Shown: in pieces, positions 1 through 20,000 of the stretch
Numbering within the stretch: the first letter of the stretch is position 1
Layout of the letters: the number at the start of each line of letters is the position of its first letter
IMG/VR virus record: IMGVR_UViG_3300007770_000008
DNA from: an uncultured virus (IMG/VR IMGVR_UViG_3300007770_000008)
Lineage: Duplodnaviria > Heunggongvirae > Uroviricota > Caudoviricetes
Length of the DNA stretch: 20,000 bases
Direction: 5' to 3' (one strand)
Notes under the pieces: generated by a model
Databases searched by the model: none
What the model saw: the letters and a program-made list of their open reading frames with translations, nothing else
What the model was told of the DNA's origin: nothing
Made by a program: the position numbers and the translations under genes

Positions 1-82
1 TCCACAAACGCAGATCGCGACAAATCGCCCAGGAGGCGATGACGGCCATAGCTAGCAGAGCCAGTGTGTAACCCAGCGGCAT
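1..82 (-). CDS. Small hydrophobic/membrane protein, N-terminal part (runs off the window)
   Basis: ATG at 82, 1 nt after the stop of the 84..275 ORF. Reads MPLGYTLALLAMAVIASWAICRDLRLW with a hydrophobic stretch. Not in the ORF track. Confidence 0.5.
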   Translation of the reverse strand, partial: MPLGYTLALLAMAVIASWAICRDLRLW

Positions 83-83
83 G

Positions 84-275
84 TTATTCTCCCGGACAAG
101 CACATTTTTCGGGTTTATCCGCCAAGGGATAGATTTCGTCCCATCCACCTGGCCCGAGTGCGTCACCGTAGTAATTTTCGTGACGCCCGCACTTACGGCA
201 TTCCCGTGCCCAGGGGTTACGGTATTTCCAGTCATGTCCGCCGAAGAACAGCCACCACAGGCGTCTGATGATCAT
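84..275 (-). CDS. Hypothetical small phage protein (HDW...CRKCG, possible Zn-binding)
   Basis: ORF track. ATG overlaps the upstream TGA (ATGA coupling), with GGAG upstream. Confidence 0.7.
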   Translation of the reverse strand: MIIRRLWWLFFGGHDWKYRNPWARECRKCGRHENYYGDALGPGGWDEIYPLADKPEKCACPGE

Positions 276-439
276 GCGAAACTCTCTCCTGACGGGTCTT
301 GGAACTCGCAGTAGATTGGTCTGGCGTCGACCTCTACATCACTGGGTGGGTCGATTGTTTCGCAGTGGATGACTAACGTATACCCATCCCCCACTAACCT
401 GCCACCGCAATTCGGACATGAGTCGAAGTTAGGCGTCAT
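272..439 (-). CDS. Hypothetical 55-aa Cys-rich (CPNC...HC...YC) protein
   Basis: Manual translation MTPNFDSCPNCGGRLVGDGYTLVIHCETIDPPSDVEVDARPIYCEFQDPSGESFA. ATGA-coupled at both ends and fills the gap exactly. Confidence 0.7.
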   Translation of the reverse strand: MTPNFDSCPNCGGRLVGDGYTLVIHCETIDPPSDVEVDARPIYCEFQDPSGESFA

Positions 440-1140
440 GCGAAACACTCTTCCGGGATCTCGACGACATCCTGACCCAGGCGGAAATCACGAGCTTTAA
501 GTTTGGTGATGATACGGTTACCCATACGGTCTTTGAGTTCCGTGCTAGGCCGCAACACCAAACCCTCAGCCCACTGGGTGCCTACAAACGATGTAAACCC
601 GGTTTGGGTATACTTTGCGGCCTCGAGCAAAGTACCTTTGCCCACGACGGGTACGAAGGGTAAACCCATTTCCCGTCCGTATTCTTCAACGTCTTCTCGA
701 GCGAAGAACACATCCAGCCCATTTTCGTCATTGACCGACATGATATCGAACAGGATAAATCGCTGCTCTCCGTCAGTCATGTAGTCGCCACCGCCTTTCA
801 TGATGCCCGAACCGTAGCCTTCGCCACACAGTACCAGGTTACCCTCGGGACCGAAGACGCTCTTAAGCATTTCGGGCGTGAAGGTCTTGGCCAGGTATTG
901 CACCAGCCTGCCAGGGATCTGTGCGTTGTCGGTGCGGCCACCGAAGATGACGTCATCGTTGTGTAGGGCCCCTCCCCAGAAGATACGGATGTTGGTACCG
1001 TCGATCTTCTCGGTCCAGGTCCATTCGTTGTTTCGTAGCAAGTGGAACTCGGGGCGGCTCCACTCGCCAAAGTTAAACGTCTTGTTGTTATTCACCGGGT
1101 CCCGATGAAACAGGCTCTGGATCTTGTGATACTTTTGCAT
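436..1140 (-). CDS. ATP-dependent RNA ligase, Rnl2-like nucleotidyltransferase domain
   Basis: N-terminal KYHKI, motif I EKIDGTN, motif III LCGEGYG, IIIa FILFDI, IV AEGLVLRP, V IITKLK. Confidence 0.88.
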   Translation of the reverse strand: MQKYHKIQSLFHRDPVNNNKTFNFGEWSRPEFHLLRNNEWTWTEKIDGTNIRIFWGGALHNDDVIFGGRTDNAQIPGRLVQYLAKTFTPEMLKSVFGPEGNLVLCGEGYGSGIMKGGGDYMTDGEQRFILFDIMSVNDENGLDVFFAREDVEEYGREMGLPFVPVVGKGTLLEAAKYTQTGFTSFVGTQWAEGLVLRPSTELKDRMGNRIITKLKARDFRLGQDVVEIPEECFA

Positions 1141-1143
1141 CGG

Positions 1144-1719
1144 TCACCTGAAAGTTGTTGAGAAGGTCAGTTCTGTCCTTTTGTCGTAATGGTCTCGTTT
1201 GAAACCTGCTGTCTCGATCGCCGCTAACGCCTCGTCGTACAAGGTGTCGCTGGCGTGACCAATTCGCTTGAGCAAATTGACCTTCTCGGCAACGAACAGG
1301 CTGGCGAATTGCTCCGGGGCTCCGCCCATGTCTTGTATATTGTCAATGACGTCGATCATCTTGATTCGCTTGGCCCAGTCGCTCACGCCCGCGAGACGCT
1401 GGTGATCGAGGTACTTCCGTACCGGGCGGCTTAGGTCCGGCACCCATTTGGACACGTTTGTCAGCTCGTCTACTAGCTGGATAGTTTCAAACGAGAATTT
1501 GAGATTGTGCAACGTGCGAAGACTATAGGCCCCGCAGTCCTCAACTACGTCATGGAGCCAAGCTGCCGCGATCTGGTCTTCAGTAACGTTCGTCTCAAGC
1601 GTCGTTCTTGCGGCAACCCTAGCCGGGTGTTCAATGAACGGGCGACCAGTCCACTTTCGTGTCTGGTCCTCATGGGCCACGTCTGCGAGTTGTGCCGCAA
1701 ATATAATGGTGTTTTGCAT
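1144..1719 (-). CDS. HD-domain hydrolase, RelA/SpoT (Mesh1/small alarmone hydrolase)-like
   Basis: HEDQTRKWTGRPFIEHP, AAAWLHDVVED, IKMIDVIDN. Start moved to ATG 1719, preceded by AAAGGA. Confidence 0.85.
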   Translation of the reverse strand: MQNTIIFAAQLADVAHEDQTRKWTGRPFIEHPARVAARTTLETNVTEDQIAAAWLHDVVEDCGAYSLRTLHNLKFSFETIQLVDELTNVSKWVPDLSRPVRKYLDHQRLAGVSDWAKRIKMIDVIDNIQDMGGAPEQFASLFVAEKVNLLKRIGHASDTLYDEALAAIETAGFKRDHYDKRTELTFSTTFR

Positions 1720-1736
1720 GGTGTCCTTTCGATCGT

Positions 1737-2375
1737 TTAAGCCTCGTAGGCCATAATTTGCTGAACAGCAATGATGGCACGATCGGTGCTGAACCAGCCC
1801 GAATCGTCCCGAAGCTTGCTCTCCATGTCTATCCACCAGTGATCGCCTTGCAGCAAATCTCCAATCCGGGGCAGCTCGGTGGCCAAGTTGTCAGGCCCCA
1901 GGCCTCCTGCAAACCCTACAGGCTTGACGGTGTCGGGCCTGCTCCAGGTTTCTGGCGTGATCCCTCGGCCACCAGAATTGTCGACGAGTATTGAGTGATT
2001 AGGTAGTTCCAAATCAATCAGGTCGTGATTGTTTTCGGTGGCTTGGGTGATGATCGTGTGATCCGTGTATATTTCACACAGATCTATCAGAAGCTTCTCG
2101 GAGACAGTACCGTTCACCTGTATTCTCTGAACAAGGTGAGTCAGCTCCGGTATTTCGTAGTTCTCTAGCTGCTGCCGGGCTTCCCGACCGCATACATGCA
2201 GAGCGGTTAGTCGGTGGCGTAGTTCCGAAAGTATTCGCCAGGCAGTCTTACGTGAAGGGTACCGTGTACGCCCTCGCGGCCTACAAGTGTATAGCACCGC
2301 TAGTTCGCAACTCTTAGGTAGCCACTGCACATCGGTGCGGGCATCTAGCCCGGTAAGGGTGATTTTGTGAAGCAT
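1737..2375 (-). CDS. Phosphoribosylanthranilate isomerase (TrpF)-like TIM-barrel protein, phage type
   Basis: ITLTGLD, RIQVN, LVDNSGGRG, GFAGGLGPDN, WIDMES motifs. Start moved to ATG 2375 (MLHKITLTG) just after the upstream stop. Confidence 0.7.
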   Translation of the reverse strand: MLHKITLTGLDARTDVQWLPKSCELAVLYTCRPRGRTRYPSRKTAWRILSELRHRLTALHVCGREARQQLENYEIPELTHLVQRIQVNGTVSEKLLIDLCEIYTDHTIITQATENNHDLIDLELPNHSILVDNSGGRGITPETWSRPDTVKPVGFAGGLGPDNLATELPRIGDLLQGDHWWIDMESKLRDDSGWFSTDRAIIAVQQIMAYEA

Positions 2376-2382
2376 CGTATAT

Positions 2383-3756
2383 CTAGTCCCCTGGGAAGAA
2401 CACTGGCTGGCCTTCGCTCTTGGCACTTGCGTCTTGTAGTCCGAAGGCCATTTCAAGGTCCTCCTTTGGTGGTTTCCTGTTTTCGACACGAACAGTGCAG
2501 CTCGGCGGCGTCGGGTTGTCCGGGCTTAAAATGGCTCGCAACAGCTTTGCCTGAATATCCGCCATGCTTTTGCCGCGTTCTACGTAGCCGAGCAGTTGCT
2601 GTGTTTCTTTTGGGTCAAGTTCGCGATCAAGCAATGCGGTAGCCATGTTAAGTGCTTGTTCGTTGGTGGCAGCAGGCAAGTGCACTTGAAGGTCCACGCG
2701 ACCCGGTCTGATCAGTGCCGGGTCTAGCTTTTCAGGGTGATTGCTAGTCATGATGACTAGCCTGCCTGCTGAGCGGGTAATCCCGTCCAAAGCATTGAGA
2801 ATACCCGACAACGTCAAGCCGTAACCCATTTCACCGTCAATAAGCGTAATAGACGTCTGCCTGTCTTCTTCGTCGTCACCCCGTCGACGTTGTGTAACGG
2901 CGGCACAGTCTATGTCTTCGATCAGCAGAACGCAGCGAGAAGGTATTCCTTCTACCAGCTTGGCGAATTTCGCGTCGTTCAACCCACTCGCCAGCGACAA
3001 CGTGTATACGTTCAACTCGAGGTGGCTAGCAATCGCGGCAACAGCAGTGGTCTTACCGCAGCCAGGTGGGCCAGCAAACAGGTAGCCTCTGCGGTGCGGT
3101 AAGCCATGTTGCTCATACCAGTCGCCGTCGGCAATGAATTTGTCAACGTCCTGTATAACGCGGTGCAACTGACCTTCCGGCCAGAAGACATTGTCTAAGC
3201 TACGTTGTTGCCCTTTACCGACGCTGTACCAGCCGCTGTCGAAACGGTATACCCAGTACCAGCCTCTAGACGGTGGGCCCCAAGACGCGTCTCTCGCGGT
3301 GGCGACGAAGTCGTATATGAATTCTTTTCCCCAACATAGGGTACTGAGCTGCACCGTTTCCTCGTATGCCTTGTTAGACCCGGCCTTGCTTTCAAGCTCA
3401 CGCCTGGTCCGGTCGAACCACAGCGGCCAACCTTTGAACCAGATTATGTGCCAACCTGGTGCCAGGCTTATTCGTAGATCCGGCCTCTCGCCGTAGTCTC
3501 CTGGGTTGACTGTTCTGAGTGACCAGAATCCTCGTACGTAGTGTTCAGTGTGTTCGTCTAGCCAGTCGAAAATCCAGCCAGTCGCAGGATCATTGTCCGT
3601 CAGCAACATCGTGGTCACTGTATAACGCTTGATCCAGTAGTAGATCTTGTGCGGTACGTTTCGTAGGTAGGCCAGGATTCCTGCTAGTATGCCTAGCATC
3701 AGCCCGCCGGTGAAGAACTGGTTGTCGGACGTTAGCAGGCTTGTGAGCCATTCCAT
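2383..3756 (-). CDS. BCS1-like membrane-anchored AAA+ ATPase
   Basis: N-terminal TM segment NQFFTGGLMLGILAG, Walker A GPPGCGKT, Walker B LLIEDID, LTLSGILNALDG, LIRPGRVD arginine finger. AGGAG SD. Ends in TAG. Confidence 0.88.
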   Translation of the reverse strand: MEWLTSLLTSDNQFFTGGLMLGILAGILAYLRNVPHKIYYWIKRYTVTTMLLTDNDPATGWIFDWLDEHTEHYVRGFWSLRTVNPGDYGERPDLRISLAPGWHIIWFKGWPLWFDRTRRELESKAGSNKAYEETVQLSTLCWGKEFIYDFVATARDASWGPPSRGWYWVYRFDSGWYSVGKGQQRSLDNVFWPEGQLHRVIQDVDKFIADGDWYEQHGLPHRRGYLFAGPPGCGKTTAVAAIASHLELNVYTLSLASGLNDAKFAKLVEGIPSRCVLLIEDIDCAAVTQRRRGDDEEDRQTSITLIDGEMGYGLTLSGILNALDGITRSAGRLVIMTSNHPEKLDPALIRPGRVDLQVHLPAATNEQALNMATALLDRELDPKETQQLLGYVERGKSMADIQAKLLRAILSPDNPTPPSCTVRVENRKPPKEDLEMAFGLQDASAKSEGQPVFFPGD

Positions 3757-3776
3757 TACATAGCTCCTAGGGTATG

Positions 3777-3805
3777 AAAAAAGCCCCGCCAGAACGGCGG
3801 GGCTT
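3777..3805 (-). terminator. Rho-independent terminator closing the ncRNA array
   Basis: Minus strand AAGCCCCGCC-GTTCT-GGCGGGGCTT followed by TTTT. Confidence 0.8.
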
Positions 3806-3808
3806 AGT

Positions 3809-3855
3809 TGGGGCAGGGGCTCGGTTTTTCACCGATAAAGCATGCACACCCCTAC
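3809..3855 (-). ncRNA. CCA-ended tRNA minihelix-like RNA (47 nt)
   Basis: GUAGGGGU/GCCCCUGC stem, T-arm-like UCGG-UGAAAAA-CCGA, encoded C-CCA 3' end. No anticodon arm. Confidence 0.4.
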
Positions 3856-3860
3856 ATAAG

Positions 3861-3982
3861 TTGCAGGCCTGGGAGTCGAACCCAGTCGGCCTCAGTTCAA
3901 ATGAGGATAACAGTCTTGCGATCAGCCCGTTGCCGGGCAAGTTAGTGCTGGACCGCGTTTAGCCTGTCACCAGACACCTGCA
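3861..3982 (-). ncRNA. tRNA-like RNA T1 with a 56-nt Y-module insert (3906-3961); anticodon loop UU-UGA-AC
   Basis: Acceptor UGCAGGU/GCCUGCA, short D hairpin GUC-UGGU-GAC, T arm CUGGG-UUCGACU-CCCAG, anticodon hairpin CUCA-UUUGAAC-UGAG. Confidence 0.75.
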
Positions 3983-3995
3983 ATTGATGATTGTA

Positions 3996-4024
3996 ATTGT
4001 ACCCTTACTACTTGTTTCTAGCAA
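3996..4024 (-). promoter_or_regulatory. Putative sigma70-type promoter upstream of T1
   Basis: TTGCTA (4024-4019), 17-nt spacer, TACAAT (4001-3996) in an AT-rich gap. Confidence 0.45.
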
Positions 4025-4242
4025 CCACCTGAGGGATCGACTAACTCTATAGTAGCGAAGATATGCGGCTCGTCCTCCGCACTGTACTGGTGTTTCAGGT
4101 CAGTATGGTAGAGCTGGGTTACACGGTAGCGGCCAGGGACGACCTCGACTTGCTCGTGATAATCGTCCACAAGTTCGTCATACAGTTCCGCCCCGCACGT
4201 GCCCAGGGTTACTGGGCAGAGGTAGGCCAGATGAAGCCCTAG
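4018..4242 (-). pseudogene. Start-less protein-coding fragment directly after the 3' end of T2
   Basis: Open frame LGLHLAYLCPVTLGTCGAELYDELVDDYHEQVEVVPGRYRVTQLYH...DPSGGC* looks protein-like. Its N-terminal extension in the ORF track runs through tRNA T2. Confidence 0.4.
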
Positions 4243-4244
4243 AG

Positions 4245-4370
4245 TGGTAGGGGCAGGATTCGAACCTGCACTAACTCGGTGTAAACGAGATAACAATCTA
4301 CCTGTCAGCCTGTTGCCGGGCAAGGTAGTGGTGGATCGTGTTGTTGTGCTAACCATTACACTACCCTACC
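4245..4370 (-). ncRNA. tRNA-like RNA T2 (Val, UAC) with a 54-nt Y-module insert (4289-4342)
   Basis: Acceptor GGUAGGG/CCCUACC-A, D arm GUGU-AAUGGUUA-GCAC, T arm GCAGG-UUCGAAU-CCUGC. Removing the insert gives ACUCG-UUUACAC-CGAGU and a 72-nt cloverleaf. Confidence 0.85.
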
Positions 4371-4376
4371 AAATTA

Positions 4377-4442
4377 CCGGGTAAGTGGACGTCGTGAAGG
4401 GCGGATCATTTACAGTGATAACCTTCATTGACTTCAACCCGG
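4377..4442 (-). ncRNA. Free Y-RNA-like unit A with anticodon-loop mimic CU-GUA-AA (Tyr)
   Basis: CCGGGU-UGAAG...GAAGGUUAUCA-CUGUAAA-UGAU...CCUUCA...CUU-ACCCGG. Confidence 0.75.
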
Positions 4443-4445
4443 AAG

Positions 4446-4572
4446 CTGCAGGCCCTGGAATCGAACCAGGTCTAGCCTCTTAGCAGGAGGATAACAATCT
4501 ACCTGTCAGCCCATTACTGGGCAAGTGTACGGTGGATCGGTTTTTGCTGTGCTACCATTACACTAGCCTGCA
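4446..4572 (-). ncRNA. tRNA-like RNA T3 (GCU anticodon) with a 56-nt Y-module insert (4490-4545)
   Basis: Acceptor UGCAGGC/GCCUGCA-G, D arm GUGU-AAUGGUA-GCAC, T arm CCUGG-UUCGAUU-CCAGG. Removing the insert gives GCCUC-CUGCUAA-GAGGC and a 71-nt cloverleaf. Confidence 0.85.
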
Positions 4573-4577
4573 AAATA

Positions 4578-4653
4578 TGCGGGTAAGGGTTTGGGGAAGG
4601 CGTTTCGTACATCTTCCAAAAAGTTGTGATAACCTTCTTCCAATCAACCCGCA
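4578..4653 (-). ncRNA. Free Y-RNA-like unit B
   Basis: UGCGGGU-UGA...GAAGGUUAUC-[ACAACUUUUUGGAAGAUGU hairpin]-ACGAAAC-GCCUUC...CUU-ACCCGCA. Confidence 0.7.
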
Positions 4654-4654
4654 A

Positions 4655-4725
4655 GTCGTAAAGCCGGGAGTCGAACCCAGTACCCGCACAAGCGGGCAAG
4701 CCAGCGTTTGCTACGCACTTCACAA
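4655..4725 (-). ncRNA. Anticodon-less tRNA-like RNA
   Basis: Acceptor UUGUGAAG/CUUUACGA, D-like GCGU-AGCAA-ACGC, central UGCCCGC-UUGU-GCGGGUA hairpin, T arm CUGGG-UUCGACU-CCCGG. Confidence 0.6.
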
Positions 4726-4730
4726 TAAAG

Positions 4731-4858
4731 AGCCAGAGCTGGGACTCGAACCCAGGACCTAAAGTTGGAGTTAACGATTAACCTTCAGCCCGTCGATCGG
4801 GCAAGCTAACGGAAAACCGTGTTTAAGACTTTTGCTCTACCAACTGAGCTACTCCGGC
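4731..4858 (-). ncRNA. tRNA-like RNA T4 with a 55-56 nt Y-module insert in the anticodon loop (about 4770-4825); anticodon ambiguous (UCC/UUC)
   Basis: Acceptor GCCGGAG/CUCUGGC-U, canonical D arm GCUC-AGUUGGUA-GAGC, anticodon stem AAAGU/ACUUU, variable AGGUC, T arm CUGGG-UUCGAGU-CCCAG. Confidence 0.8.
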
Positions 4859-4859
4859 T

Positions 4860-4924
4860 TGGTGCGATTGGTAGCCCTTTCAATGCTACTTTTAGGGCGT
4901 TGCCTCTCAGCACTCCGCAACCGC
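4860..4924 (-). ncRNA. CCA-ended short tRNA-like RNA (65 nt) without an anticodon arm
   Basis: GCGGUUG/CAAUCGC-ACCA acceptor, UGC-UGAGAG-GCA hairpin, GUAGC-AUUGAAAGG-GCUAC hairpin. Confidence 0.5.
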
Positions 4925-4931
4925 ATAAATA

Positions 4932-4993
4932 GCGAGCAAGTGGACGCGTTAGGGGTGATATCTTAAAAGGATAACCCTAGTGCTTCAGCTCGC
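4932..4993 (-). ncRNA. Free Y-RNA-like unit C with anticodon-loop mimic CU-UUU-AA (Lys)
   Basis: GCGAGC-UGAAG...UAGGG-UUAUC-CUUUUAA-GAUA...CCCUA...CUU-GCUCGC. Confidence 0.75.
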
Positions 4994-4998
4994 GTGTG

Positions 4999-5365
4999 TC
5001 ATCGTAGGAGGTCGATCCTCCCCTTTCCTAGTACTTGTTTGATTGTAGCGGATTTACCTGACCGGTGATCCTTTACCAGGCCCGACTTGAAGTCATAGGT
5101 TCGGACCGTCGTATTGTCATGGATCTTTGCGTCTCGGTCGGCTTTCTTCTCAGCAGCCCGTTTCTCCGCTTTGGCTTCGGCAAGTCTCTTGCTAAAGACG
5201 CCGTAACGCTTCCCGCTTGTTCTTGTGCTGGTCACGTCCGTCGATAGTGACGGAAATACCAGTAGGAATGTGGGTGGCTCGGACACAGGAATCGGTTTTA
5301 TTCTTGTGCTGTCCGCCTTTACCCTTTCCACGGAAGGTTTCGATCTTCACGTCTTTCTTGTTCAC
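4999..5365 (-). CDS. Truncated class I release factor homolog (GGQ peptidyl-tRNA hydrolase domain), about 121 aa via a predicted +1 frameshift at CTT-TAG-C
   Basis: AGGAG SD and GTG 5365. Frame 0 reads [39 protein letters not shown]...REALRRL-TAG (5192-5194). The +1 frame continues SKRLAEAK...[17 protein letters not shown]..., matching the RF1/RF2 C-terminal RTYNF...V.DHR motif. Confidence 0.85.
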
Positions 5366-5394
5366 GAGACTGCTCCTAAGTAATCATCAGCAAG

Positions 5395-5522
5395 GCAGGC
5401 CACTAGGAGTTGCACCTAGACTACCGGCTCCGAATGCGTTAACGATTTCCATTCAGCCCGTTTCCGGACAAGGGGCTGGAGACCGCGTTTTACGGCGTGC
5501 TATCTGTTACACTATGGCCTGC
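5395..5522 (-). ncRNA. tRNA-like RNA T5 (UCG anticodon) with a 55-nt Y-module insert (5438-5492)
   Basis: Acceptor (G)CAGGCCA/UGGCCUG(C), D arm GUGU-AACAGAUA-GCAC, T arm CUAGG-UGCAACU-CCUAG. Removing the insert gives CCGGC-AUUCGGA-GCCGG. Confidence 0.8.
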
Positions 5523-5529
5523 ATAAGTA

Positions 5530-5597
5530 ATGTGGGTAAGGTGATTGTTCGAAGGGGTTCTTCATTTGGGGTGATAACCTTCAACTTCAACCCACAT
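5530..5597 (-). ncRNA. Free Y-RNA-like unit D with anticodon-loop-like CC-CCA-AA (Trp)
   Basis: AUGUGGGU-UGAAG-UUGAAGG-UUAUCA-CCCCAAA-UGA-AGAAC-CCCUUCGA...CUU-ACCCACAU. Confidence 0.7.
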
Positions 5598-5634
5598 AAC
5601 TATCGTAGTAACGCCCCCTGGAGGCGTCAAGTGC

Positions 5635-6543
5635 TTAATTCGGATTGAGCGTAGCAAAGGCTTCTTCAACCAGAGCCCTTGCCTTGTCCGACGGCTCGTC
5701 CGGCGTTTCGTCTTCTCCGAAGTCGTCCCCTTCCAACTCTCGGATTCGGGCAATAGCCTCGTCCGACGTCTTCTGGAAAACTACTACGGAAATCAGCAGC
5801 TCTTTGAGGGCTGCCAGACTAAAGCCCTCTGTTTGGCTTGCCCAGGTAGCCAGGGTTTCCGCAGGCACGTCAAAACTGCTTTGACCGGCGACGAACTCCA
5901 AGTACTCTTGCCGTTGGGGCTTACCAGGCTGGCCTATCTCCAGCAAGGTGTCGATCCGGGAAGGTCGGCAACGAATTCGCTTCGGAACTTCGTCAAGGTT
6001 ATTGGTTGTTGCCAGGAAAAGGATCCCGTGGCCCATGCTCGTAGAGCCGTCCATGAGTTCCAGTAGTTCTTCCTCTTCGCCGTACTCACAGATACGCTCG
6101 ATGTCTTCGATTACACCTAGTACCGGACGTCCCGGCTCGATTTGACGAAGCAGTGGCATGCAGCTCCGGAAATGGTCCACCCCGGATATGAACGTGACAA
6201 CTCCCTTACGCTCGATCGTGTCCCGGATTACCAGTTGGACAATTCCGGTTTTGCCGCAACCAGGAGGCCCGTGGAGGAGTACACCACGTTTGTGGGTCAC
6301 GCCCAGGTTTTTGTAGTGCTCGCCTGTGCTCCAAAACCGCCGGATCTCCTCAACGATTTCATGAGCAGGTCCGTTACGGAATTCACACAACCGCTCATCT
6401 TTCTGCTGCTTGCGGTTTGCCAGCGGGTTGCCCCAGTTGTCTGTTTTGAAGTGGTACAGCCCAGAAGGCAACTGGTCAACAGTCTCGTGCGTGCCGGTGT
6501 AGACATCACGAGACGTGTTGTGGCTCCATTGCTTAAAACTCAT
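5635..6543 (-). CDS. AAA+ ATPase
   Basis: Walker A GPPGCGKT, Walker B GVIEDIE, sensor LATTNN, RPSRID. GAGG SD. Confidence 0.88.
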   Translation of the reverse strand: MSFKQWSHNTSRDVYTGTHETVDQLPSGLYHFKTDNWGNPLANRKQQKDERLCEFRNGPAHEIVEEIRRFWSTGEHYKNLGVTHKRGVLLHGPPGCGKTGIVQLVIRDTIERKGVVTFISGVDHFRSCMPLLRQIEPGRPVLGVIEDIERICEYGEEEELLELMDGSTSMGHGILFLATTNNLDEVPKRIRCRPSRIDTLLEIGQPGKPQRQEYLEFVAGQSSFDVPAETLATWASQTEGFSLAALKELLISVVVFQKTSDEAIARIRELEGDDFGEDETPDEPSDKARALVEEAFATLNPN

Positions 6544-6586
6544 TGCATCCTCGTGTTAGTGTCTAGTGTCCGCAAGTAAGGCGGAG

Positions 6587-7474
6587 TTACCGCTTGCCGC
6601 CGCTAGTGCTTGCCGCAGCGGCTTGCACTTCGCTCAACGCCTGTCGACCGGAAGCGGATTCCAGGGCAGCCTGGGTGATAGCCTTCGCGTCGTCATGGGC
6701 TTGGGCCAGCTGTGCTTGCAACGCTTCGATCTGAGCGTCAGCAGCGTCACAGCGTGCGTTGGCATTGCTGAGCTGAGCCTTGGCCAGTTTGACTTCGGTG
6801 TCACATTGAGACTTGACTGACGCCAAGGCATGTTGATGGTCACGGTCAGCCGCCGCCTTCGCGTCGTCATGGGCCTCTTGAACCGCCTCGGCCAGCTTGT
6901 CGCCGAGCTGATCGTGCTCGGCACGAAGTGCTTCGAGTTCGTTTTCGCTCTCAGCGATCTCCGCGTTGCGGGCGTCCCAGTCGCGTTGGAGATCTTGCTG
7001 TCGCATCATTTCGCGACGCTTGTTCTCTTCGCACGTGGCCTCGTACTCGGTCTGGAAACGGGCAAGTTGCTGCGTATGGTCGTAGGCAGCTTCCGCGTCT
7101 CGGCGTCTGATCTCGGCCAGGTGGCGTTCGGCCTCGTCAGACCATTGTTGGTTACGCGTAGTTACCTCGCGTTGAAACTGTTCAGAAGCCTCTTCGTGCT
7201 GGGCCTGTACGTCGGCGTGGGCGAGACAGTCGTGCTCAATGTCGTACAGCTCCGTCAGGCGTGCCTCTTTGATCGCAATTGCGTCATTGAGAGTTTGCAC
7301 CTTCATCAACAGCGTCGAGCAAGCACCACCCATTCCGCTGCCCAAAGCAGCCATTTGGTTGGAGAACTCTTCGACGTCGCCCTGCAACGTCTCCGGCGTC
7401 ATCTGGCTGACGACGTTCAGGAGTTGTGTTGCTTCTTTGCCGGTCTTGGTGCGACGGGTTTTGCTAGCAGCCAT
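6587..7474 (-). CDS. Coiled-coil (Ala/Glu/Gln-rich) hypothetical protein
   Basis: 295-aa ORF with heptad-like composition. GAGGT upstream. Confidence 0.75.
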   Translation of the reverse strand: MAASKTRRTKTGKEATQLLNVVSQMTPETLQGDVEEFSNQMAALGSGMGGACSTLLMKVQTLNDAIAIKEARLTELYDIEHDCLAHADVQAQHEEASEQFQREVTTRNQQWSDEAERHLAEIRRRDAEAAYDHTQQLARFQTEYEATCEENKRREMMRQQDLQRDWDARNAEIAESENELEALRAEHDQLGDKLAEAVQEAHDDAKAAADRDHQHALASVKSQCDTEVKLAKAQLSNANARCDAADAQIEALQAQLAQAHDDAKAITQAALESASGRQALSEVQAAAASTSGGKR

Positions 7475-7528
7475 TTGTGTATAAAACCTCAGAGTGAAAT
7501 TGAAAAAACCTTCCGTCGGGCGTCAGCC

Positions 7529-7936
7529 TTAGTCGTCCATGCTAGTCATGGCGACGGTAAGGTCGATCACATTGATCGGCCCGTCACCTGCCAGTTTAAG
7601 GGCATGCTCGATGACCTTCTGGGCTTCCGTTGAAAAGTGCCTTTTGATCCAGGTTATGCTCGGCTTGCTTTCGCGGGCTTTGAGCAGGCTGGCTTTACGA
7701 GCGTTCTGCAAAACGCTTTGGATCTCGGTAACGTCACGCTCGCGGTACTTCGAAGGCAACATACCCATGAACTCACCTCGTAGTTCAGGGTTGTTGAACA
7801 AGGAGTCTGGCGAAGTGCCTCGTTTTCCAAGGTGTCGCGGGTAGAACTTCTCGTTGTAGACTCGAACCAGAGTCTTCTTGAGGGTCGCCTGCTTTTTGGC
7901 TTCGGCTTTCGTCATTGGCTTGGTAGTAGTGGTCAT
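7529..7936 (-). CDS. Hypothetical basic protein
   Basis: ORF track. Start moved to ATG 7936 (MTTTTKP) with GAGGT SD. Confidence 0.7.
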   Translation of the reverse strand: MTTTTKPMTKAEAKKQATLKKTLVRVYNEKFYPRHLGKRGTSPDSLFNNPELRGEFMGMLPSKYRERDVTEIQSVLQNARKASLLKARESKPSITWIKRHFSTEAQKVIEHALKLAGDGPINVIDLTVAMTSMDD

Positions 7937-8028
7937 TACACGACCTCGCAGAAACAAATGGGGAGGTACCGTCATGGTAGAACTTAGACGAACGCCAGTA
8001 ACCGGTCCCTTGGGTCGTCGTGTGTTTG

Positions 8029-8709
8029 TTACACTTTGGTAACGGTGTATCTTACTGCAGGCTTGAAAGTGCCCTTGTGGTCGACGATGTTTTGCATGAT
8101 CGCCTGCAGTCGGTCGCGGGAGTTTCGATGGTCTTCTCCGAACTGGATAGCGGCGGCGTACAGCTCCGGTGCCGATGCCTGGTCGTCGTCATATGCCGGG
8201 TCGGCGAAGCAGTATCGTTTCTCGAACGCCGTTTCGATCAGGTTTAGTTGACGATCCGAGAACGTTCCGTGGAACGCTTCGACGATGTTTTCACGGTCGG
8301 CGTTTACACCAGATATTGTCACATAGTCAAAGCTGGATATGCCCATAGTGACTTCCGCTGGCAATCGCGGGTCGTCAGCAGAGATCGTCTGCTCTTCCGC
8401 TAGCTGCGACCATCGAATCCGGTTAAACCGTTCGATGCGGGCCAGAAACATGGCTCCCAAGGCACATACGTTACAGGTCTCGCGAAGCCCTTTAGTGGCC
8501 TTCTGGTCAACCACTGGGTCGCTGTGTTGCAATTCGTCGTGGCTAGGTAGCCACGGATATACCAGCTCTGCAGGATCCCGATGGCTTGCAACGTAAGCGT
8601 TGCCGTCCATCACGTTGAAACCGCCAGCCTTTAACCGGCTCAGCACGTCTTTAGCGATACGTATCCTACGTTCACTGGCCTTCAACTTGCTCCAGGTAAG
8701 CTTTTTCAT
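8029..8709 (-). CDS. Hypothetical phage protein (CNVCALG motif)
   Basis: ORF track. Start ATG 8709 with AGGAG SD. Confidence 0.75.
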   Translation of the reverse strand: MKKLTWSKLKASERRIRIAKDVLSRLKAGGFNVMDGNAYVASHRDPAELVYPWLPSHDELQHSDPVVDQKATKGLRETCNVCALGAMFLARIERFNRIRWSQLAEEQTISADDPRLPAEVTMGISSFDYVTISGVNADRENIVEAFHGTFSDRQLNLIETAFEKRYCFADPAYDDDQASAPELYAAAIQFGEDHRNSRDRLQAIMQNIVDHKGTFKPAVRYTVTKV

Positions 8710-8725
8710 ACTTACACTCCTATAC

Positions 8726-8749
8726 AAAAATGCCCCGGAGATCGGGGCA
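8726..8749 (-). terminator. Rho-independent terminator after the suppressor tRNA cluster
   Basis: TGCCCCG-ATCTC-CGGGGCA-TTTTT on the minus strand. Confidence 0.7.
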
Positions 8750-8771
8750 AGTCAATAAGCGATAATTGAAA

Positions 8772-8846
8772 CGGCAGCGACGGGACTCGAACCCGTAACG
8801 ACAGAAATTTAGAATTTCCCGCTCTAGCCAATTGAGCTACGCCGCC
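8772..8846 (-). tRNA. Amber suppressor tRNA (anticodon CUA)
   Basis: Full cloverleaf: GGCGGCG/CGCUGCC-G, D arm GCUC-AAUUGGCUA-GAGC, anticodon arm GGAAA-UUCUAAA-UUUCU (CUA at 8812-8810), T arm ACGGG-UUCGAGU-CCCGU. CCA not encoded. Confidence 0.88.
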
Positions 8847-8851
8847 AAACC

Positions 8852-8939
8852 AAGGGGAGCCCGCTACGGATGTAGGACTCGAACCTACGTGGTTTCCTTG
8901 CAGGCCGTCTCGTTCCCTGCAGAACGAGGGGCTCCCCTT
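8852..8939 (-). ncRNA. Unknown structured RNA with a tRNA T arm and a potential pseudoknot
   Basis: 11-bp closing stem AAGGGGAGCCC/GGGCUCCCCUU, hairpin CUCGUUC-UGCAGG-GAACGAG, downstream CCUGCA, T arm GUAGG-UUCGAGU-CCUAC. Confidence 0.6.
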
Positions 8940-8941
8940 AG

Positions 8942-9015
8942 CGGCGGTTGTAGGAGTCGAACCTACCCGTGCCCGACACATAGGCCGGACCGCTCAACCG
9001 TCGAGCATAACCGCC
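8942..9015 (-). ncRNA. Atypical tRNA-like RNA (7-bp anticodon stem, 6-nt loop CUAUGU)
   Basis: GGCGGUU/AACCGCC acceptor, GCUC-GACGGUU-GAGC D arm, GUAGG-UUCGACU-CCUAC T arm. Confidence 0.7.
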
Positions 9016-9021
9016 GCGAAA

Positions 9022-9315
9022 CTAAACATCGGTGCCACTCTCACCTACTGATAGGTTCTTTAGAAATTTCGTCACCATCTCGCGATGCTTATCTGCGAAA
9101 TGCTCTACGGCGTCTTTGACTTTTTCTTGTCGGATCTCTTCTGCATGAAACCTCTCACACTGTTCTCTTGTAAAGAAACAGTGCTGAAGAGGGTTCCATT
9201 GGTCGTCTTCAAAAATGACCCTGTCACCCGTTACTTCGACGACTACGTCCGACTCGATCTGCTTGGTGCAGCTGCACATCCAGTAGGCTCTGAATGTGCC
9301 TTTTTTCTTTGCCAT
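9022..9315 (-). CDS. Hypothetical protein
   Basis: ORF track. Start ATG 9315 (MAKKKG) with GAGGT SD. Confidence 0.7.
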   Translation of the reverse strand: MAKKKGTFRAYWMCSCTKQIESDVVVEVTGDRVIFEDDQWNPLQHCFFTREQCERFHAEEIRQEKVKDAVEHFADKHREMVTKFLKNLSVGESGTDV

Positions 9316-9322
9316 GGGTACC

Positions 9323-9433
9323 TCAAAACGTGATTGTAACGTGGTGGGCACACCAGGCCATGAAGCCGAACAATATAAGGCCGACTATCAGACCGGCCCA
9401 AAAACATATGCCGTTTCCGTTGTCGTCACCCAT
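9323..9433 (-). CDS. 36-aa single-pass membrane protein
   Basis: Manual translation MGDDNGNGICFWAGLIVGLILFGFMAWCAHHVTITF with GGAG SD. Fills the intergenic gap. Confidence 0.6.
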   Translation of the reverse strand: MGDDNGNGICFWAGLIVGLILFGFMAWCAHHVTITF

Positions 9434-9456
9434 CGTTGTCTCCGTTTTCGGGCTAC

Positions 9457-9906
9457 TTAGGGAATTCTACCACCCGGCACGGTGATGACCATGTTAACAC
9501 CAGCGTACGGGAGGTCCGGCGGGTTGTCGTGCTTTTTGAAGACAAGGAGCAACTTGACTATAGCACTCGTGTGTAGCTCCCTGATCGTGAAGGTGTGTCC
9601 CTCCGGAAAGATAACAGCCCACCGCTCAGCGGTGCCATAGCGACGAACACTCCTGGTTTGTGCTGGTTTGTGCTTAACGACCTTGAAGCCGTGACATCGT
9701 AGCCAGTTGCGGGCCTTGACACTGTTTTCGATGTCTTCCGACCCGGTGAAGATGATCTCGACATTCTTGTCAACGACTTTCCAGTCGCGTGTCAGCGTGA
9801 TCTTGTCACCCAACATCGCAAACTGCTTTGTTGGCGGATCGTCACGTTGGTAAGCCAGTGGCAGACAGGTGGCGGCCACTACTGCGAGAGCGAAGATTTG
9901 CTTCAT
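9457..9906 (-). CDS. Hypothetical protein with an N-terminal signal-like segment
   Basis: MKQIFALAVVAATCLPLA. AAGGA SD. Confidence 0.65.
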   Translation of the reverse strand: MKQIFALAVVAATCLPLAYQRDDPPTKQFAMLGDKITLTRDWKVVDKNVEIIFTGSEDIENSVKARNWLRCHGFKVVKHKPAQTRSVRRYGTAERWAVIFPEGHTFTIRELHTSAIVKLLLVFKKHDNPPDLPYAGVNMVITVPGGRIP

Positions 9907-9938
9907 AACAATGGTCCTTGTAGGTAGGTGACTATTAG

Positions 9939-10035
9939 CGGGCGAGGGAGGATTCGAACCTCCAACCCGTTACCCAGGCGTTGCCGAATACAGAGCCTGT
10001 AATGGTACCGCTCTAACCAATTGAGGTACTCGCCC
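9939..10035 (-). ncRNA. tRNA-like RNA with an elongated anticodon arm (97 nt)
   Basis: GGGCGAG/CUCGCCC acceptor, D loop AAUUGGUUA, T arm GGAGG-UUCGAAU-CCUCC. The anticodon arm is replaced by GUACC-AUUA-CAGGC-(15 nt)-GCCUG-GGUAAC. Confidence 0.7.
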
Positions 10036-10037
10036 GT

Positions 10038-10115
10038 TACGCAGACCGACACACCCGAAGGCTCACGGTTAGACTTACGGAGCAATATTACTTGCCACAC
10101 CCGCTGGTCTGCGTA
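10038..10115 (-). ncRNA. Unknown structured RNA between tRNA-like genes
   Basis: 10-bp terminal stem UACGCAGACC/GGUCUGCGUA enclosing small hairpins, including CC-UUCG-GG. Strand inferred from context. Confidence 0.5.
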
Positions 10116-10116
10116 G

Positions 10117-10197
10117 TGGAGAGTGAAGGATTCGAACCTTCGACTGACGGCCTTCGTCTTATTGACGGGGCCCGCTCTACCGCTGAGCTAACTCTCC
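10117..10197 (-). ncRNA. tRNA-like RNA with a non-canonical anticodon arm (loop AAUAA)
   Basis: GGAGAGU/ACUCUCC-A, GCUC-AGCGGUA-GAGC, GAAGG-UUCGAAU-CCUUC. Arm GGCC-C-CGUC-AAUAA-GACG-AA-GGCC. Confidence 0.75.
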
Positions 10198-10201
10198 GAA
10201 G

Positions 10202-10287
10202 CGGGGAGTGAAGGATTCGAACCTTCGACCTTTCGTTGCACGAGGAGGCCTCTCGCAACGAACGCTCTACCACTGAGCTAACTCCCC
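10202..10287 (-). ncRNA. tRNA-like RNA with an 11-bp anticodon-less arm
   Basis: GGGGAGU/ACUCCCC-G, GCUC-AGUGGUA-GAGC, variable AGGUC, GAAGG-UUCGAAU-CCUUC. Arm UUCGUUG-CGAG-AGGCCUC-CUCG-UG-CAACGAA. Confidence 0.75.
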
Positions 10288-10321
10288 GTTTGCCCCGTAA
10301 CGGCGGGGCCACCCGTCTGCC

Positions 10322-11062
10322 TTACTTCTTCTCGTCCGACCCCTTGTACTTATCAACCCCGGCGTCTGCCTGAGCTGCTCGATCCTCGTCATCGAACATC
10401 TCTAGACTGGCGGAGGTTACCTGGGCCGTGTAAGCCTCTTGACTCATACCCCGTGTTCTGGTCAGGCCTTTGCTCAAACCCTTGAACAGATCTGTGGTGC
10501 CTTGGCTGTTGTTAGCAGCGGTCAGAACGGCTTTGGCGTTACTAAAGCCCATAGCTTGTGCAACGTCCTCGGCGTCCTGGTTCATGCCGACGTAGGTAAA
10601 GGCCCAGGAGTATTTGCTTTCCTGTTCCTTGACCATCTCTTGCAGCCGTCGTTGAATGGATTGGGCGTTGCTGCCGTAAGGCGTGCCCCACTCAACATGT
10701 GCCGACGCGTTCTCGAGACCGTCGGTCAGCGTAACAAACACCACCTTATCTGGTCGATCGGCTTCTGGCATCTTGACCAGCCGGTCACCGGTATCTGTAA
10801 TCGCTCGGCACTGTGACGCCCATAGCGGGGTCATGCTTCGCGGATGCAGCATAAGTGACGGCACCTCTGCGATCGGTACGGCTCGGTAGACCACGTCAAA
10901 GCCGTTGCTGTCGAACTGGATGAGCGTTACAAAGCACTCGCCCGGTTCTTCGGCCTGCTCTTTAATCATGGCGTCAAAGCCACCGACTACGTCGGATTTG
11001 ATTGAGGACATCGACCCCGAGCGATCCAATAGGAAGGTCAGGTCGGTTCGGTTCTTCTTCAT
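10322..11062 (-). CDS. von Willebrand factor A (vWA) domain protein
   Basis: MIDAS FLLDRSGS, VTLIQFD, MTPLW, VTLTDGLENAS. Confidence 0.88.
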   Translation of the reverse strand: MKKNRTDLTFLLDRSGSMSSIKSDVVGGFDAMIKEQAEEPGECFVTLIQFDSNGFDVVYRAVPIAEVPSLMLHPRSMTPLWASQCRAITDTGDRLVKMPEADRPDKVVFVTLTDGLENASAHVEWGTPYGSNAQSIQRRLQEMVKEQESKYSWAFTYVGMNQDAEDVAQAMGFSNAKAVLTAANNSQGTTDLFKGLSKGLTRTRGMSQEAYTAQVTSASLEMFDDEDRAAQADAGVDKYKGSDEKK

Positions 11063-11243
11063 CTTCGATTTCTACTCGTGGTTCGTGTACTGGGCAGCCT
11101 AGCGAGAAGACATAGAGAGGACCTCCATCCTCGTCTTCACAACCACCCATCCAACCACGTCCGTGTGCATTGTCCAATACCGGGCAGGTGCAGCCGAGTT
11201 TCCCGGCCTCAACACTGCCCGGTGGTGGGACTTTCGTTGCCAT
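10974..11243 (-). CDS. Small phage protein (PGS.EA...GCTCPVLDN motif)
   Basis: ORF track, AGGAG SD. The C-terminal tail overlaps the vWA gene by 89 nt. Confidence 0.65.
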   Translation of the reverse strand: MATKVPPPGSVEAGKLGCTCPVLDNAHGRGWMGGCEDEDGGPLYVFSLGCPVHEPRVEIEDEEEPNRPDLPIGSLGVDVLNQIRRSRWL

Positions 11244-11261
11244 AGGATCTCCTACGGCCCC

Positions 11262-12092
11262 TTACAGTTGACGTTCCCACATGCCAAGTGTCATATGGAA
11301 ACTAGCGATCGTCTCCTGCTCTTGCTGCGTTAGCCCTTCAACAGGCGTCTCGGAAGGCATACGGCAGGACTGGTACAGCTTTCGCATGCCCAGATCGTTG
11401 ATCGTACAGTTCTGCAGGGGCAGAATCGTACAGAATGACGGCTCACCTGCTGTGCGAGTCGACTCGACACCGCAACGTTGGCCTGAATCGTTCCGTCGAT
11501 AAGTCCGGTGAACCCGATTGTGTGGGGCCTTTCGTGCCCATCGCTGCCACGCAGCCCATTTCCGCTCAGCTATGCCGATGACGCGGTTGATGTCTCTCAA
11601 CCGCGTGAAATCTGTGTAGCTGCACTTGAACCACAAGGGCTTATCGCTCCATGTGGGCTGGTGCTGTCGAGCGGTCGACTGTGGGGCGGTCTGTGATGGG
11701 ACCACCTCCTCTGTCGTCGCCTGGTCAGTAATCGTCTGATCGGCTGTGGACATATCTTTCTCCTTGAGGAGCTGAAAATTACGAAAGTGTCGACGTACCT
11801 CTCCTTGCACGGCTTCGGTGGCAAGGGCGGTAACTTGACCATCCAGGTCAGGTTCGACAAAAGAACGGTGCTTGATGCCAGCTTCTTCAAGCCGGTCACG
11901 AGCACTCAACAGACGGGATTCGTCACGGACGCCGCAGACTACGAGGAATGGCGGCTCGTTGCTTGGTGGAATTAGCGAATCCCTGGCGGCTTCAATAGCC
12001 GCATGGCAGGCCTGAACGACCTGCTGGGGTGCAGTGAGGTCCTTACGAACAAGGACGTAGACGTAATGGTTTGAGTCCTAGGTGAACTTCAT
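11262..12092 (-). CDS. PTH2-like peptidyl-tRNA hydrolase with an in-frame TAG at codon 5, fused in frame to a 163-aa hypothetical domain (internal ATG 11753)
   Basis: GGAG SD, then ATG AAG TTC ACC TAG GAC TCA..., reading YVYVLVRKDLTAPQQVVQACHAAIE...LVVCGV...FVEPDLDGQVTALAT...FRNFQLL, the PTH2-family pattern. An internal AAGGAG-ATG precedes MSTADQ. Confidence 0.8.
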
Positions 12093-12123
12093 CTTGGTTT
12101 TCTCCGTGTGTTCAGTTACTTAA

Positions 12124-12152
12124 TTGATAGCGAGTGCCCCGGGCAGTGTCAA
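12124..12152 (-). promoter_or_regulatory. Putative sigma70 promoter upstream of the PTH2-like gene
   Basis: TTGACA (12152-12147), 17-nt spacer, TATCAA (12129-12124). Confidence 0.6.
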
Positions 12153-12157
12153 GCCCT

Positions 12158-12991
12158 TTAGACTACGCGGTGCGGGTAGTAAGGCACACCACCGCTGGTG
12201 CGGATACCGTCACGGCCTAGTTGATAGCGTTTTTCGTAACGAAGTGAGGCGGTGCTGTGGCCGTTTGGTGCTTTCGCGACGTAGTGTTGTCCGCTCATGC
12301 CCAATTGTCCTGCTGTGTTCAAGGTCAACGCACCCAGCATACCCCAGCAAAGTGCCAGTTCGCCGCACTGAAAGCGGACGTGGTATTCGAGCAAATCGAG
12401 AACACCGTCGTGGACGTCGGGGTCAATTTCAACTTTGTGGCCGTCTTTGAAAGCCCGGGCCTGTGCAAACTGGACAGGCGAGGTAGGGCTGTTGAGCCCT
12501 TCGGTCCCTAGAGAAACGAACTGGGCTTCGAAGTAGTTCGCTCCGGCGTGGGCGAGCGAGCCCAGCACCTCCTGGTCCCACTTGGCACCAGCCTGCGGTG
12601 TTCGCAGGTCGTCCCAGACTTTGTTTGTGTCAGCGGCCTTCGACACGTTAGTTACCGCCGGGCTTTTGCTCGAGAACCGAGCGGTCCTGCCTCCGCCGAT
12701 GAATTTTGGGTCGGCGAACTTATAGGGTTTTCCCTGTTGTTCGTTTACAAAGTCAATCCCTACTCGCTTGAGTTTCGTGCGATTCGAAACCACAACATCA
12801 AGCATCCAGTCTGGTACGGGTACGGTATCTCCGGGCTTCAACTCGAGGCTATCCGTCGCTGCTTCCAGTGCAATCAGCTCGTTGGCTTTAATGTCCCGCT
12901 CAGCTAGGCTGTGGGGCTTGTTGTCTAGTTCATACCTGAGTTGCTCGATCCGCTCTTTTCTGCTCTCGTTGCTCTCTGATGTGTTTGACAT
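12158..12991 (-). CDS. Hypothetical protein
   Basis: ORF track. Start moved to ATG 12991 with AAGGA SD. Confidence 0.7.
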   Translation of the reverse strand: MSNTSESNESRKERIEQLRYELDNKPHSLAERDIKANELIALEAATDSLELKPGDTVPVPDWMLDVVVSNRTKLKRVGIDFVNEQQGKPYKFADPKFIGGGRTARFSSKSPAVTNVSKAADTNKVWDDLRTPQAGAKWDQEVLGSLAHAGANYFEAQFVSLGTEGLNSPTSPVQFAQARAFKDGHKVEIDPDVHDGVLDLLEYHVRFQCGELALCWGMLGALTLNTAGQLGMSGQHYVAKAPNGHSTASLRYEKRYQLGRDGIRTSGGVPYYPHRVV

Positions 12992-13217
12992 GATCGTGTC
13001 CTTTTTGCGTGAGTTCGTATTGCTCACGGGTACGGTCACCGTCCCCGTACGGAATGTTGATGATATGCACTAGTTCGCGTTTAACCAGGCTTTGCATTAT
13101 TCGGCGGGTGACGCCGGGGCCGTCCCAAGACCAACCGCAACCTACTGCTGACCAAAAGCCAAATTCGGCCAAGGATTGCAGGCATGTTTCTTGGCGTTCT
13201 CCTAGGGGTCTTGTCAT
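12930..13217 (-). CDS. Small putative winged-helix DNA-binding protein
   Basis: TRRIMQSLVKRELV...YELTQKG pattern. ATG 13217 with GAGGAG SD. Confidence 0.55.
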   Translation of the reverse strand: MTRPLGERQETCLQSLAEFGFWSAVGCGWSWDGPGVTRRIMQSLVKRELVHIINIPYGDGDRTREQYELTQKGHDHVKHIREQREQKRADRATQV

Positions 13218-13405
13218 TCTAATCTCCTCAGGTCTCGTCTCGCCCTTCGTGCTGGTGTCGTAGTCGGCACGCATCGTTGAGCCTAGTTTCAGACTCGAGT
13301 ATGAAATTTTCGTTGGCTATTCGCTCAGCTACGAACAAAGACTGCAAATGATCTTTTAACAACCACATAAGAAAACGGGCTGCTGTATTACGTACCCACC
13401 CCATG

Positions 13406-16081
13406 TCATCCCTCCCGGATTTTTAGTCGTGCCGTATTGGCTCTCCAGTTTTTCATCACTTTCTGCAACCAGTCAGCGTTAATCAACCAGCCAGGCTTGT
13501 CATGCAAGTCCAACTCGCCAATCAACACACCAGCCTCCATCAGGTGCTGGCTGACTACAAACGGCTCAAGGGGCGTCGTATGTTTCTTCTCTAGAGCTGC
13601 GACAACCAACCCTTTAGGGATGAAGAGGCCGCCGTGCTCCATTACGCTCCAAATTGCGTTTGGCTCGTCACTGTAATCTTCCGGGACAGTCGTGACAAGC
13701 CCTTCGTTGTAAAGTTGGCAGATCAGCTCGGCGAAGATGTGGGCGTTACCGTAATCGTTACTAGGCCAAATATGCTCAGCGGCTTGTTTTATGGTTGTAG
13801 TGTCAAACCCTTGTGCAGCCAACCAGGCAGCAGTGTCGTCGAGAACGTTGAGCACCAGCTCCCGCTTCTGGGTCAGCGTGTCTGGTATATCCTCTACGGC
13901 GTGTTTCAGATATGCCGGAAGGATCTTTTTGCTGATGTGTGTTAGTAGAAATTCAGGAGACTCCGGGCCGTGTACGACGTTCCATCCTCCGTTGAGAGCT
14001 AGCACCATGGCTTGGTACAAGCTTACACGAGCCAGACAATTTCGCTCCTCACCTCGTCCTGGGGCTAGATATAGGTTGACGCGGTCTACACGGGCGTCGC
14101 CGCTTAGATTCATAGTCAACGGCCACCGGTGCGACTGCTCTAACTCGAGCATGTCGTCAGGCTTATACGGGTATTGTCGGTACAGGCAGTCGCAAGCGTT
14201 ACTGGCCAGTCGGGCTGAGGCTGCGGTGGAGCTGCCAACTACGGCTATACCACGACTGGGTCGGTTGATCATAGGGGCCACGATATTGGCCACGATAGAT
14301 CCCCAGACAGCCCAGGCTAGTGTGTGTTCTTCCGTGTTGCCCAGAGCATACTCAATATCTTCTGGCAACAGCAGGTCCGGTCTGGGAATGTCTCGTGCGG
14401 GCGTGTCTCCTGACGCAGCGAGATTCGTAAAGTCCTCTACGGTACCGTCTCGCCGGATAACGTAGTTTGGTAGGACAAAAGACGCTGTTTCGTTGTCCCA
14501 GCCAACAGACTCGATACCGGTAACGAACTCTGGCTCATTGAACTGGCAGGCCAACGAGATGGCTTTACGGCTCCACGTCGGATTGTAGATCATGAGCCCT
14601 TTTTGCTGCCGAACAAGAAAGTCCTTCATCCAGTCAAAGGGGTCTCGCTCCAGTTGGCTATCCCGAACGCAAAACGGGACAGCCTCGTCCTTATATACAA
14701 CCCGGCCTTGGTAATAGGTTTTCTCGGCTTGTGGGTGGCAGATTGTTTTGTCGATTCGCAGAATGGCGTCGGAGACCAGCTCCTCTTCGTTCTTTTTGGG
14801 TTCTAGCAGATGCCAACCAGACTTACGCTCTTCTACGTGTTTGCGGTCGATAGTCACTGTGCGACAGCTTTGGCCGGGCAACATTAACGACAGGACACGG
14901 TCATGAACCTCGCGGTTACATTGTCCAAGTAGGTTTTTCAGCCGGTCTAGGTTGATGCGTAGTCGGAAGAACAGCTCCTCCACCTCGCTGTCGTCCATAC
15001 TAGGCACCCGCTCGTTCAGCACCGCGATCCAGTGCTTAGCCGATCTATCGATTCGTCGTAGAAACTCTTCCGACTCGTACCGGTATAGAAACTCTCGCAT
15101 CCGCTCTGTCGTTCGCTCAATCGGACCAGCCAGGCTGATACGCCCGTTGGTCTCTATGGCTTGGTGAAGCACATCCGGCGTCAACTTGTATGTCCAGAAG
15201 ACCTTGTCGCAGGCCTCGAACATATTCCACGGGTATGTGCAGAGGTGTTTCTCGTCAGCGTGCCAAAGCAACAACGGTAGCGGCTGTGCTTTGAGTCGAA
15301 AATGCCGTAAATGGAGTCGCAGGTAAAGCTCTACGCTATCGACCGCAAACACCGTGCCTCGCCGCATATTCCAGGTGCCAGGGTAGCAGGAGATACCTGG
15401 CTCCATATACGTAGCCGACCGTCGCATCAGCCAGTTGTAGGTACTGTTCAGGATGTGATCACCCTTGGCTTCGTTTGCGTTACGGCCCACGATGTAGTAG
15501 GATTTGATACGACCCGGCACGTCGTACATAGGCAAGATGATCACGTCTCCCCAACCTTTGCCGGTGAAGATTCGGTTTCGACCCCCGCCAACCCCGGAGT
15601 TGGTGATGGTGCCCTCGTGAAAACAAGCCTCCACTTCCTTGTAGTCGATCCCGCCCATAATCTGGTTAGGCCCGCGTTGCATCCAGTCCTGAGTCATGCT
15701 GGTAAACAGTTCCATCTTGTTGGCTAACTGTTGTAGCTTCCGATTGAACTGCAGTCCGGCACCTCGTGCCTCGTTCCAGGTATTGTGTAACCGTTCGTTC
15801 CGGGAATAGTAGATGGCCTGGCTTTCGAGCATCTCTGGCGTCGGCTCGCCGCCCGGGATATCAAAGCCCTTACGCACCAACTTAACCAAGGCGGCCTCCC
15901 AGGTGATTCCCCAGGCTCCAGCCGCCAACTGGATCATGTCGCCACAAGAGCCACAATCGGCACACGAGTGCCATTGACCGCCGACCGCCTTATCCTGGAA
16001 AATACGTAGACGACGTCCTTTACAAATCGGACACCGCACAGTTATCGGCAGAGCCTGTGATTTCGGTCTGATCCGAAACAT
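13406..16081 (-). CDS. Large protein with an N-terminal primase-type Zn finger; probable degenerate primase/replication protein
   Basis: CPICKG...WHSCADCGSCGDMIQL, then ILPMYDVPGRIKSY as in the DnaG core. No intact TOPRIM or Walker A seen. Start taken as ATG 16081 to avoid overlap with the divergent gene. Confidence 0.6.
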   Translation of the reverse strand: MFRIRPKSQALPITVRCPICKGRRLRIFQDKAVGGQWHSCADCGSCGDMIQLAAGAWGITWEAALVKLVRKGFDIPGGEPTPEMLESQAIYYSRNERLHNTWNEARGAGLQFNRKLQQLANKMELFTSMTQDWMQRGPNQIMGGIDYKEVEACFHEGTITNSGVGGGRNRIFTGKGWGDVIILPMYDVPGRIKSYYIVGRNANEAKGDHILNSTYNWLMRRSATYMEPGISCYPGTWNMRRGTVFAVDSVELYLRLHLRHFRLKAQPLPLLLWHADEKHLCTYPWNMFEACDKVFWTYKLTPDVLHQAIETNGRISLAGPIERTTERMREFLYRYESEEFLRRIDRSAKHWIAVLNERVPSMDDSEVEELFFRLRINLDRLKNLLGQCNREVHDRVLSLMLPGQSCRTVTIDRKHVEERKSGWHLLEPKKNEEELVSDAILRIDKTICHPQAEKTYYQGRVVYKDEAVPFCVRDSQLERDPFDWMKDFLVRQQKGLMIYNPTWSRKAISLACQFNEPEFVTGIESVGWDNETASFVLPNYVIRRDGTVEDFTNLAASGDTPARDIPRPDLLLPEDIEYALGNTEEHTLAWAVWGSIVANIVAPMINRPSRGIAVVGSSTAASARLASNACDCLYRQYPYKPDDMLELEQSHRWPLTMNLSGDARVDRVNLYLAPGRGEERNCLARVSLYQAMVLALNGGWNVVHGPESPEFLLTHISKKILPAYLKHAVEDIPDTLTQKRELVLNVLDDTAAWLAAQGFDTTTIKQAAEHIWPSNDYGNAHIFAELICQLYNEGLVTTVPEDYSDEPNAIWSVMEHGGLFIPKGLVVAALEKKHTTPLEPFVVSQHLMEAGVLIGELDLHDKPGWLINADWLQKVMKNWRANTARLKIREG

Positions 16082-16136
16082 GTTCAGGGTTCTCAACCAA
16101 GGCACAAAACAGCCTAAACTCTTACGAGGGTTAGAC

Positions 16137-17315
16137 ATGGATATTCTCGACCAATCTGGTGACACCAATTTCCGCGAGTTGCATCGCTACGTTCGCCTCT
16201 ACCCGTTTCCGGATTTTGCCAAGAAAGCCGACCTGCAGGATGTGACAGGCCCAGAGGAGAAAACGGCTCGGCATTTCGCCGATGTACGCACTTCCCAGTT
16301 CCCGATCCACAACCGTCCGGCCACATTCGTATCGTATGTGTACTTTCTTGAAAAGCAGTCGGAAATCAACCCCAAGGCTCGTGGCTACATCAACCAGCGT
16401 CTTGACGAGGCGGCTGAATACTGGGGCATTAAGAATGCTGTAACCGCTTTGCGGTCCAAACACGCGTCTTTGCACCAGGATCTCGAAAGTCAGTTGCCCG
16501 ACAGCTCTTACGCCATTGTATGGGCAAGCGACGACGGTAGGAAAGAGCGTCGCTATCCTTTGCGAAACGCACTGGAAGTAAAAGCGGCAGCCAGCTGGTA
16601 TGAGACGAACCTGCCTGAGATCCGGAAGCAATTCACCTTTACAGATCGCCAAACGATCGCCGCCAAGATCTTACAGAAGGCGGCTGAGTATGGTGCAGCT
16701 ATTGCGGATCATCAAGAAGCTTTGGATCAGTCCGCTGGTCGCGGCTTCTGTGACCCGAAACAAGCAAGTTGCATGATCAAGAATCGGATCAAAGTTGCTC
16801 GCCGCGTAAAGCCAGAAGTCGCGGACCAAATGTCCAAGCTGGCTGCCGCTGTTGAATCAATGCCCAAGCTCTTCCTAGAGCCGGGCCGCATGTCGCAGTT
16901 GGCCGAGACGGTGGACCAGTTTGATCGGTGTCACGGCTTAACGACCAAGTACTCCGAGCACATCCCTAACCCGGAAAGCGTGCTGTTTGCCGCTACCTAT
17001 TCCAAGGCAGCCGCGTTTAGCAAAGAAGCTTGTGAAACCCTGACAGGTGCTGTGTACACCCAGAACGACTTCTCCAAGCTGGCCCTTAGCGATGTGCGAG
17101 GCATGTTTGGAGACGAGATCGCCGATGCGGTCTGTACTGGTTTGAAAGTCGACCCCGAAAAGATGGCTGAGGTCGCAGCGACGTTTCCTCGGCCAGAGGC
17201 CCGGATGTTGGACGACCTGATGACAGACAACGGGGTTGATCCGCTAGCCAAGCAGGCAGCAGCGTTTCCTGGCCTCAACTTTGGGCAGCTGCAGCAGATC
17301 GCTGATTCAGTGTAA
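16137..17315 (+). CDS. Hypothetical protein, possibly a virion/head component; the only convincing plus-strand gene
   Basis: GAGGG SD and ATG 16137. Two similar internal modules (FPIHN...AAEYWG and YPLRN...AAEYG) and repeated K-x-A motifs. Confidence 0.7.
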   Translation: MDILDQSGDTNFRELHRYVRLYPFPDFAKKADLQDVTGPEEKTARHFADVRTSQFPIHNRPATFVSYVYFLEKQSEINPKARGYINQRLDEAAEYWGIKNAVTALRSKHASLHQDLESQLPDSSYAIVWASDDGRKERRYPLRNALEVKAAASWYETNLPEIRKQFTFTDRQTIAAKILQKAAEYGAAIADHQEALDQSAGRGFCDPKQASCMIKNRIKVARRVKPEVADQMSKLAAAVESMPKLFLEPGRMSQLAETVDQFDRCHGLTTKYSEHIPNPESVLFAATYSKAAAFSKEACETLTGAVYTQNDFSKLALSDVRGMFGDEIADAVCTGLKVDPEKMAEVAATFPRPEARMLDDLMTDNGVDPLAKQAAAFPGLNFGQLQQIADSV

Positions 17316-17667
17316 TTGAGGCAGGGTACTCGAGGTCGTGGTTGTCGGCTACGTCTCTGAAATGCCTTGCCCAACCGCGAGGGTGCTTGACATCGTGTAC
17401 GTATCGTAGGTCGTCGGCCAACTCGACGTCATGACCCCGTTCCTCTAACAACGAAACAATCGACGGAATTTCAAAGAGGTTTTCGTAGTCTCTATCAGCC
17501 AGTTGCTTCTCCAACTGCTCACATTGAGTCTTGGTTAGCAGCCAGCCAGCAGCACAGCGATTACCGTCGGAATCGATCAGCACGAAGCCGTCCTTGTTAC
17601 GGCTCTTACAACCTTGCTCCATTAGAGCATCGACGGCCTTGTTGAAGGTCTTTTGCTTATCGCTCAT
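17275..17667 (-). CDS. Hypothetical phage protein
   Basis: ORF track. GNRCAAGWLL...LRYVHD...W motif, AGGTG SD. Confidence 0.75.
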   Translation of the reverse strand: MSDKQKTFNKAVDALMEQGCKSRNKDGFVLIDSDGNRCAAGWLLTKTQCEQLEKQLADRDYENLFEIPSIVSLLEERGHDVELADDLRYVHDVKHPRGWARHFRDVADNHDLEYPASITLNQRSAAAAQS

Positions 17668-17700
17668 TTAACTCACCTGTTGGTTACGGCAGGCGTCATA

Positions 17701-17734
17701 GACCCTACCAGGACTCGCTACCCTTGGTAGGGTC
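17701..17734. other. Intergenic inverted repeat
   Basis: GACCCTACCA...TGGTAGGGTC perfect 10-bp stem with no U-tract. Confidence 0.5.
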
Positions 17735-17737
17735 GCT

Positions 17738-17962
17738 TTACGTATCGGCTATCCGGGAAAACAGCTCTCCGAGAACAGCCTTGTCGTCGGAGCTTAACGC
17801 CAGAAGGCTTACTAGTGCATCTGCCAACGTCCCCGTCTGTACAACAGCCAGCACGTCGTCAGGCTCACCGGCACTCTGGCGTACGACTTCCCAGTTGTCG
17901 CTGGCATCGCCAAGCAAAACCTGGCTACGCCGGGTGACTATCCGCGTACCGCAAGTGGTCAT
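17738..17962 (-). CDS. Hypothetical protein
   Basis: ORF track. ATG 17962 with AAGGAG SD. Confidence 0.55.
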   Translation of the reverse strand: MTTCGTRIVTRRSQVLLGDASDNWEVVRQSAGEPDDVLAVVQTGTLADALVSLLALSSDDKAVLGELFSRIADT

Positions 17963-17972
17963 TTGGCTCCTT

Positions 17973-18161
17973 CTATCGGACACAGTCAGCTCCTTGATCC
18001 TGCAGCCACCGAACTATCTCGTAATGGAAGAGCCGGTGCATTTCTTCGATGCGGGTCTCGTCGTTGAACGTGAAGTTGGGGTGGTCCTTTCGAAGGGACA
18101 CCAACTTGAGCCTGTCGACTAACGCCAGAGCGTCCTTCTCCTCAATAAGAATCACCCTCAT
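17973..18161 (-). CDS. Hypothetical protein
   Basis: ORF track. AGGAG SD, ends in TAG. Confidence 0.65.
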   Translation of the reverse strand: MRVILIEEKDALALVDRLKLVSLRKDHPNFTFNDETRIEEMHRLFHYEIVRWLQDQGADCVR

Positions 18162-18170
18162 TGGTGTCTC

Positions 18171-18863
18171 CTAGGTCAGCTGTACAAGCTGCTTGGGTTG
18201 TTTGGCTTTGTTGAAACAGATACCGCACTGAGCACAGGTCATCTGGATTTTACGTTCGACGCCCTGTTCGTGTGGGCATACCAGTGAGTGGTACGGCTCC
18301 ATGAATTTGACTATCGTCTTGTAAGGGTGCCTGCTGGCTTTCTCCCGGAACACAAGGTCCGTGGGAGCTACAGGCTGGTCTTCGTCATTTAGAGACAGGT
18401 AGCAGGTGCGTATGCCTTCGTATTCCGGAGGCACCGGCATGCTGCTGTCCCATGAAAACCACATCTCAAAGTTGGGGTAGTTTGACAGCTCCACCAACCG
18501 TGGAAGTAGCTGAGGTTGCGTCCATGATCGGGTATATGCGTAGAACGTGGTGTTCCCGCAGACTGATACGATCTCGTCCCATTTTCGAATATAGGATACC
18601 GTATCAAAGTCTCCCGCAGCGTGAATTCGCAACGTCTGCACGTTCTTCTTTTCAATGAAGTCAACCATGTCTGTTGCCCAGTGAGGGGCCAGACGATACT
18701 CGTTGTTACGAGCATGTGCTTCCATAACGTTGCCGGATTTGTACCGGCGTCGTGCAGCGTAGCAGATAGATTCGCAAACGGCGGATTTCCCTGGGCAAGT
18801 AATCTTTGCAGGGATGTTCCACGACCAAATGTTTCCGAGTTTTGTGTTGCTACGCGATAGCAT
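18171..18863 (-). CDS. Gene product 88 (GP88)-family, radical-SAM-like Cys-rich phage protein
   Basis: NTKLG...IPAKITCPG...C...CYA, RIHAAGDF, FYAYTRSW, C-terminal CP...CAQCGIC. Confidence 0.75.
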   Translation of the reverse strand: MLSRSNTKLGNIWSWNIPAKITCPGKSAVCESICYAARRRYKSGNVMEAHARNNEYRLAPHWATDMVDFIEKKNVQTLRIHAAGDFDTVSYIRKWDEIVSVCGNTTFYAYTRSWTQPQLLPRLVELSNYPNFEMWFSWDSSMPVPPEYEGIRTCYLSLNDEDQPVAPTDLVFREKASRHPYKTIVKFMEPYHSLVCPHEQGVERKIQMTCAQCGICFNKAKQPKQLVQLT

Positions 18864-18877
18864 ATAGAGTCAGGGCG

Positions 18878-19405
18878 TTAAGCCTCCTTGAAACGCTCAC
18901 TCCTTTCTTTCAACCAAGTGAAAGCGTCCATATGTTCAATGGCGGACGCCGTGATGAAGAAGGCTCCGCCGTAGGGTTCTCTGTCATCCTTTATGCAATA
19001 CGTCAGCCCGAAGCACTCGTCCGGACGGAATTCGTGCAGGAACTTCCTGACGAAATATGCGGCCTGAGCCGGATCATCGTTCCCTTCACAGCTTCGCAGC
19101 TGCAACTCCCCGCTGGGCAACCATGCATGGTCAAAGCCGACTGATCGATCCTCGTGGTCGTCAAGTCTTGTCCAGTTGCGGAACCGGTCAAGTTGCTTGT
19201 CGCTTTCAGCTAGGAAGCGAGGCAGTTCCGCTAGCTTGTTGCCGGGTACCGGCATGTCCAACGTGTCTTCGTCCTCCGCGACGGCCCCTGTCAGTGTCAG
19301 ATGAACCGGCTCAAGCTGTTCTACGAGCCAGTGGGCTTCTTGCGGCGAGATCTTATCCAAGGTCTCGACGAAACTACAGTAATGGTCCATGGCATCCTCT
19401 ACCAA
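18878..19405 (-). CDS. Hypothetical phage protein
   Basis: ORF track, 175 aa. Start uncertain (TTG 19405 or ATG 19390). Confidence 0.7.
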   Translation of the reverse strand: MVEDAMDHYCSFVETLDKISPQEAHWLVEQLEPVHLTLTGAVAEDEDTLDMPVPGNKLAELPRFLAESDKQLDRFRNWTRLDDHEDRSVGFDHAWLPSGELQLRSCEGNDDPAQAAYFVRKFLHEFRPDECFGLTYCIKDDREPYGGAFFITASAIEHMDAFTWLKERSERFKEA

Positions 19406-19441
19406 TCGAACTTTGGAAAATTGTCGTACAAGGTCTCGGAA

Positions 19442-19831
19442 TTAAAGGTACTTTTGTACGACATCGGCCATAGCGTCGTACCGCTTATACCCGGATTGCG
19501 AGCAATGCCGCTCGGTTGCTTCTCGAATCATCTCTGCAGCGGAGATCTTACGGCTACAACGTATTAGCCGAGTAGCTATGCTGGCAACAGGCTTACACGA
19601 TCGGCTAACCGCACGATGCAATCCATGCAAAAACATACTGGAGAACGCGGCCAGTTCGGGGAGTTCACCGGCCCCACAAAAACTAGCCAAGGCCTCCACC
19701 AGGATCTCTAAACCACCCGGCGTGACCTTCGGAATTTCCAACAGTTTCAGGAACAAGTGAGGGACGTTGGTTGTGCCATCCCGGCCTTGCCGACTGGAGT
19801 AGTGTATGGTTACGCCGTTGTCCTGCAACAC
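19442..19831 (-). CDS. Hypothetical protein (start uncertain)
   Basis: ORF track. No clear SD, and it may be the frameshifted continuation of the ORF starting at 19970. Confidence 0.5.
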   Translation of the reverse strand: MLQDNGVTIHYSSRQGRDGTTNVPHLFLKLLEIPKVTPGGLEILVEALASFCGAGELPELAAFSSMFLHGLHRAVSRSCKPVASIATRLIRCSRKISAAEMIREATERHCSQSGYKRYDAMADVVQKYL

Positions 19832-20000
19832 ATTGGCTACGAGGACGTGGTTTGCCTTTCGTGTTTTTTCCTGACGGAAACTTCCTCTTCAACGCTAGGA
19901 CCTCGCACTGCCCATCTTGCACCAGGTACATGCCACTGTTTTCTGTTGGAACAACAACAGGGCACTTCATAAAAGCGTCCTGCCAGTTAGCGGAAAGCCT

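What the first reader, a model, noticed from the sequence alone, without database searches (positions are those of the whole stretch)
3861..5597. Array of nine Y-RNA-like modules in two circularly permuted topologies, each coupled to an anticodon stem-loop
Seen in sequence: nine minus-strand copies of one module. It has a helix 5'-RRGY-U-GA(AG) / CUU-RYYC-3' with covariation (GGGC/GCCC, GGGU/ACCC, GAGC/GCUC, GGGC/GUCC), an internal loop, and a second stem ending in GUUAUC or GUUAAC that leads directly into an anticodon-type hairpin. In four copies (4377-4442, 4578-4653, 4932-4993, 5530-5597) the helix is formed by the RNA's 5' and 3' ends. In five copies (3861, 4245, 4446, 4731, 5395) it is permuted, capped mostly by a GNRA loop and embedded in a full tRNA. 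Established: Ro60/Rsr binds a Y RNA helix of the form GGUC-C-GA / UU-GACC with a bulged C, and bacterial YrlA RNAs are tRNA mimics. Inference: this is a phage-encoded family of Ro60-tethered anticodon-display RNAs, unlike YrlA as I know it, which closes the acceptor stem and has no anticodon loop. Caveats: the bulged base is U, not C, in all nine copies, and no TROVE gene lies in this window.
Basis: partly seen in the sequence, partly recalled or inferred. Interest (0 to 1): 0.95.

Follow-up and report, generated by a model that had tools for sequence, protein, structure and literature searches.

The report
Phage Y-RNA array, two topologies
A marine phage fragment carries nine small RNA genes that belong to the Y RNA family, the partners of the Ro60 protein; five of them are built as ordinary-looking tRNAs with a Ro60-binding arm inserted, a layout found beside Ro60 genes in other phages but not described in the papers I could search.

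Summary
Nine minus-strand copies lie at the stated coordinates: four short RNAs closed by their own ends (s-type) and five ~125-nt tRNA-shaped genes with the same module as a capped arm (t-type). The motif occurs 8 times against 0.064 expected.

The Y RNA reading is supported by comparison, not by Rfam, which gave no Y_RNA or YrlA match. Covariance models built only from window copies find significant matches in 87 phage loci chosen solely for a Ro60 gene. The t-module model gave 5 hits at E<0.01, and 17 of 17 hits at E≤10 lie on the Ro60 strand. The s-type model gave 16 hits at E<0.01, and 54 of 58 lie on that strand. Nothing comparable appeared in 214 kb of control loci. Both topologies, and the U-bulge variant, sit directly upstream of Ro60 genes.

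The t-type is a YrlA-like RNA in unpermuted tRNA topology: open acceptor stem, Ro60 helix closed by a loop. The "anticodon hairpin" corresponds to YrlA's "V" stem-loop and is anticodon-like in a subset of Ro60-adjacent Y RNAs.

The window has no TROVE gene, and neither binding nor expression was tested. Verdict: a new variant of a known kind. This scan had earlier noted orphan YrlA-like RNAs in other phages.

The parts
5602..5630 (-). sigma-70-like promoter match (TTGACG, 17 nt, TACGAT) ending 5 nt before the first unit (s4)
   Evidence: Consensus match only; the count in the region (2) is not above the shuffles (mean 1.7).
5530..5597 (-). s4: short Y RNA. Terminal helix AUGUGGGU/ACCCACAU, U bulge, GA/UU, GGUUAUC, apical hairpin with loop CCCCAAA.
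   Evidence: Used to build R3.
5395..5525 (-). t5: tRNA-shaped Y RNA (acceptor GCAGGCC/GGCCUGC, D arm, T arm) with module 5438-5488 (CUU-GUCCG-GAAA-CGGGC-U-GA...GUUAAC). No anticodon-like hairpin.
4932..4993 (-). s3: short Y RNA. Helix GCGAGC/GCUCGC, U bulge, GGUUAUC, hairpin UAUC-CUUUUAA-GAUA.
   Evidence: Closest look-alikes beside Ro60 are L123 5789-5851 and L099 5903-5921.
4731..4858 (-). t4: tRNA-shaped Y RNA. Module 4770-4822 is nested inside a 5-bp stem AAAGU/ACUUU at the anticodon position. The D arm GUAGCUCAGUUGGUAGAGCA matches D arms of t-type units beside Ro60.
   Evidence: Rfam tRNA 58.5 bits with a 56-nt insertion
4578..4653 (-). s2: short Y RNA with a longer apical part (hairpin with a 5-nt loop)
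   Evidence: Found by R3 at 28.2 bits, E 1.6e-4, although it was not used to build the model.
4446..4572 (-). t3: tRNA-shaped Y RNA. Module 4490-4543 (CUU-GCCCA-GUAA-UGGGC-U-GA...GUUAUC), then hairpin CCUC-CUGCUAA-GAGG, a 5-nt spacer and the T arm.
4377..4442 (-). s1: short Y RNA. Helix CCGGGU/ACCCGG, U bulge, GGUUAUC, hairpin AUCA-CUGUAAA-UGAU.
   Evidence: 19 of 20 identical to L119 5373-5392 beside Ro60, where the loop is CUGUUAA.
4245..4370 (-). t2: tRNA-shaped Y RNA. Module 4289-4342, then hairpin CUCG-UUUACAC-CGAG, a 5-nt spacer and the T arm.
   Evidence: Rfam tRNA 47.8 bits with a 67-nt insertion
3862..3981 (-). t1: tRNA-shaped Y RNA. Module 3906-3958 (CGGUC-CAGCAC..CUU-GCCCG-GCAA-CGGGC-U-GA..GACUG-UUAUC), then hairpin CCUCA-UUUGAAC-UGAGG, a 4-nt spacer and the T arm.
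3781..3805 (-). intrinsic-terminator-like hairpin (11 pairs, 8 G-C) with a T run, downstream of the last unit
   Evidence: weak Rfam terminator-type matches
4654..4726 (-). degenerate tenth unit: acceptor-like helix, small hairpin, CUU-GCCCGC-UUGU-GCGGGU hairpin, T arm. It lacks UGA and GUUAUC.
   Evidence: Not found by R1 or R2.
4999..5365 (-). RF-1-domain (GGQ) protein gene inside the array, readable only with a +1 shift at CTT-T-AG

Best explanation
The region is a polycistronic array of Y RNAs, the noncoding partners of Ro60/Rsr, of the bacterial and phage YrlA kind. The array has two topologies.

Shared core (shown by sequence comparison): a G-C-rich helix with one bulged pyrimidine followed by G-U and A-U pairs (GGGY-U-GA / UU-RCCC). 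This corresponds to the GNCGAAG / GGUCCGA Ro60 contact site. It is followed by an internal loop, a second helix, and the conserved UUAYC.

s-type: the RNA's own ends form the Ro60 helix, as in classical Y RNAs. The apex is a small hairpin, often shaped like an anticodon loop.

t-type: the Ro60 helix is capped by a tetraloop and forms an extra arm between the D arm and an anticodon-type arm. The rest is a complete tRNA cloverleaf with an open 7-bp acceptor stem. This makes it a YrlA turned back into native tRNA topology.

Inferred steps:
1. One transcript runs from the promoter-like site at about 5630 to the terminator at about 3790.
2. RNase P and the 3' tRNA-processing enzymes cut at the t-type units and so also release the interleaved s-type units.
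3. Both kinds bind a Ro60 ring, either phage-encoded outside this window or the host's.
4. The tRNA-like or anticodon-like part recruits a second factor, as YrlA and Yrn1 do with PNPase. This redirects RNA decay or repair during infection.
For: 1. Independent model test, t-type. R1 was built from the five window t-modules only. It was searched in 1.07 Mb around Ro60 genes of 87 phage loci chosen by the protein alone. It gave 17 hits at E≤10, all 17 on the Ro60 strand, and 5 at E<0.01, the best at 33.2 bits and E 4e-5. In 214 kb of control loci the best hit was 19.6 bits, in a locus that had itself been picked with a module-derived pattern.

2. Independent model test, s-type. R3 was built from three window s-type copies. 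It gave 58 hits at E≤10, 54 on the Ro60 strand, and 16 at E<0.01, all on that strand. The control best was 14.4 bits. R3 also recovered s2, which was not in the model.

3. Direct reading. Arrays directly upstream of Ro60 in L092, L094, L098 and L123 contain both t-type and s-type units with the same order of elements. L123 has the U bulge.

4. tRNA shape of the relatives. 21 of the 59 hits of the iterated model R2 lie inside ARAGORN cloverleaves, in 13 loci. Rfam's tRNA model covers 8 such 113-134-nt units at gathering score.

5. Position. All 59 R2 hits are on the Ro60 strand. 56 lie 18-2817 nt upstream and 3 lie about 200-440 nt downstream of the gene.

6. Covariation on the 59 hits. 94% of cells are paired, against 78% in shuffles (0 of 500 reach it) and 26-60% when the partner is slid. 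10 of 12 pairs show changes on both sides.

7. Same element order in Y RNAs of cultured phages beside their Ro genes: Bxz1, Forza, Zooman, Persimmon, Francob, prophiGD43A-5.

8. The UA of UUAYC is the conserved kink dinucleotide of YrlA (passages of bioRxiv 10.1101/312249).

9. Context. In phages, Ro60 genes sit inside tRNA arrays. The window's array lies beside an RNA ligase, an HD phosphohydrolase and an RF-1-domain gene.
Against: - No TROVE/Ro60 gene lies in the 20 kb (Pfam, PHROGs and NCBIfam; profile comparison of six unassigned proteins, best probability 6.9%). In the comparison loci the RNAs lie within about 3 kb of Ro60.
- No whole genome is held, so Ro60 elsewhere in the phage or in the host cannot be checked.
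- Rfam gives no match to Y_RNA or YrlA at E≤10.
- A sequence-only profile of 16 true Y RNA 5' segments did not find the window copies.
- blastn found only short matches, mostly generic T and D arms plus two module or hairpin matches of about 20 nt.
- Binding, expression and RNA ends are untested.
- R2 was trained partly on Ro-locus hits, and its alignment is fitted to the model. Only R1 and R3 are independent tests.
Confidence: 0.75

Rival explanations
1. Ro60-independent tRNA or anticodon-loop decoys. The phage has kept the Y RNA scaffold but uses the anticodon-type hairpins (GUA, UUU, CCA, UGA, UAC, GCU) and the tRNA bodies to soak up host anticodon nucleases or other tRNA-directed defence or modification enzymes, with no Ro60 involved.
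For: - No Ro60 gene in the window.
- 6 of 9 copies carry a 7-nt loop with the Y-U-NNN-A-A/C frame of anticodon loops.
- Near-identical hairpins in relatives differ mainly in the triplet: s1 CUGUAAA against CUGUUAA, s3 CUUUUAA against CUUGUAA.
- Neighbours include an RNA ligase, an RF-1-domain protein and many odd tRNA-like genes.
- That Lys(UUU) and Tyr(GUA) tRNAs are frequent targets of anticodon nucleases is recalled, not tested here.
Against: - The most conserved part of all nine copies is the bulged helix and UUAYC, not the hairpin.
- t4, t5 and s2 have no anticodon-like loop.
- The same RNAs sit next to Ro60 genes elsewhere, which argues that the helix is kept for Ro60.
Confidence: 0.12
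2. Intron-containing tRNA genes. The ~50-nt module would be an intervening sequence removed to give ordinary tRNAs, perhaps by the neighbouring RNA ligase.
For: - ARAGORN in intron mode reads t2, t3 and t4 as tRNAs with 37-55-nt 'introns'.
- In t4 the module lies within an intact 5-bp anticodon-position stem.
- An RNA ligase gene lies 3 kb away.
Against: - In t1-t3 the module lies between the D arm and an already complete anticodon-type arm, so nothing needs removing.
- ARAGORN's spliced products have non-canonical loops and odd anticodons.
- The four s-type copies have no exons at all.
- The module has its own conserved protein-site-like helix with covariation and co-occurs with Ro60.
- No intron family matched in Rfam.
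Confidence: 0.05
3. Decaying remnants of a Y RNA and tRNA array with no present function.
For: - The array is orphan in this window.
- One degenerate unit (4654-4726) lacks the UGA and GUUAUC motifs.
- t4 and t5 lack the hairpin.
Against: - Nine copies keep all pairs of both helices through compensatory differences.
- Near-identical strain variants from three studies show only a few single-base differences.
- The array is bracketed by promoter-like and terminator-like sites.
Confidence: 0.05

Closest known systems
YrlA (Y RNA-like A; Rfam RF02553; Chen et al. 2014, PMC4201824; structure preprint 10.1101/312249)
   Same: - 5' Ro60/Rsr motif GNCGAAG, here with the bulged base as U.
- Conserved YUAY (here UUAU or UUAA), followed by a 'V' stem-loop, T arm and D arm with tRNA-like sequences.
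- Encoded in arrays with tRNAs in phages.
- The element order is identical once the circle is rotated.
   Different: - YrlA has a closed acceptor stem-loop, and its 5' and 3' ends form the Ro60-binding stem (a circularly permuted tRNA). [quoted passage not shown]
- The t-type has an open 7-bp acceptor stem and a capped Ro60 helix.
- No match to RF02553 at E≤10.
- No Ro60 gene within the window.
Short Y RNAs without a full tRNA-like domain: YrlB of Salmonella and M. smegmatis, Yrn2 of Deinococcus radiodurans (Chen 2014), Yrl1 and Yrl2 of Thermus phage phiLo (PMC12135203, passages)
   Same: The s-type has a terminal stem made by the 5' and 3' ends, with the Ro60 motif in a bulge or internal loop, a stem-bulge-stem layout, and a length of 60-75 nt. 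The second Y RNA of Bxz1 has the same GCCGAAGG..GGUUAUC order.
   Different: In the s-type both strands of the bulged helix are recognisable (GGGY-U-GA / UU-RCCC), as the paper says of metazoan and Deinococcus Y RNAs but not of YrlA and YrlB. The apex is often an anticodon-like 7-nt loop.
Metazoan Y RNAs and nematode stem-bulge RNAs (Rfam RF00019, RF01656)
   Same: A bulged helix with a single bulged pyrimidine next to GA/UU. Chen 2014 gives GGUCCGA as the Ro60 contact. An s-type relative beside Ro60 (L098 5837-5900) reaches the gathering score of RF01656, 38.5 against 38 bits. That RF01656 RNAs are Y RNA homologues is recalled, not tested.
   Different: The window copies give no match to RF00019 or RF01656 at E≤10. 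The bulge is U, not C. Bacterial and phage context.
Deinococcus radiodurans Yrn1
   Same: The Ro60 helix retains both strands. Chen 2014 model Yrn1 with a T arm and a possible 'anticodon arm' with a 5-bp stem. It is co-transcribed with a tRNA and another Y RNA.
   Different: In Yrn1 the Ro60 helix is formed by the RNA ends and its 'anticodon loop' has 6 nt. The t-type has a true acceptor stem and 7-nt loops.
Circularly permuted tRNA genes of red algae and an archaeon (cited in 10.1101/312249)
   Same: The same fold encoded in two circular permutations.
   Different: Those are precursors processed into ordinary tRNAs. Here both permutations appear to be end products and carry a Ro60 site.

Membership tests
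Y RNA of the YrlA kind (Ro60/Rsr-associated) | Ro60/Rsr contact motif near the 5' strand of a helix (GNCGAAN0-1G; metazoan GGUCCGA with a bulged C) | tested here: met
   All nine copies have G-R-G-Y-U-G-A(-A-G) opposite (C)UU-R-Y-Y-C. Bulge C occurs beside Ro60 in L092, L094 and L098, and bulge U beside Ro60 in L123 and L104. The motif definition comes from PMC4201824.
Y RNA of the YrlA kind (Ro60/Rsr-associated) | conserved YUAY after the Ro60 motif, at the start of the variable region | tested here: met
   GUUAUC in 7 copies and GUUAAC in 2, lying 8-11 nt after UGA. G[GU]UUAYC has the same spacing in 16 Y RNA segments from six Ro loci.
Y RNA of the YrlA kind (Ro60/Rsr-associated) | encoded within about 4 kb of a Ro60 (TROVE) gene, on the same strand | tested here: not met
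   No TROVE match in any window ORF. The rest of the genome is not held. Homologous units in other phages do meet the criterion.
Y RNA of the YrlA kind (Ro60/Rsr-associated) | tRNA-like domain with T and D arms | tested here: met
   Met for the five t-type copies (cloverleaves; Rfam tRNA for t2 and t4). Not present in the four s-type copies.
Y RNA of the YrlA kind (Ro60/Rsr-associated) | circularly permuted layout: closed acceptor stem-loop, with the RNA ends forming the Ro60 stem | tested here: not met
   The t-type has an open acceptor stem and a capped Ro60 helix. This is the point of difference from the published description.
Y RNA of the YrlA kind (Ro60/Rsr-associated) | match to Rfam RF02553 at gathering score (69 bits) | tested here: not met
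   No match at E≤10. Known phage YrlAs beside Ro genes also score below gathering, at 31-52 bits.
Y RNA of the YrlA kind (Ro60/Rsr-associated) | physical binding to Ro60/Rsr | not testable with these tools
   Needs EMSA or co-immunoprecipitation.
tRNA (RF00005) | cloverleaf with acceptor, D, anticodon and T arms in canonical spacing | tested here: inconclusive
   t2 and t4 pass the gathering score but only with 56-67-nt insertions. t1, t3 and t5 do not pass. In t1-t3 the anticodon-type arm, a 4-5-nt spacer and the T arm are canonical, but about 50 nt separate the D arm from that arm.
tRNA genes with introns | removal of the insert restores a canonical anticodon arm | tested here: not met
   ARAGORN's spliced products have non-canonical loops. 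The s-type copies have no exons.

The most novel reading that the evidence does not exclude
The t-type RNAs are genuine, processed tRNA-shaped molecules with a free CCA end and an authentic anticodon arm that also carry a Ro60 handle. They would be 'Ro60-tagged tRNAs'. On this reading the anticodon triplet addresses each RNA, and the Ro60 ring and nuclease tethered to it, to a particular anticodon-reading factor: an anticodon nuclease, a modification enzyme, a synthetase or the ribosome. These unpermuted forms would also be the ancestral state from which permuted YrlA arose by read-through of tandem units, the dimeric-tRNA origin proposed by Sim and Wolin as cited in 10.1101/312249.
Probability: 0.2. 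Interest if true: 0.85.

Novelty: new variant of a known kind. Interest (0 to 1): 0.65.

Why it matters
Published descriptions treat bacterial Y RNAs as circularly permuted tRNA mimics without a free acceptor end or an anticodon loop. This window, together with at least 13 Ro60-bearing phage loci in IMG/VR, shows a sister form. It keeps the native tRNA ends and an anticodon-type arm and carries the Ro60 site as an added, capped arm. It is mixed in one array with minimal Y RNAs.

This matters in three ways:
- It gives a concrete intermediate for the proposed tRNA origin of Y RNAs.
- It suggests that earlier surveys could have missed them. [quoted passage not shown] Gene finders either miss these RNAs or call them tRNAs with odd anticodons. 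One Y-type unit of Gordonia phage Forza is annotated tRNA-Gln (L040 5540-5607) and one of prophiGD43A-5 is annotated tRNA-Thr.

It also gives a ready set of natural variants for testing what the tRNA-like half of a Y RNA recruits during phage infection.

Tried and rejected
- Rfam at E≤10 on the region and on s1 alone gave no Y RNA family.
- blastn of the region against 50,697 phage records gave no match.
- Two module patterns scanned over IMG/VR gave only chance matches in coding DNA or on the strand opposite to tRNAs.
- Neighbouring proteins gave no close relatives in IMG/VR (AAA protein; vWA-like protein).
- RNA ligase relatives in metagenomes (31 loci, at most 51% identity) carry no module. 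They were then used as controls.
- Whole genome of the window: none is held.
- Sequencing runs: 6 runs from 3 studies hold the stretch, all marine or seawater DNA assemblies, and 4 may be the source. No RNA holder is listed. Laying the contigs showed only near-identical strain variants and ordinary tRNAs of other organisms matching the arms of t4.
- RF02553 searched in one IMG/VR record and 14 control genomes: nothing over the cut-off.
- Agrobacterium phage Atu_ph07: no recognisable Y RNA in the 650-nt gap after its Ro-like gene.
- An nhmmer profile of 16 true 5' segments found nothing significant in the window.
- blastn-short against Ro loci found mostly T and D arm matches.
- TAG recoding as an explanation for short ORFs: no convincing ORF fusion.
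- Earlier notes of this scan, searched by sequence: none.
- Two reviews (PMC10870794, PMC6047535) are not held, so a published mention of unpermuted forms there cannot be excluded. The supplements of Chen 2014, with the tables of phage YrlAs, were not opened.
- Literature searches for an unpermuted form returned only the known YrlA papers.

Full report
**What is there.** The window is phage-like DNA with nearly all genes on the minus strand. It occurs in marine metagenome assemblies, and no whole genome is held for it.

Between 3862 and 5597 the minus strand carries nine related small RNA genes.
- Four are 62-76 nt long: s1 4377-4442, s2 4578-4653, s3 4932-4993 and s4 5530-5597. Their 5' and 3' ends pair into a 6-8-bp helix.
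- Five are about 120-130 nt long: t1 3862-3981, t2 4245-4370, t3 4446-4572, t4 4731-4858 and t5 5395-5525. They fold as tRNA cloverleaves with a 7-bp acceptor stem, a D arm and a T arm.
- Rfam's tRNA model covers t2 and t4 end to end, but only by skipping 67 and 56 nt.

All nine share one module:
- a G-C-rich helix (GGGC/GCCC, GGGU/ACCC, GAGC/GCUC, GGGC/GUCC) with one bulged U;
- G-U and A-U pairs (UGA opposite CUU);
- an internal loop;
- a second 4-5-bp helix (CGGUC/GACUG, CGAUC/GAUUG, CGGUU/AAUCG; GAAGG/CCUUC in the s-type);
- directly after that helix, UUAUC or UUAAC.

In the s-type the first helix is open at the RNA's ends. In the t-type it is capped (GCAA, GUAA, GAAA, a longer loop with GCAA, or AUCGA) and the second helix opens into the tRNA body.

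The motif G[GA]G[CT]TGA..GTTA[AT]C occurs 8 times, all on one strand. Simulated sequences gave a mean of 0.064 and a maximum of 2 in 500 runs.

Three corrections apply. Only 6 of 9 copies have the 7-nt anticodon-like hairpin. t4 and t5 have none. s2 has a 5-nt loop.

**No family in Rfam, and no Ro60 gene in the window.** Rfam gave no match to Y_RNA or YrlA at E≤10, neither on the region nor on s1 alone.

Pfam, PHROGs and NCBIfam name the following:
- an RNA ligase (436-1140);
- an HD phosphohydrolase (1144-1836);
- two AAA ATPases (2383-3756 and 5635-6543);
- an RF-1-domain protein inside the array;
- a vWA-like protein (10322-11062).

None of the libraries finds a TROVE protein. A profile of seven phage Ro60 proteins compared with six unassigned window proteins gave at best 6.9% probability, on a generic vWA metal-site motif.

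**Link to known Y RNAs.** Chen et al. 2014 (PMC4201824, whole text read) define bacterial YrlA by four features:
- a 5' motif GNCGAAN0-1G, likened to the GGUCCGA contacted by Xenopus Ro60;
- a conserved YUAY that begins the variable region;
- an optional 'V' stem-loop;
- then a T arm, a closed acceptor-like stem-loop and a D arm.

I fetched the Ro-like gene of mycobacteriophage Bxz1 and read the 480 nt upstream of it. Rfam finds the tRNA-like core of a YrlA there, at 32.5 bits.

That sequence runs: 5' stem, GCCGAGAG, 6 nt, GGUUAC, hairpin CUC-AUUGCAA-GAG, T arm, closed stem, D arm, ...CACCAUGU, 3' stem. A second, shorter RNA follows: 5' stem, GCCGAAGG, 6 nt, GGUUAUC ... CACCAUGU, 3' stem.

The same order recurs in Y RNAs beside the Ro genes of Gordonia, Microbacterium, Streptomyces and M. 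abscessus phages. The window's GUUAUC is therefore the YUAY of YrlA. The UGAAG motif is GNCGAAG with a different bulged base. The 'anticodon hairpin' sits where YrlA has its V stem-loop.

The structure preprint (10.1101/312249, passages only) adds that the UA of this motif makes a conserved kink. [quoted passage not shown]

**Independent test with models made from the window alone.** I collected 87 loci solely because they encode a Ro60 relative. Seven came from cultured phages. Eighty were the best of 386 IMG/VR relatives. Together they hold 1.07 Mb. The controls were 37 loci (214 kb) fetched earlier for other reasons.

- Model R1 was built from the five window t-modules. In the Ro60 loci it gave 17 matches at E≤10, all 17 on the Ro60 strand. 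Five had E<0.01: L094, L119, L110, L123 and L116. The best control match was 19.6 bits, in L001, a locus that had been picked with a module-derived pattern.
- Model R3 was built from s1, s3 and s4. It gave 58 matches at E≤10, 54 on the Ro60 strand. Sixteen had E<0.01, all on that strand. One of these lies in Gordonia phage Forza, between its tmRNA and a tRNA. The control best was 14.4 bits. R3 also recovered s2, which was left out of the model, at E 1.6e-4.
- A simple descriptor of the s-type found 4 matches in the window, 0 in the controls and 22 in the Ro60 loci, 20 of them on the Ro60 strand.
- The iterated model R2, trained on window and Ro-locus hits and so not independent, gave 59 matches at E≤1, all on the Ro60 strand. 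Fifty-six lie 18-2817 nt upstream and three lie about 200-440 nt downstream of the gene. Gene ends were approximated where the match starts at 6001.

**Both topologies occur beside Ro60.** I read four of these arrays directly.
- L094 (Ro60 at 688) has two t-type units followed by two s-type units. One t-type unit runs: acceptor GGACGCC/GGUGUCC, D arm, CUU-GCCC-UCU-GGGC-C-GA, 9 nt, GUUAUC, hairpin with loop CUGAUAA, T arm. One s-type unit runs CCGGGC-C-GAAG..GGUUAUC...CUU-GCCCGG.
- L092 and L098 are alike.
- L123 has the U bulge (GGAC-U-GAAG, GUAAC-U-GA). Its s-type unit at 5789-5851 resembles s3 closely.
- Twenty-one of the 59 R2 matches lie inside ARAGORN cloverleaves of about 120-170 nt, in 13 loci.
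- Rfam's tRNA model covers eight such units (113-134 nt) at gathering score in the ten loci tested. No YrlA match reaches gathering there.
- The D arm of t4 and the start of the following stem are 23 of 24 identical to a t-type unit beside Ro60 in L116.

On the 59 aligned matches, 94% of cells pair. Shuffles gave 78% (0 of 500 reach the observed value) and slid partners gave 26-60%. Ten of 12 pairs change on both sides. That alignment is fitted to the model.

**What the t-type is.** Rotating the circle, the t-type and YrlA are colinear: Ro60 strand, UUAYC, hairpin, T arm, acceptor, D arm, UAAAC.., second-helix strand, CAGCAC-like loop, CUU, Ro60 strand. For example, t1 has ..UAAACGCGGUCCAGCAC.. 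and a prophiGD43A-5 unit has ..UAAACCCCGGUCAGCAC...

The difference is where the circle is open. YrlA is open in the Ro60 helix and closed at the acceptor. The t-type is open at the acceptor and closed at the Ro60 helix.

In t1-t3 the hairpin, a 4-5-nt spacer and the T stem have the spacing of a class I tRNA's anticodon arm, variable loop and T arm. By sequence, then, the t-type is a complete tRNA with the Ro60 arm inserted between the D arm and the anticodon arm. Which arm stacks on the D stem cannot be told here.

**The anticodon-like hairpin.** I examined 176 distinct Y-type segments near Ro60 in 75 loci with a crude hairpin finder.
- A 7-nt loop was the commonest class: 40 of 176, against 10% in shuffles.
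- Within those 40 loops, position 2 is U in 30 (25% in shuffles) and position 6 is a purine in 30 (47% in shuffles). Triplets vary widely.
- Two window hairpins have near-identical relatives that differ in the triplet: CUGUAAA against CUGUUAA, and CUUUUAA against CUUGUAA.

An anticodon-loop shape is therefore a recurrent but not universal feature of phage Y RNAs. It is not peculiar to this window. I saw it noted in none of the passages I read.

**How it most likely works.** Shown: family membership at the level of architecture and model matches, co-occurrence of homologues with Ro60, and covariation of both helices.

Inferred:
- One transcript runs from a promoter-like site (5630-5602, ending 5 nt before s4) to a strong terminator-like hairpin (3805-3781). 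Neither count is above chance.
- Units are released by tRNA-processing enzymes at the t-type units, which alternate with s-type units at spacings of 3-6 nt. Chen 2014 showed a comparable case in Deinococcus, a Yrn2-tRNA-Yrn1 precursor.
- The bulged helix binds Ro60, and the tRNA-like part recruits a second factor.
- Published precedents are Ro60-Y RNA-PNPase complexes in Deinococcus and Salmonella and for a Thermus phage Ro60 (PMC12135203, passages).

The rivals are Ro60-independent decoys, intron-bearing tRNAs and decay. They are set out with their evidence in their own section.

**Novelty and limits.** Five literature searches and the texts read describe only the permuted form. Chen 2014 discarded candidates overlapping annotated tandem tRNA genes, which could have hidden t-type units. 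Two reviews are not held and the supplementary tables were not opened, so prior mention cannot be excluded.

The window itself lacks Ro60, and expression and binding are untested. I file it as a new variant of a known kind: unpermuted, tRNA-topology Y RNAs mixed with minimal Y RNAs, here in an array without a Ro60 gene within 20 kb. Earlier notes of this scan had recorded orphan YrlA-like RNAs in other phages and Ro60 within phage tRNA arrays.

Noticed in passing
window 4999-5365 (-): An RF-1-domain (GGQ) protein gene lies inside the array and is readable only with a +1 shift at CTT-T-AG. With the shift, the 121-aa product matches Pfam RF-1 positions 7-116 of 116 at E 5e-28. The downstream ORF alone scores 16.9 bits. 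The site CUU UAG C resembles the prfB frameshift site (recalled). A homologue in Ro60 locus L069 is in one frame. The shift is therefore either programmed or an assembly indel.
   Followed up: partly
window 8771-8847 (-): A tRNA with anticodon CUA (amber-suppressor type; ARAGORN calls it tRNA-Pyl) scores 58.4 bits on Rfam's tRNA model. Listing ORFs with TAG=Q gave no convincing sign of recoding. Its possible link to the UAG at the frameshift site of the RF-1-domain gene was not explored.
   Followed up: partly
window 8850-10290 (-): A second cluster of tRNA-like genes has elaborated or elongated anticodon arms (for example 9939-10035, 10117-10197, 10202-10287, 8941-9015), and a 90-nt helix-closed RNA lies at 8851-8940. 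None carries the UGA..GUUAUC module.
   Followed up: partly
window 4654-4726 and 4862-4925 (-): Two more small structured units lie in the array. One is a minimal tRNA-like unit with a CUU-GCCCGC-UUGU-GCGGGU hairpin but no UGA or GUUAUC. The other is a 64-nt RNA closed by an 8-bp terminal helix.
   Followed up: partly
window 10322-11062 (-): A vWA-like protein (phrog_7371, E 4e-43; MIDAS-type DxSGS motif) has homologues a few kb from Ro60 genes in L064 and L108 (tblastn 33-36% identity).
   Followed up: partly
L040 5394-5455 and 5540-5607 (Gordonia phage Forza, NC_070763); L044 2247-2325 (prophiGD43A-5): Cultured-phage records hold Y RNAs that are unannotated or mislabelled. In Forza an unannotated s-type match lies between the tmRNA and a tRNA. 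A unit annotated tRNA-Gln in Forza begins with GGGCCGAAG..GGUUACC. A unit annotated tRNA-Thr in prophiGD43A-5 overlaps an Rfam YrlA match.
   Followed up: partly
L098 5837-5900: An s-type Y RNA directly upstream of a phage Ro60 gene reaches the gathering score of Rfam RF01656 (nematode ceN72-3_ceN74-2), 38.5 against 38 bits.
   Followed up: no
L044 2230-3000: An array of at least five YrlA-type units lies upstream of the Ro gene of an M. abscessus prophage. Their 5' motif reads CAGGAC rather than GNCGAA.
   Followed up: no

Follow-up and report, generated by a model that had tools for sequence, protein, structure and literature searches.

What is the compact, structured insert that interrupts five tRNA genes of an uncultured tailed phage, and is it cut out of the RNA or kept in it? 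The genes lie on the minus strand between positions 3861 and 5522 of the window, a 20,000-nt stretch of viral DNA (IMG/VR IMGVR_UViG_3300007770_000008). As an initial annotation had proposed, all five are real tRNA genes with a conserved structured insert of 54–56 nt in the anticodon arm: an insert covariance model (R1, filters off) finds exactly these five in the window at 48.9–54.7 bits, and their shared core pattern occurs five times against 0.00 expected. The genes are probably tRNA–Y RNA chimeras, each predicted to yield one RNA of ~122–128 nt that is both tRNA and Y RNA, and the insert most probably does not represent an intron.

Read from the 5′ end, the acceptor is followed by the D arm, the insert together with the anticodon arm, the T arm and, at the 3′ end, the acceptor again. 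The chimera body combines an acceptor stem of 7 bp with D and T arms and, in most cases, an intact anticodon stem-loop; as encoded, the anticodon stem or loop is broken in all five genes. ARAGORN recovers none of the five whole as encoded and all five after insert removal, while the Rfam tRNA model covers T4 (58.5 bits) and T2 (47.8 bits) at full length, with insertions of 56 and 67 nt. To locate the borders, every segment of 48–63 nt was removed and ARAGORN rerun, and the scan was repeated with 40–94 nt. The optima are sharp for three genes, where excision restores canonical arms as had been claimed. T2 (4245–4370; R1 53.5 bits) without 54 nt (4289–4342, between anticodon-stem positions 28 and 29) becomes Val(UAC) with a score of 126.2; T3 (4446–4572; 54.7 bits) without 56 nt (4490–4545) carries anticodon GCU on a class I body (127.0); T5 (5395–5522; 54.1 bits), whose T loop is atypical (UGCAACU), becomes Arg(UCG) without 55 nt (5438–5492; 110.7). 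These three are paralogues; their anticodon stems differ, and each is still complementary across the insert.

The other two genes are less regular. In T1 (3861–3982; R1 48.9 bits at 3906–3964) the scan optimum is ambiguous; removing 3906–3961 by eye gives the 7-bp stem and UGA anticodon first described (loop UUUGAAC), on a class I body with a D arm reduced to 3 bp. In T4 (4731–4858; 52.1 bits) the best 55-nt deletions give anticodon UAA, and the interruption lies in the anticodon loop (CUUAAA...), as annotated, because the homology-defined insert (~4770–4825), once removed, leaves a 6-nt loop. In the same metagenome, tRNA-Lys genes from other organisms match T4 in the D and T arms, and the contigs that join across its insert are ordinary tRNA genes, three with Lys arms and one with another anticodon arm.

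Ser and Leu tRNAs belong to the class with a long variable arm. Three of the five window anticodons (UGA in T1, GCU in T3, UAA in T4) stand on bodies that lack such an arm; the earlier argument from the two Ser anticodons against ordinary decoding therefore holds, and it extends to the Leu anticodon of T4. With a broken arm and, in these cases, an anticodon that does not suit the body, the genes as encoded do not appear to specify working decoders.

The insert itself is recognisable by its motifs as a Y RNA stem of the Ro60-binding type. Its lower stem is a Ro60-type helix of 7 bp in which GGGC-U-GA pairs with UU-GCCC around a single bulged U; the other parts are an internal loop, an upper stem that covaries, and a UUAUC motif. 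Across 28 inserts, the lower-stem pairs U28–A52, U29–G51, G30–C49 and C32–G47 are invariant or nearly so, U50 is bulged, and five nucleotides are unpaired on the opposite strand. In the upper stem, 92.3% of cells pair and both sides change in five of seven pairs, set against a nearly invariant lower stem. Over the whole structure of the same 28 inserts, 90.4% of cells pair versus 78.1% after shuffling, and the covariation score is 0.446 versus 0.219 (0/500 shuffles reach the observed value in either case); slid controls pair in only 27–45% of cells. UUAUC is present in three of the five window inserts (UUAAC in T4 and T5) and in 23/23 cellular inserts. The blocks of the insert also match the printed consensus of RF01656 (UCGGUCCGGaG / CUUGACCG).

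The order of the strands is reversed relative to an ordinary Y RNA. In the five inserts the stem is not made from the 5′ and 3′ ends of the RNA, and a loop of 4–5 nt, GNRA-type, closes the lower stem. With swapped strands and a closing loop, the open end of the stem joins the tRNA, so that the anticodon arm contains a three-way junction with the Y stem as its third arm. Normal-topology Y RNAs of Beggiatoaceae read CGGGCUGAAG-upper stem-UUAUC ... upper stem-ACCCA-CUUGCCCG, and the insert has the same blocks in swapped order. Local alignment of the 28 inserts with three such Y RNAs agrees: the insert 3′ half resembles the Y 5′ strand (mean 12.3 versus 3.9 in the control) and the insert 5′ half the Y 3′ strand (7.8 versus 4.5). 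When the cloverleaf is enforced, the insert folds on its own into the Y arm in T3 (−41.4 versus a minimum of −45.6 kcal/mol) and T5 (−39.2 versus −42.3 kcal/mol), so that this form lies ~3–4 kcal/mol off the minimum in both. The Rfam Y RNA families give no match in 3700–5700 at E up to 1, and the assignment in the window thus stands on comparison of motifs and structure. A permuted insert cannot match a curated Rfam Y RNA model.

The window also holds Y RNAs of normal topology. Alignments, folding and a motif scan identify three stand-alone copies on the minus strand, all with UUAUC and with the stem formed from the RNA ends: Y-A (5530–5597), upstream of T5, with blocks GUGGGU-U-GA ... GAAGG-UUAUC ... 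CCUUC ... CUU-ACCCAC (fold −18.8 kcal/mol, z −2.32); Y-B (4579–4653), between T6 and T3 (−23.8 kcal/mol, z −3.17; 0/200 shuffles as good); and Y-C (4377–4442), between T3 and T2 (−19.8 kcal/mol, z −2.08). The Y 5′-strand motif occurs eight times in the window, always on the minus strand within 3906–5593, against 0.06 expected. Five of these copies have CUUG(C/U)C 13–14 nt upstream, which is the closed hairpin inside a tRNA, and three have CUUACC 31–40 nt downstream, which is the stand-alone form.

T6 (4656–4725, minus strand; fold −30.4 kcal/mol) was assigned by eye as a sixth tRNA-like gene. A 7-bp hairpin (CUUGCCCGC-UUGU-GCGGGUA) replaces its anticodon arm and is like the Y lower stem without the bulge; the insert model R1 gives no match to it at E up to 1. 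Downstream of T1, a terminator-like hairpin of the intrinsic type (3781–3805, minus strand; 11 pairs, eight of them G–C, then TTTTC) closes the array. Elsewhere in the window, further tRNA-like genes at 8941–10287 have a long hairpin or an extended region as anticodon arm, with no 7-nt loop.

Small arrays of insert-bearing tRNA-like genes are also found in Desulfonema magnum, Ca. Parabeggiatoa and Thiomargarita, and in the cellular genomes searched the insert is confined to such arrays. Where the flanking DNA sufficed, every copy has a Ro60/TROVE gene within ~0.9 kb, and in all but one case that gene is downstream of the copy and shares its strand. The whole genome of D. magnum has exactly five insert-model matches, all in one array directly upstream of a gene with TROVE and vWA_Ro60 domains on the same strand. 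The same arrangement, with the TROVE gene directly downstream on the same strand, is seen for the array of a Parabeggiatoa-like contig (L121) and for extra insert copies on L211 and L213. In Thiomargarita (L131), three of four copies share a strand with the TROVE gene and are upstream of it; the fourth is ~0.9 kb off, on the opposite strand and pointing away. In the Ca. Parabeggiatoa and Thiomargarita loci, RF01656 (nematode stem-bulge RNA) matches normal-topology Y RNAs at four sites (38.3–43.7 bits; gathering threshold 38).

A point against the chimera reading is that no TROVE/Ro60 gene was found in the 20-kb window by Pfam, PHROGs or tblastn with three Ro60 proteins; the best tblastn match (E 0.017) falls in an ORF that shows no further sign of Ro60. 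The surroundings are best read as a phage RNA-repair and ribosome-rescue island. Inside the array, between T5 and T4, lies a PrfH-like gene with a GGQ release-factor domain (5002–5365, minus strand), which a +1 frameshift at CUU UAG C divides in two: PF00472 positions 8–65 are in one frame (1e-19) and 68–116 in the +1 frame, and its best NCBIfam match is prfH (69 bits, below cut-off). Downstream on the same strand follow an AAA+/BCS1_N ATPase (2383–3756; ~30% identical to jumbo phage proteins), an ORF without family matches (1737–2489), an HD phosphohydrolase (1144–1836) and an RNA ligase (436–1140; PF09414, 64.8 bits). The last, ~2.7 kb from T1, had been called an Rnl2-type ligase; that it is an RNA ligase stands, and the Rnl2 assignment is only weak (TIGR02307, 28.9 bits against a cut-off of 197).

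How might such RNAs work? tRNA end-processing enzymes would cut the transcripts from a polycistronic precursor, and the mature RNA would keep its insert. A Ro60/Rsr ring, supplied by the host or encoded elsewhere in this probably large phage, may then bind the bulged lower stem. The tRNA part would be the counterpart of the tRNA-like module of YrlA RNAs; tethered to Ro60, it would display a tRNA shape to partners that bind tRNA. Judging by the nearby RNA ligase, HD phosphohydrolase and PrfH-like rescue factor, the context is probably one in which the translation apparatus is defended against host weapons that cut RNA. The alternative that the initial annotation had raised, a permanent protein-binding arm grafted onto tRNA, is thus the favoured one, and the candidate protein can be named as Ro60/Rsr.

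Set beside the known bacterial Y RNAs, the chimeras are best read as a third topology next to YrlA and Yrn1. The YrlA RNAs (RF02553) described from Salmonella, Mycobacterium smegmatis and mycobacteriophages likewise join a Ro60-binding stem to a tRNA-shaped module of D arm, T arm and acceptor, associate with Rsr/Ro60, and are encoded near rsr, mostly on the same strand, with more than one such RNA per locus (Chen et al. 2014, PMC4201824). In M. smegmatis, YrlA is reported to be cleaved by RNase P and to gain CCA (PMC4201824). The two forms differ in connectivity: as described there, a YrlA RNA ends in the Ro60 stem and a loop closes the acceptor, whereas the chimeras end in a normal acceptor and the loop closes the Ro60 stem; the anticodon arm is absent in the YrlA RNAs of that account and kept in the window chimeras (PMC4201824). 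The Ro60 site of YrlA is recognisable by its 5′ strand alone (GNCGAAN0-1G; PMC4201824), while the chimeras keep both strands of a bulged helix of metazoan type. The Rfam YrlA model reaches 22.6–27.5 bits against a gathering threshold of 69, and does so in other parts of the window or loci.

Deinococcus radiodurans Yrn1, as described by Chen et al. (2014, PMC4201824), likewise keeps both strands of the Ro60 helix, which resemble metazoan Y RNAs; it also shows T-arm features like those of a tRNA and shares its transcript with a tRNA (PMC4201824). In Yrn1, however, the Ro60 stem is built from the RNA ends and stands where the acceptor stem would be (PMC4201824), whereas the chimeras are otherwise complete tRNAs that carry it as an internal hairpin in the anticodon arm. 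With the metazoan Y RNAs and nematode stem-bulge RNAs (RF00019, RF01656), the latter homologues of vertebrate Y RNAs according to a review (PMC4726728), the insert shares the 7-bp lower stem, a bulged pyrimidine, the bulge on the opposite strand, the upper stem and UUAUC; the topology of these RNAs is common to the three stand-alone copies in the window and to the Beggiatoaceae copies. The five inserts differ from metazoan Y RNAs in being circularly permuted, with an entire tRNA in place of the variable loop domain, in a bulged base that is U rather than C, and in their bacterial and phage context.

Among the competing explanations, excision of the Y hairpin survives best, although we consider it unlikely: a protein endonuclease would cut, an RNA ligase would join the exons, and the products would be a functional tRNA plus a free hairpin of 55 nt that binds Ro60, Ro60 binding in one variant deciding whether the tRNA matures. 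tRNA introns are also found in or near the anticodon arm, and the canonical arms restored by insert removal, with sharp optima at 5-bp stems and 7-nt U33 loops in T2, T3, T5 and eight of the 23 cellular chimeras tested, are exactly what a spliced intron would predict. The differing stems of T2, T3 and T5 that stay complementary across the insert speak for excision too, as do the RNA ligase and HD phosphohydrolase 2.7 kb away. Flood et al. (2016) described the Arg-TCT and Leu-TAA tRNAs of two Beggiatoaceae as unannotated and split by uncharacterised putative introns (PMC4853749), which fits as well.

Against excision, the position of the insert is not fixed. It sits in the D loop at L130 2274–2312 and replaces the whole anticodon arm in three genes of 113–116 nt (L121 3103–3215, L122 3110–3222, L128 72–187), so splicing would restore nothing there. 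Orthologous chimera bodies carry different loops (AUA, AUC, UCA, AUU, UGG), often shifting to A34 anticodon forms, and in the window three of the five anticodons do not suit the bodies that carry them. Bacterial group I introns sit in tRNA anticodon loops, archaeal and eukaryal tRNA introns are spliced by proteins, and the archaeal type has a bulge-helix-bulge at the exon–intron borders. The misfit noted at the outset holds for group I/II introns and appears to hold for the archaeal motif: the window array has no match to a ribozyme family at E up to 1, including group I (RF00028), whose core of at least ~200 nt contrasts with an insert of 54–56 nt, and attempts by eye to draw a bulge-helix-bulge for T2 and for L123 gave none. 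The single group I match in D. magnum is in tRNA-fMet (219 nt, 64.3 bits). Since the insert is a Y RNA stem, adjoins Ro60 genes in its cellular copies wherever the flanking DNA sufficed and also occupies D-loop and whole-arm positions, the earlier proposal of a new class of protein-spliced tRNA mini-introns is unsupported.

One genome gives excision a sharper form. The complete D. magnum genome has 51 intact tRNAs, covering every expected anticodon except Arg(UCU); for UCU, the sole candidate found is a chimera next to the Ro60 gene, one of the eight that deletion restores (loop CUUCUAA). If its only AGA-reading tRNA were indeed this chimera, the hairpin would have to be excised and the halves rejoined by protein enzymes, and the Y hairpin would be a true intervening sequence, which we regard as distinctly doubtful. 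Bacteria and their phages would then have a first case of tRNA splicing that depends on proteins. One gene would give both a tRNA and a mini Y RNA bound by Ro60, with Ro60 possibly controlling the supply of tRNA under stress, and the five phage genes, ligase and HD hydrolase would form a portable version of the pathway. An uninterrupted tRNA-Arg(UCU) was not found in D. magnum by an Rfam tRNA scan (53 matches, yielding the 51 ARAGORN tRNAs) and two anticodon-loop/T-loop patterns, a negative that is weak because 150 of 349 candidates were scored in the whole-genome scan and a similar pattern is also blank in four relatives, one of them clearly incomplete (22 tRNA matches). In a relative of D. 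magnum, moreover, the orthologue of this chimera carries a different loop.

A further reading, itself a refinement compatible with the chimera explanation and rather improbable in its specifics, makes the genes decoy or sentinel tRNAs: the insert would be kept, the anticodon loops would bait host anticodon nucleases, Ro60 would hold or protect the cut RNA, and ligase and phosphohydrolase would reseal it or signal the damage. The loops mostly keep U33, stay at 7 nt and vary freely between orthologues, as bait in an arms race would; such variation may equally mean absence of constraint. The neighbouring ligase, HD hydrolase and PrfH-like factor are consistent with this role, as are the tRNA-like genes at 8941–10287 with their hairpin or extended anticodon arms. 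The RtcB/RtcA operon of Salmonella presumably also contains rsr. An RtcB/RtcA RNA repair operon regulated by damaged tRNAs, reported by Hughes et al. (2020, PMC7790460), offers a parallel.

That the insert is a small MITE-like mobile DNA element, or the genes decaying pseudogenes, with selfish DNA lacking an RNA function, is highly improbable: insert positions do vary and Flood et al. (2016, PMC4853749) describe the cellular host genomes as rich in mobile elements, but the stems covary with many G–U pairs, which would be meaningless in DNA, all five D. magnum matches lie in one array beside the Ro60 gene with none scattered, and the lower stem is conserved across the marine phage, Desulfonema and Beggiatoaceae.

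Five minus-strand tRNA genes within 3861–5522 of the window, T1 (3861–3982), T2 (4245–4370), T3 (4446–4572), T4 (4731–4858) and T5 (5395–5522), each carry a conserved insert of 54–56 nt. As encoded, none of the five is found whole by ARAGORN, and the Rfam tRNA model matches only T4 (58.5 bits) and T2 (47.8 bits), over its full span and with a 56- or 67-nt insertion within the anticodon arm. Each segment of 48–63 nt was then removed from each gene and ARAGORN re-run. The best deletions are 54 nt in T2 (4289–4342; Val(UAC), score 126.2), 56 nt in T3 (4490–4545; anticodon GCU, score 127.0) and 55 nt in T5 (5438–5492; Arg(UCG), score 110.7). For T4 the best deletion is 55 nt at four equivalent positions (anticodon UAA, score 121.6); removing the insert as defined by homology (4770–4825) leaves a 6-nt loop, and the gene is therefore interrupted in the loop. 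The best deletion in T1, whose D arm has only 3 bp, is ambiguous (anticodon UGA, score about 109–114); the 7-bp stem and UGA anticodon that the initial annotation described are reproduced by eye on removing 3906–3961. The Ser anticodons it reported on bodies without a long variable arm are indeed present in T1 and T3, and T4 likewise has a Leu anticodon on such a body. The core pattern common to the inserts occurs five times in the window (0.00 expected). Because the deletion scan, the core-pattern count and the Ser/Leu anticodon bodies agree, the description of five interrupted tRNA genes was accurate.

The blocks of the insert are those of a Y RNA. Just upstream of the insert arrays of Beggiatoaceae, the nematode stem-bulge RNA family RF01656 is matched above its Rfam gathering score, at 38.3–43.7 bits (L121 2722–2791, L122 2733–2798, L126 2729–2794 and L131 3376–3444). 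These Y RNAs are of metazoan type, with both strands of the lower stem present and the UUAUC motif. Stem-bulge RNAs are described as nematode homologues of vertebrate Y RNAs, with the UUAUC motif common to both (PMC4726728). In the RF01656 alignment, the Beggiatoaceae RNAs read 5'-..CGGGCUGAAG-AUGUUGGG-UUAUC..loop..CCCAACGUC-ACCCA-CUUGCCCG..-3'; for the insert of the tRNA genes, the sequence is CCGUAUGUC-ACCCC-CUUGCCUG-loop-CGGGCUGAAG-AUAUACGG-UUAUC, with the Y RNA blocks in swapped order. Since the blocks are the same and only their order differs, the insert is, judged by sequence, a Y RNA stem capped by a loop at its terminal end and continuous with the tRNA at its loop end. Local alignment of 28 inserts with 3 Y RNAs gives mean scores of 12.3 for the insert 3' half against the Y RNA 5' strand (control 3.9) and 7.8 for the 5' half against the 3' strand (control 4.5).

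The lower stem of the insert, GCCC(R)/(Y)GGGC, is followed by a bulged U and then by G-U and A-U pairs, with five bases unpaired on the opposite strand. Across the 28 inserts, the proposed structure has 90.4% of cells paired vs 78.1% in shuffled alignments (0 of 500 shuffles as high) and a covariation of 0.446 vs 0.219 (0 of 500 reach the observed value); slid controls reach 27–45% paired. The upper stem covaries, with two-sided changes in five of seven pairs, and the lower stem is near-invariant, the pattern expected of a protein-binding site. Other structured elements were considered: hammerhead, kink-turn and box C/D motifs were rejected on by-eye comparison, no bulge-helix-bulge is drawable by eye, and Rfam at E up to 1 over 3700–5700 returns tRNA and chance-level matches only, with no small ribozyme or other family.

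Stand-alone copies confirm the Y RNA reading independently within the window. Upstream of each of T5, T3 and T2 lies a copy of one intergenic repeat. The three copies, Y-A (5530–5597), Y-B (4579–4653) and Y-C (4377–4442), are on the minus strand and fold into Y RNAs of the ordinary, open form. They follow the pattern (N)GGGU-U-GA ... GAAGG-UUAUC ... CCUUC ... CUU-ACCC(N), and their outer lower-stem pairs covary (GUGGGU/ACCCAC, GCGGGU/ACCCGC and CCGGGU/ACCCGG). The Y 5'-strand motif has eight copies in the window (0.06 expected), every one of them minus-strand and inside 3906–5593; five have the partner strand 13–14 nt upstream and are closed, within tRNAs, and three have it 31–40 nt downstream and are open. 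On consensus matches only, the array appears to be one transcription unit, running from a promoter-like site (5630–5602) to a strong terminator-like hairpin (3805–3781). Its contents are, in order, Y-A, T5, a release-factor-domain gene, T4, T6, Y-B, T3, Y-C, T2 and T1. T6 (4656–4725, minus strand) is a sixth tRNA-like gene that abuts Y-B; where the anticodon arm would be, it has a 7-bp hairpin resembling the Y lower stem without the bulge.

Y RNAs and their ring-shaped binding protein Ro60 are conserved from bacteria to humans, and the insert family is found in cellular genomes beside Ro60 genes. A strict insert pattern has no match in IMG/VR and nine loci in JGI metagenome contigs, eight of them within tRNA-like genes. 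Species-representative genomes yield five loci: those in two Ca. Parabeggiatoa MAGs, a Thiomargarita MAG and the complete Desulfonema magnum chromosome, and a fifth in a Prevotella coding region, which is a chance match. With a looser regular expression, D. magnum has an array of five insert-bearing tRNA-like genes in about 800 bp, the Parabeggiatoa loci three such genes each and Thiomargarita four. The five D. magnum chimeras occupy 4732569–4733400 of the chromosome of strain 4be13 (NZ_CP061800.1). A TROVE/Ro60 gene adjoins the array wherever flanking DNA sufficed to check. It lies directly downstream on the same strand in D. magnum (TROVE 3.5e-41, vWA_Ro60 7e-56) and in the Parabeggiatoa-like contig L121 (TROVE 2.1e-38); in Thiomargarita (L131, TROVE 4e-11), three of the four insert copies are upstream of it on the same strand, and the fourth is on the opposite strand, about 0.9 kb off, facing a UvrD-type helicase gene. 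An insert covariance model, R1, makes exactly five matches across the whole D. magnum genome, all in the Ro60-side array; in the three MAGs it makes two matches outside the main arrays (L211 and L213), both directly upstream of second TROVE genes. The distribution is patchy: under strict filters, the insert was found in 6 genomes out of 55 in the order of the Thiomargarita MAG, and in the order of D. magnum in 2 of the 121 that were sampled.

Two further features of these loci were noted. The Thiomargarita TROVE open frame, only 173 aa long, ends prematurely next to a gene for a group II intron reverse transcriptase/maturase (L131 57–2939); a group II intron may interrupt this Ro60 gene. Downstream of the D. 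magnum Ro60 gene (L177 2298–2572) are three further long tRNA genes of 85–88 nt, called Leu(UAA), Pro(AGG) and Tyr(GUA) by ARAGORN, of which the 85-nt "Pro" with its A34 anticodon is odd.

The initial annotation had offered two readings of the insert, a new class of tRNA mini-intron or a protein-binding arm grafted onto the tRNA. The second has fared better, and the insert is probably a retained arm. One D. magnum gene has the same insert in its D loop (L130 2274–2312), and in three genes of 113–116 nt, conserved between contigs, the insert takes the place of the entire anticodon arm, so that removal would restore nothing there. Anticodons are also odd: three of the five in the window mismatch their tRNA bodies, the restorable chimeras (tRNAs with the insert) carry AUA, AUC, UCA, AUU, UGG, UAA and UCU, and five aligned "a-type" orthologues combine nearly identical bodies with the loops CUAUAAC, UUCAAAU, UUUGGGU and UUUGGGG. 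In folding predictions with the cloverleaf enforced, the insert self-folds into a Y arm at a three-way junction, within 3–4 kcal/mol of the unconstrained optimum (T3 and T5).

Excision as an intron is unlikely, despite the precise canonical arms that insert removal restores in T2, T3 and T5 and in 8 of 23 cellular chimeras tested. The paralogues T2, T3 and T5 have different anticodon stems, each of which keeps its complementarity across the insert; a three-way junction, however, needs that complementarity equally. An RNA ligase gene nearby would also suit excision, as would the tRNA complement of D. magnum, where 51 intact tRNAs were recovered that cover each expected anticodon except Arg(UCU), and the only UCU candidate is a Y-stem chimera next to the Ro60 gene (C1:4732728–4732857). 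Against this, the orthologue of the Arg(UCU) chimera in a relative has a different loop. The argument from the tRNA complement is weakened because the scan scored 150 of 349 candidates and because comparable patterns found no Arg(UCU) in four D. magnum relatives, an absence that is not diagnostic since one of these genomes, with only 22 tRNA matches, is clearly incomplete. The sole group I intron match in D. magnum, of 219 nt, lies in the anticodon loop of an initiator-type tRNA(CAU)/tRNA-fMet (RF00028, 64.3 bits; L202 1469–1783, C1:7825280–7825498). For two Beggiatoaceae, Arg-TCT and Leu-TAA tRNAs are described as unannotated, with uncharacterised "putative group I introns" interrupting them (Flood et al. 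2016, PMC4853749).

Insert-less alleles, proposed earlier as a check, did not turn up when contigs of three public DNA runs were compared with the array region: joints across the T4 insert came only from unrelated cellular tRNA genes (20-nt flanks), and thus no insert-less allele of the phage genes was seen. In a second study, a 251-nt contig spans the Y-B-to-T3 stretch 4381–4631 with the insert present and 3 differences. None of the public runs listed as containing the window was an RNA run. A blastn search of 3800–5600 against GenBank phages gave no match, and four IMG/VR pattern scans gave no useful relatives. In these scans, 119 single matches of one pattern were taken as probable chance matches, none of 27 loci of another was in a tRNA context, and none of 7 loci of a further one had a partner strand.

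Two ways of joining Ro60 stems to tRNA-like parts have been described, YrlA and Yrn1 (Chen et al. 2014, PMC4201824). In YrlA, the ends of the RNA lie in the Ro60 stem, which takes the anticodon-arm position, and the acceptor is closed; in Yrn1, the stem is at the acceptor position (PMC4201824). The chimeras, in contrast, have native tRNA ends; their Ro60 stem is a hairpin, closed by a loop, that is set into the anticodon arm and often leaves the anticodon stem-loop next to it intact. They represent a third arrangement of Ro60 stem and tRNA module. Full-text search, which did not reach several key reviews, found no published description of this architecture, and Beggiatoa, Desulfonema, Thioploca and Thiomargarita are unmentioned in five of the six supplementary files of Chen et al. 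(2014).

A Ro60-binding stem can be built, in closed hairpin form, into tRNAs that are otherwise complete. A chimera with its hairpin loop cut and its acceptor stem closed would be a YrlA-type RNA, which suggests a route by which tRNA-like Y RNAs originated from tRNA genes. Bacterial Y RNAs have a tRNA-like part for which no purpose is known. Y RNAs with a full metazoan-type lower stem and UUAUC occur in bacteria (giant sulfur bacteria and Desulfonema) and in a marine phage. D. magnum, a named strain whose genome is complete, would allow direct tests of how Ro60 deals with a tRNA and of whether the hairpin is ever removed. Chimera genes escape tRNA gene finders, so the tRNA sets of genomes that carry them may be misjudged.

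The window, from a marine metagenome, looks like part of a large phage. An AAA+/BCS1_N ATPase is about 30% identical to jumbo-phage proteins (e.g. of Caulobacter phage CcrColossus, where the genomic context of the homologue is uninformative), and the genes around the array include the RNA ligase (PF09414), a RelA/SpoT-type HD hydrolase, two AAA+ ATPases and a PrfH-like GGQ-domain gene. With the array, a Ro60-linked RNA component joins the RNA-repair and ribosome-rescue gene set of large phages. Pfam, PHROGs and NCBIfam find no TROVE/Ro60 gene in the 20-kb window, and a Ro60 partner would have to come either from another part of the phage genome or from the host. A TROVE protein is reported from some jumbo phages, and cellular TROVE with its tRNA-like partner is viewed as an RNA-repair platform (Iyer et al. 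2021, PMC7824862); in Thermus phage phiLo, Y-like RNAs and a Ro60 are reported to form an assembly with the PNPase of the host (2025 study, PMC12135203). The chimeras would be trimmed as tRNAs are and would bind Ro60 via the bulged stem; once bound, they could appear tRNA-shaped to nucleases, repair enzymes, translation factors and similar partners, with tethers, decoys or damage sensors as candidate roles.

Other open frames were considered as Ro60. Tblastn of three Ro60 proteins hits ORF 1737–2489 weakly (E 0.017–1.3), and neither a PDB sequence search nor inspection of the translation supports it. Pfam, PHROGs and NCBIfam likewise give no family for the 212-aa ORF 1737–2375 (minus strand), located between the AAA+ ATPase and the HD hydrolase genes; judged by eye, the C-terminal half of this ORF (GG.G ... 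AGGL.P.N) may resemble phosphoribosylanthranilate-isomerase-type barrels. A vWA-like protein (10322–11062) has no PDB relative.

A +1 frameshift at CUU UAG C divides the GGQ release-factor-domain gene of the array (5002–5365, minus strand), for which PrfH is the best NCBIfam match. This is the layout of the autoregulatory prfB site CUU UGA C, with the stop swapped for the RF1-read UAG. The phage also has a CUA (amber-reading) tRNA at 8772–8846, the regular member of a second minus-strand cluster of five tRNA-like genes (8772–10287), none of which contains a Y stem. The other four (8941–9017, 9939–10035, 10117–10197 and 10202–10287) lack a 7-nt loop, their anticodon arm being a long hairpin or an extended region.

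Follow-up and report, generated by a model that had tools for sequence, protein, structure and literature searches.

Y RNAs are known as the partners of Ro60, and their second, effector-binding module is poorly understood. Another set of small RNAs with which our locus invites comparison is formed by phage tRNAs: T5 tRNA-Lys counters PARIS and T5 tRNA-Tyr counters Ec78, and such anti-nuclease tRNAs of the T5 type are whole tRNAs, able to decode, which take over from the cleaved host tRNA or outlast it. In vertebrates, Ro60 recognises a helix in which one C is bulged and the other strand also has a bulge, and Y RNAs vary in their loop domain (excerpts of PMC4726728); the characterised Y RNAs, as far as the accessible portion of bioRxiv 10.1101/312249 presents them, all form this handle from their own 5' and 3' ends. 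In bacteria, the available sections of Chen et al. (2014, PMC4201824) describe Y RNAs as tRNA mimics encoded within 4 kb of rsr, the Ro60 gene, and on the same strand; the YrlA RNAs (RF02553) covered there come from Salmonella Typhimurium, Mycobacterium smegmatis and mycobacteriophages, and few are given for delta-proteobacteria and cyanobacteria.

In the window - by which we mean the whole 20-kb stretch of DNA analysed here - nine handles of this kind lie within 1.8 kb, four in free units (A to D) and five in tRNAs (t1 to t5). As read from their sequence, these units are small Y RNAs, either stand-alone or built into marine-phage tRNA genes, and the array is a variant new to the Y RNA family; the literature that we consulted, mostly outside subscription journals, yielded no description of a Ro60 handle embedded in tRNA genes. 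Relatives were drawn from other metagenomes and genomes, and two models were built from them, R1 from seven free units and R2 from 34 embedded modules, all from other loci. R2 finds exactly the five embedded modules of the window, at E-values from 3.2e-10 to 8.2e-8, with the next match at E 0.54, and R1 recovers units C, A and D, and B weakly; because models built from other DNA find them, the window units are not chance resemblances.

The units and tRNA-like genes are all encoded on the minus strand, as are the other features located below. Just upstream of unit D is a promoter-like site (TTGACG, 17 nt, TACGAT; 5602..5630), a match to the consensus only, in a region where such sites are no more numerous than in shuffled sequence. 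Unit D (5531..5596; R1 E 2.4e-6, and fold), a small Y-type RNA, combines a terminal stem UGUGGGU/ACCCACA, a bulged U, GA opposite UU and an upper stem GAAGG/CCUUC with a weak distal hairpin that carries CCCCAAA. It is followed by the tRNA-like gene t5 (5394..5522; R2 E 8.2e-8, cloverleaf by eye), with the loop AUUCGGA (UCG) and a handle module (5438-5503) that sits between anticodon-stem positions 29 and 30 and is closed by a GAAA loop. An RF-1/GGQ-domain gene (5062..5365; Pfam) lies inside the array and is not part of the RNA family. Beyond it come unit C (4931..4994; R1 E 1.4e-14, and fold), a small Y-type RNA with the hairpin UAUC/GAUA and loop CUUUUAA, and the tRNA t4 (4731..4858; R2 E 9.4e-10), whose module (4770-4835) lies within the anticodon loop, flanked by the stem strands AAAGU and ACUUU. 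Next to t4, a remnant at 4660..4725 can be made out by eye (AAAC-G-CUGG-CUU, a GCCCGC/GCGGGU hairpin, then directly a T arm); it has neither the UGA side nor the upper stem, and is partly covered by an R1 read-across match (4691-4794, E 7.9e-4). Unit B (4578..4653; R1 E 0.74, a weak match, and fold) shows the handle motifs GCGGGU/ACCCGC and GAAGG/CCUUC by eye, with a longer, irregular distal domain. The tRNA-like gene t3 (4446..4572; R2 E 3.2e-10), of which ARAGORN detects only the 3' part, has the loop CUGCUAA (GCU) and a module (4490-4556) that separates position 27 from 28, its handle capped by a GUAA loop, and is followed by unit A (4376..4443; R1 E 5.5e-9, and fold), a small Y-type RNA with the hairpin AUCA/UGAU and loop CUGUAAA. 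In the tRNA t2 (4245..4370; R2 E 2.4e-8), with the loop UUUACAC (UAC), the module (4289-4355) again lies between positions 27 and 28 and is closed by a GCAA loop, and in the last tRNA-like gene, t1 (3861..3982; R2 E 2.7e-9, and by eye), with a reduced D arm and the loop UUUGAAC (UGA), the module (3906-3972) precedes the anticodon arm. The array transcript likely ends just after t1, at a terminator-like hairpin of 11 pairs followed by a T run (3781..3805). Contigs from four DNA runs, possibly the source of the window DNA itself, are identical to it over 3780-5660, and their sole joints are ordinary tRNAs of other organisms that match the t4 arms.

A single module is common to all nine units. 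Taken in free-unit order, a lower helix GGGY/RCCC leads to one bulged U, then to two pairs, G-U and A-U (GA facing UU), an internal loop that is asymmetric, with one A opposite 4-6 nt in the alignments, an upper helix of 5-9 bp and a conserved junction, UUAUC. In free units the lower helix is predicted to bear both RNA ends, and on the upper one stands a small hairpin, variable and in many cases resembling an anticodon arm; the handle is the outermost helix in 12/12 folds. In embedded units the lower helix is instead closed by a loop of 4-12 nt, of GNRA type, the module is carried by the anticodon arm's 5' strand, and the RNA ends lie in the open acceptor stem of the tRNA, not in the handle. 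Among 43 distinct embedded modules, 88.3% of cells are paired against 75.1% in shuffles (0/500 reach the observed value), with 92.8% for helix 2, two-sided changes in 11 of 17 pairs and at most 50% pairing in slid controls, and the lower stem of free units is 96.5% paired, with compensatory changes in five of eight pairs, the G-U pair kept in 16/18 and the A-U pair in 17/18 - figures biased towards the structure, since the alignments behind them (A4 and A5) had been fitted to the models. In each unit it is the bulged double helix, not the loop, that is conserved. With a lower stem, one bulged pyrimidine and a further bulge across from it, the features by which Y RNAs are recognised, the predicted architecture of the handle is that of the Ro60/Rsr-binding stem.

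The link to the Y family runs through the relatives, since the window's own units give only tRNA matches in Rfam and none to its Y families, even at E 10. Seven matches of relatives' free units are to nematode stem-bulge RNAs (RF01656), three of them at or above the gathering score of 38 (43.7, 39.8 and 38.6) and four below. One relative unit aligns end to end with Y_RNA (RF00019; 21.3 bits, E 0.016, gathering 38), and YrlA aligns, in a permuted reading, across two tandem tRNA/Y genes of locus L037 (46.8 bits, E 9.1e-8, gathering 69); the Y_RNA and YrlA scores are all below gathering. The likeness to the metazoan and nematode RNAs of RF00019 and RF01656 extends over the lower stem, the single bulged pyrimidine and the GA/UU step that follows it and, from the Rfam consensus lines, over the asymmetric loop, the upper stem, GGGUUAUC, the 3'-strand ACUUG and a variable loop domain. 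Unlike those RNAs, most copies here have U and not C as the bulge (C is found in the phage loci L249 and L250), and the free units measure 63-76 nt against about 100 and have no oligo-U tail. As with Deinococcus radiodurans Yrn1 and Salmonella YrlB, a small RNA of the Rsr-partner type is encoded beside a tRNA-like one; Yrn1 likewise keeps both handle strands and, in the accessible part of PMC4201824, can be depicted with a hairpin that resembles an anticodon arm, 5 bp long and with a loop of 6 nt. However, the free units are much smaller than Yrn1 and YrlB and have one distal hairpin only, and tethering of PNPase is a feature shown for Yrn1.

Positions 3700-5700 of the window had no blastn match among GenBank phages, nor did the 920-aa protein by tblastn, and a search for relatives via the neighbouring AAA ATPase found none. 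Scanning IMG/VR with the free-unit pattern gave 15 loci, all chance-like and without a closing strand, and with the embedded pattern no locus in a first form and three chance loci in a wider one. Most rows from the pattern scans of metagenomes and genomes were likewise chance matches in coding DNA, and a row was kept only if it showed either a closing strand or the T arm of a tRNA.

Most of the assessable relative arrays also share the genomic neighbour of YrlA, rsr on the same strand. With the TROVE+vWA_Ro60 protein of Desulfonema magnum as tblastn query, rsr lies directly downstream, on the same strand, in six arrays, and a C-terminal remnant in one more, making seven of nine arrays with an assessable flank; in the other two it was not found within 800-1500 nt downstream. 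Three phage loci were fetched from IMG/VR through rsr, and two of them carry such units beside it. In the 20-kb window itself, the best tblastn match to D. magnum Rsr has E 1.5, and there is no Pfam TROVE domain among 23 ORFs. A vWA-like protein of 246 aa was considered as a Ro60 relative and set aside (BLASTP E 0.32, no PDB relative), as was a reading of TAG as sense, prompted by a CUA suppressor tRNA, under which the ORFs do not merge into a gene of Ro60 size. Nine handles in 1.8 kb with no rsr in 20 kb could suggest a trap for host Ro60, in which the handles soak up Rsr and disable Rsr-dependent RNA surveillance or decay harmful to the phage; Y RNAs can indeed gate Ro60, blocking other RNAs (accessible portion of bioRxiv 10.1101/312249). 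We regard a trap as very unlikely: contigs of related phages have units of this kind along with rsr, and since only 20 kb of this phage is visible, its own rsr gene may lie elsewhere.

It is the embedded units that stand closest to YrlA, in which a Ro60/Rsr-type handle is likewise attached to a tRNA-shaped body where the anticodon stem would be and followed by a YUAY junction, here UUAUC. In YrlA, so far as the accessible descriptions go, the handle is formed by the RNA's own 5' and 3' termini, the acceptor stem is sealed and there is no anticodon loop, whereas here the acceptor is open and the handle sealed by its GNRA-type loop; moreover, conservation of the handle helix extends here to both strands, against the 5' strand only in YrlA. 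With a loop-sealed handle on the anticodon arm's 5' strand and the acceptor ends open, the embedded units therefore read as a circular permutation of YrlA. Their bodies are recognisable tRNAs: the full Rfam tRNA model scores t4 at 58.5 bits, with a 56-nt insertion, and t2 at 47.8 bits, with a 67-nt insertion, and the cloverleaves of t1, t3 and t5 can be drawn by eye. Most embedded copies keep a 7-nt anticodon loop, and CCA is encoded in some relatives. The insertion point varies between the D loop (L168:1501-1566), positions 27/28, positions 29/30 and the anticodon loop, much as it does in the non-canonical tRNA introns of archaea. Could the modules, then, be small introns or mobile insertions that are removed to yield working tRNAs, with the free units as excised or permuted copies? 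The t4 module interrupts the anticodon loop and should thereby prevent decoding, and an RNA ligase is encoded nearby, both of which would suit removal. On the other hand, in several relatives the module stands in for the anticodon arm (L039:3120-3185, L047:3127-3192), so that nothing able to decode would be left after its removal; neither a group I or hammerhead core nor a bulge-helix-bulge, with two 3-nt bulges flanking a 4-bp helix where the exons meet, can be drawn, both junction strands lying at the same end of the upper helix, and there is no Rfam intron match. As introns would also leave the Y-family likeness and the rsr linkage unexplained, we hold this origin to be very improbable. By eye the module was also compared with hammerhead, kink-turn, box C/D and bulge-helix-bulge motifs, and none fits.

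The preliminary description of this DNA had focused on the distal loops of the free units, seen as a panel of anticodon-loop mimics. The three loops that it named are where it placed them, in minus-strand reading (CUGUAAA at 4409-4415, CUUUUAA at 4963-4969 and CCCCAAA at 5565-5571), and the minimum-free-energy folds of units A and C reproduce its AUCA/UGAU and UAUC/GAUA stems with their 7-nt loops, as that of unit B does the irregularity of its distal hairpin, which has a 3-nt loop. For unit D, its 3-bp UCA/UGA stem is absent from the minimum-free-energy fold, the loop there has 12 nt, and position 33 would be C, not U. The embedded anticodons, read by eye, also agree with it - UGA (t1), UAC (t2), GCU (t3), UCG (t5) and an ambiguous t4, possibly UCC, with no repeats - and so do folds and sequence reading for the free units as structured, non-decoding RNAs that often carry an anticodon-arm-like hairpin. 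Its suggestion that cutting might set a bound protein free fits an RNA bound by Ro60. The notion that homologues would keep the loop size and the U33/purine-37 pattern did not hold up: a CU-NNN-AA loop occurs in only five of 16 free units. Such loops are far above chance, with CTNNNAA making up 0.4% of the window's 7-mers (80/19,994, minus strand) against five of 16 distinct free units that have it as the distal-hairpin loop, yet they are not conserved between orthologues, the orthologous first units of arrays L039, L047, L133 and L218 having loops of 5, 9, 19 and 7 nt. Pairing of the free-unit triplet with the anticodon of the next tRNA, seen for A (GUA) with t2 (UAC), does not recur for B/t3, C/t4 or D/t5, and we judged it to be chance.

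If the free units were stand-alone mimics that titrate or sense host anticodon nucleases (PrrC, PARIS AriB, Ec78 PtuAB), with Ro60 uninvolved, the excess of CU-NNN-AA loops and their triplets, which are all different, would be accounted for. Of the six anticodon-like triplets (those of the five CU-NNN-AA loops and of the weak CCA loop of unit D), GUA, CCA and GAA - three of six, at a naive post hoc P of 0.004 - belong to the four elongator tRNAs on which the anticodon nuclease induced by DNA damage in Salmonella acts, and YrlA has been proposed as a possible competitive inhibitor of that nuclease (Hughes et al., 2020, PMC7790460, in its accessible sections). Genes for an RNA ligase, an HD enzyme and a GGQ factor are also close by. 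As with the T5 tRNAs, these are phage RNAs in a tRNA cluster with anticodon loops of nuclease-targeted tRNAs, but the embedded units bear a 55-nt handle in the anticodon arm, and the free units have, from sequence reading and folds, neither acceptor nor D or T arm, and so do not belong with phage decoy or replacement tRNAs, which are complete, chargeable and decoding and bear an altered anticodon loop that withstands cleavage. Moreover, the loops are the least conserved part of the units, differing in size between orthologues and departing from the pattern in 11 of 16; unit B has no such loop, and the hairpin of unit D is absent from its best fold. It is the handle that is conserved and that accounts for the rsr linkage, and a bare decoy would need no handle. 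Our results neither establish nor exclude anticodon decoys, and in their stand-alone form we consider them quite unlikely.

Downstream of the array are genes for an RNA ligase (436-1140; Pfam RNA_ligase E 1.4e-17, PHROG RNA ligase) and an HD-domain phosphohydrolase (1144-1836; Pfam HD_4 E 5.3e-9, PHROG phosphohydrolase). The RF-1/GGQ gene within the array is in two frames, joined at CUU UAG C, of which one matches Pfam RF-1 positions 8-65 (E 1e-19) and the other, the +1 frame, positions 65-116 (E 0.0062); the contigs from the four runs, which may be the window DNA's own source, show no difference here. Together with the many odd tRNAs, these predicted functions place the units in a setting of tRNA damage and repair. 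Beyond the family, its fold, its resemblance to Y RNA families and the rsr linkage of relatives, which the results above show, we infer that the window units bind Ro60 and play a role in tRNA damage. Taken as a whole, minimal Y RNAs seem to us the probable identity of the free units, and tRNA/Y RNA chimeras that of the embedded ones, both acting in this way. A Ro60/Rsr ring, from the host or encoded outside the window, would bind the handle; the distal anticodon-arm hairpin, or the tRNA body, would serve as the second Y RNA module, and would link Ro60 to factors directed at tRNA, or shut it off from them, while tRNAs are under attack. Such Y-type RNPs could then work with the neighbouring ligase, phosphohydrolase and GGQ rescue factor.

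Since both tRNA bodies and bare anticodon hairpins carry the Ro60 handle, one could go further and picture an RNP that presents the anticodon loops targeted by nucleases, as sentinel arms tethered to Ro60. Such an RNP might soak up the nuclease, or a cut might free Ro60 to hand damaged tRNA to the ligase; the diversified loops would form a panel for counter-defence, and the open-ended chimeras could be CCA-tailed or even charged. We rate this elaboration as unlikely.

What would these units mean for the Y RNA family? The same Ro60-type handle stands here on what appear to be whole tRNA bodies, open-ended and with genuine anticodon loops, and the free form reduces to the handle and an anticodon-arm hairpin - a layout that supports a tRNA origin of the Y RNA effector module. 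The family also supplies candidate Y RNAs for delta-proteobacteria and for the Beggiatoaceae, the large sulfur bacteria, and offers a compact, testable system in which to ask whether, when phages and bacteria are in conflict, Ro60 RNPs act on damage to anticodon loops. Should the chimeras prove to be CCA-tailed or charged, they would be the first Y RNAs that double as tRNAs.

The window and its relatives share a real and well-supported RNA family, a variant of Y RNA for which full-text searches gave no earlier description. In the window, it takes the form of an array spanning 5596 to 3861, entirely on the minus strand, with four free units (stand-alone small Y-type RNAs, A-D) and five tRNA-like genes (t1-t5), each of the latter with an insertion of ~55 nt. 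Free unit D (5531-5596) leads into t5 (5522-5394), C (4931-4994) into t4 (4858-4731), B (4578-4653) into t3 (4572-4446) and A (4376-4443) into t2 (4370-4245), either directly or after ~70 nt; a promoter-like site closely precedes D, and a strong terminator-like hairpin lies directly 3' of t1 (3982-3861). By Rfam, t4 and t2 are full tRNAs with insertions of 56 and 67 nt, respectively. Acceptor strands pair inside each gene and differ from gene to gene, so the tRNA-type delimitation is correct for the window. In the same marine samples (runs X1-X4), other organisms' contigs match t4 on both its D-arm and its T-arm side, each match being short at 20 nt, and have an ordinary anticodon arm in between (loops with UGU, CUU or UUU, minus-strand reading), which suggests that t4 derives from a Thr/Lys-type tRNA body. 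At 4660-4725 (minus) lies a decayed sixth module, made up of the 5' half of the handle, i.e. the bulged helix that Ro60/Rsr binds in Y RNAs, and a closed GCCCGC/GCGGGU hairpin; a T arm follows at once, and ahead of the module there is neither an acceptor nor a D arm.

Embedded module and free unit are related by circular permutation. The embedded form runs from AAAC through the 5' strand of an upper helix, a linker and CUU to a lower helix whose closing loop is GCAA, GUAA, GAAA or longer, and on through UGA, a linker, the 3' strand of the upper helix and UUAUC to the anticodon arm. Folded free units have the lower helix on the outside; inside their upper helix lie UUAUC, a small hairpin and an AAC linker. 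Across 43 distinct embedded modules, 88.3% of cells are paired, against 75.1% in shuffles and 50% at most in slid controls, with changes on both sides in 11 of 17 pairs, and among the 18 matches of R1, a model of free units (14 free units plus four read-across matches), the lower stem is 96.5% paired and five of eight pairs are compensatory; both alignments were fitted to models, a bias in favour of structure. The G-U and A-U pairs following the bulge are nearly invariant in these 18 matches. The module is laid out like the published Ro60 site, in which a helix carries one bulged pyrimidine and the opposite strand has a bulge of its own (PMC4726728).

GenBank phages and first pattern scans of IMG/VR gave nothing useful. 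The embedded-module pattern returned 105 metagenome loci, mostly chance matches inside coding DNA, with tRNA genes carrying the module at 11, and at least 121 loci in genomes; the genome matches listed include arrays in Desulfonema magnum, Candidatus Parabeggiatoa, Candidatus Thiomargarita nelsonii and delta-proteobacterial MAGs, and one array per genome holds nearly all matches in the four genomes checked. Relatives' arrays contain both free and embedded forms, with the module in the D loop (L168:1501-1566), at tRNA positions 27/28 or 29/30, within the anticodon loop, or replacing the entire anticodon arm (L039:3120-3185, L047:3127-3192). Built from relatives only, R1 (seven free units) recovers window units C (E 1.4e-14), A (E 5.5e-9) and D (E 2.4e-6), with B at E 0.74, and R2 (34 embedded modules) recovers precisely the five modules of the window (E 3.2e-10 to 8.2e-8). 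Since the window units themselves have zero matches to any Rfam Y family, it is these models that tie the window to its Y-like relatives.

In those relatives, seven free-unit matches hit RF01656, three of them at or above threshold. This family holds nematode CeN72-type RNAs; CeN72 is described as a stem-bulge RNA, a class considered homologous to Y RNAs (PMC4726728). One relative unit aligns end-to-end with the vertebrate Y_RNA model (21.3 bits, E 0.016, below gathering), and Rfam consensus lines and units have in common the 5' handle strand GG-N-C, bulge, GA, together with GGGUUAU, UUCCCA and ACUUG. The model of YrlA, a tRNA-like bacterial Y RNA, scores 46.8 bits on L037 (E 9.1e-8 in 21.8 kb; below the threshold of 69), in an alignment that starts with one module's 3' half, T arm, acceptor strand and spacer, and ends with the next gene's acceptor strand, D arm and 5' half-module. 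Because this alignment runs across two neighbouring genes, the embedded form is YrlA turned inside out.

Linkage to the Ro60 gene, rsr, is a criterion that Chen et al. 2014 used in assigning bacterial Y RNAs (PMC4201824). In D. magnum, the gene directly downstream of the array codes for Ro60/Rsr, a TROVE plus vWA_Ro60 protein; tblastn with this protein places rsr immediately behind arrays L019, L037, L039, L168, L192 and L218, on their strand, and a C-terminal remnant immediately behind L139, but finds none behind two arrays whose flank extends for 800-1500 nt. Thus rsr or a remnant follows seven of nine assessable arrays, those with too little flank being left out. Among three IMG/VR phage loci fetched via rsr, free and embedded units adjoin it in two (L249, L250); Pfam on ORFs and tblastn found no rsr in the 20-kb window. 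In some jumbo phages, Ro60 and a tRNA-like partner are described as forming an RNA-repair platform (PMC7824862). Two Desulfobacterales-type loci, L246:9159-11074 and L245:6264-6827, have a gene for an HNH endonuclease behind the array and rsr or its remnant, rsr of L246 being reduced to its last 106 residues. A CBASS-type defence operon (L247:12348-16881; DncV-like cyclase, E1/E2-like, JAB, SAVED effector) lies ~2.3 kb upstream of the Parabeggiatoa array.

The window DNA comes from marine metagenomes, and 10 of its 20 proteins match PHROG families. Downstream of the array, on its strand, lie genes for a BCS1-like AAA ATPase, an HD phosphohydrolase and an RNA ligase. Inside it, an RF-1/GGQ-domain gene (5062-5365, minus) has two frames meeting at CUU UAG C, with RF-1 positions 8-65 before the junction and 65-116 after (Pfam); the junction looks like the prfB +1 frameshift site, but with UAG, and is identical in contigs of four runs, which may be the window DNA's own source. 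Another group of odd tRNA-like genes (8771-10287, minus) comprises a CUA (amber suppressor) tRNA (8771-8847), a T-arm-bearing hairpin near 8860-8935 and three tRNAs, 81-97 nt long, whose anticodon arms are lengthened or interrupted (10202-10287, 10117-10197, 9939-10035); R1 and R2 found the Y handle in none. Directly upstream of this group, 10322-11062 (minus) encodes a 246-aa protein with weak vWA matches (PHROG 7371, E 4e-43), which sequence comparison rejects as a Ro60 relative. Its homologue (L250:7117-7602, 36% identical) sits ~1.5 kb behind rsr and the Y RNA/tRNA array in an IMG/VR phage.

The preliminary description read the free-unit loops as mimics of anticodon loops (Tyr GUA, Lys UUU, Trp CCA), candidate decoys or sensors for anticodon nucleases; the observation largely stands, the interpretation only in part. 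The loops CUGUAAA (4409-4415), CUUUUAA (4963-4969) and CCCCAAA (5565-5571; minus-strand reading) are present; in minimum-free-energy folds the hairpins of A and C form as claimed and that of B is irregular, but the 3-bp stem of D is missing from its best fold and its position 33 would be C. Among 16 distinct free units (four from the window, three from L019, two each from L249 and L250, one each from L039, L047, L133, L102 and L218), the best fold gives seven a distal loop of 7 nt, and five of these loops read CU-NNN-AA (triplets GUA, UUU, GCU, GAA, UGU). As five of 16 stands against a background of 0.4%, the likeness to anticodon arms is real and points to descent from them. These loops may act as nuclease decoys, as proposed for YrlA, a possible competitive inhibitor of a Salmonella SOS-induced anticodon nuclease (Hughes et al. 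2020, PMC7790460), whose substrates include Trp CCA, Tyr GUA, Cys GCA and Phe GAA (PMC7790460). Three of six anticodon-like triplets (the five plus CCA of D's weak loop) are among that enzyme's substrates, a post hoc coincidence with a naive P of 0.004. However, CU-NNN-AA loops are not conserved between orthologous units: the loops of the orthologous first units of four arrays measure 5, 9, 19 and 7 nt. Such variation is the behaviour of a Y RNA variable loop domain, and not of a conserved recognition panel.

The analysis establishes the RNA family, how it folds, its resemblance to Y families and its linkage to rsr. As a mechanism, we posit that a Ro60 ring would bind the handle, and that the second module would be an anticodon hairpin in some RNAs or a tRNA body in others; perhaps this second module tethers or gates Ro60 in a response to tRNA damage.

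Follow-up and report, generated by a model that had tools for sequence, protein, structure and literature searches.

A phage gene for a stand-alone RF1-type GGQ protein is split at a CUU-UAG-C shifty stop and may be expressed by +1 frameshifting

On the minus strand of an uncultured phage (IMG/VR record IMGVR_UViG_3300007770_000008), a gene of the release-factor family is divided between two reading frames at the heptamer CTT TAG C. A TT to TTT insertion in the phage lineage appears to have split a gene for a 121-residue stand-alone RF1-type GGQ protein, and the inserted T would have fallen on the one position that yields the shifty stop CUU-UAG-C. Full-length protein could then be made solely by +1 ribosomal frameshifting, and we consider the chance that the gene is expressed in this way to be nearly even. 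In favor of a shift that is used, the joined frames encode a complete RF-1 domain and a strong Shine-Dalgarno (SD) sequence has been retained at the start. The heptamer is the same as that of the Mimivirus release-factor gene R726 and corresponds to the prfB motif with UAG for UGA. The parts of the gene are listed here with their positions in the window, which is the whole stretch of 20,000 nucleotides that was analyzed.

5373..5378 (minus strand): Shine-Dalgarno-like TAGGAG, 7 nt upstream of GTG 5365-5363, read from the sequence
5195..5365 (minus strand): frame-0 part, codons 1-57 (GTG to CTT); Pfam RF-1 positions 8-65, E 1e-19
5191..5197 (minus strand): shifty-stop heptamer CTT TAG C, with CUU in the P site, UAG in the A site, then C
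4999..5193 (minus strand): +1-frame part, codons 58-121 and TGA; Pfam RF-1 profile positions 65-116
5150..5194 (minus strand): frame-0 tail reached by amber readthrough (TAG, 13 codons, TGA), without homology to the family

The GTG codon at 5365 opens a frame of 57 codons that contains the G-x-G-G-Q motif together with the initial 12 residues of a long helix, and ends with CGT CTT TAG C. Here, CTT is codon 57 (5197-5195), TAG occupies 5194-5192, and the final C lies at 5191. The +1 frame starts from AGC (5193-5191) and runs for 64 codons to the TGA at 5001-4999. It contains the remainder of the helix, the R-T-Y-D-F and D-H-R strands, and a C-terminal helix. Reading CTTT in one step joins the two frames to a 121-residue protein (P0001), which matches Pfam RF-1 (PF00472) with an E-value of 5.2e-28 and 97.8 bits (cut-off 35) over positions 7-116 of 116. 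Searched separately, the 57-residue N-terminal half covers profile positions 8-65 and the 110-residue open reading frame (ORF) in the +1 frame covers positions 65-116; since these stretches adjoin, the break is colinear to the residue. An alignment of P0001 with 31 homologues needs no gap at the junction (ALRRL/SKRL compared to the consensus ALKEL/EKRL), and the 121 residues also align without gaps to more than 100 continuous homologues of about 122 residues at 50-71% identity. Residues G17, G18, and Q19 are invariant in the family alignment. A first-pass annotation of this DNA had described the split with its coordinates and the CTT-TAG-C heptamer, and reading the minus strand reproduced both. 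The release-factor-like C-terminal half that it placed in the +1 frame is confirmed by the Pfam match to positions 65-116. Amber readthrough is indeed the short dead end that it described, since the TAG position is followed by 13 residues and then TGA.

By sequence and by predicted fold, the product is the C-terminal third of RF1, consisting of the GGQ domain, the long helix, and the C-terminal strands. A search of a collection of 5.8 billion proteins returned 256 relatives at E ≤ 1e-5. The best 120 of these 256 are nearly all continuous proteins of about 119-135 residues with 45-71% identity over the whole query, and the closest one (P0008) is about 70-71% identical. Compared to solved structures, the family profile matches RF1 best (residues ~217-340, E 2e-30), followed by RF2 (E about 4e-26), PrfH (E 3.5e-22, with the match beginning at chain residue 107-110), and C12orf65 (E 8e-16). 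ArfB and ICT1 match the first ~30 positions only (2-31 for ArfB), with E-values from 1e-7 to 5e-4. For the intact homologue P0008 (71% identical; alignment of 63 sequences; mean pLDDT 88), an AlphaFold model predicts three strands around the GGQ loop, a 37-residue helix (44-80), three further strands, and a short helix. With this model as query, Foldseek ranks ribosome-bound RF1 chains first (E 1.3e-8, TM 0.63). The split falls between model residues 55 and 56, that is, 12 residues into the long helix, and for this reason the 57-residue product is unlikely to fold alone.

The phage protein keeps the GGQ motif, the long helix, and the R-T-Y-N/D-F...D-H-R strands of RF1 (prfA), but with ~121 instead of ~360 residues, it lacks domain 1 and the codon-recognition domain. 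The joined protein has no match to PF03462 (PCRF/codon-recognition domain), as the first-pass annotation had anticipated, and P0001 begins 16 residues before GGQ, so domain 1 is absent too. The longer relatives P0114, P0115, P0117, and P0119 do have PF03462. As a truncated GGQ hydrolase that would act without reading a stop codon, the product resembles PrfH (RF-H, which goes with RtcB2), ArfB/YaeJ, C12orf65 (mtRF-R), and ICT1. Most likely it is a codon-independent peptidyl-tRNA hydrolase that would free stalled ribosomes during infection. The more specific proposal that it is ArfB- or PrfH-like did not hold, since RF1 is closest, ArfB aligns over ~30 residues, and the N-terminal domain of PrfH is missing. 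An ArfB identity was rejected on architecture: the basic tail is not present, the C-terminal half is of RF1 type, and the similarity (E about 1e-7) extends over positions 2-31. ArfB and ICT1 also differ in having another C-terminal tail. A PrfH identity was rejected because the ~105 extra N-terminal residues of PrfH, a domain-2-like region preceding its GGQ domain, have no equivalent in the phage protein, and because no RtcB was found among the 21 ORFs scanned.

The window appears to belong to a large phage; among the matching contigs, the longest measures 152 kb. The split gene lies within an array of tRNA and tRNA-like genes on the same strand. Its surroundings include the following features.

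436-1140 (minus strand): RNA ligase (PF09414), by Pfam
1144-1836 (minus strand): HD phosphohydrolase (PF13328), by Pfam
1737-2489 (minus strand): unknown ORF
2383-3756 (minus strand): BCS1-like AAA ATPase
4728..4860 (minus strand): tRNA-Leu(UAA)-like gene "d", with a shared insert, ~140 nt downstream of the stop of the split gene
5386..5518 (minus strand): tRNA-like gene "e", with the shared ~55-nt insert, ending ~29 nt upstream of the GTG start
5635-6543: another AAA ATPase
8772-8846 (minus strand): amber suppressor tRNA with anticodon CUA and a 7-nt loop (ARAGORN; Rfam tRNA 58.4 bits)

The window also encodes a GP88-family protein and has many PHROG matches. The row from 436 to 3756, comprising the RNA ligase, the HD phosphohydrolase, the unknown ORF, and the BCS1-like ATPase, shares its strand with the tRNA array. 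The TAGGAG hexamer that precedes the split gene also occurs 5' of the BCS1-like ATPase gene. Several listed ORFs overlap by ~100 nt (1144-1836, 1737-2489, and 2383-3756; also 12158-13039 and 12930-13274); their listed starts may be too far upstream. PrfH has been tied to RNA repair (PMC6514570). The phage gene shares with PrfH-RtcB the company of RNA-processing enzymes, in that the RNA ligase and HD phosphohydrolase genes are ~3-4.5 kb away, but the ligase is of the PF09414 type and not RtcB. A GGQ gene together with tRNAs, an RNA ligase, and an HD enzyme would by analogy be thematically like PrfH-RtcB in RNA-damage conflicts.

Proximity to tRNA genes recurs in the family. Among 26 related loci scanned, 12 have the homologue within 2-6 kb of same-strand tRNA genes, which suggests that the family is a companion of phage tRNA arrays. 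Homologues sit inside large phage tRNA arrays in L008, L009, L082, L086, L088, L090, and others, and in L088 as many as 38 tRNA genes occur within 12 kb. In these loci, no tRNA with a CUA anticodon was seen. Release factors and suppressor tRNAs of phages are discussed as parts of code-change modules in a preprint (bioRxiv 10.1101/2021.08.26.457843). The amber suppressor of the present phage occurs in a region that reads well in the standard code, and three genes in the window end in TAG. Reassignment of TAG was considered and rejected: reading TAG as Q repaired no gene, the extensions were short or overlapped other genes, and the standard code was retained. The ORF at 10322-11062, for example, already spans PHROG profile positions 3-202 of 204. 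The stops at the 23 listed ORF ends are TAA (13), TGA (6), and TAG (4). UAG followed by C ends a frame at the split only, while A, T, and G come after the three genuine TAG stops. A tRNA-Ser(GCU) of the phage that might feed the AGC codon of the +1 frame was likewise discarded, as the ARAGORN prediction at 4445-4515 lies in the insert-bearing tRNA-like gene "c" and is absent from the Rfam matches.

How might translation proceed at the split? A ribosome that carries peptidyl-tRNA-Leu on CUU while UAG occupies the A site would face three competing outcomes. Termination by RF1 would release the 57-residue fragment. Readthrough by the phage amber suppressor tRNA, which would compete at this UAG, would lead to a 71-residue dead end. 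Alternatively, the Leu-tRNA could re-pair from CUU to UUU, so that AGC is decoded next and translation continues to the 121-residue protein with the junction RRL-SKRL. The rate of slippage is probably low because no internal SD is present, perhaps a few per cent at most, and it would be higher when decoding of UAG is slow. The limit of a few per cent without an SD is an estimate from work on the prfB site. We infer that slippage reaches a useful level and responds to RF1 and to the suppressor tRNA.

Two known systems come closest to this arrangement. The first is prfB, the gene for RF2, which has CUU in the P site, an in-frame stop followed by C (CUU UGA C), and a +1 shift that produces a release-factor-family protein. 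As in prfB, slow decoding of the stop is expected to raise the yield from the phage site. The phage site differs in that the stop is UAG, an internal SD is missing, and the site is not conserved among homologues. It also lies in the helix after the GGQ domain, whereas the prfB site is near the N terminus, and a product without a stop-codon reader is not expected to close a direct feedback loop. According to a survey of more than 12,000 genomes (PMC12421855), the prfB stop is never TAG, the internal SD 3 nt upstream is almost universally retained, and prfA has no programmed shift. The second system is Mimivirus R726, a viral release-factor homologue whose +1 shift takes place at the same heptamer, CUU UAG C; the corresponding site in Megavirus is CUU UAA C, and in E. 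coli R726 gave both the short and the full-length band (PMC3521657). R726 and Megavirus mg280 are class-I release factors of the eRF1 type from eukaryotic giant viruses, they require an additional UGA readthrough, and their recoding is conserved across two viruses at 47% identity. In contrast, the phage gene is of the bacterial RF1 type, truncated, and has its site in one lineage only. prfB and Mimivirus R726 are the nearest precedents; if the shift is not used, the phage split is an ordinary lesion. The papers found by full-text searches do not describe an amber shifty stop in any phage gene for an RF1-type GGQ protein.

The flanks of the heptamer contain none of the usual stimulators. No SD-like element (AGGGGG- or GGAGG-like run) was found 3 nt upstream of CUU, where the sequence reads T-T-A-C-G-G followed by the spacer C-G-T; the first-pass annotation had noted the same weakness. 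Downstream and flanking segments showed no stimulatory RNA fold beyond shuffled controls (z 0.40, -1.16, and -0.48). The bare heptamer is not enriched in the window, with two matches compared to 2.08 expected.

The split site was then compared with related genes. Among 99 related loci from IMG/VR and metagenomes, none has a split frame; each gave a single unbroken tblastn match. The homologous position encodes Leu in 76 of the 99 (CTT in 9), the following codon is AGC in none, and residue 58 is Glu in most homologues, compared to Ser in the +1 reading of the window. A search among the shorter proteins of the 5.8-billion-protein collection identified only the N half of the window itself among three candidates. 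A search with the C-terminal half among proteins of 34-111 residues identified only the +1 ORF of the window among two candidates. In a scan of IMG/VR for GGQHKN with CTTT-TAG/TGA/TAA-C placed 95-125 nt after it, the three stops gave 14, 1, and 2 matches, none of which (0 of 17) is release-factor-like. The relatives recovered were a single one at 40% identity from IMG/VR, searched with peptides of the window, at least 18 at no more than 58% identity from metagenomes, and one at 46% identity from genomes; the IMG/VR and metagenome matches did not include the phage itself, and near-identical phage DNA was not found among GenBank phages. As judged from these sequences, the split is private to one lineage among relatives that are at most ~71% identical. 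The conservation of CTT-stop-C among homologous phage genes, which the first-pass annotation had proposed to look for, is therefore not observed: relatives are continuous or broken elsewhere. That annotation would have given up its reading if close homologues were continuous and a reporter showed background-level shifting. The homologues are continuous, although the nearest is only ~70% identical.

Irregular members of the family were also noted. The homologue at L038:2001-2366 (IMGVR_UViG_3300009149_000025) is interrupted near residue 80 by an in-frame TAA (AAT TAA ATC). This locus belongs to a longer subfamily with a domain-2-like N-terminal part, and homology to the family resumes in the same frame past the TAA, which is either damage or a readthrough gate. 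L038 is the sole further internally stopped member among 100 loci (the 99 and L122). The homologue in L098 is degenerate. P0118 (94 residues, from a 70 kb Logan contig) is 66% identical over 64% of the query, departs from the family alignment after KAKIK, and stops four residues on, with ~80 residues kept. Its sequence suggests a second, independent break in the Lys-rich helix.

These comparisons bear directly on the strongest alternative, namely that the gene is a young pseudogene. By this account, replication slippage inserted a T and inactivated an accessory gene, the likeness to a recoding site is coincidental, and full-length protein is not made in useful amount. Addition of a T to a TT run is the commonest type of indel. 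The split is private to the lineage, it is accompanied by neither an SD nor a stimulatory structure, and other sporadic lesions occur in the family (the TAA of L038, the degenerate L098, and the truncated P0118). The same observations, namely the lack of conservation, internal SD, and RNA structure (99 loci; shuffled controls) and the sporadic damage within the family, argue against a programmed shift. On the other hand, the site is not one that an insertion would often produce. One-base insertions into the uninterrupted frame give 1,081 distinct products, 107 of which create a stop at the insertion site and one of which creates CTT-stop-C; when only insertions of the duplication type are counted, 1 of 260 makes an in-frame CTT-stop-C. 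A chance event would thus have to be of the kind that happens once in 1,081, or once in 260, and to fall in the release-factor family, where this motif is known in use. In addition, the form with three T is the sole allele in four samples. Decay of the C-terminal half was not detectable by two measures. Relative to the N-terminal half, its identity to relatives ranks 54 and 67 of 114 family members, in a ranking that left out P0096, P0122, P0118, and proteins outside 110-150 residues; and it retains the nearly invariant residues R88, T89, Y90, V97, D99, and H100. An intact C-terminal half is also what a recent lesion would show. We regard the pseudogene as a serious contender, with a probability that falls short of even.

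Expression by +1 frameshifting is compatible with more than one history. The shift may be an evolved control or, equally, a tolerated and compensated lesion. Compensatory ("savior indel") frameshifting, in which low-level slippage partly corrects a DNA indel at the same site, is described in PMC5009743. The examples known are long homopolymer runs, whereas the phage gene has a shifty stop. That CUU-UAG-C is an evolved amber gate, through which the amount of full-length GGQ protein would scale with the time that a ribosome waits at UAG, seems to us unlikely but worth stating. Autoregulation by sensing RF1 is plausible, but this idea is weakened by the sequence of the product: without a stop-codon-reading domain, classical autoregulation is not expected. 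Codon-independent release by the product at the paused ribosome is possible.

What would follow depends on which of these readings is correct. If the amber gate were true, it would let the phage monitor the activity of RF1 together with the state of the phage amber suppressor tRNA. The gene would then be the counterpart of prfB and Mimivirus R726 in a bacterial virus, and the first case in which UAG-based frameshifting controls a gene of the bacterial-type release-factor family. If the shift is used at all, the logic of prfB, a shifty stop in a release-factor-family gene, would have arisen again in a phage, this time with an RF1-specific stop, an amber suppressor tRNA nearby, and a protein unable to read stops. 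The site would then represent a compact natural sensor of UAG termination efficiency, and would give a handle on the role of the stand-alone RF1-type GGQ proteins that accompany phage tRNA arrays. If the gene is dead, one slippage insertion can imitate a textbook recoding signal, and the motif without conservation is insufficient as evidence.

Three further explanations together account for about one chance in ten. The first is four-base decoding, in which the frame would be restored by a phage tRNA that reads UAGC (or CUUU) as a single codon. Two structured RNAs lie beside the suppressor tRNA, and the one at 8941-9017 is relevant to this idea.

8848-8940 (minus strand): 93-nt RNA with a T-arm-like hairpin, beside the suppressor; fold z -4.4
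8941-9017 (minus strand): tRNA-like RNA beside the suppressor; weak tRNA-Sec match, 29.8 bits

Decoding UAGC in one step would lead to the frame of the +1 slip and to a protein of equal length, and the window contains an amber suppressor and several odd tRNA-like RNAs. In the RNA at 8941-9017, the acceptor stem measures 9 bp and the D stem 6 bp, and a loop of 6 or 8 nt includes CUA within the loop region C-C-U-A-U-G-U-G. Also in favor of this idea, residue 58 is Glu and not Ser in most homologues, with AGC in none of the 99 loci. Against this, the clear suppressor tRNA has a normal 7-nt loop, the 9-bp acceptor stem of the 8941-9017 RNA goes with an Rfam score of 29.8 bits compared to a cut-off of 47, and there is no sign that this RNA is charged or decodes. 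We consider four-base decoding very improbable.

The second is an artefact of sequencing or assembly, the true genome reading CTT AGC in one continuous ORF. One-base homopolymer errors do happen, but the T run is merely three long. Logan contigs of 13.9-28.3 kb from four separately assembled runs cover 4400-6000 with no differences and no gaps at a word depth of 10-22, so that the search for an indel suggested by the first-pass annotation, carried out at the level of contigs, turned up no TT form. The four runs represent four samples of one marine-metagenome study that may include the source sample, and for this reason are not independent of the window; the comparison used assembled contigs, which can hide minority variants. 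Across these four samples the allele with three T was the only form seen. In addition, the exact 110-residue +1 ORF is recorded from 10 contigs (JGI/IMG) and the exact 57-residue ORF from 6 contigs (Logan, ENA). Identical contigs from four runs, together with half-ORFs called on 10 and 6 contigs, exclude a single assembly slip. The extra T is real DNA and not a one-off assembly error, although a minority allele may be present; an artefact is accordingly an explanation to which we assign next to no weight. Just as improbable is the third explanation, two separate polypeptides consisting of the 57-residue GGQ fragment and an internally started C-terminal protein: both ORFs are open and the +1 ORF has a GTG at 5331, but this GTG has no SD, the first 46 residues of the 110-residue ORF are out-of-frame sequence without a family match, the break interrupts a 37-residue helix of the predicted fold after its first 12 residues, and no homologue is split likewise.

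Finally, the tRNA array contains two further groups of unusual RNAs.

3856-3990, 4243-4372, 4443-4574, 4728-4860, and 5386-5518 (minus strand): five tRNA-like genes
9939-10035, 10117-10197, and 10202-10287 (minus strand): tRNA-like genes with normal acceptor, D, and T arms

The five genes of the first group have one conserved insert of ~55 nt in common at the position of the anticodon arm. Their acceptor, D, and T arms are kept, with two-sided changes in 16 of 29 consensus pairs, and the insert contains an inner hairpin (GCCCG/CGGGC) with compensatory changes. In copy "d", the insert comes at position 37/38, after a Leu-type loop (C-U-U-A-A-A). The shared insert matched neither a ribozyme nor an intron in Rfam, and the five matches to its motif in IMG/VR include none within a tRNA. 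The inserts could be decoys, or else small introns or signals for processing by the RNA ligase and the HD enzyme encoded nearby. In the three genes of the second group, a long hairpin replaces the 7-nt anticodon loop. The hairpin of 10202-10287 comprises 9 bp and 4 bp with a triloop (fold z -5.1), and this gene and 10117-10197 are paralogues.
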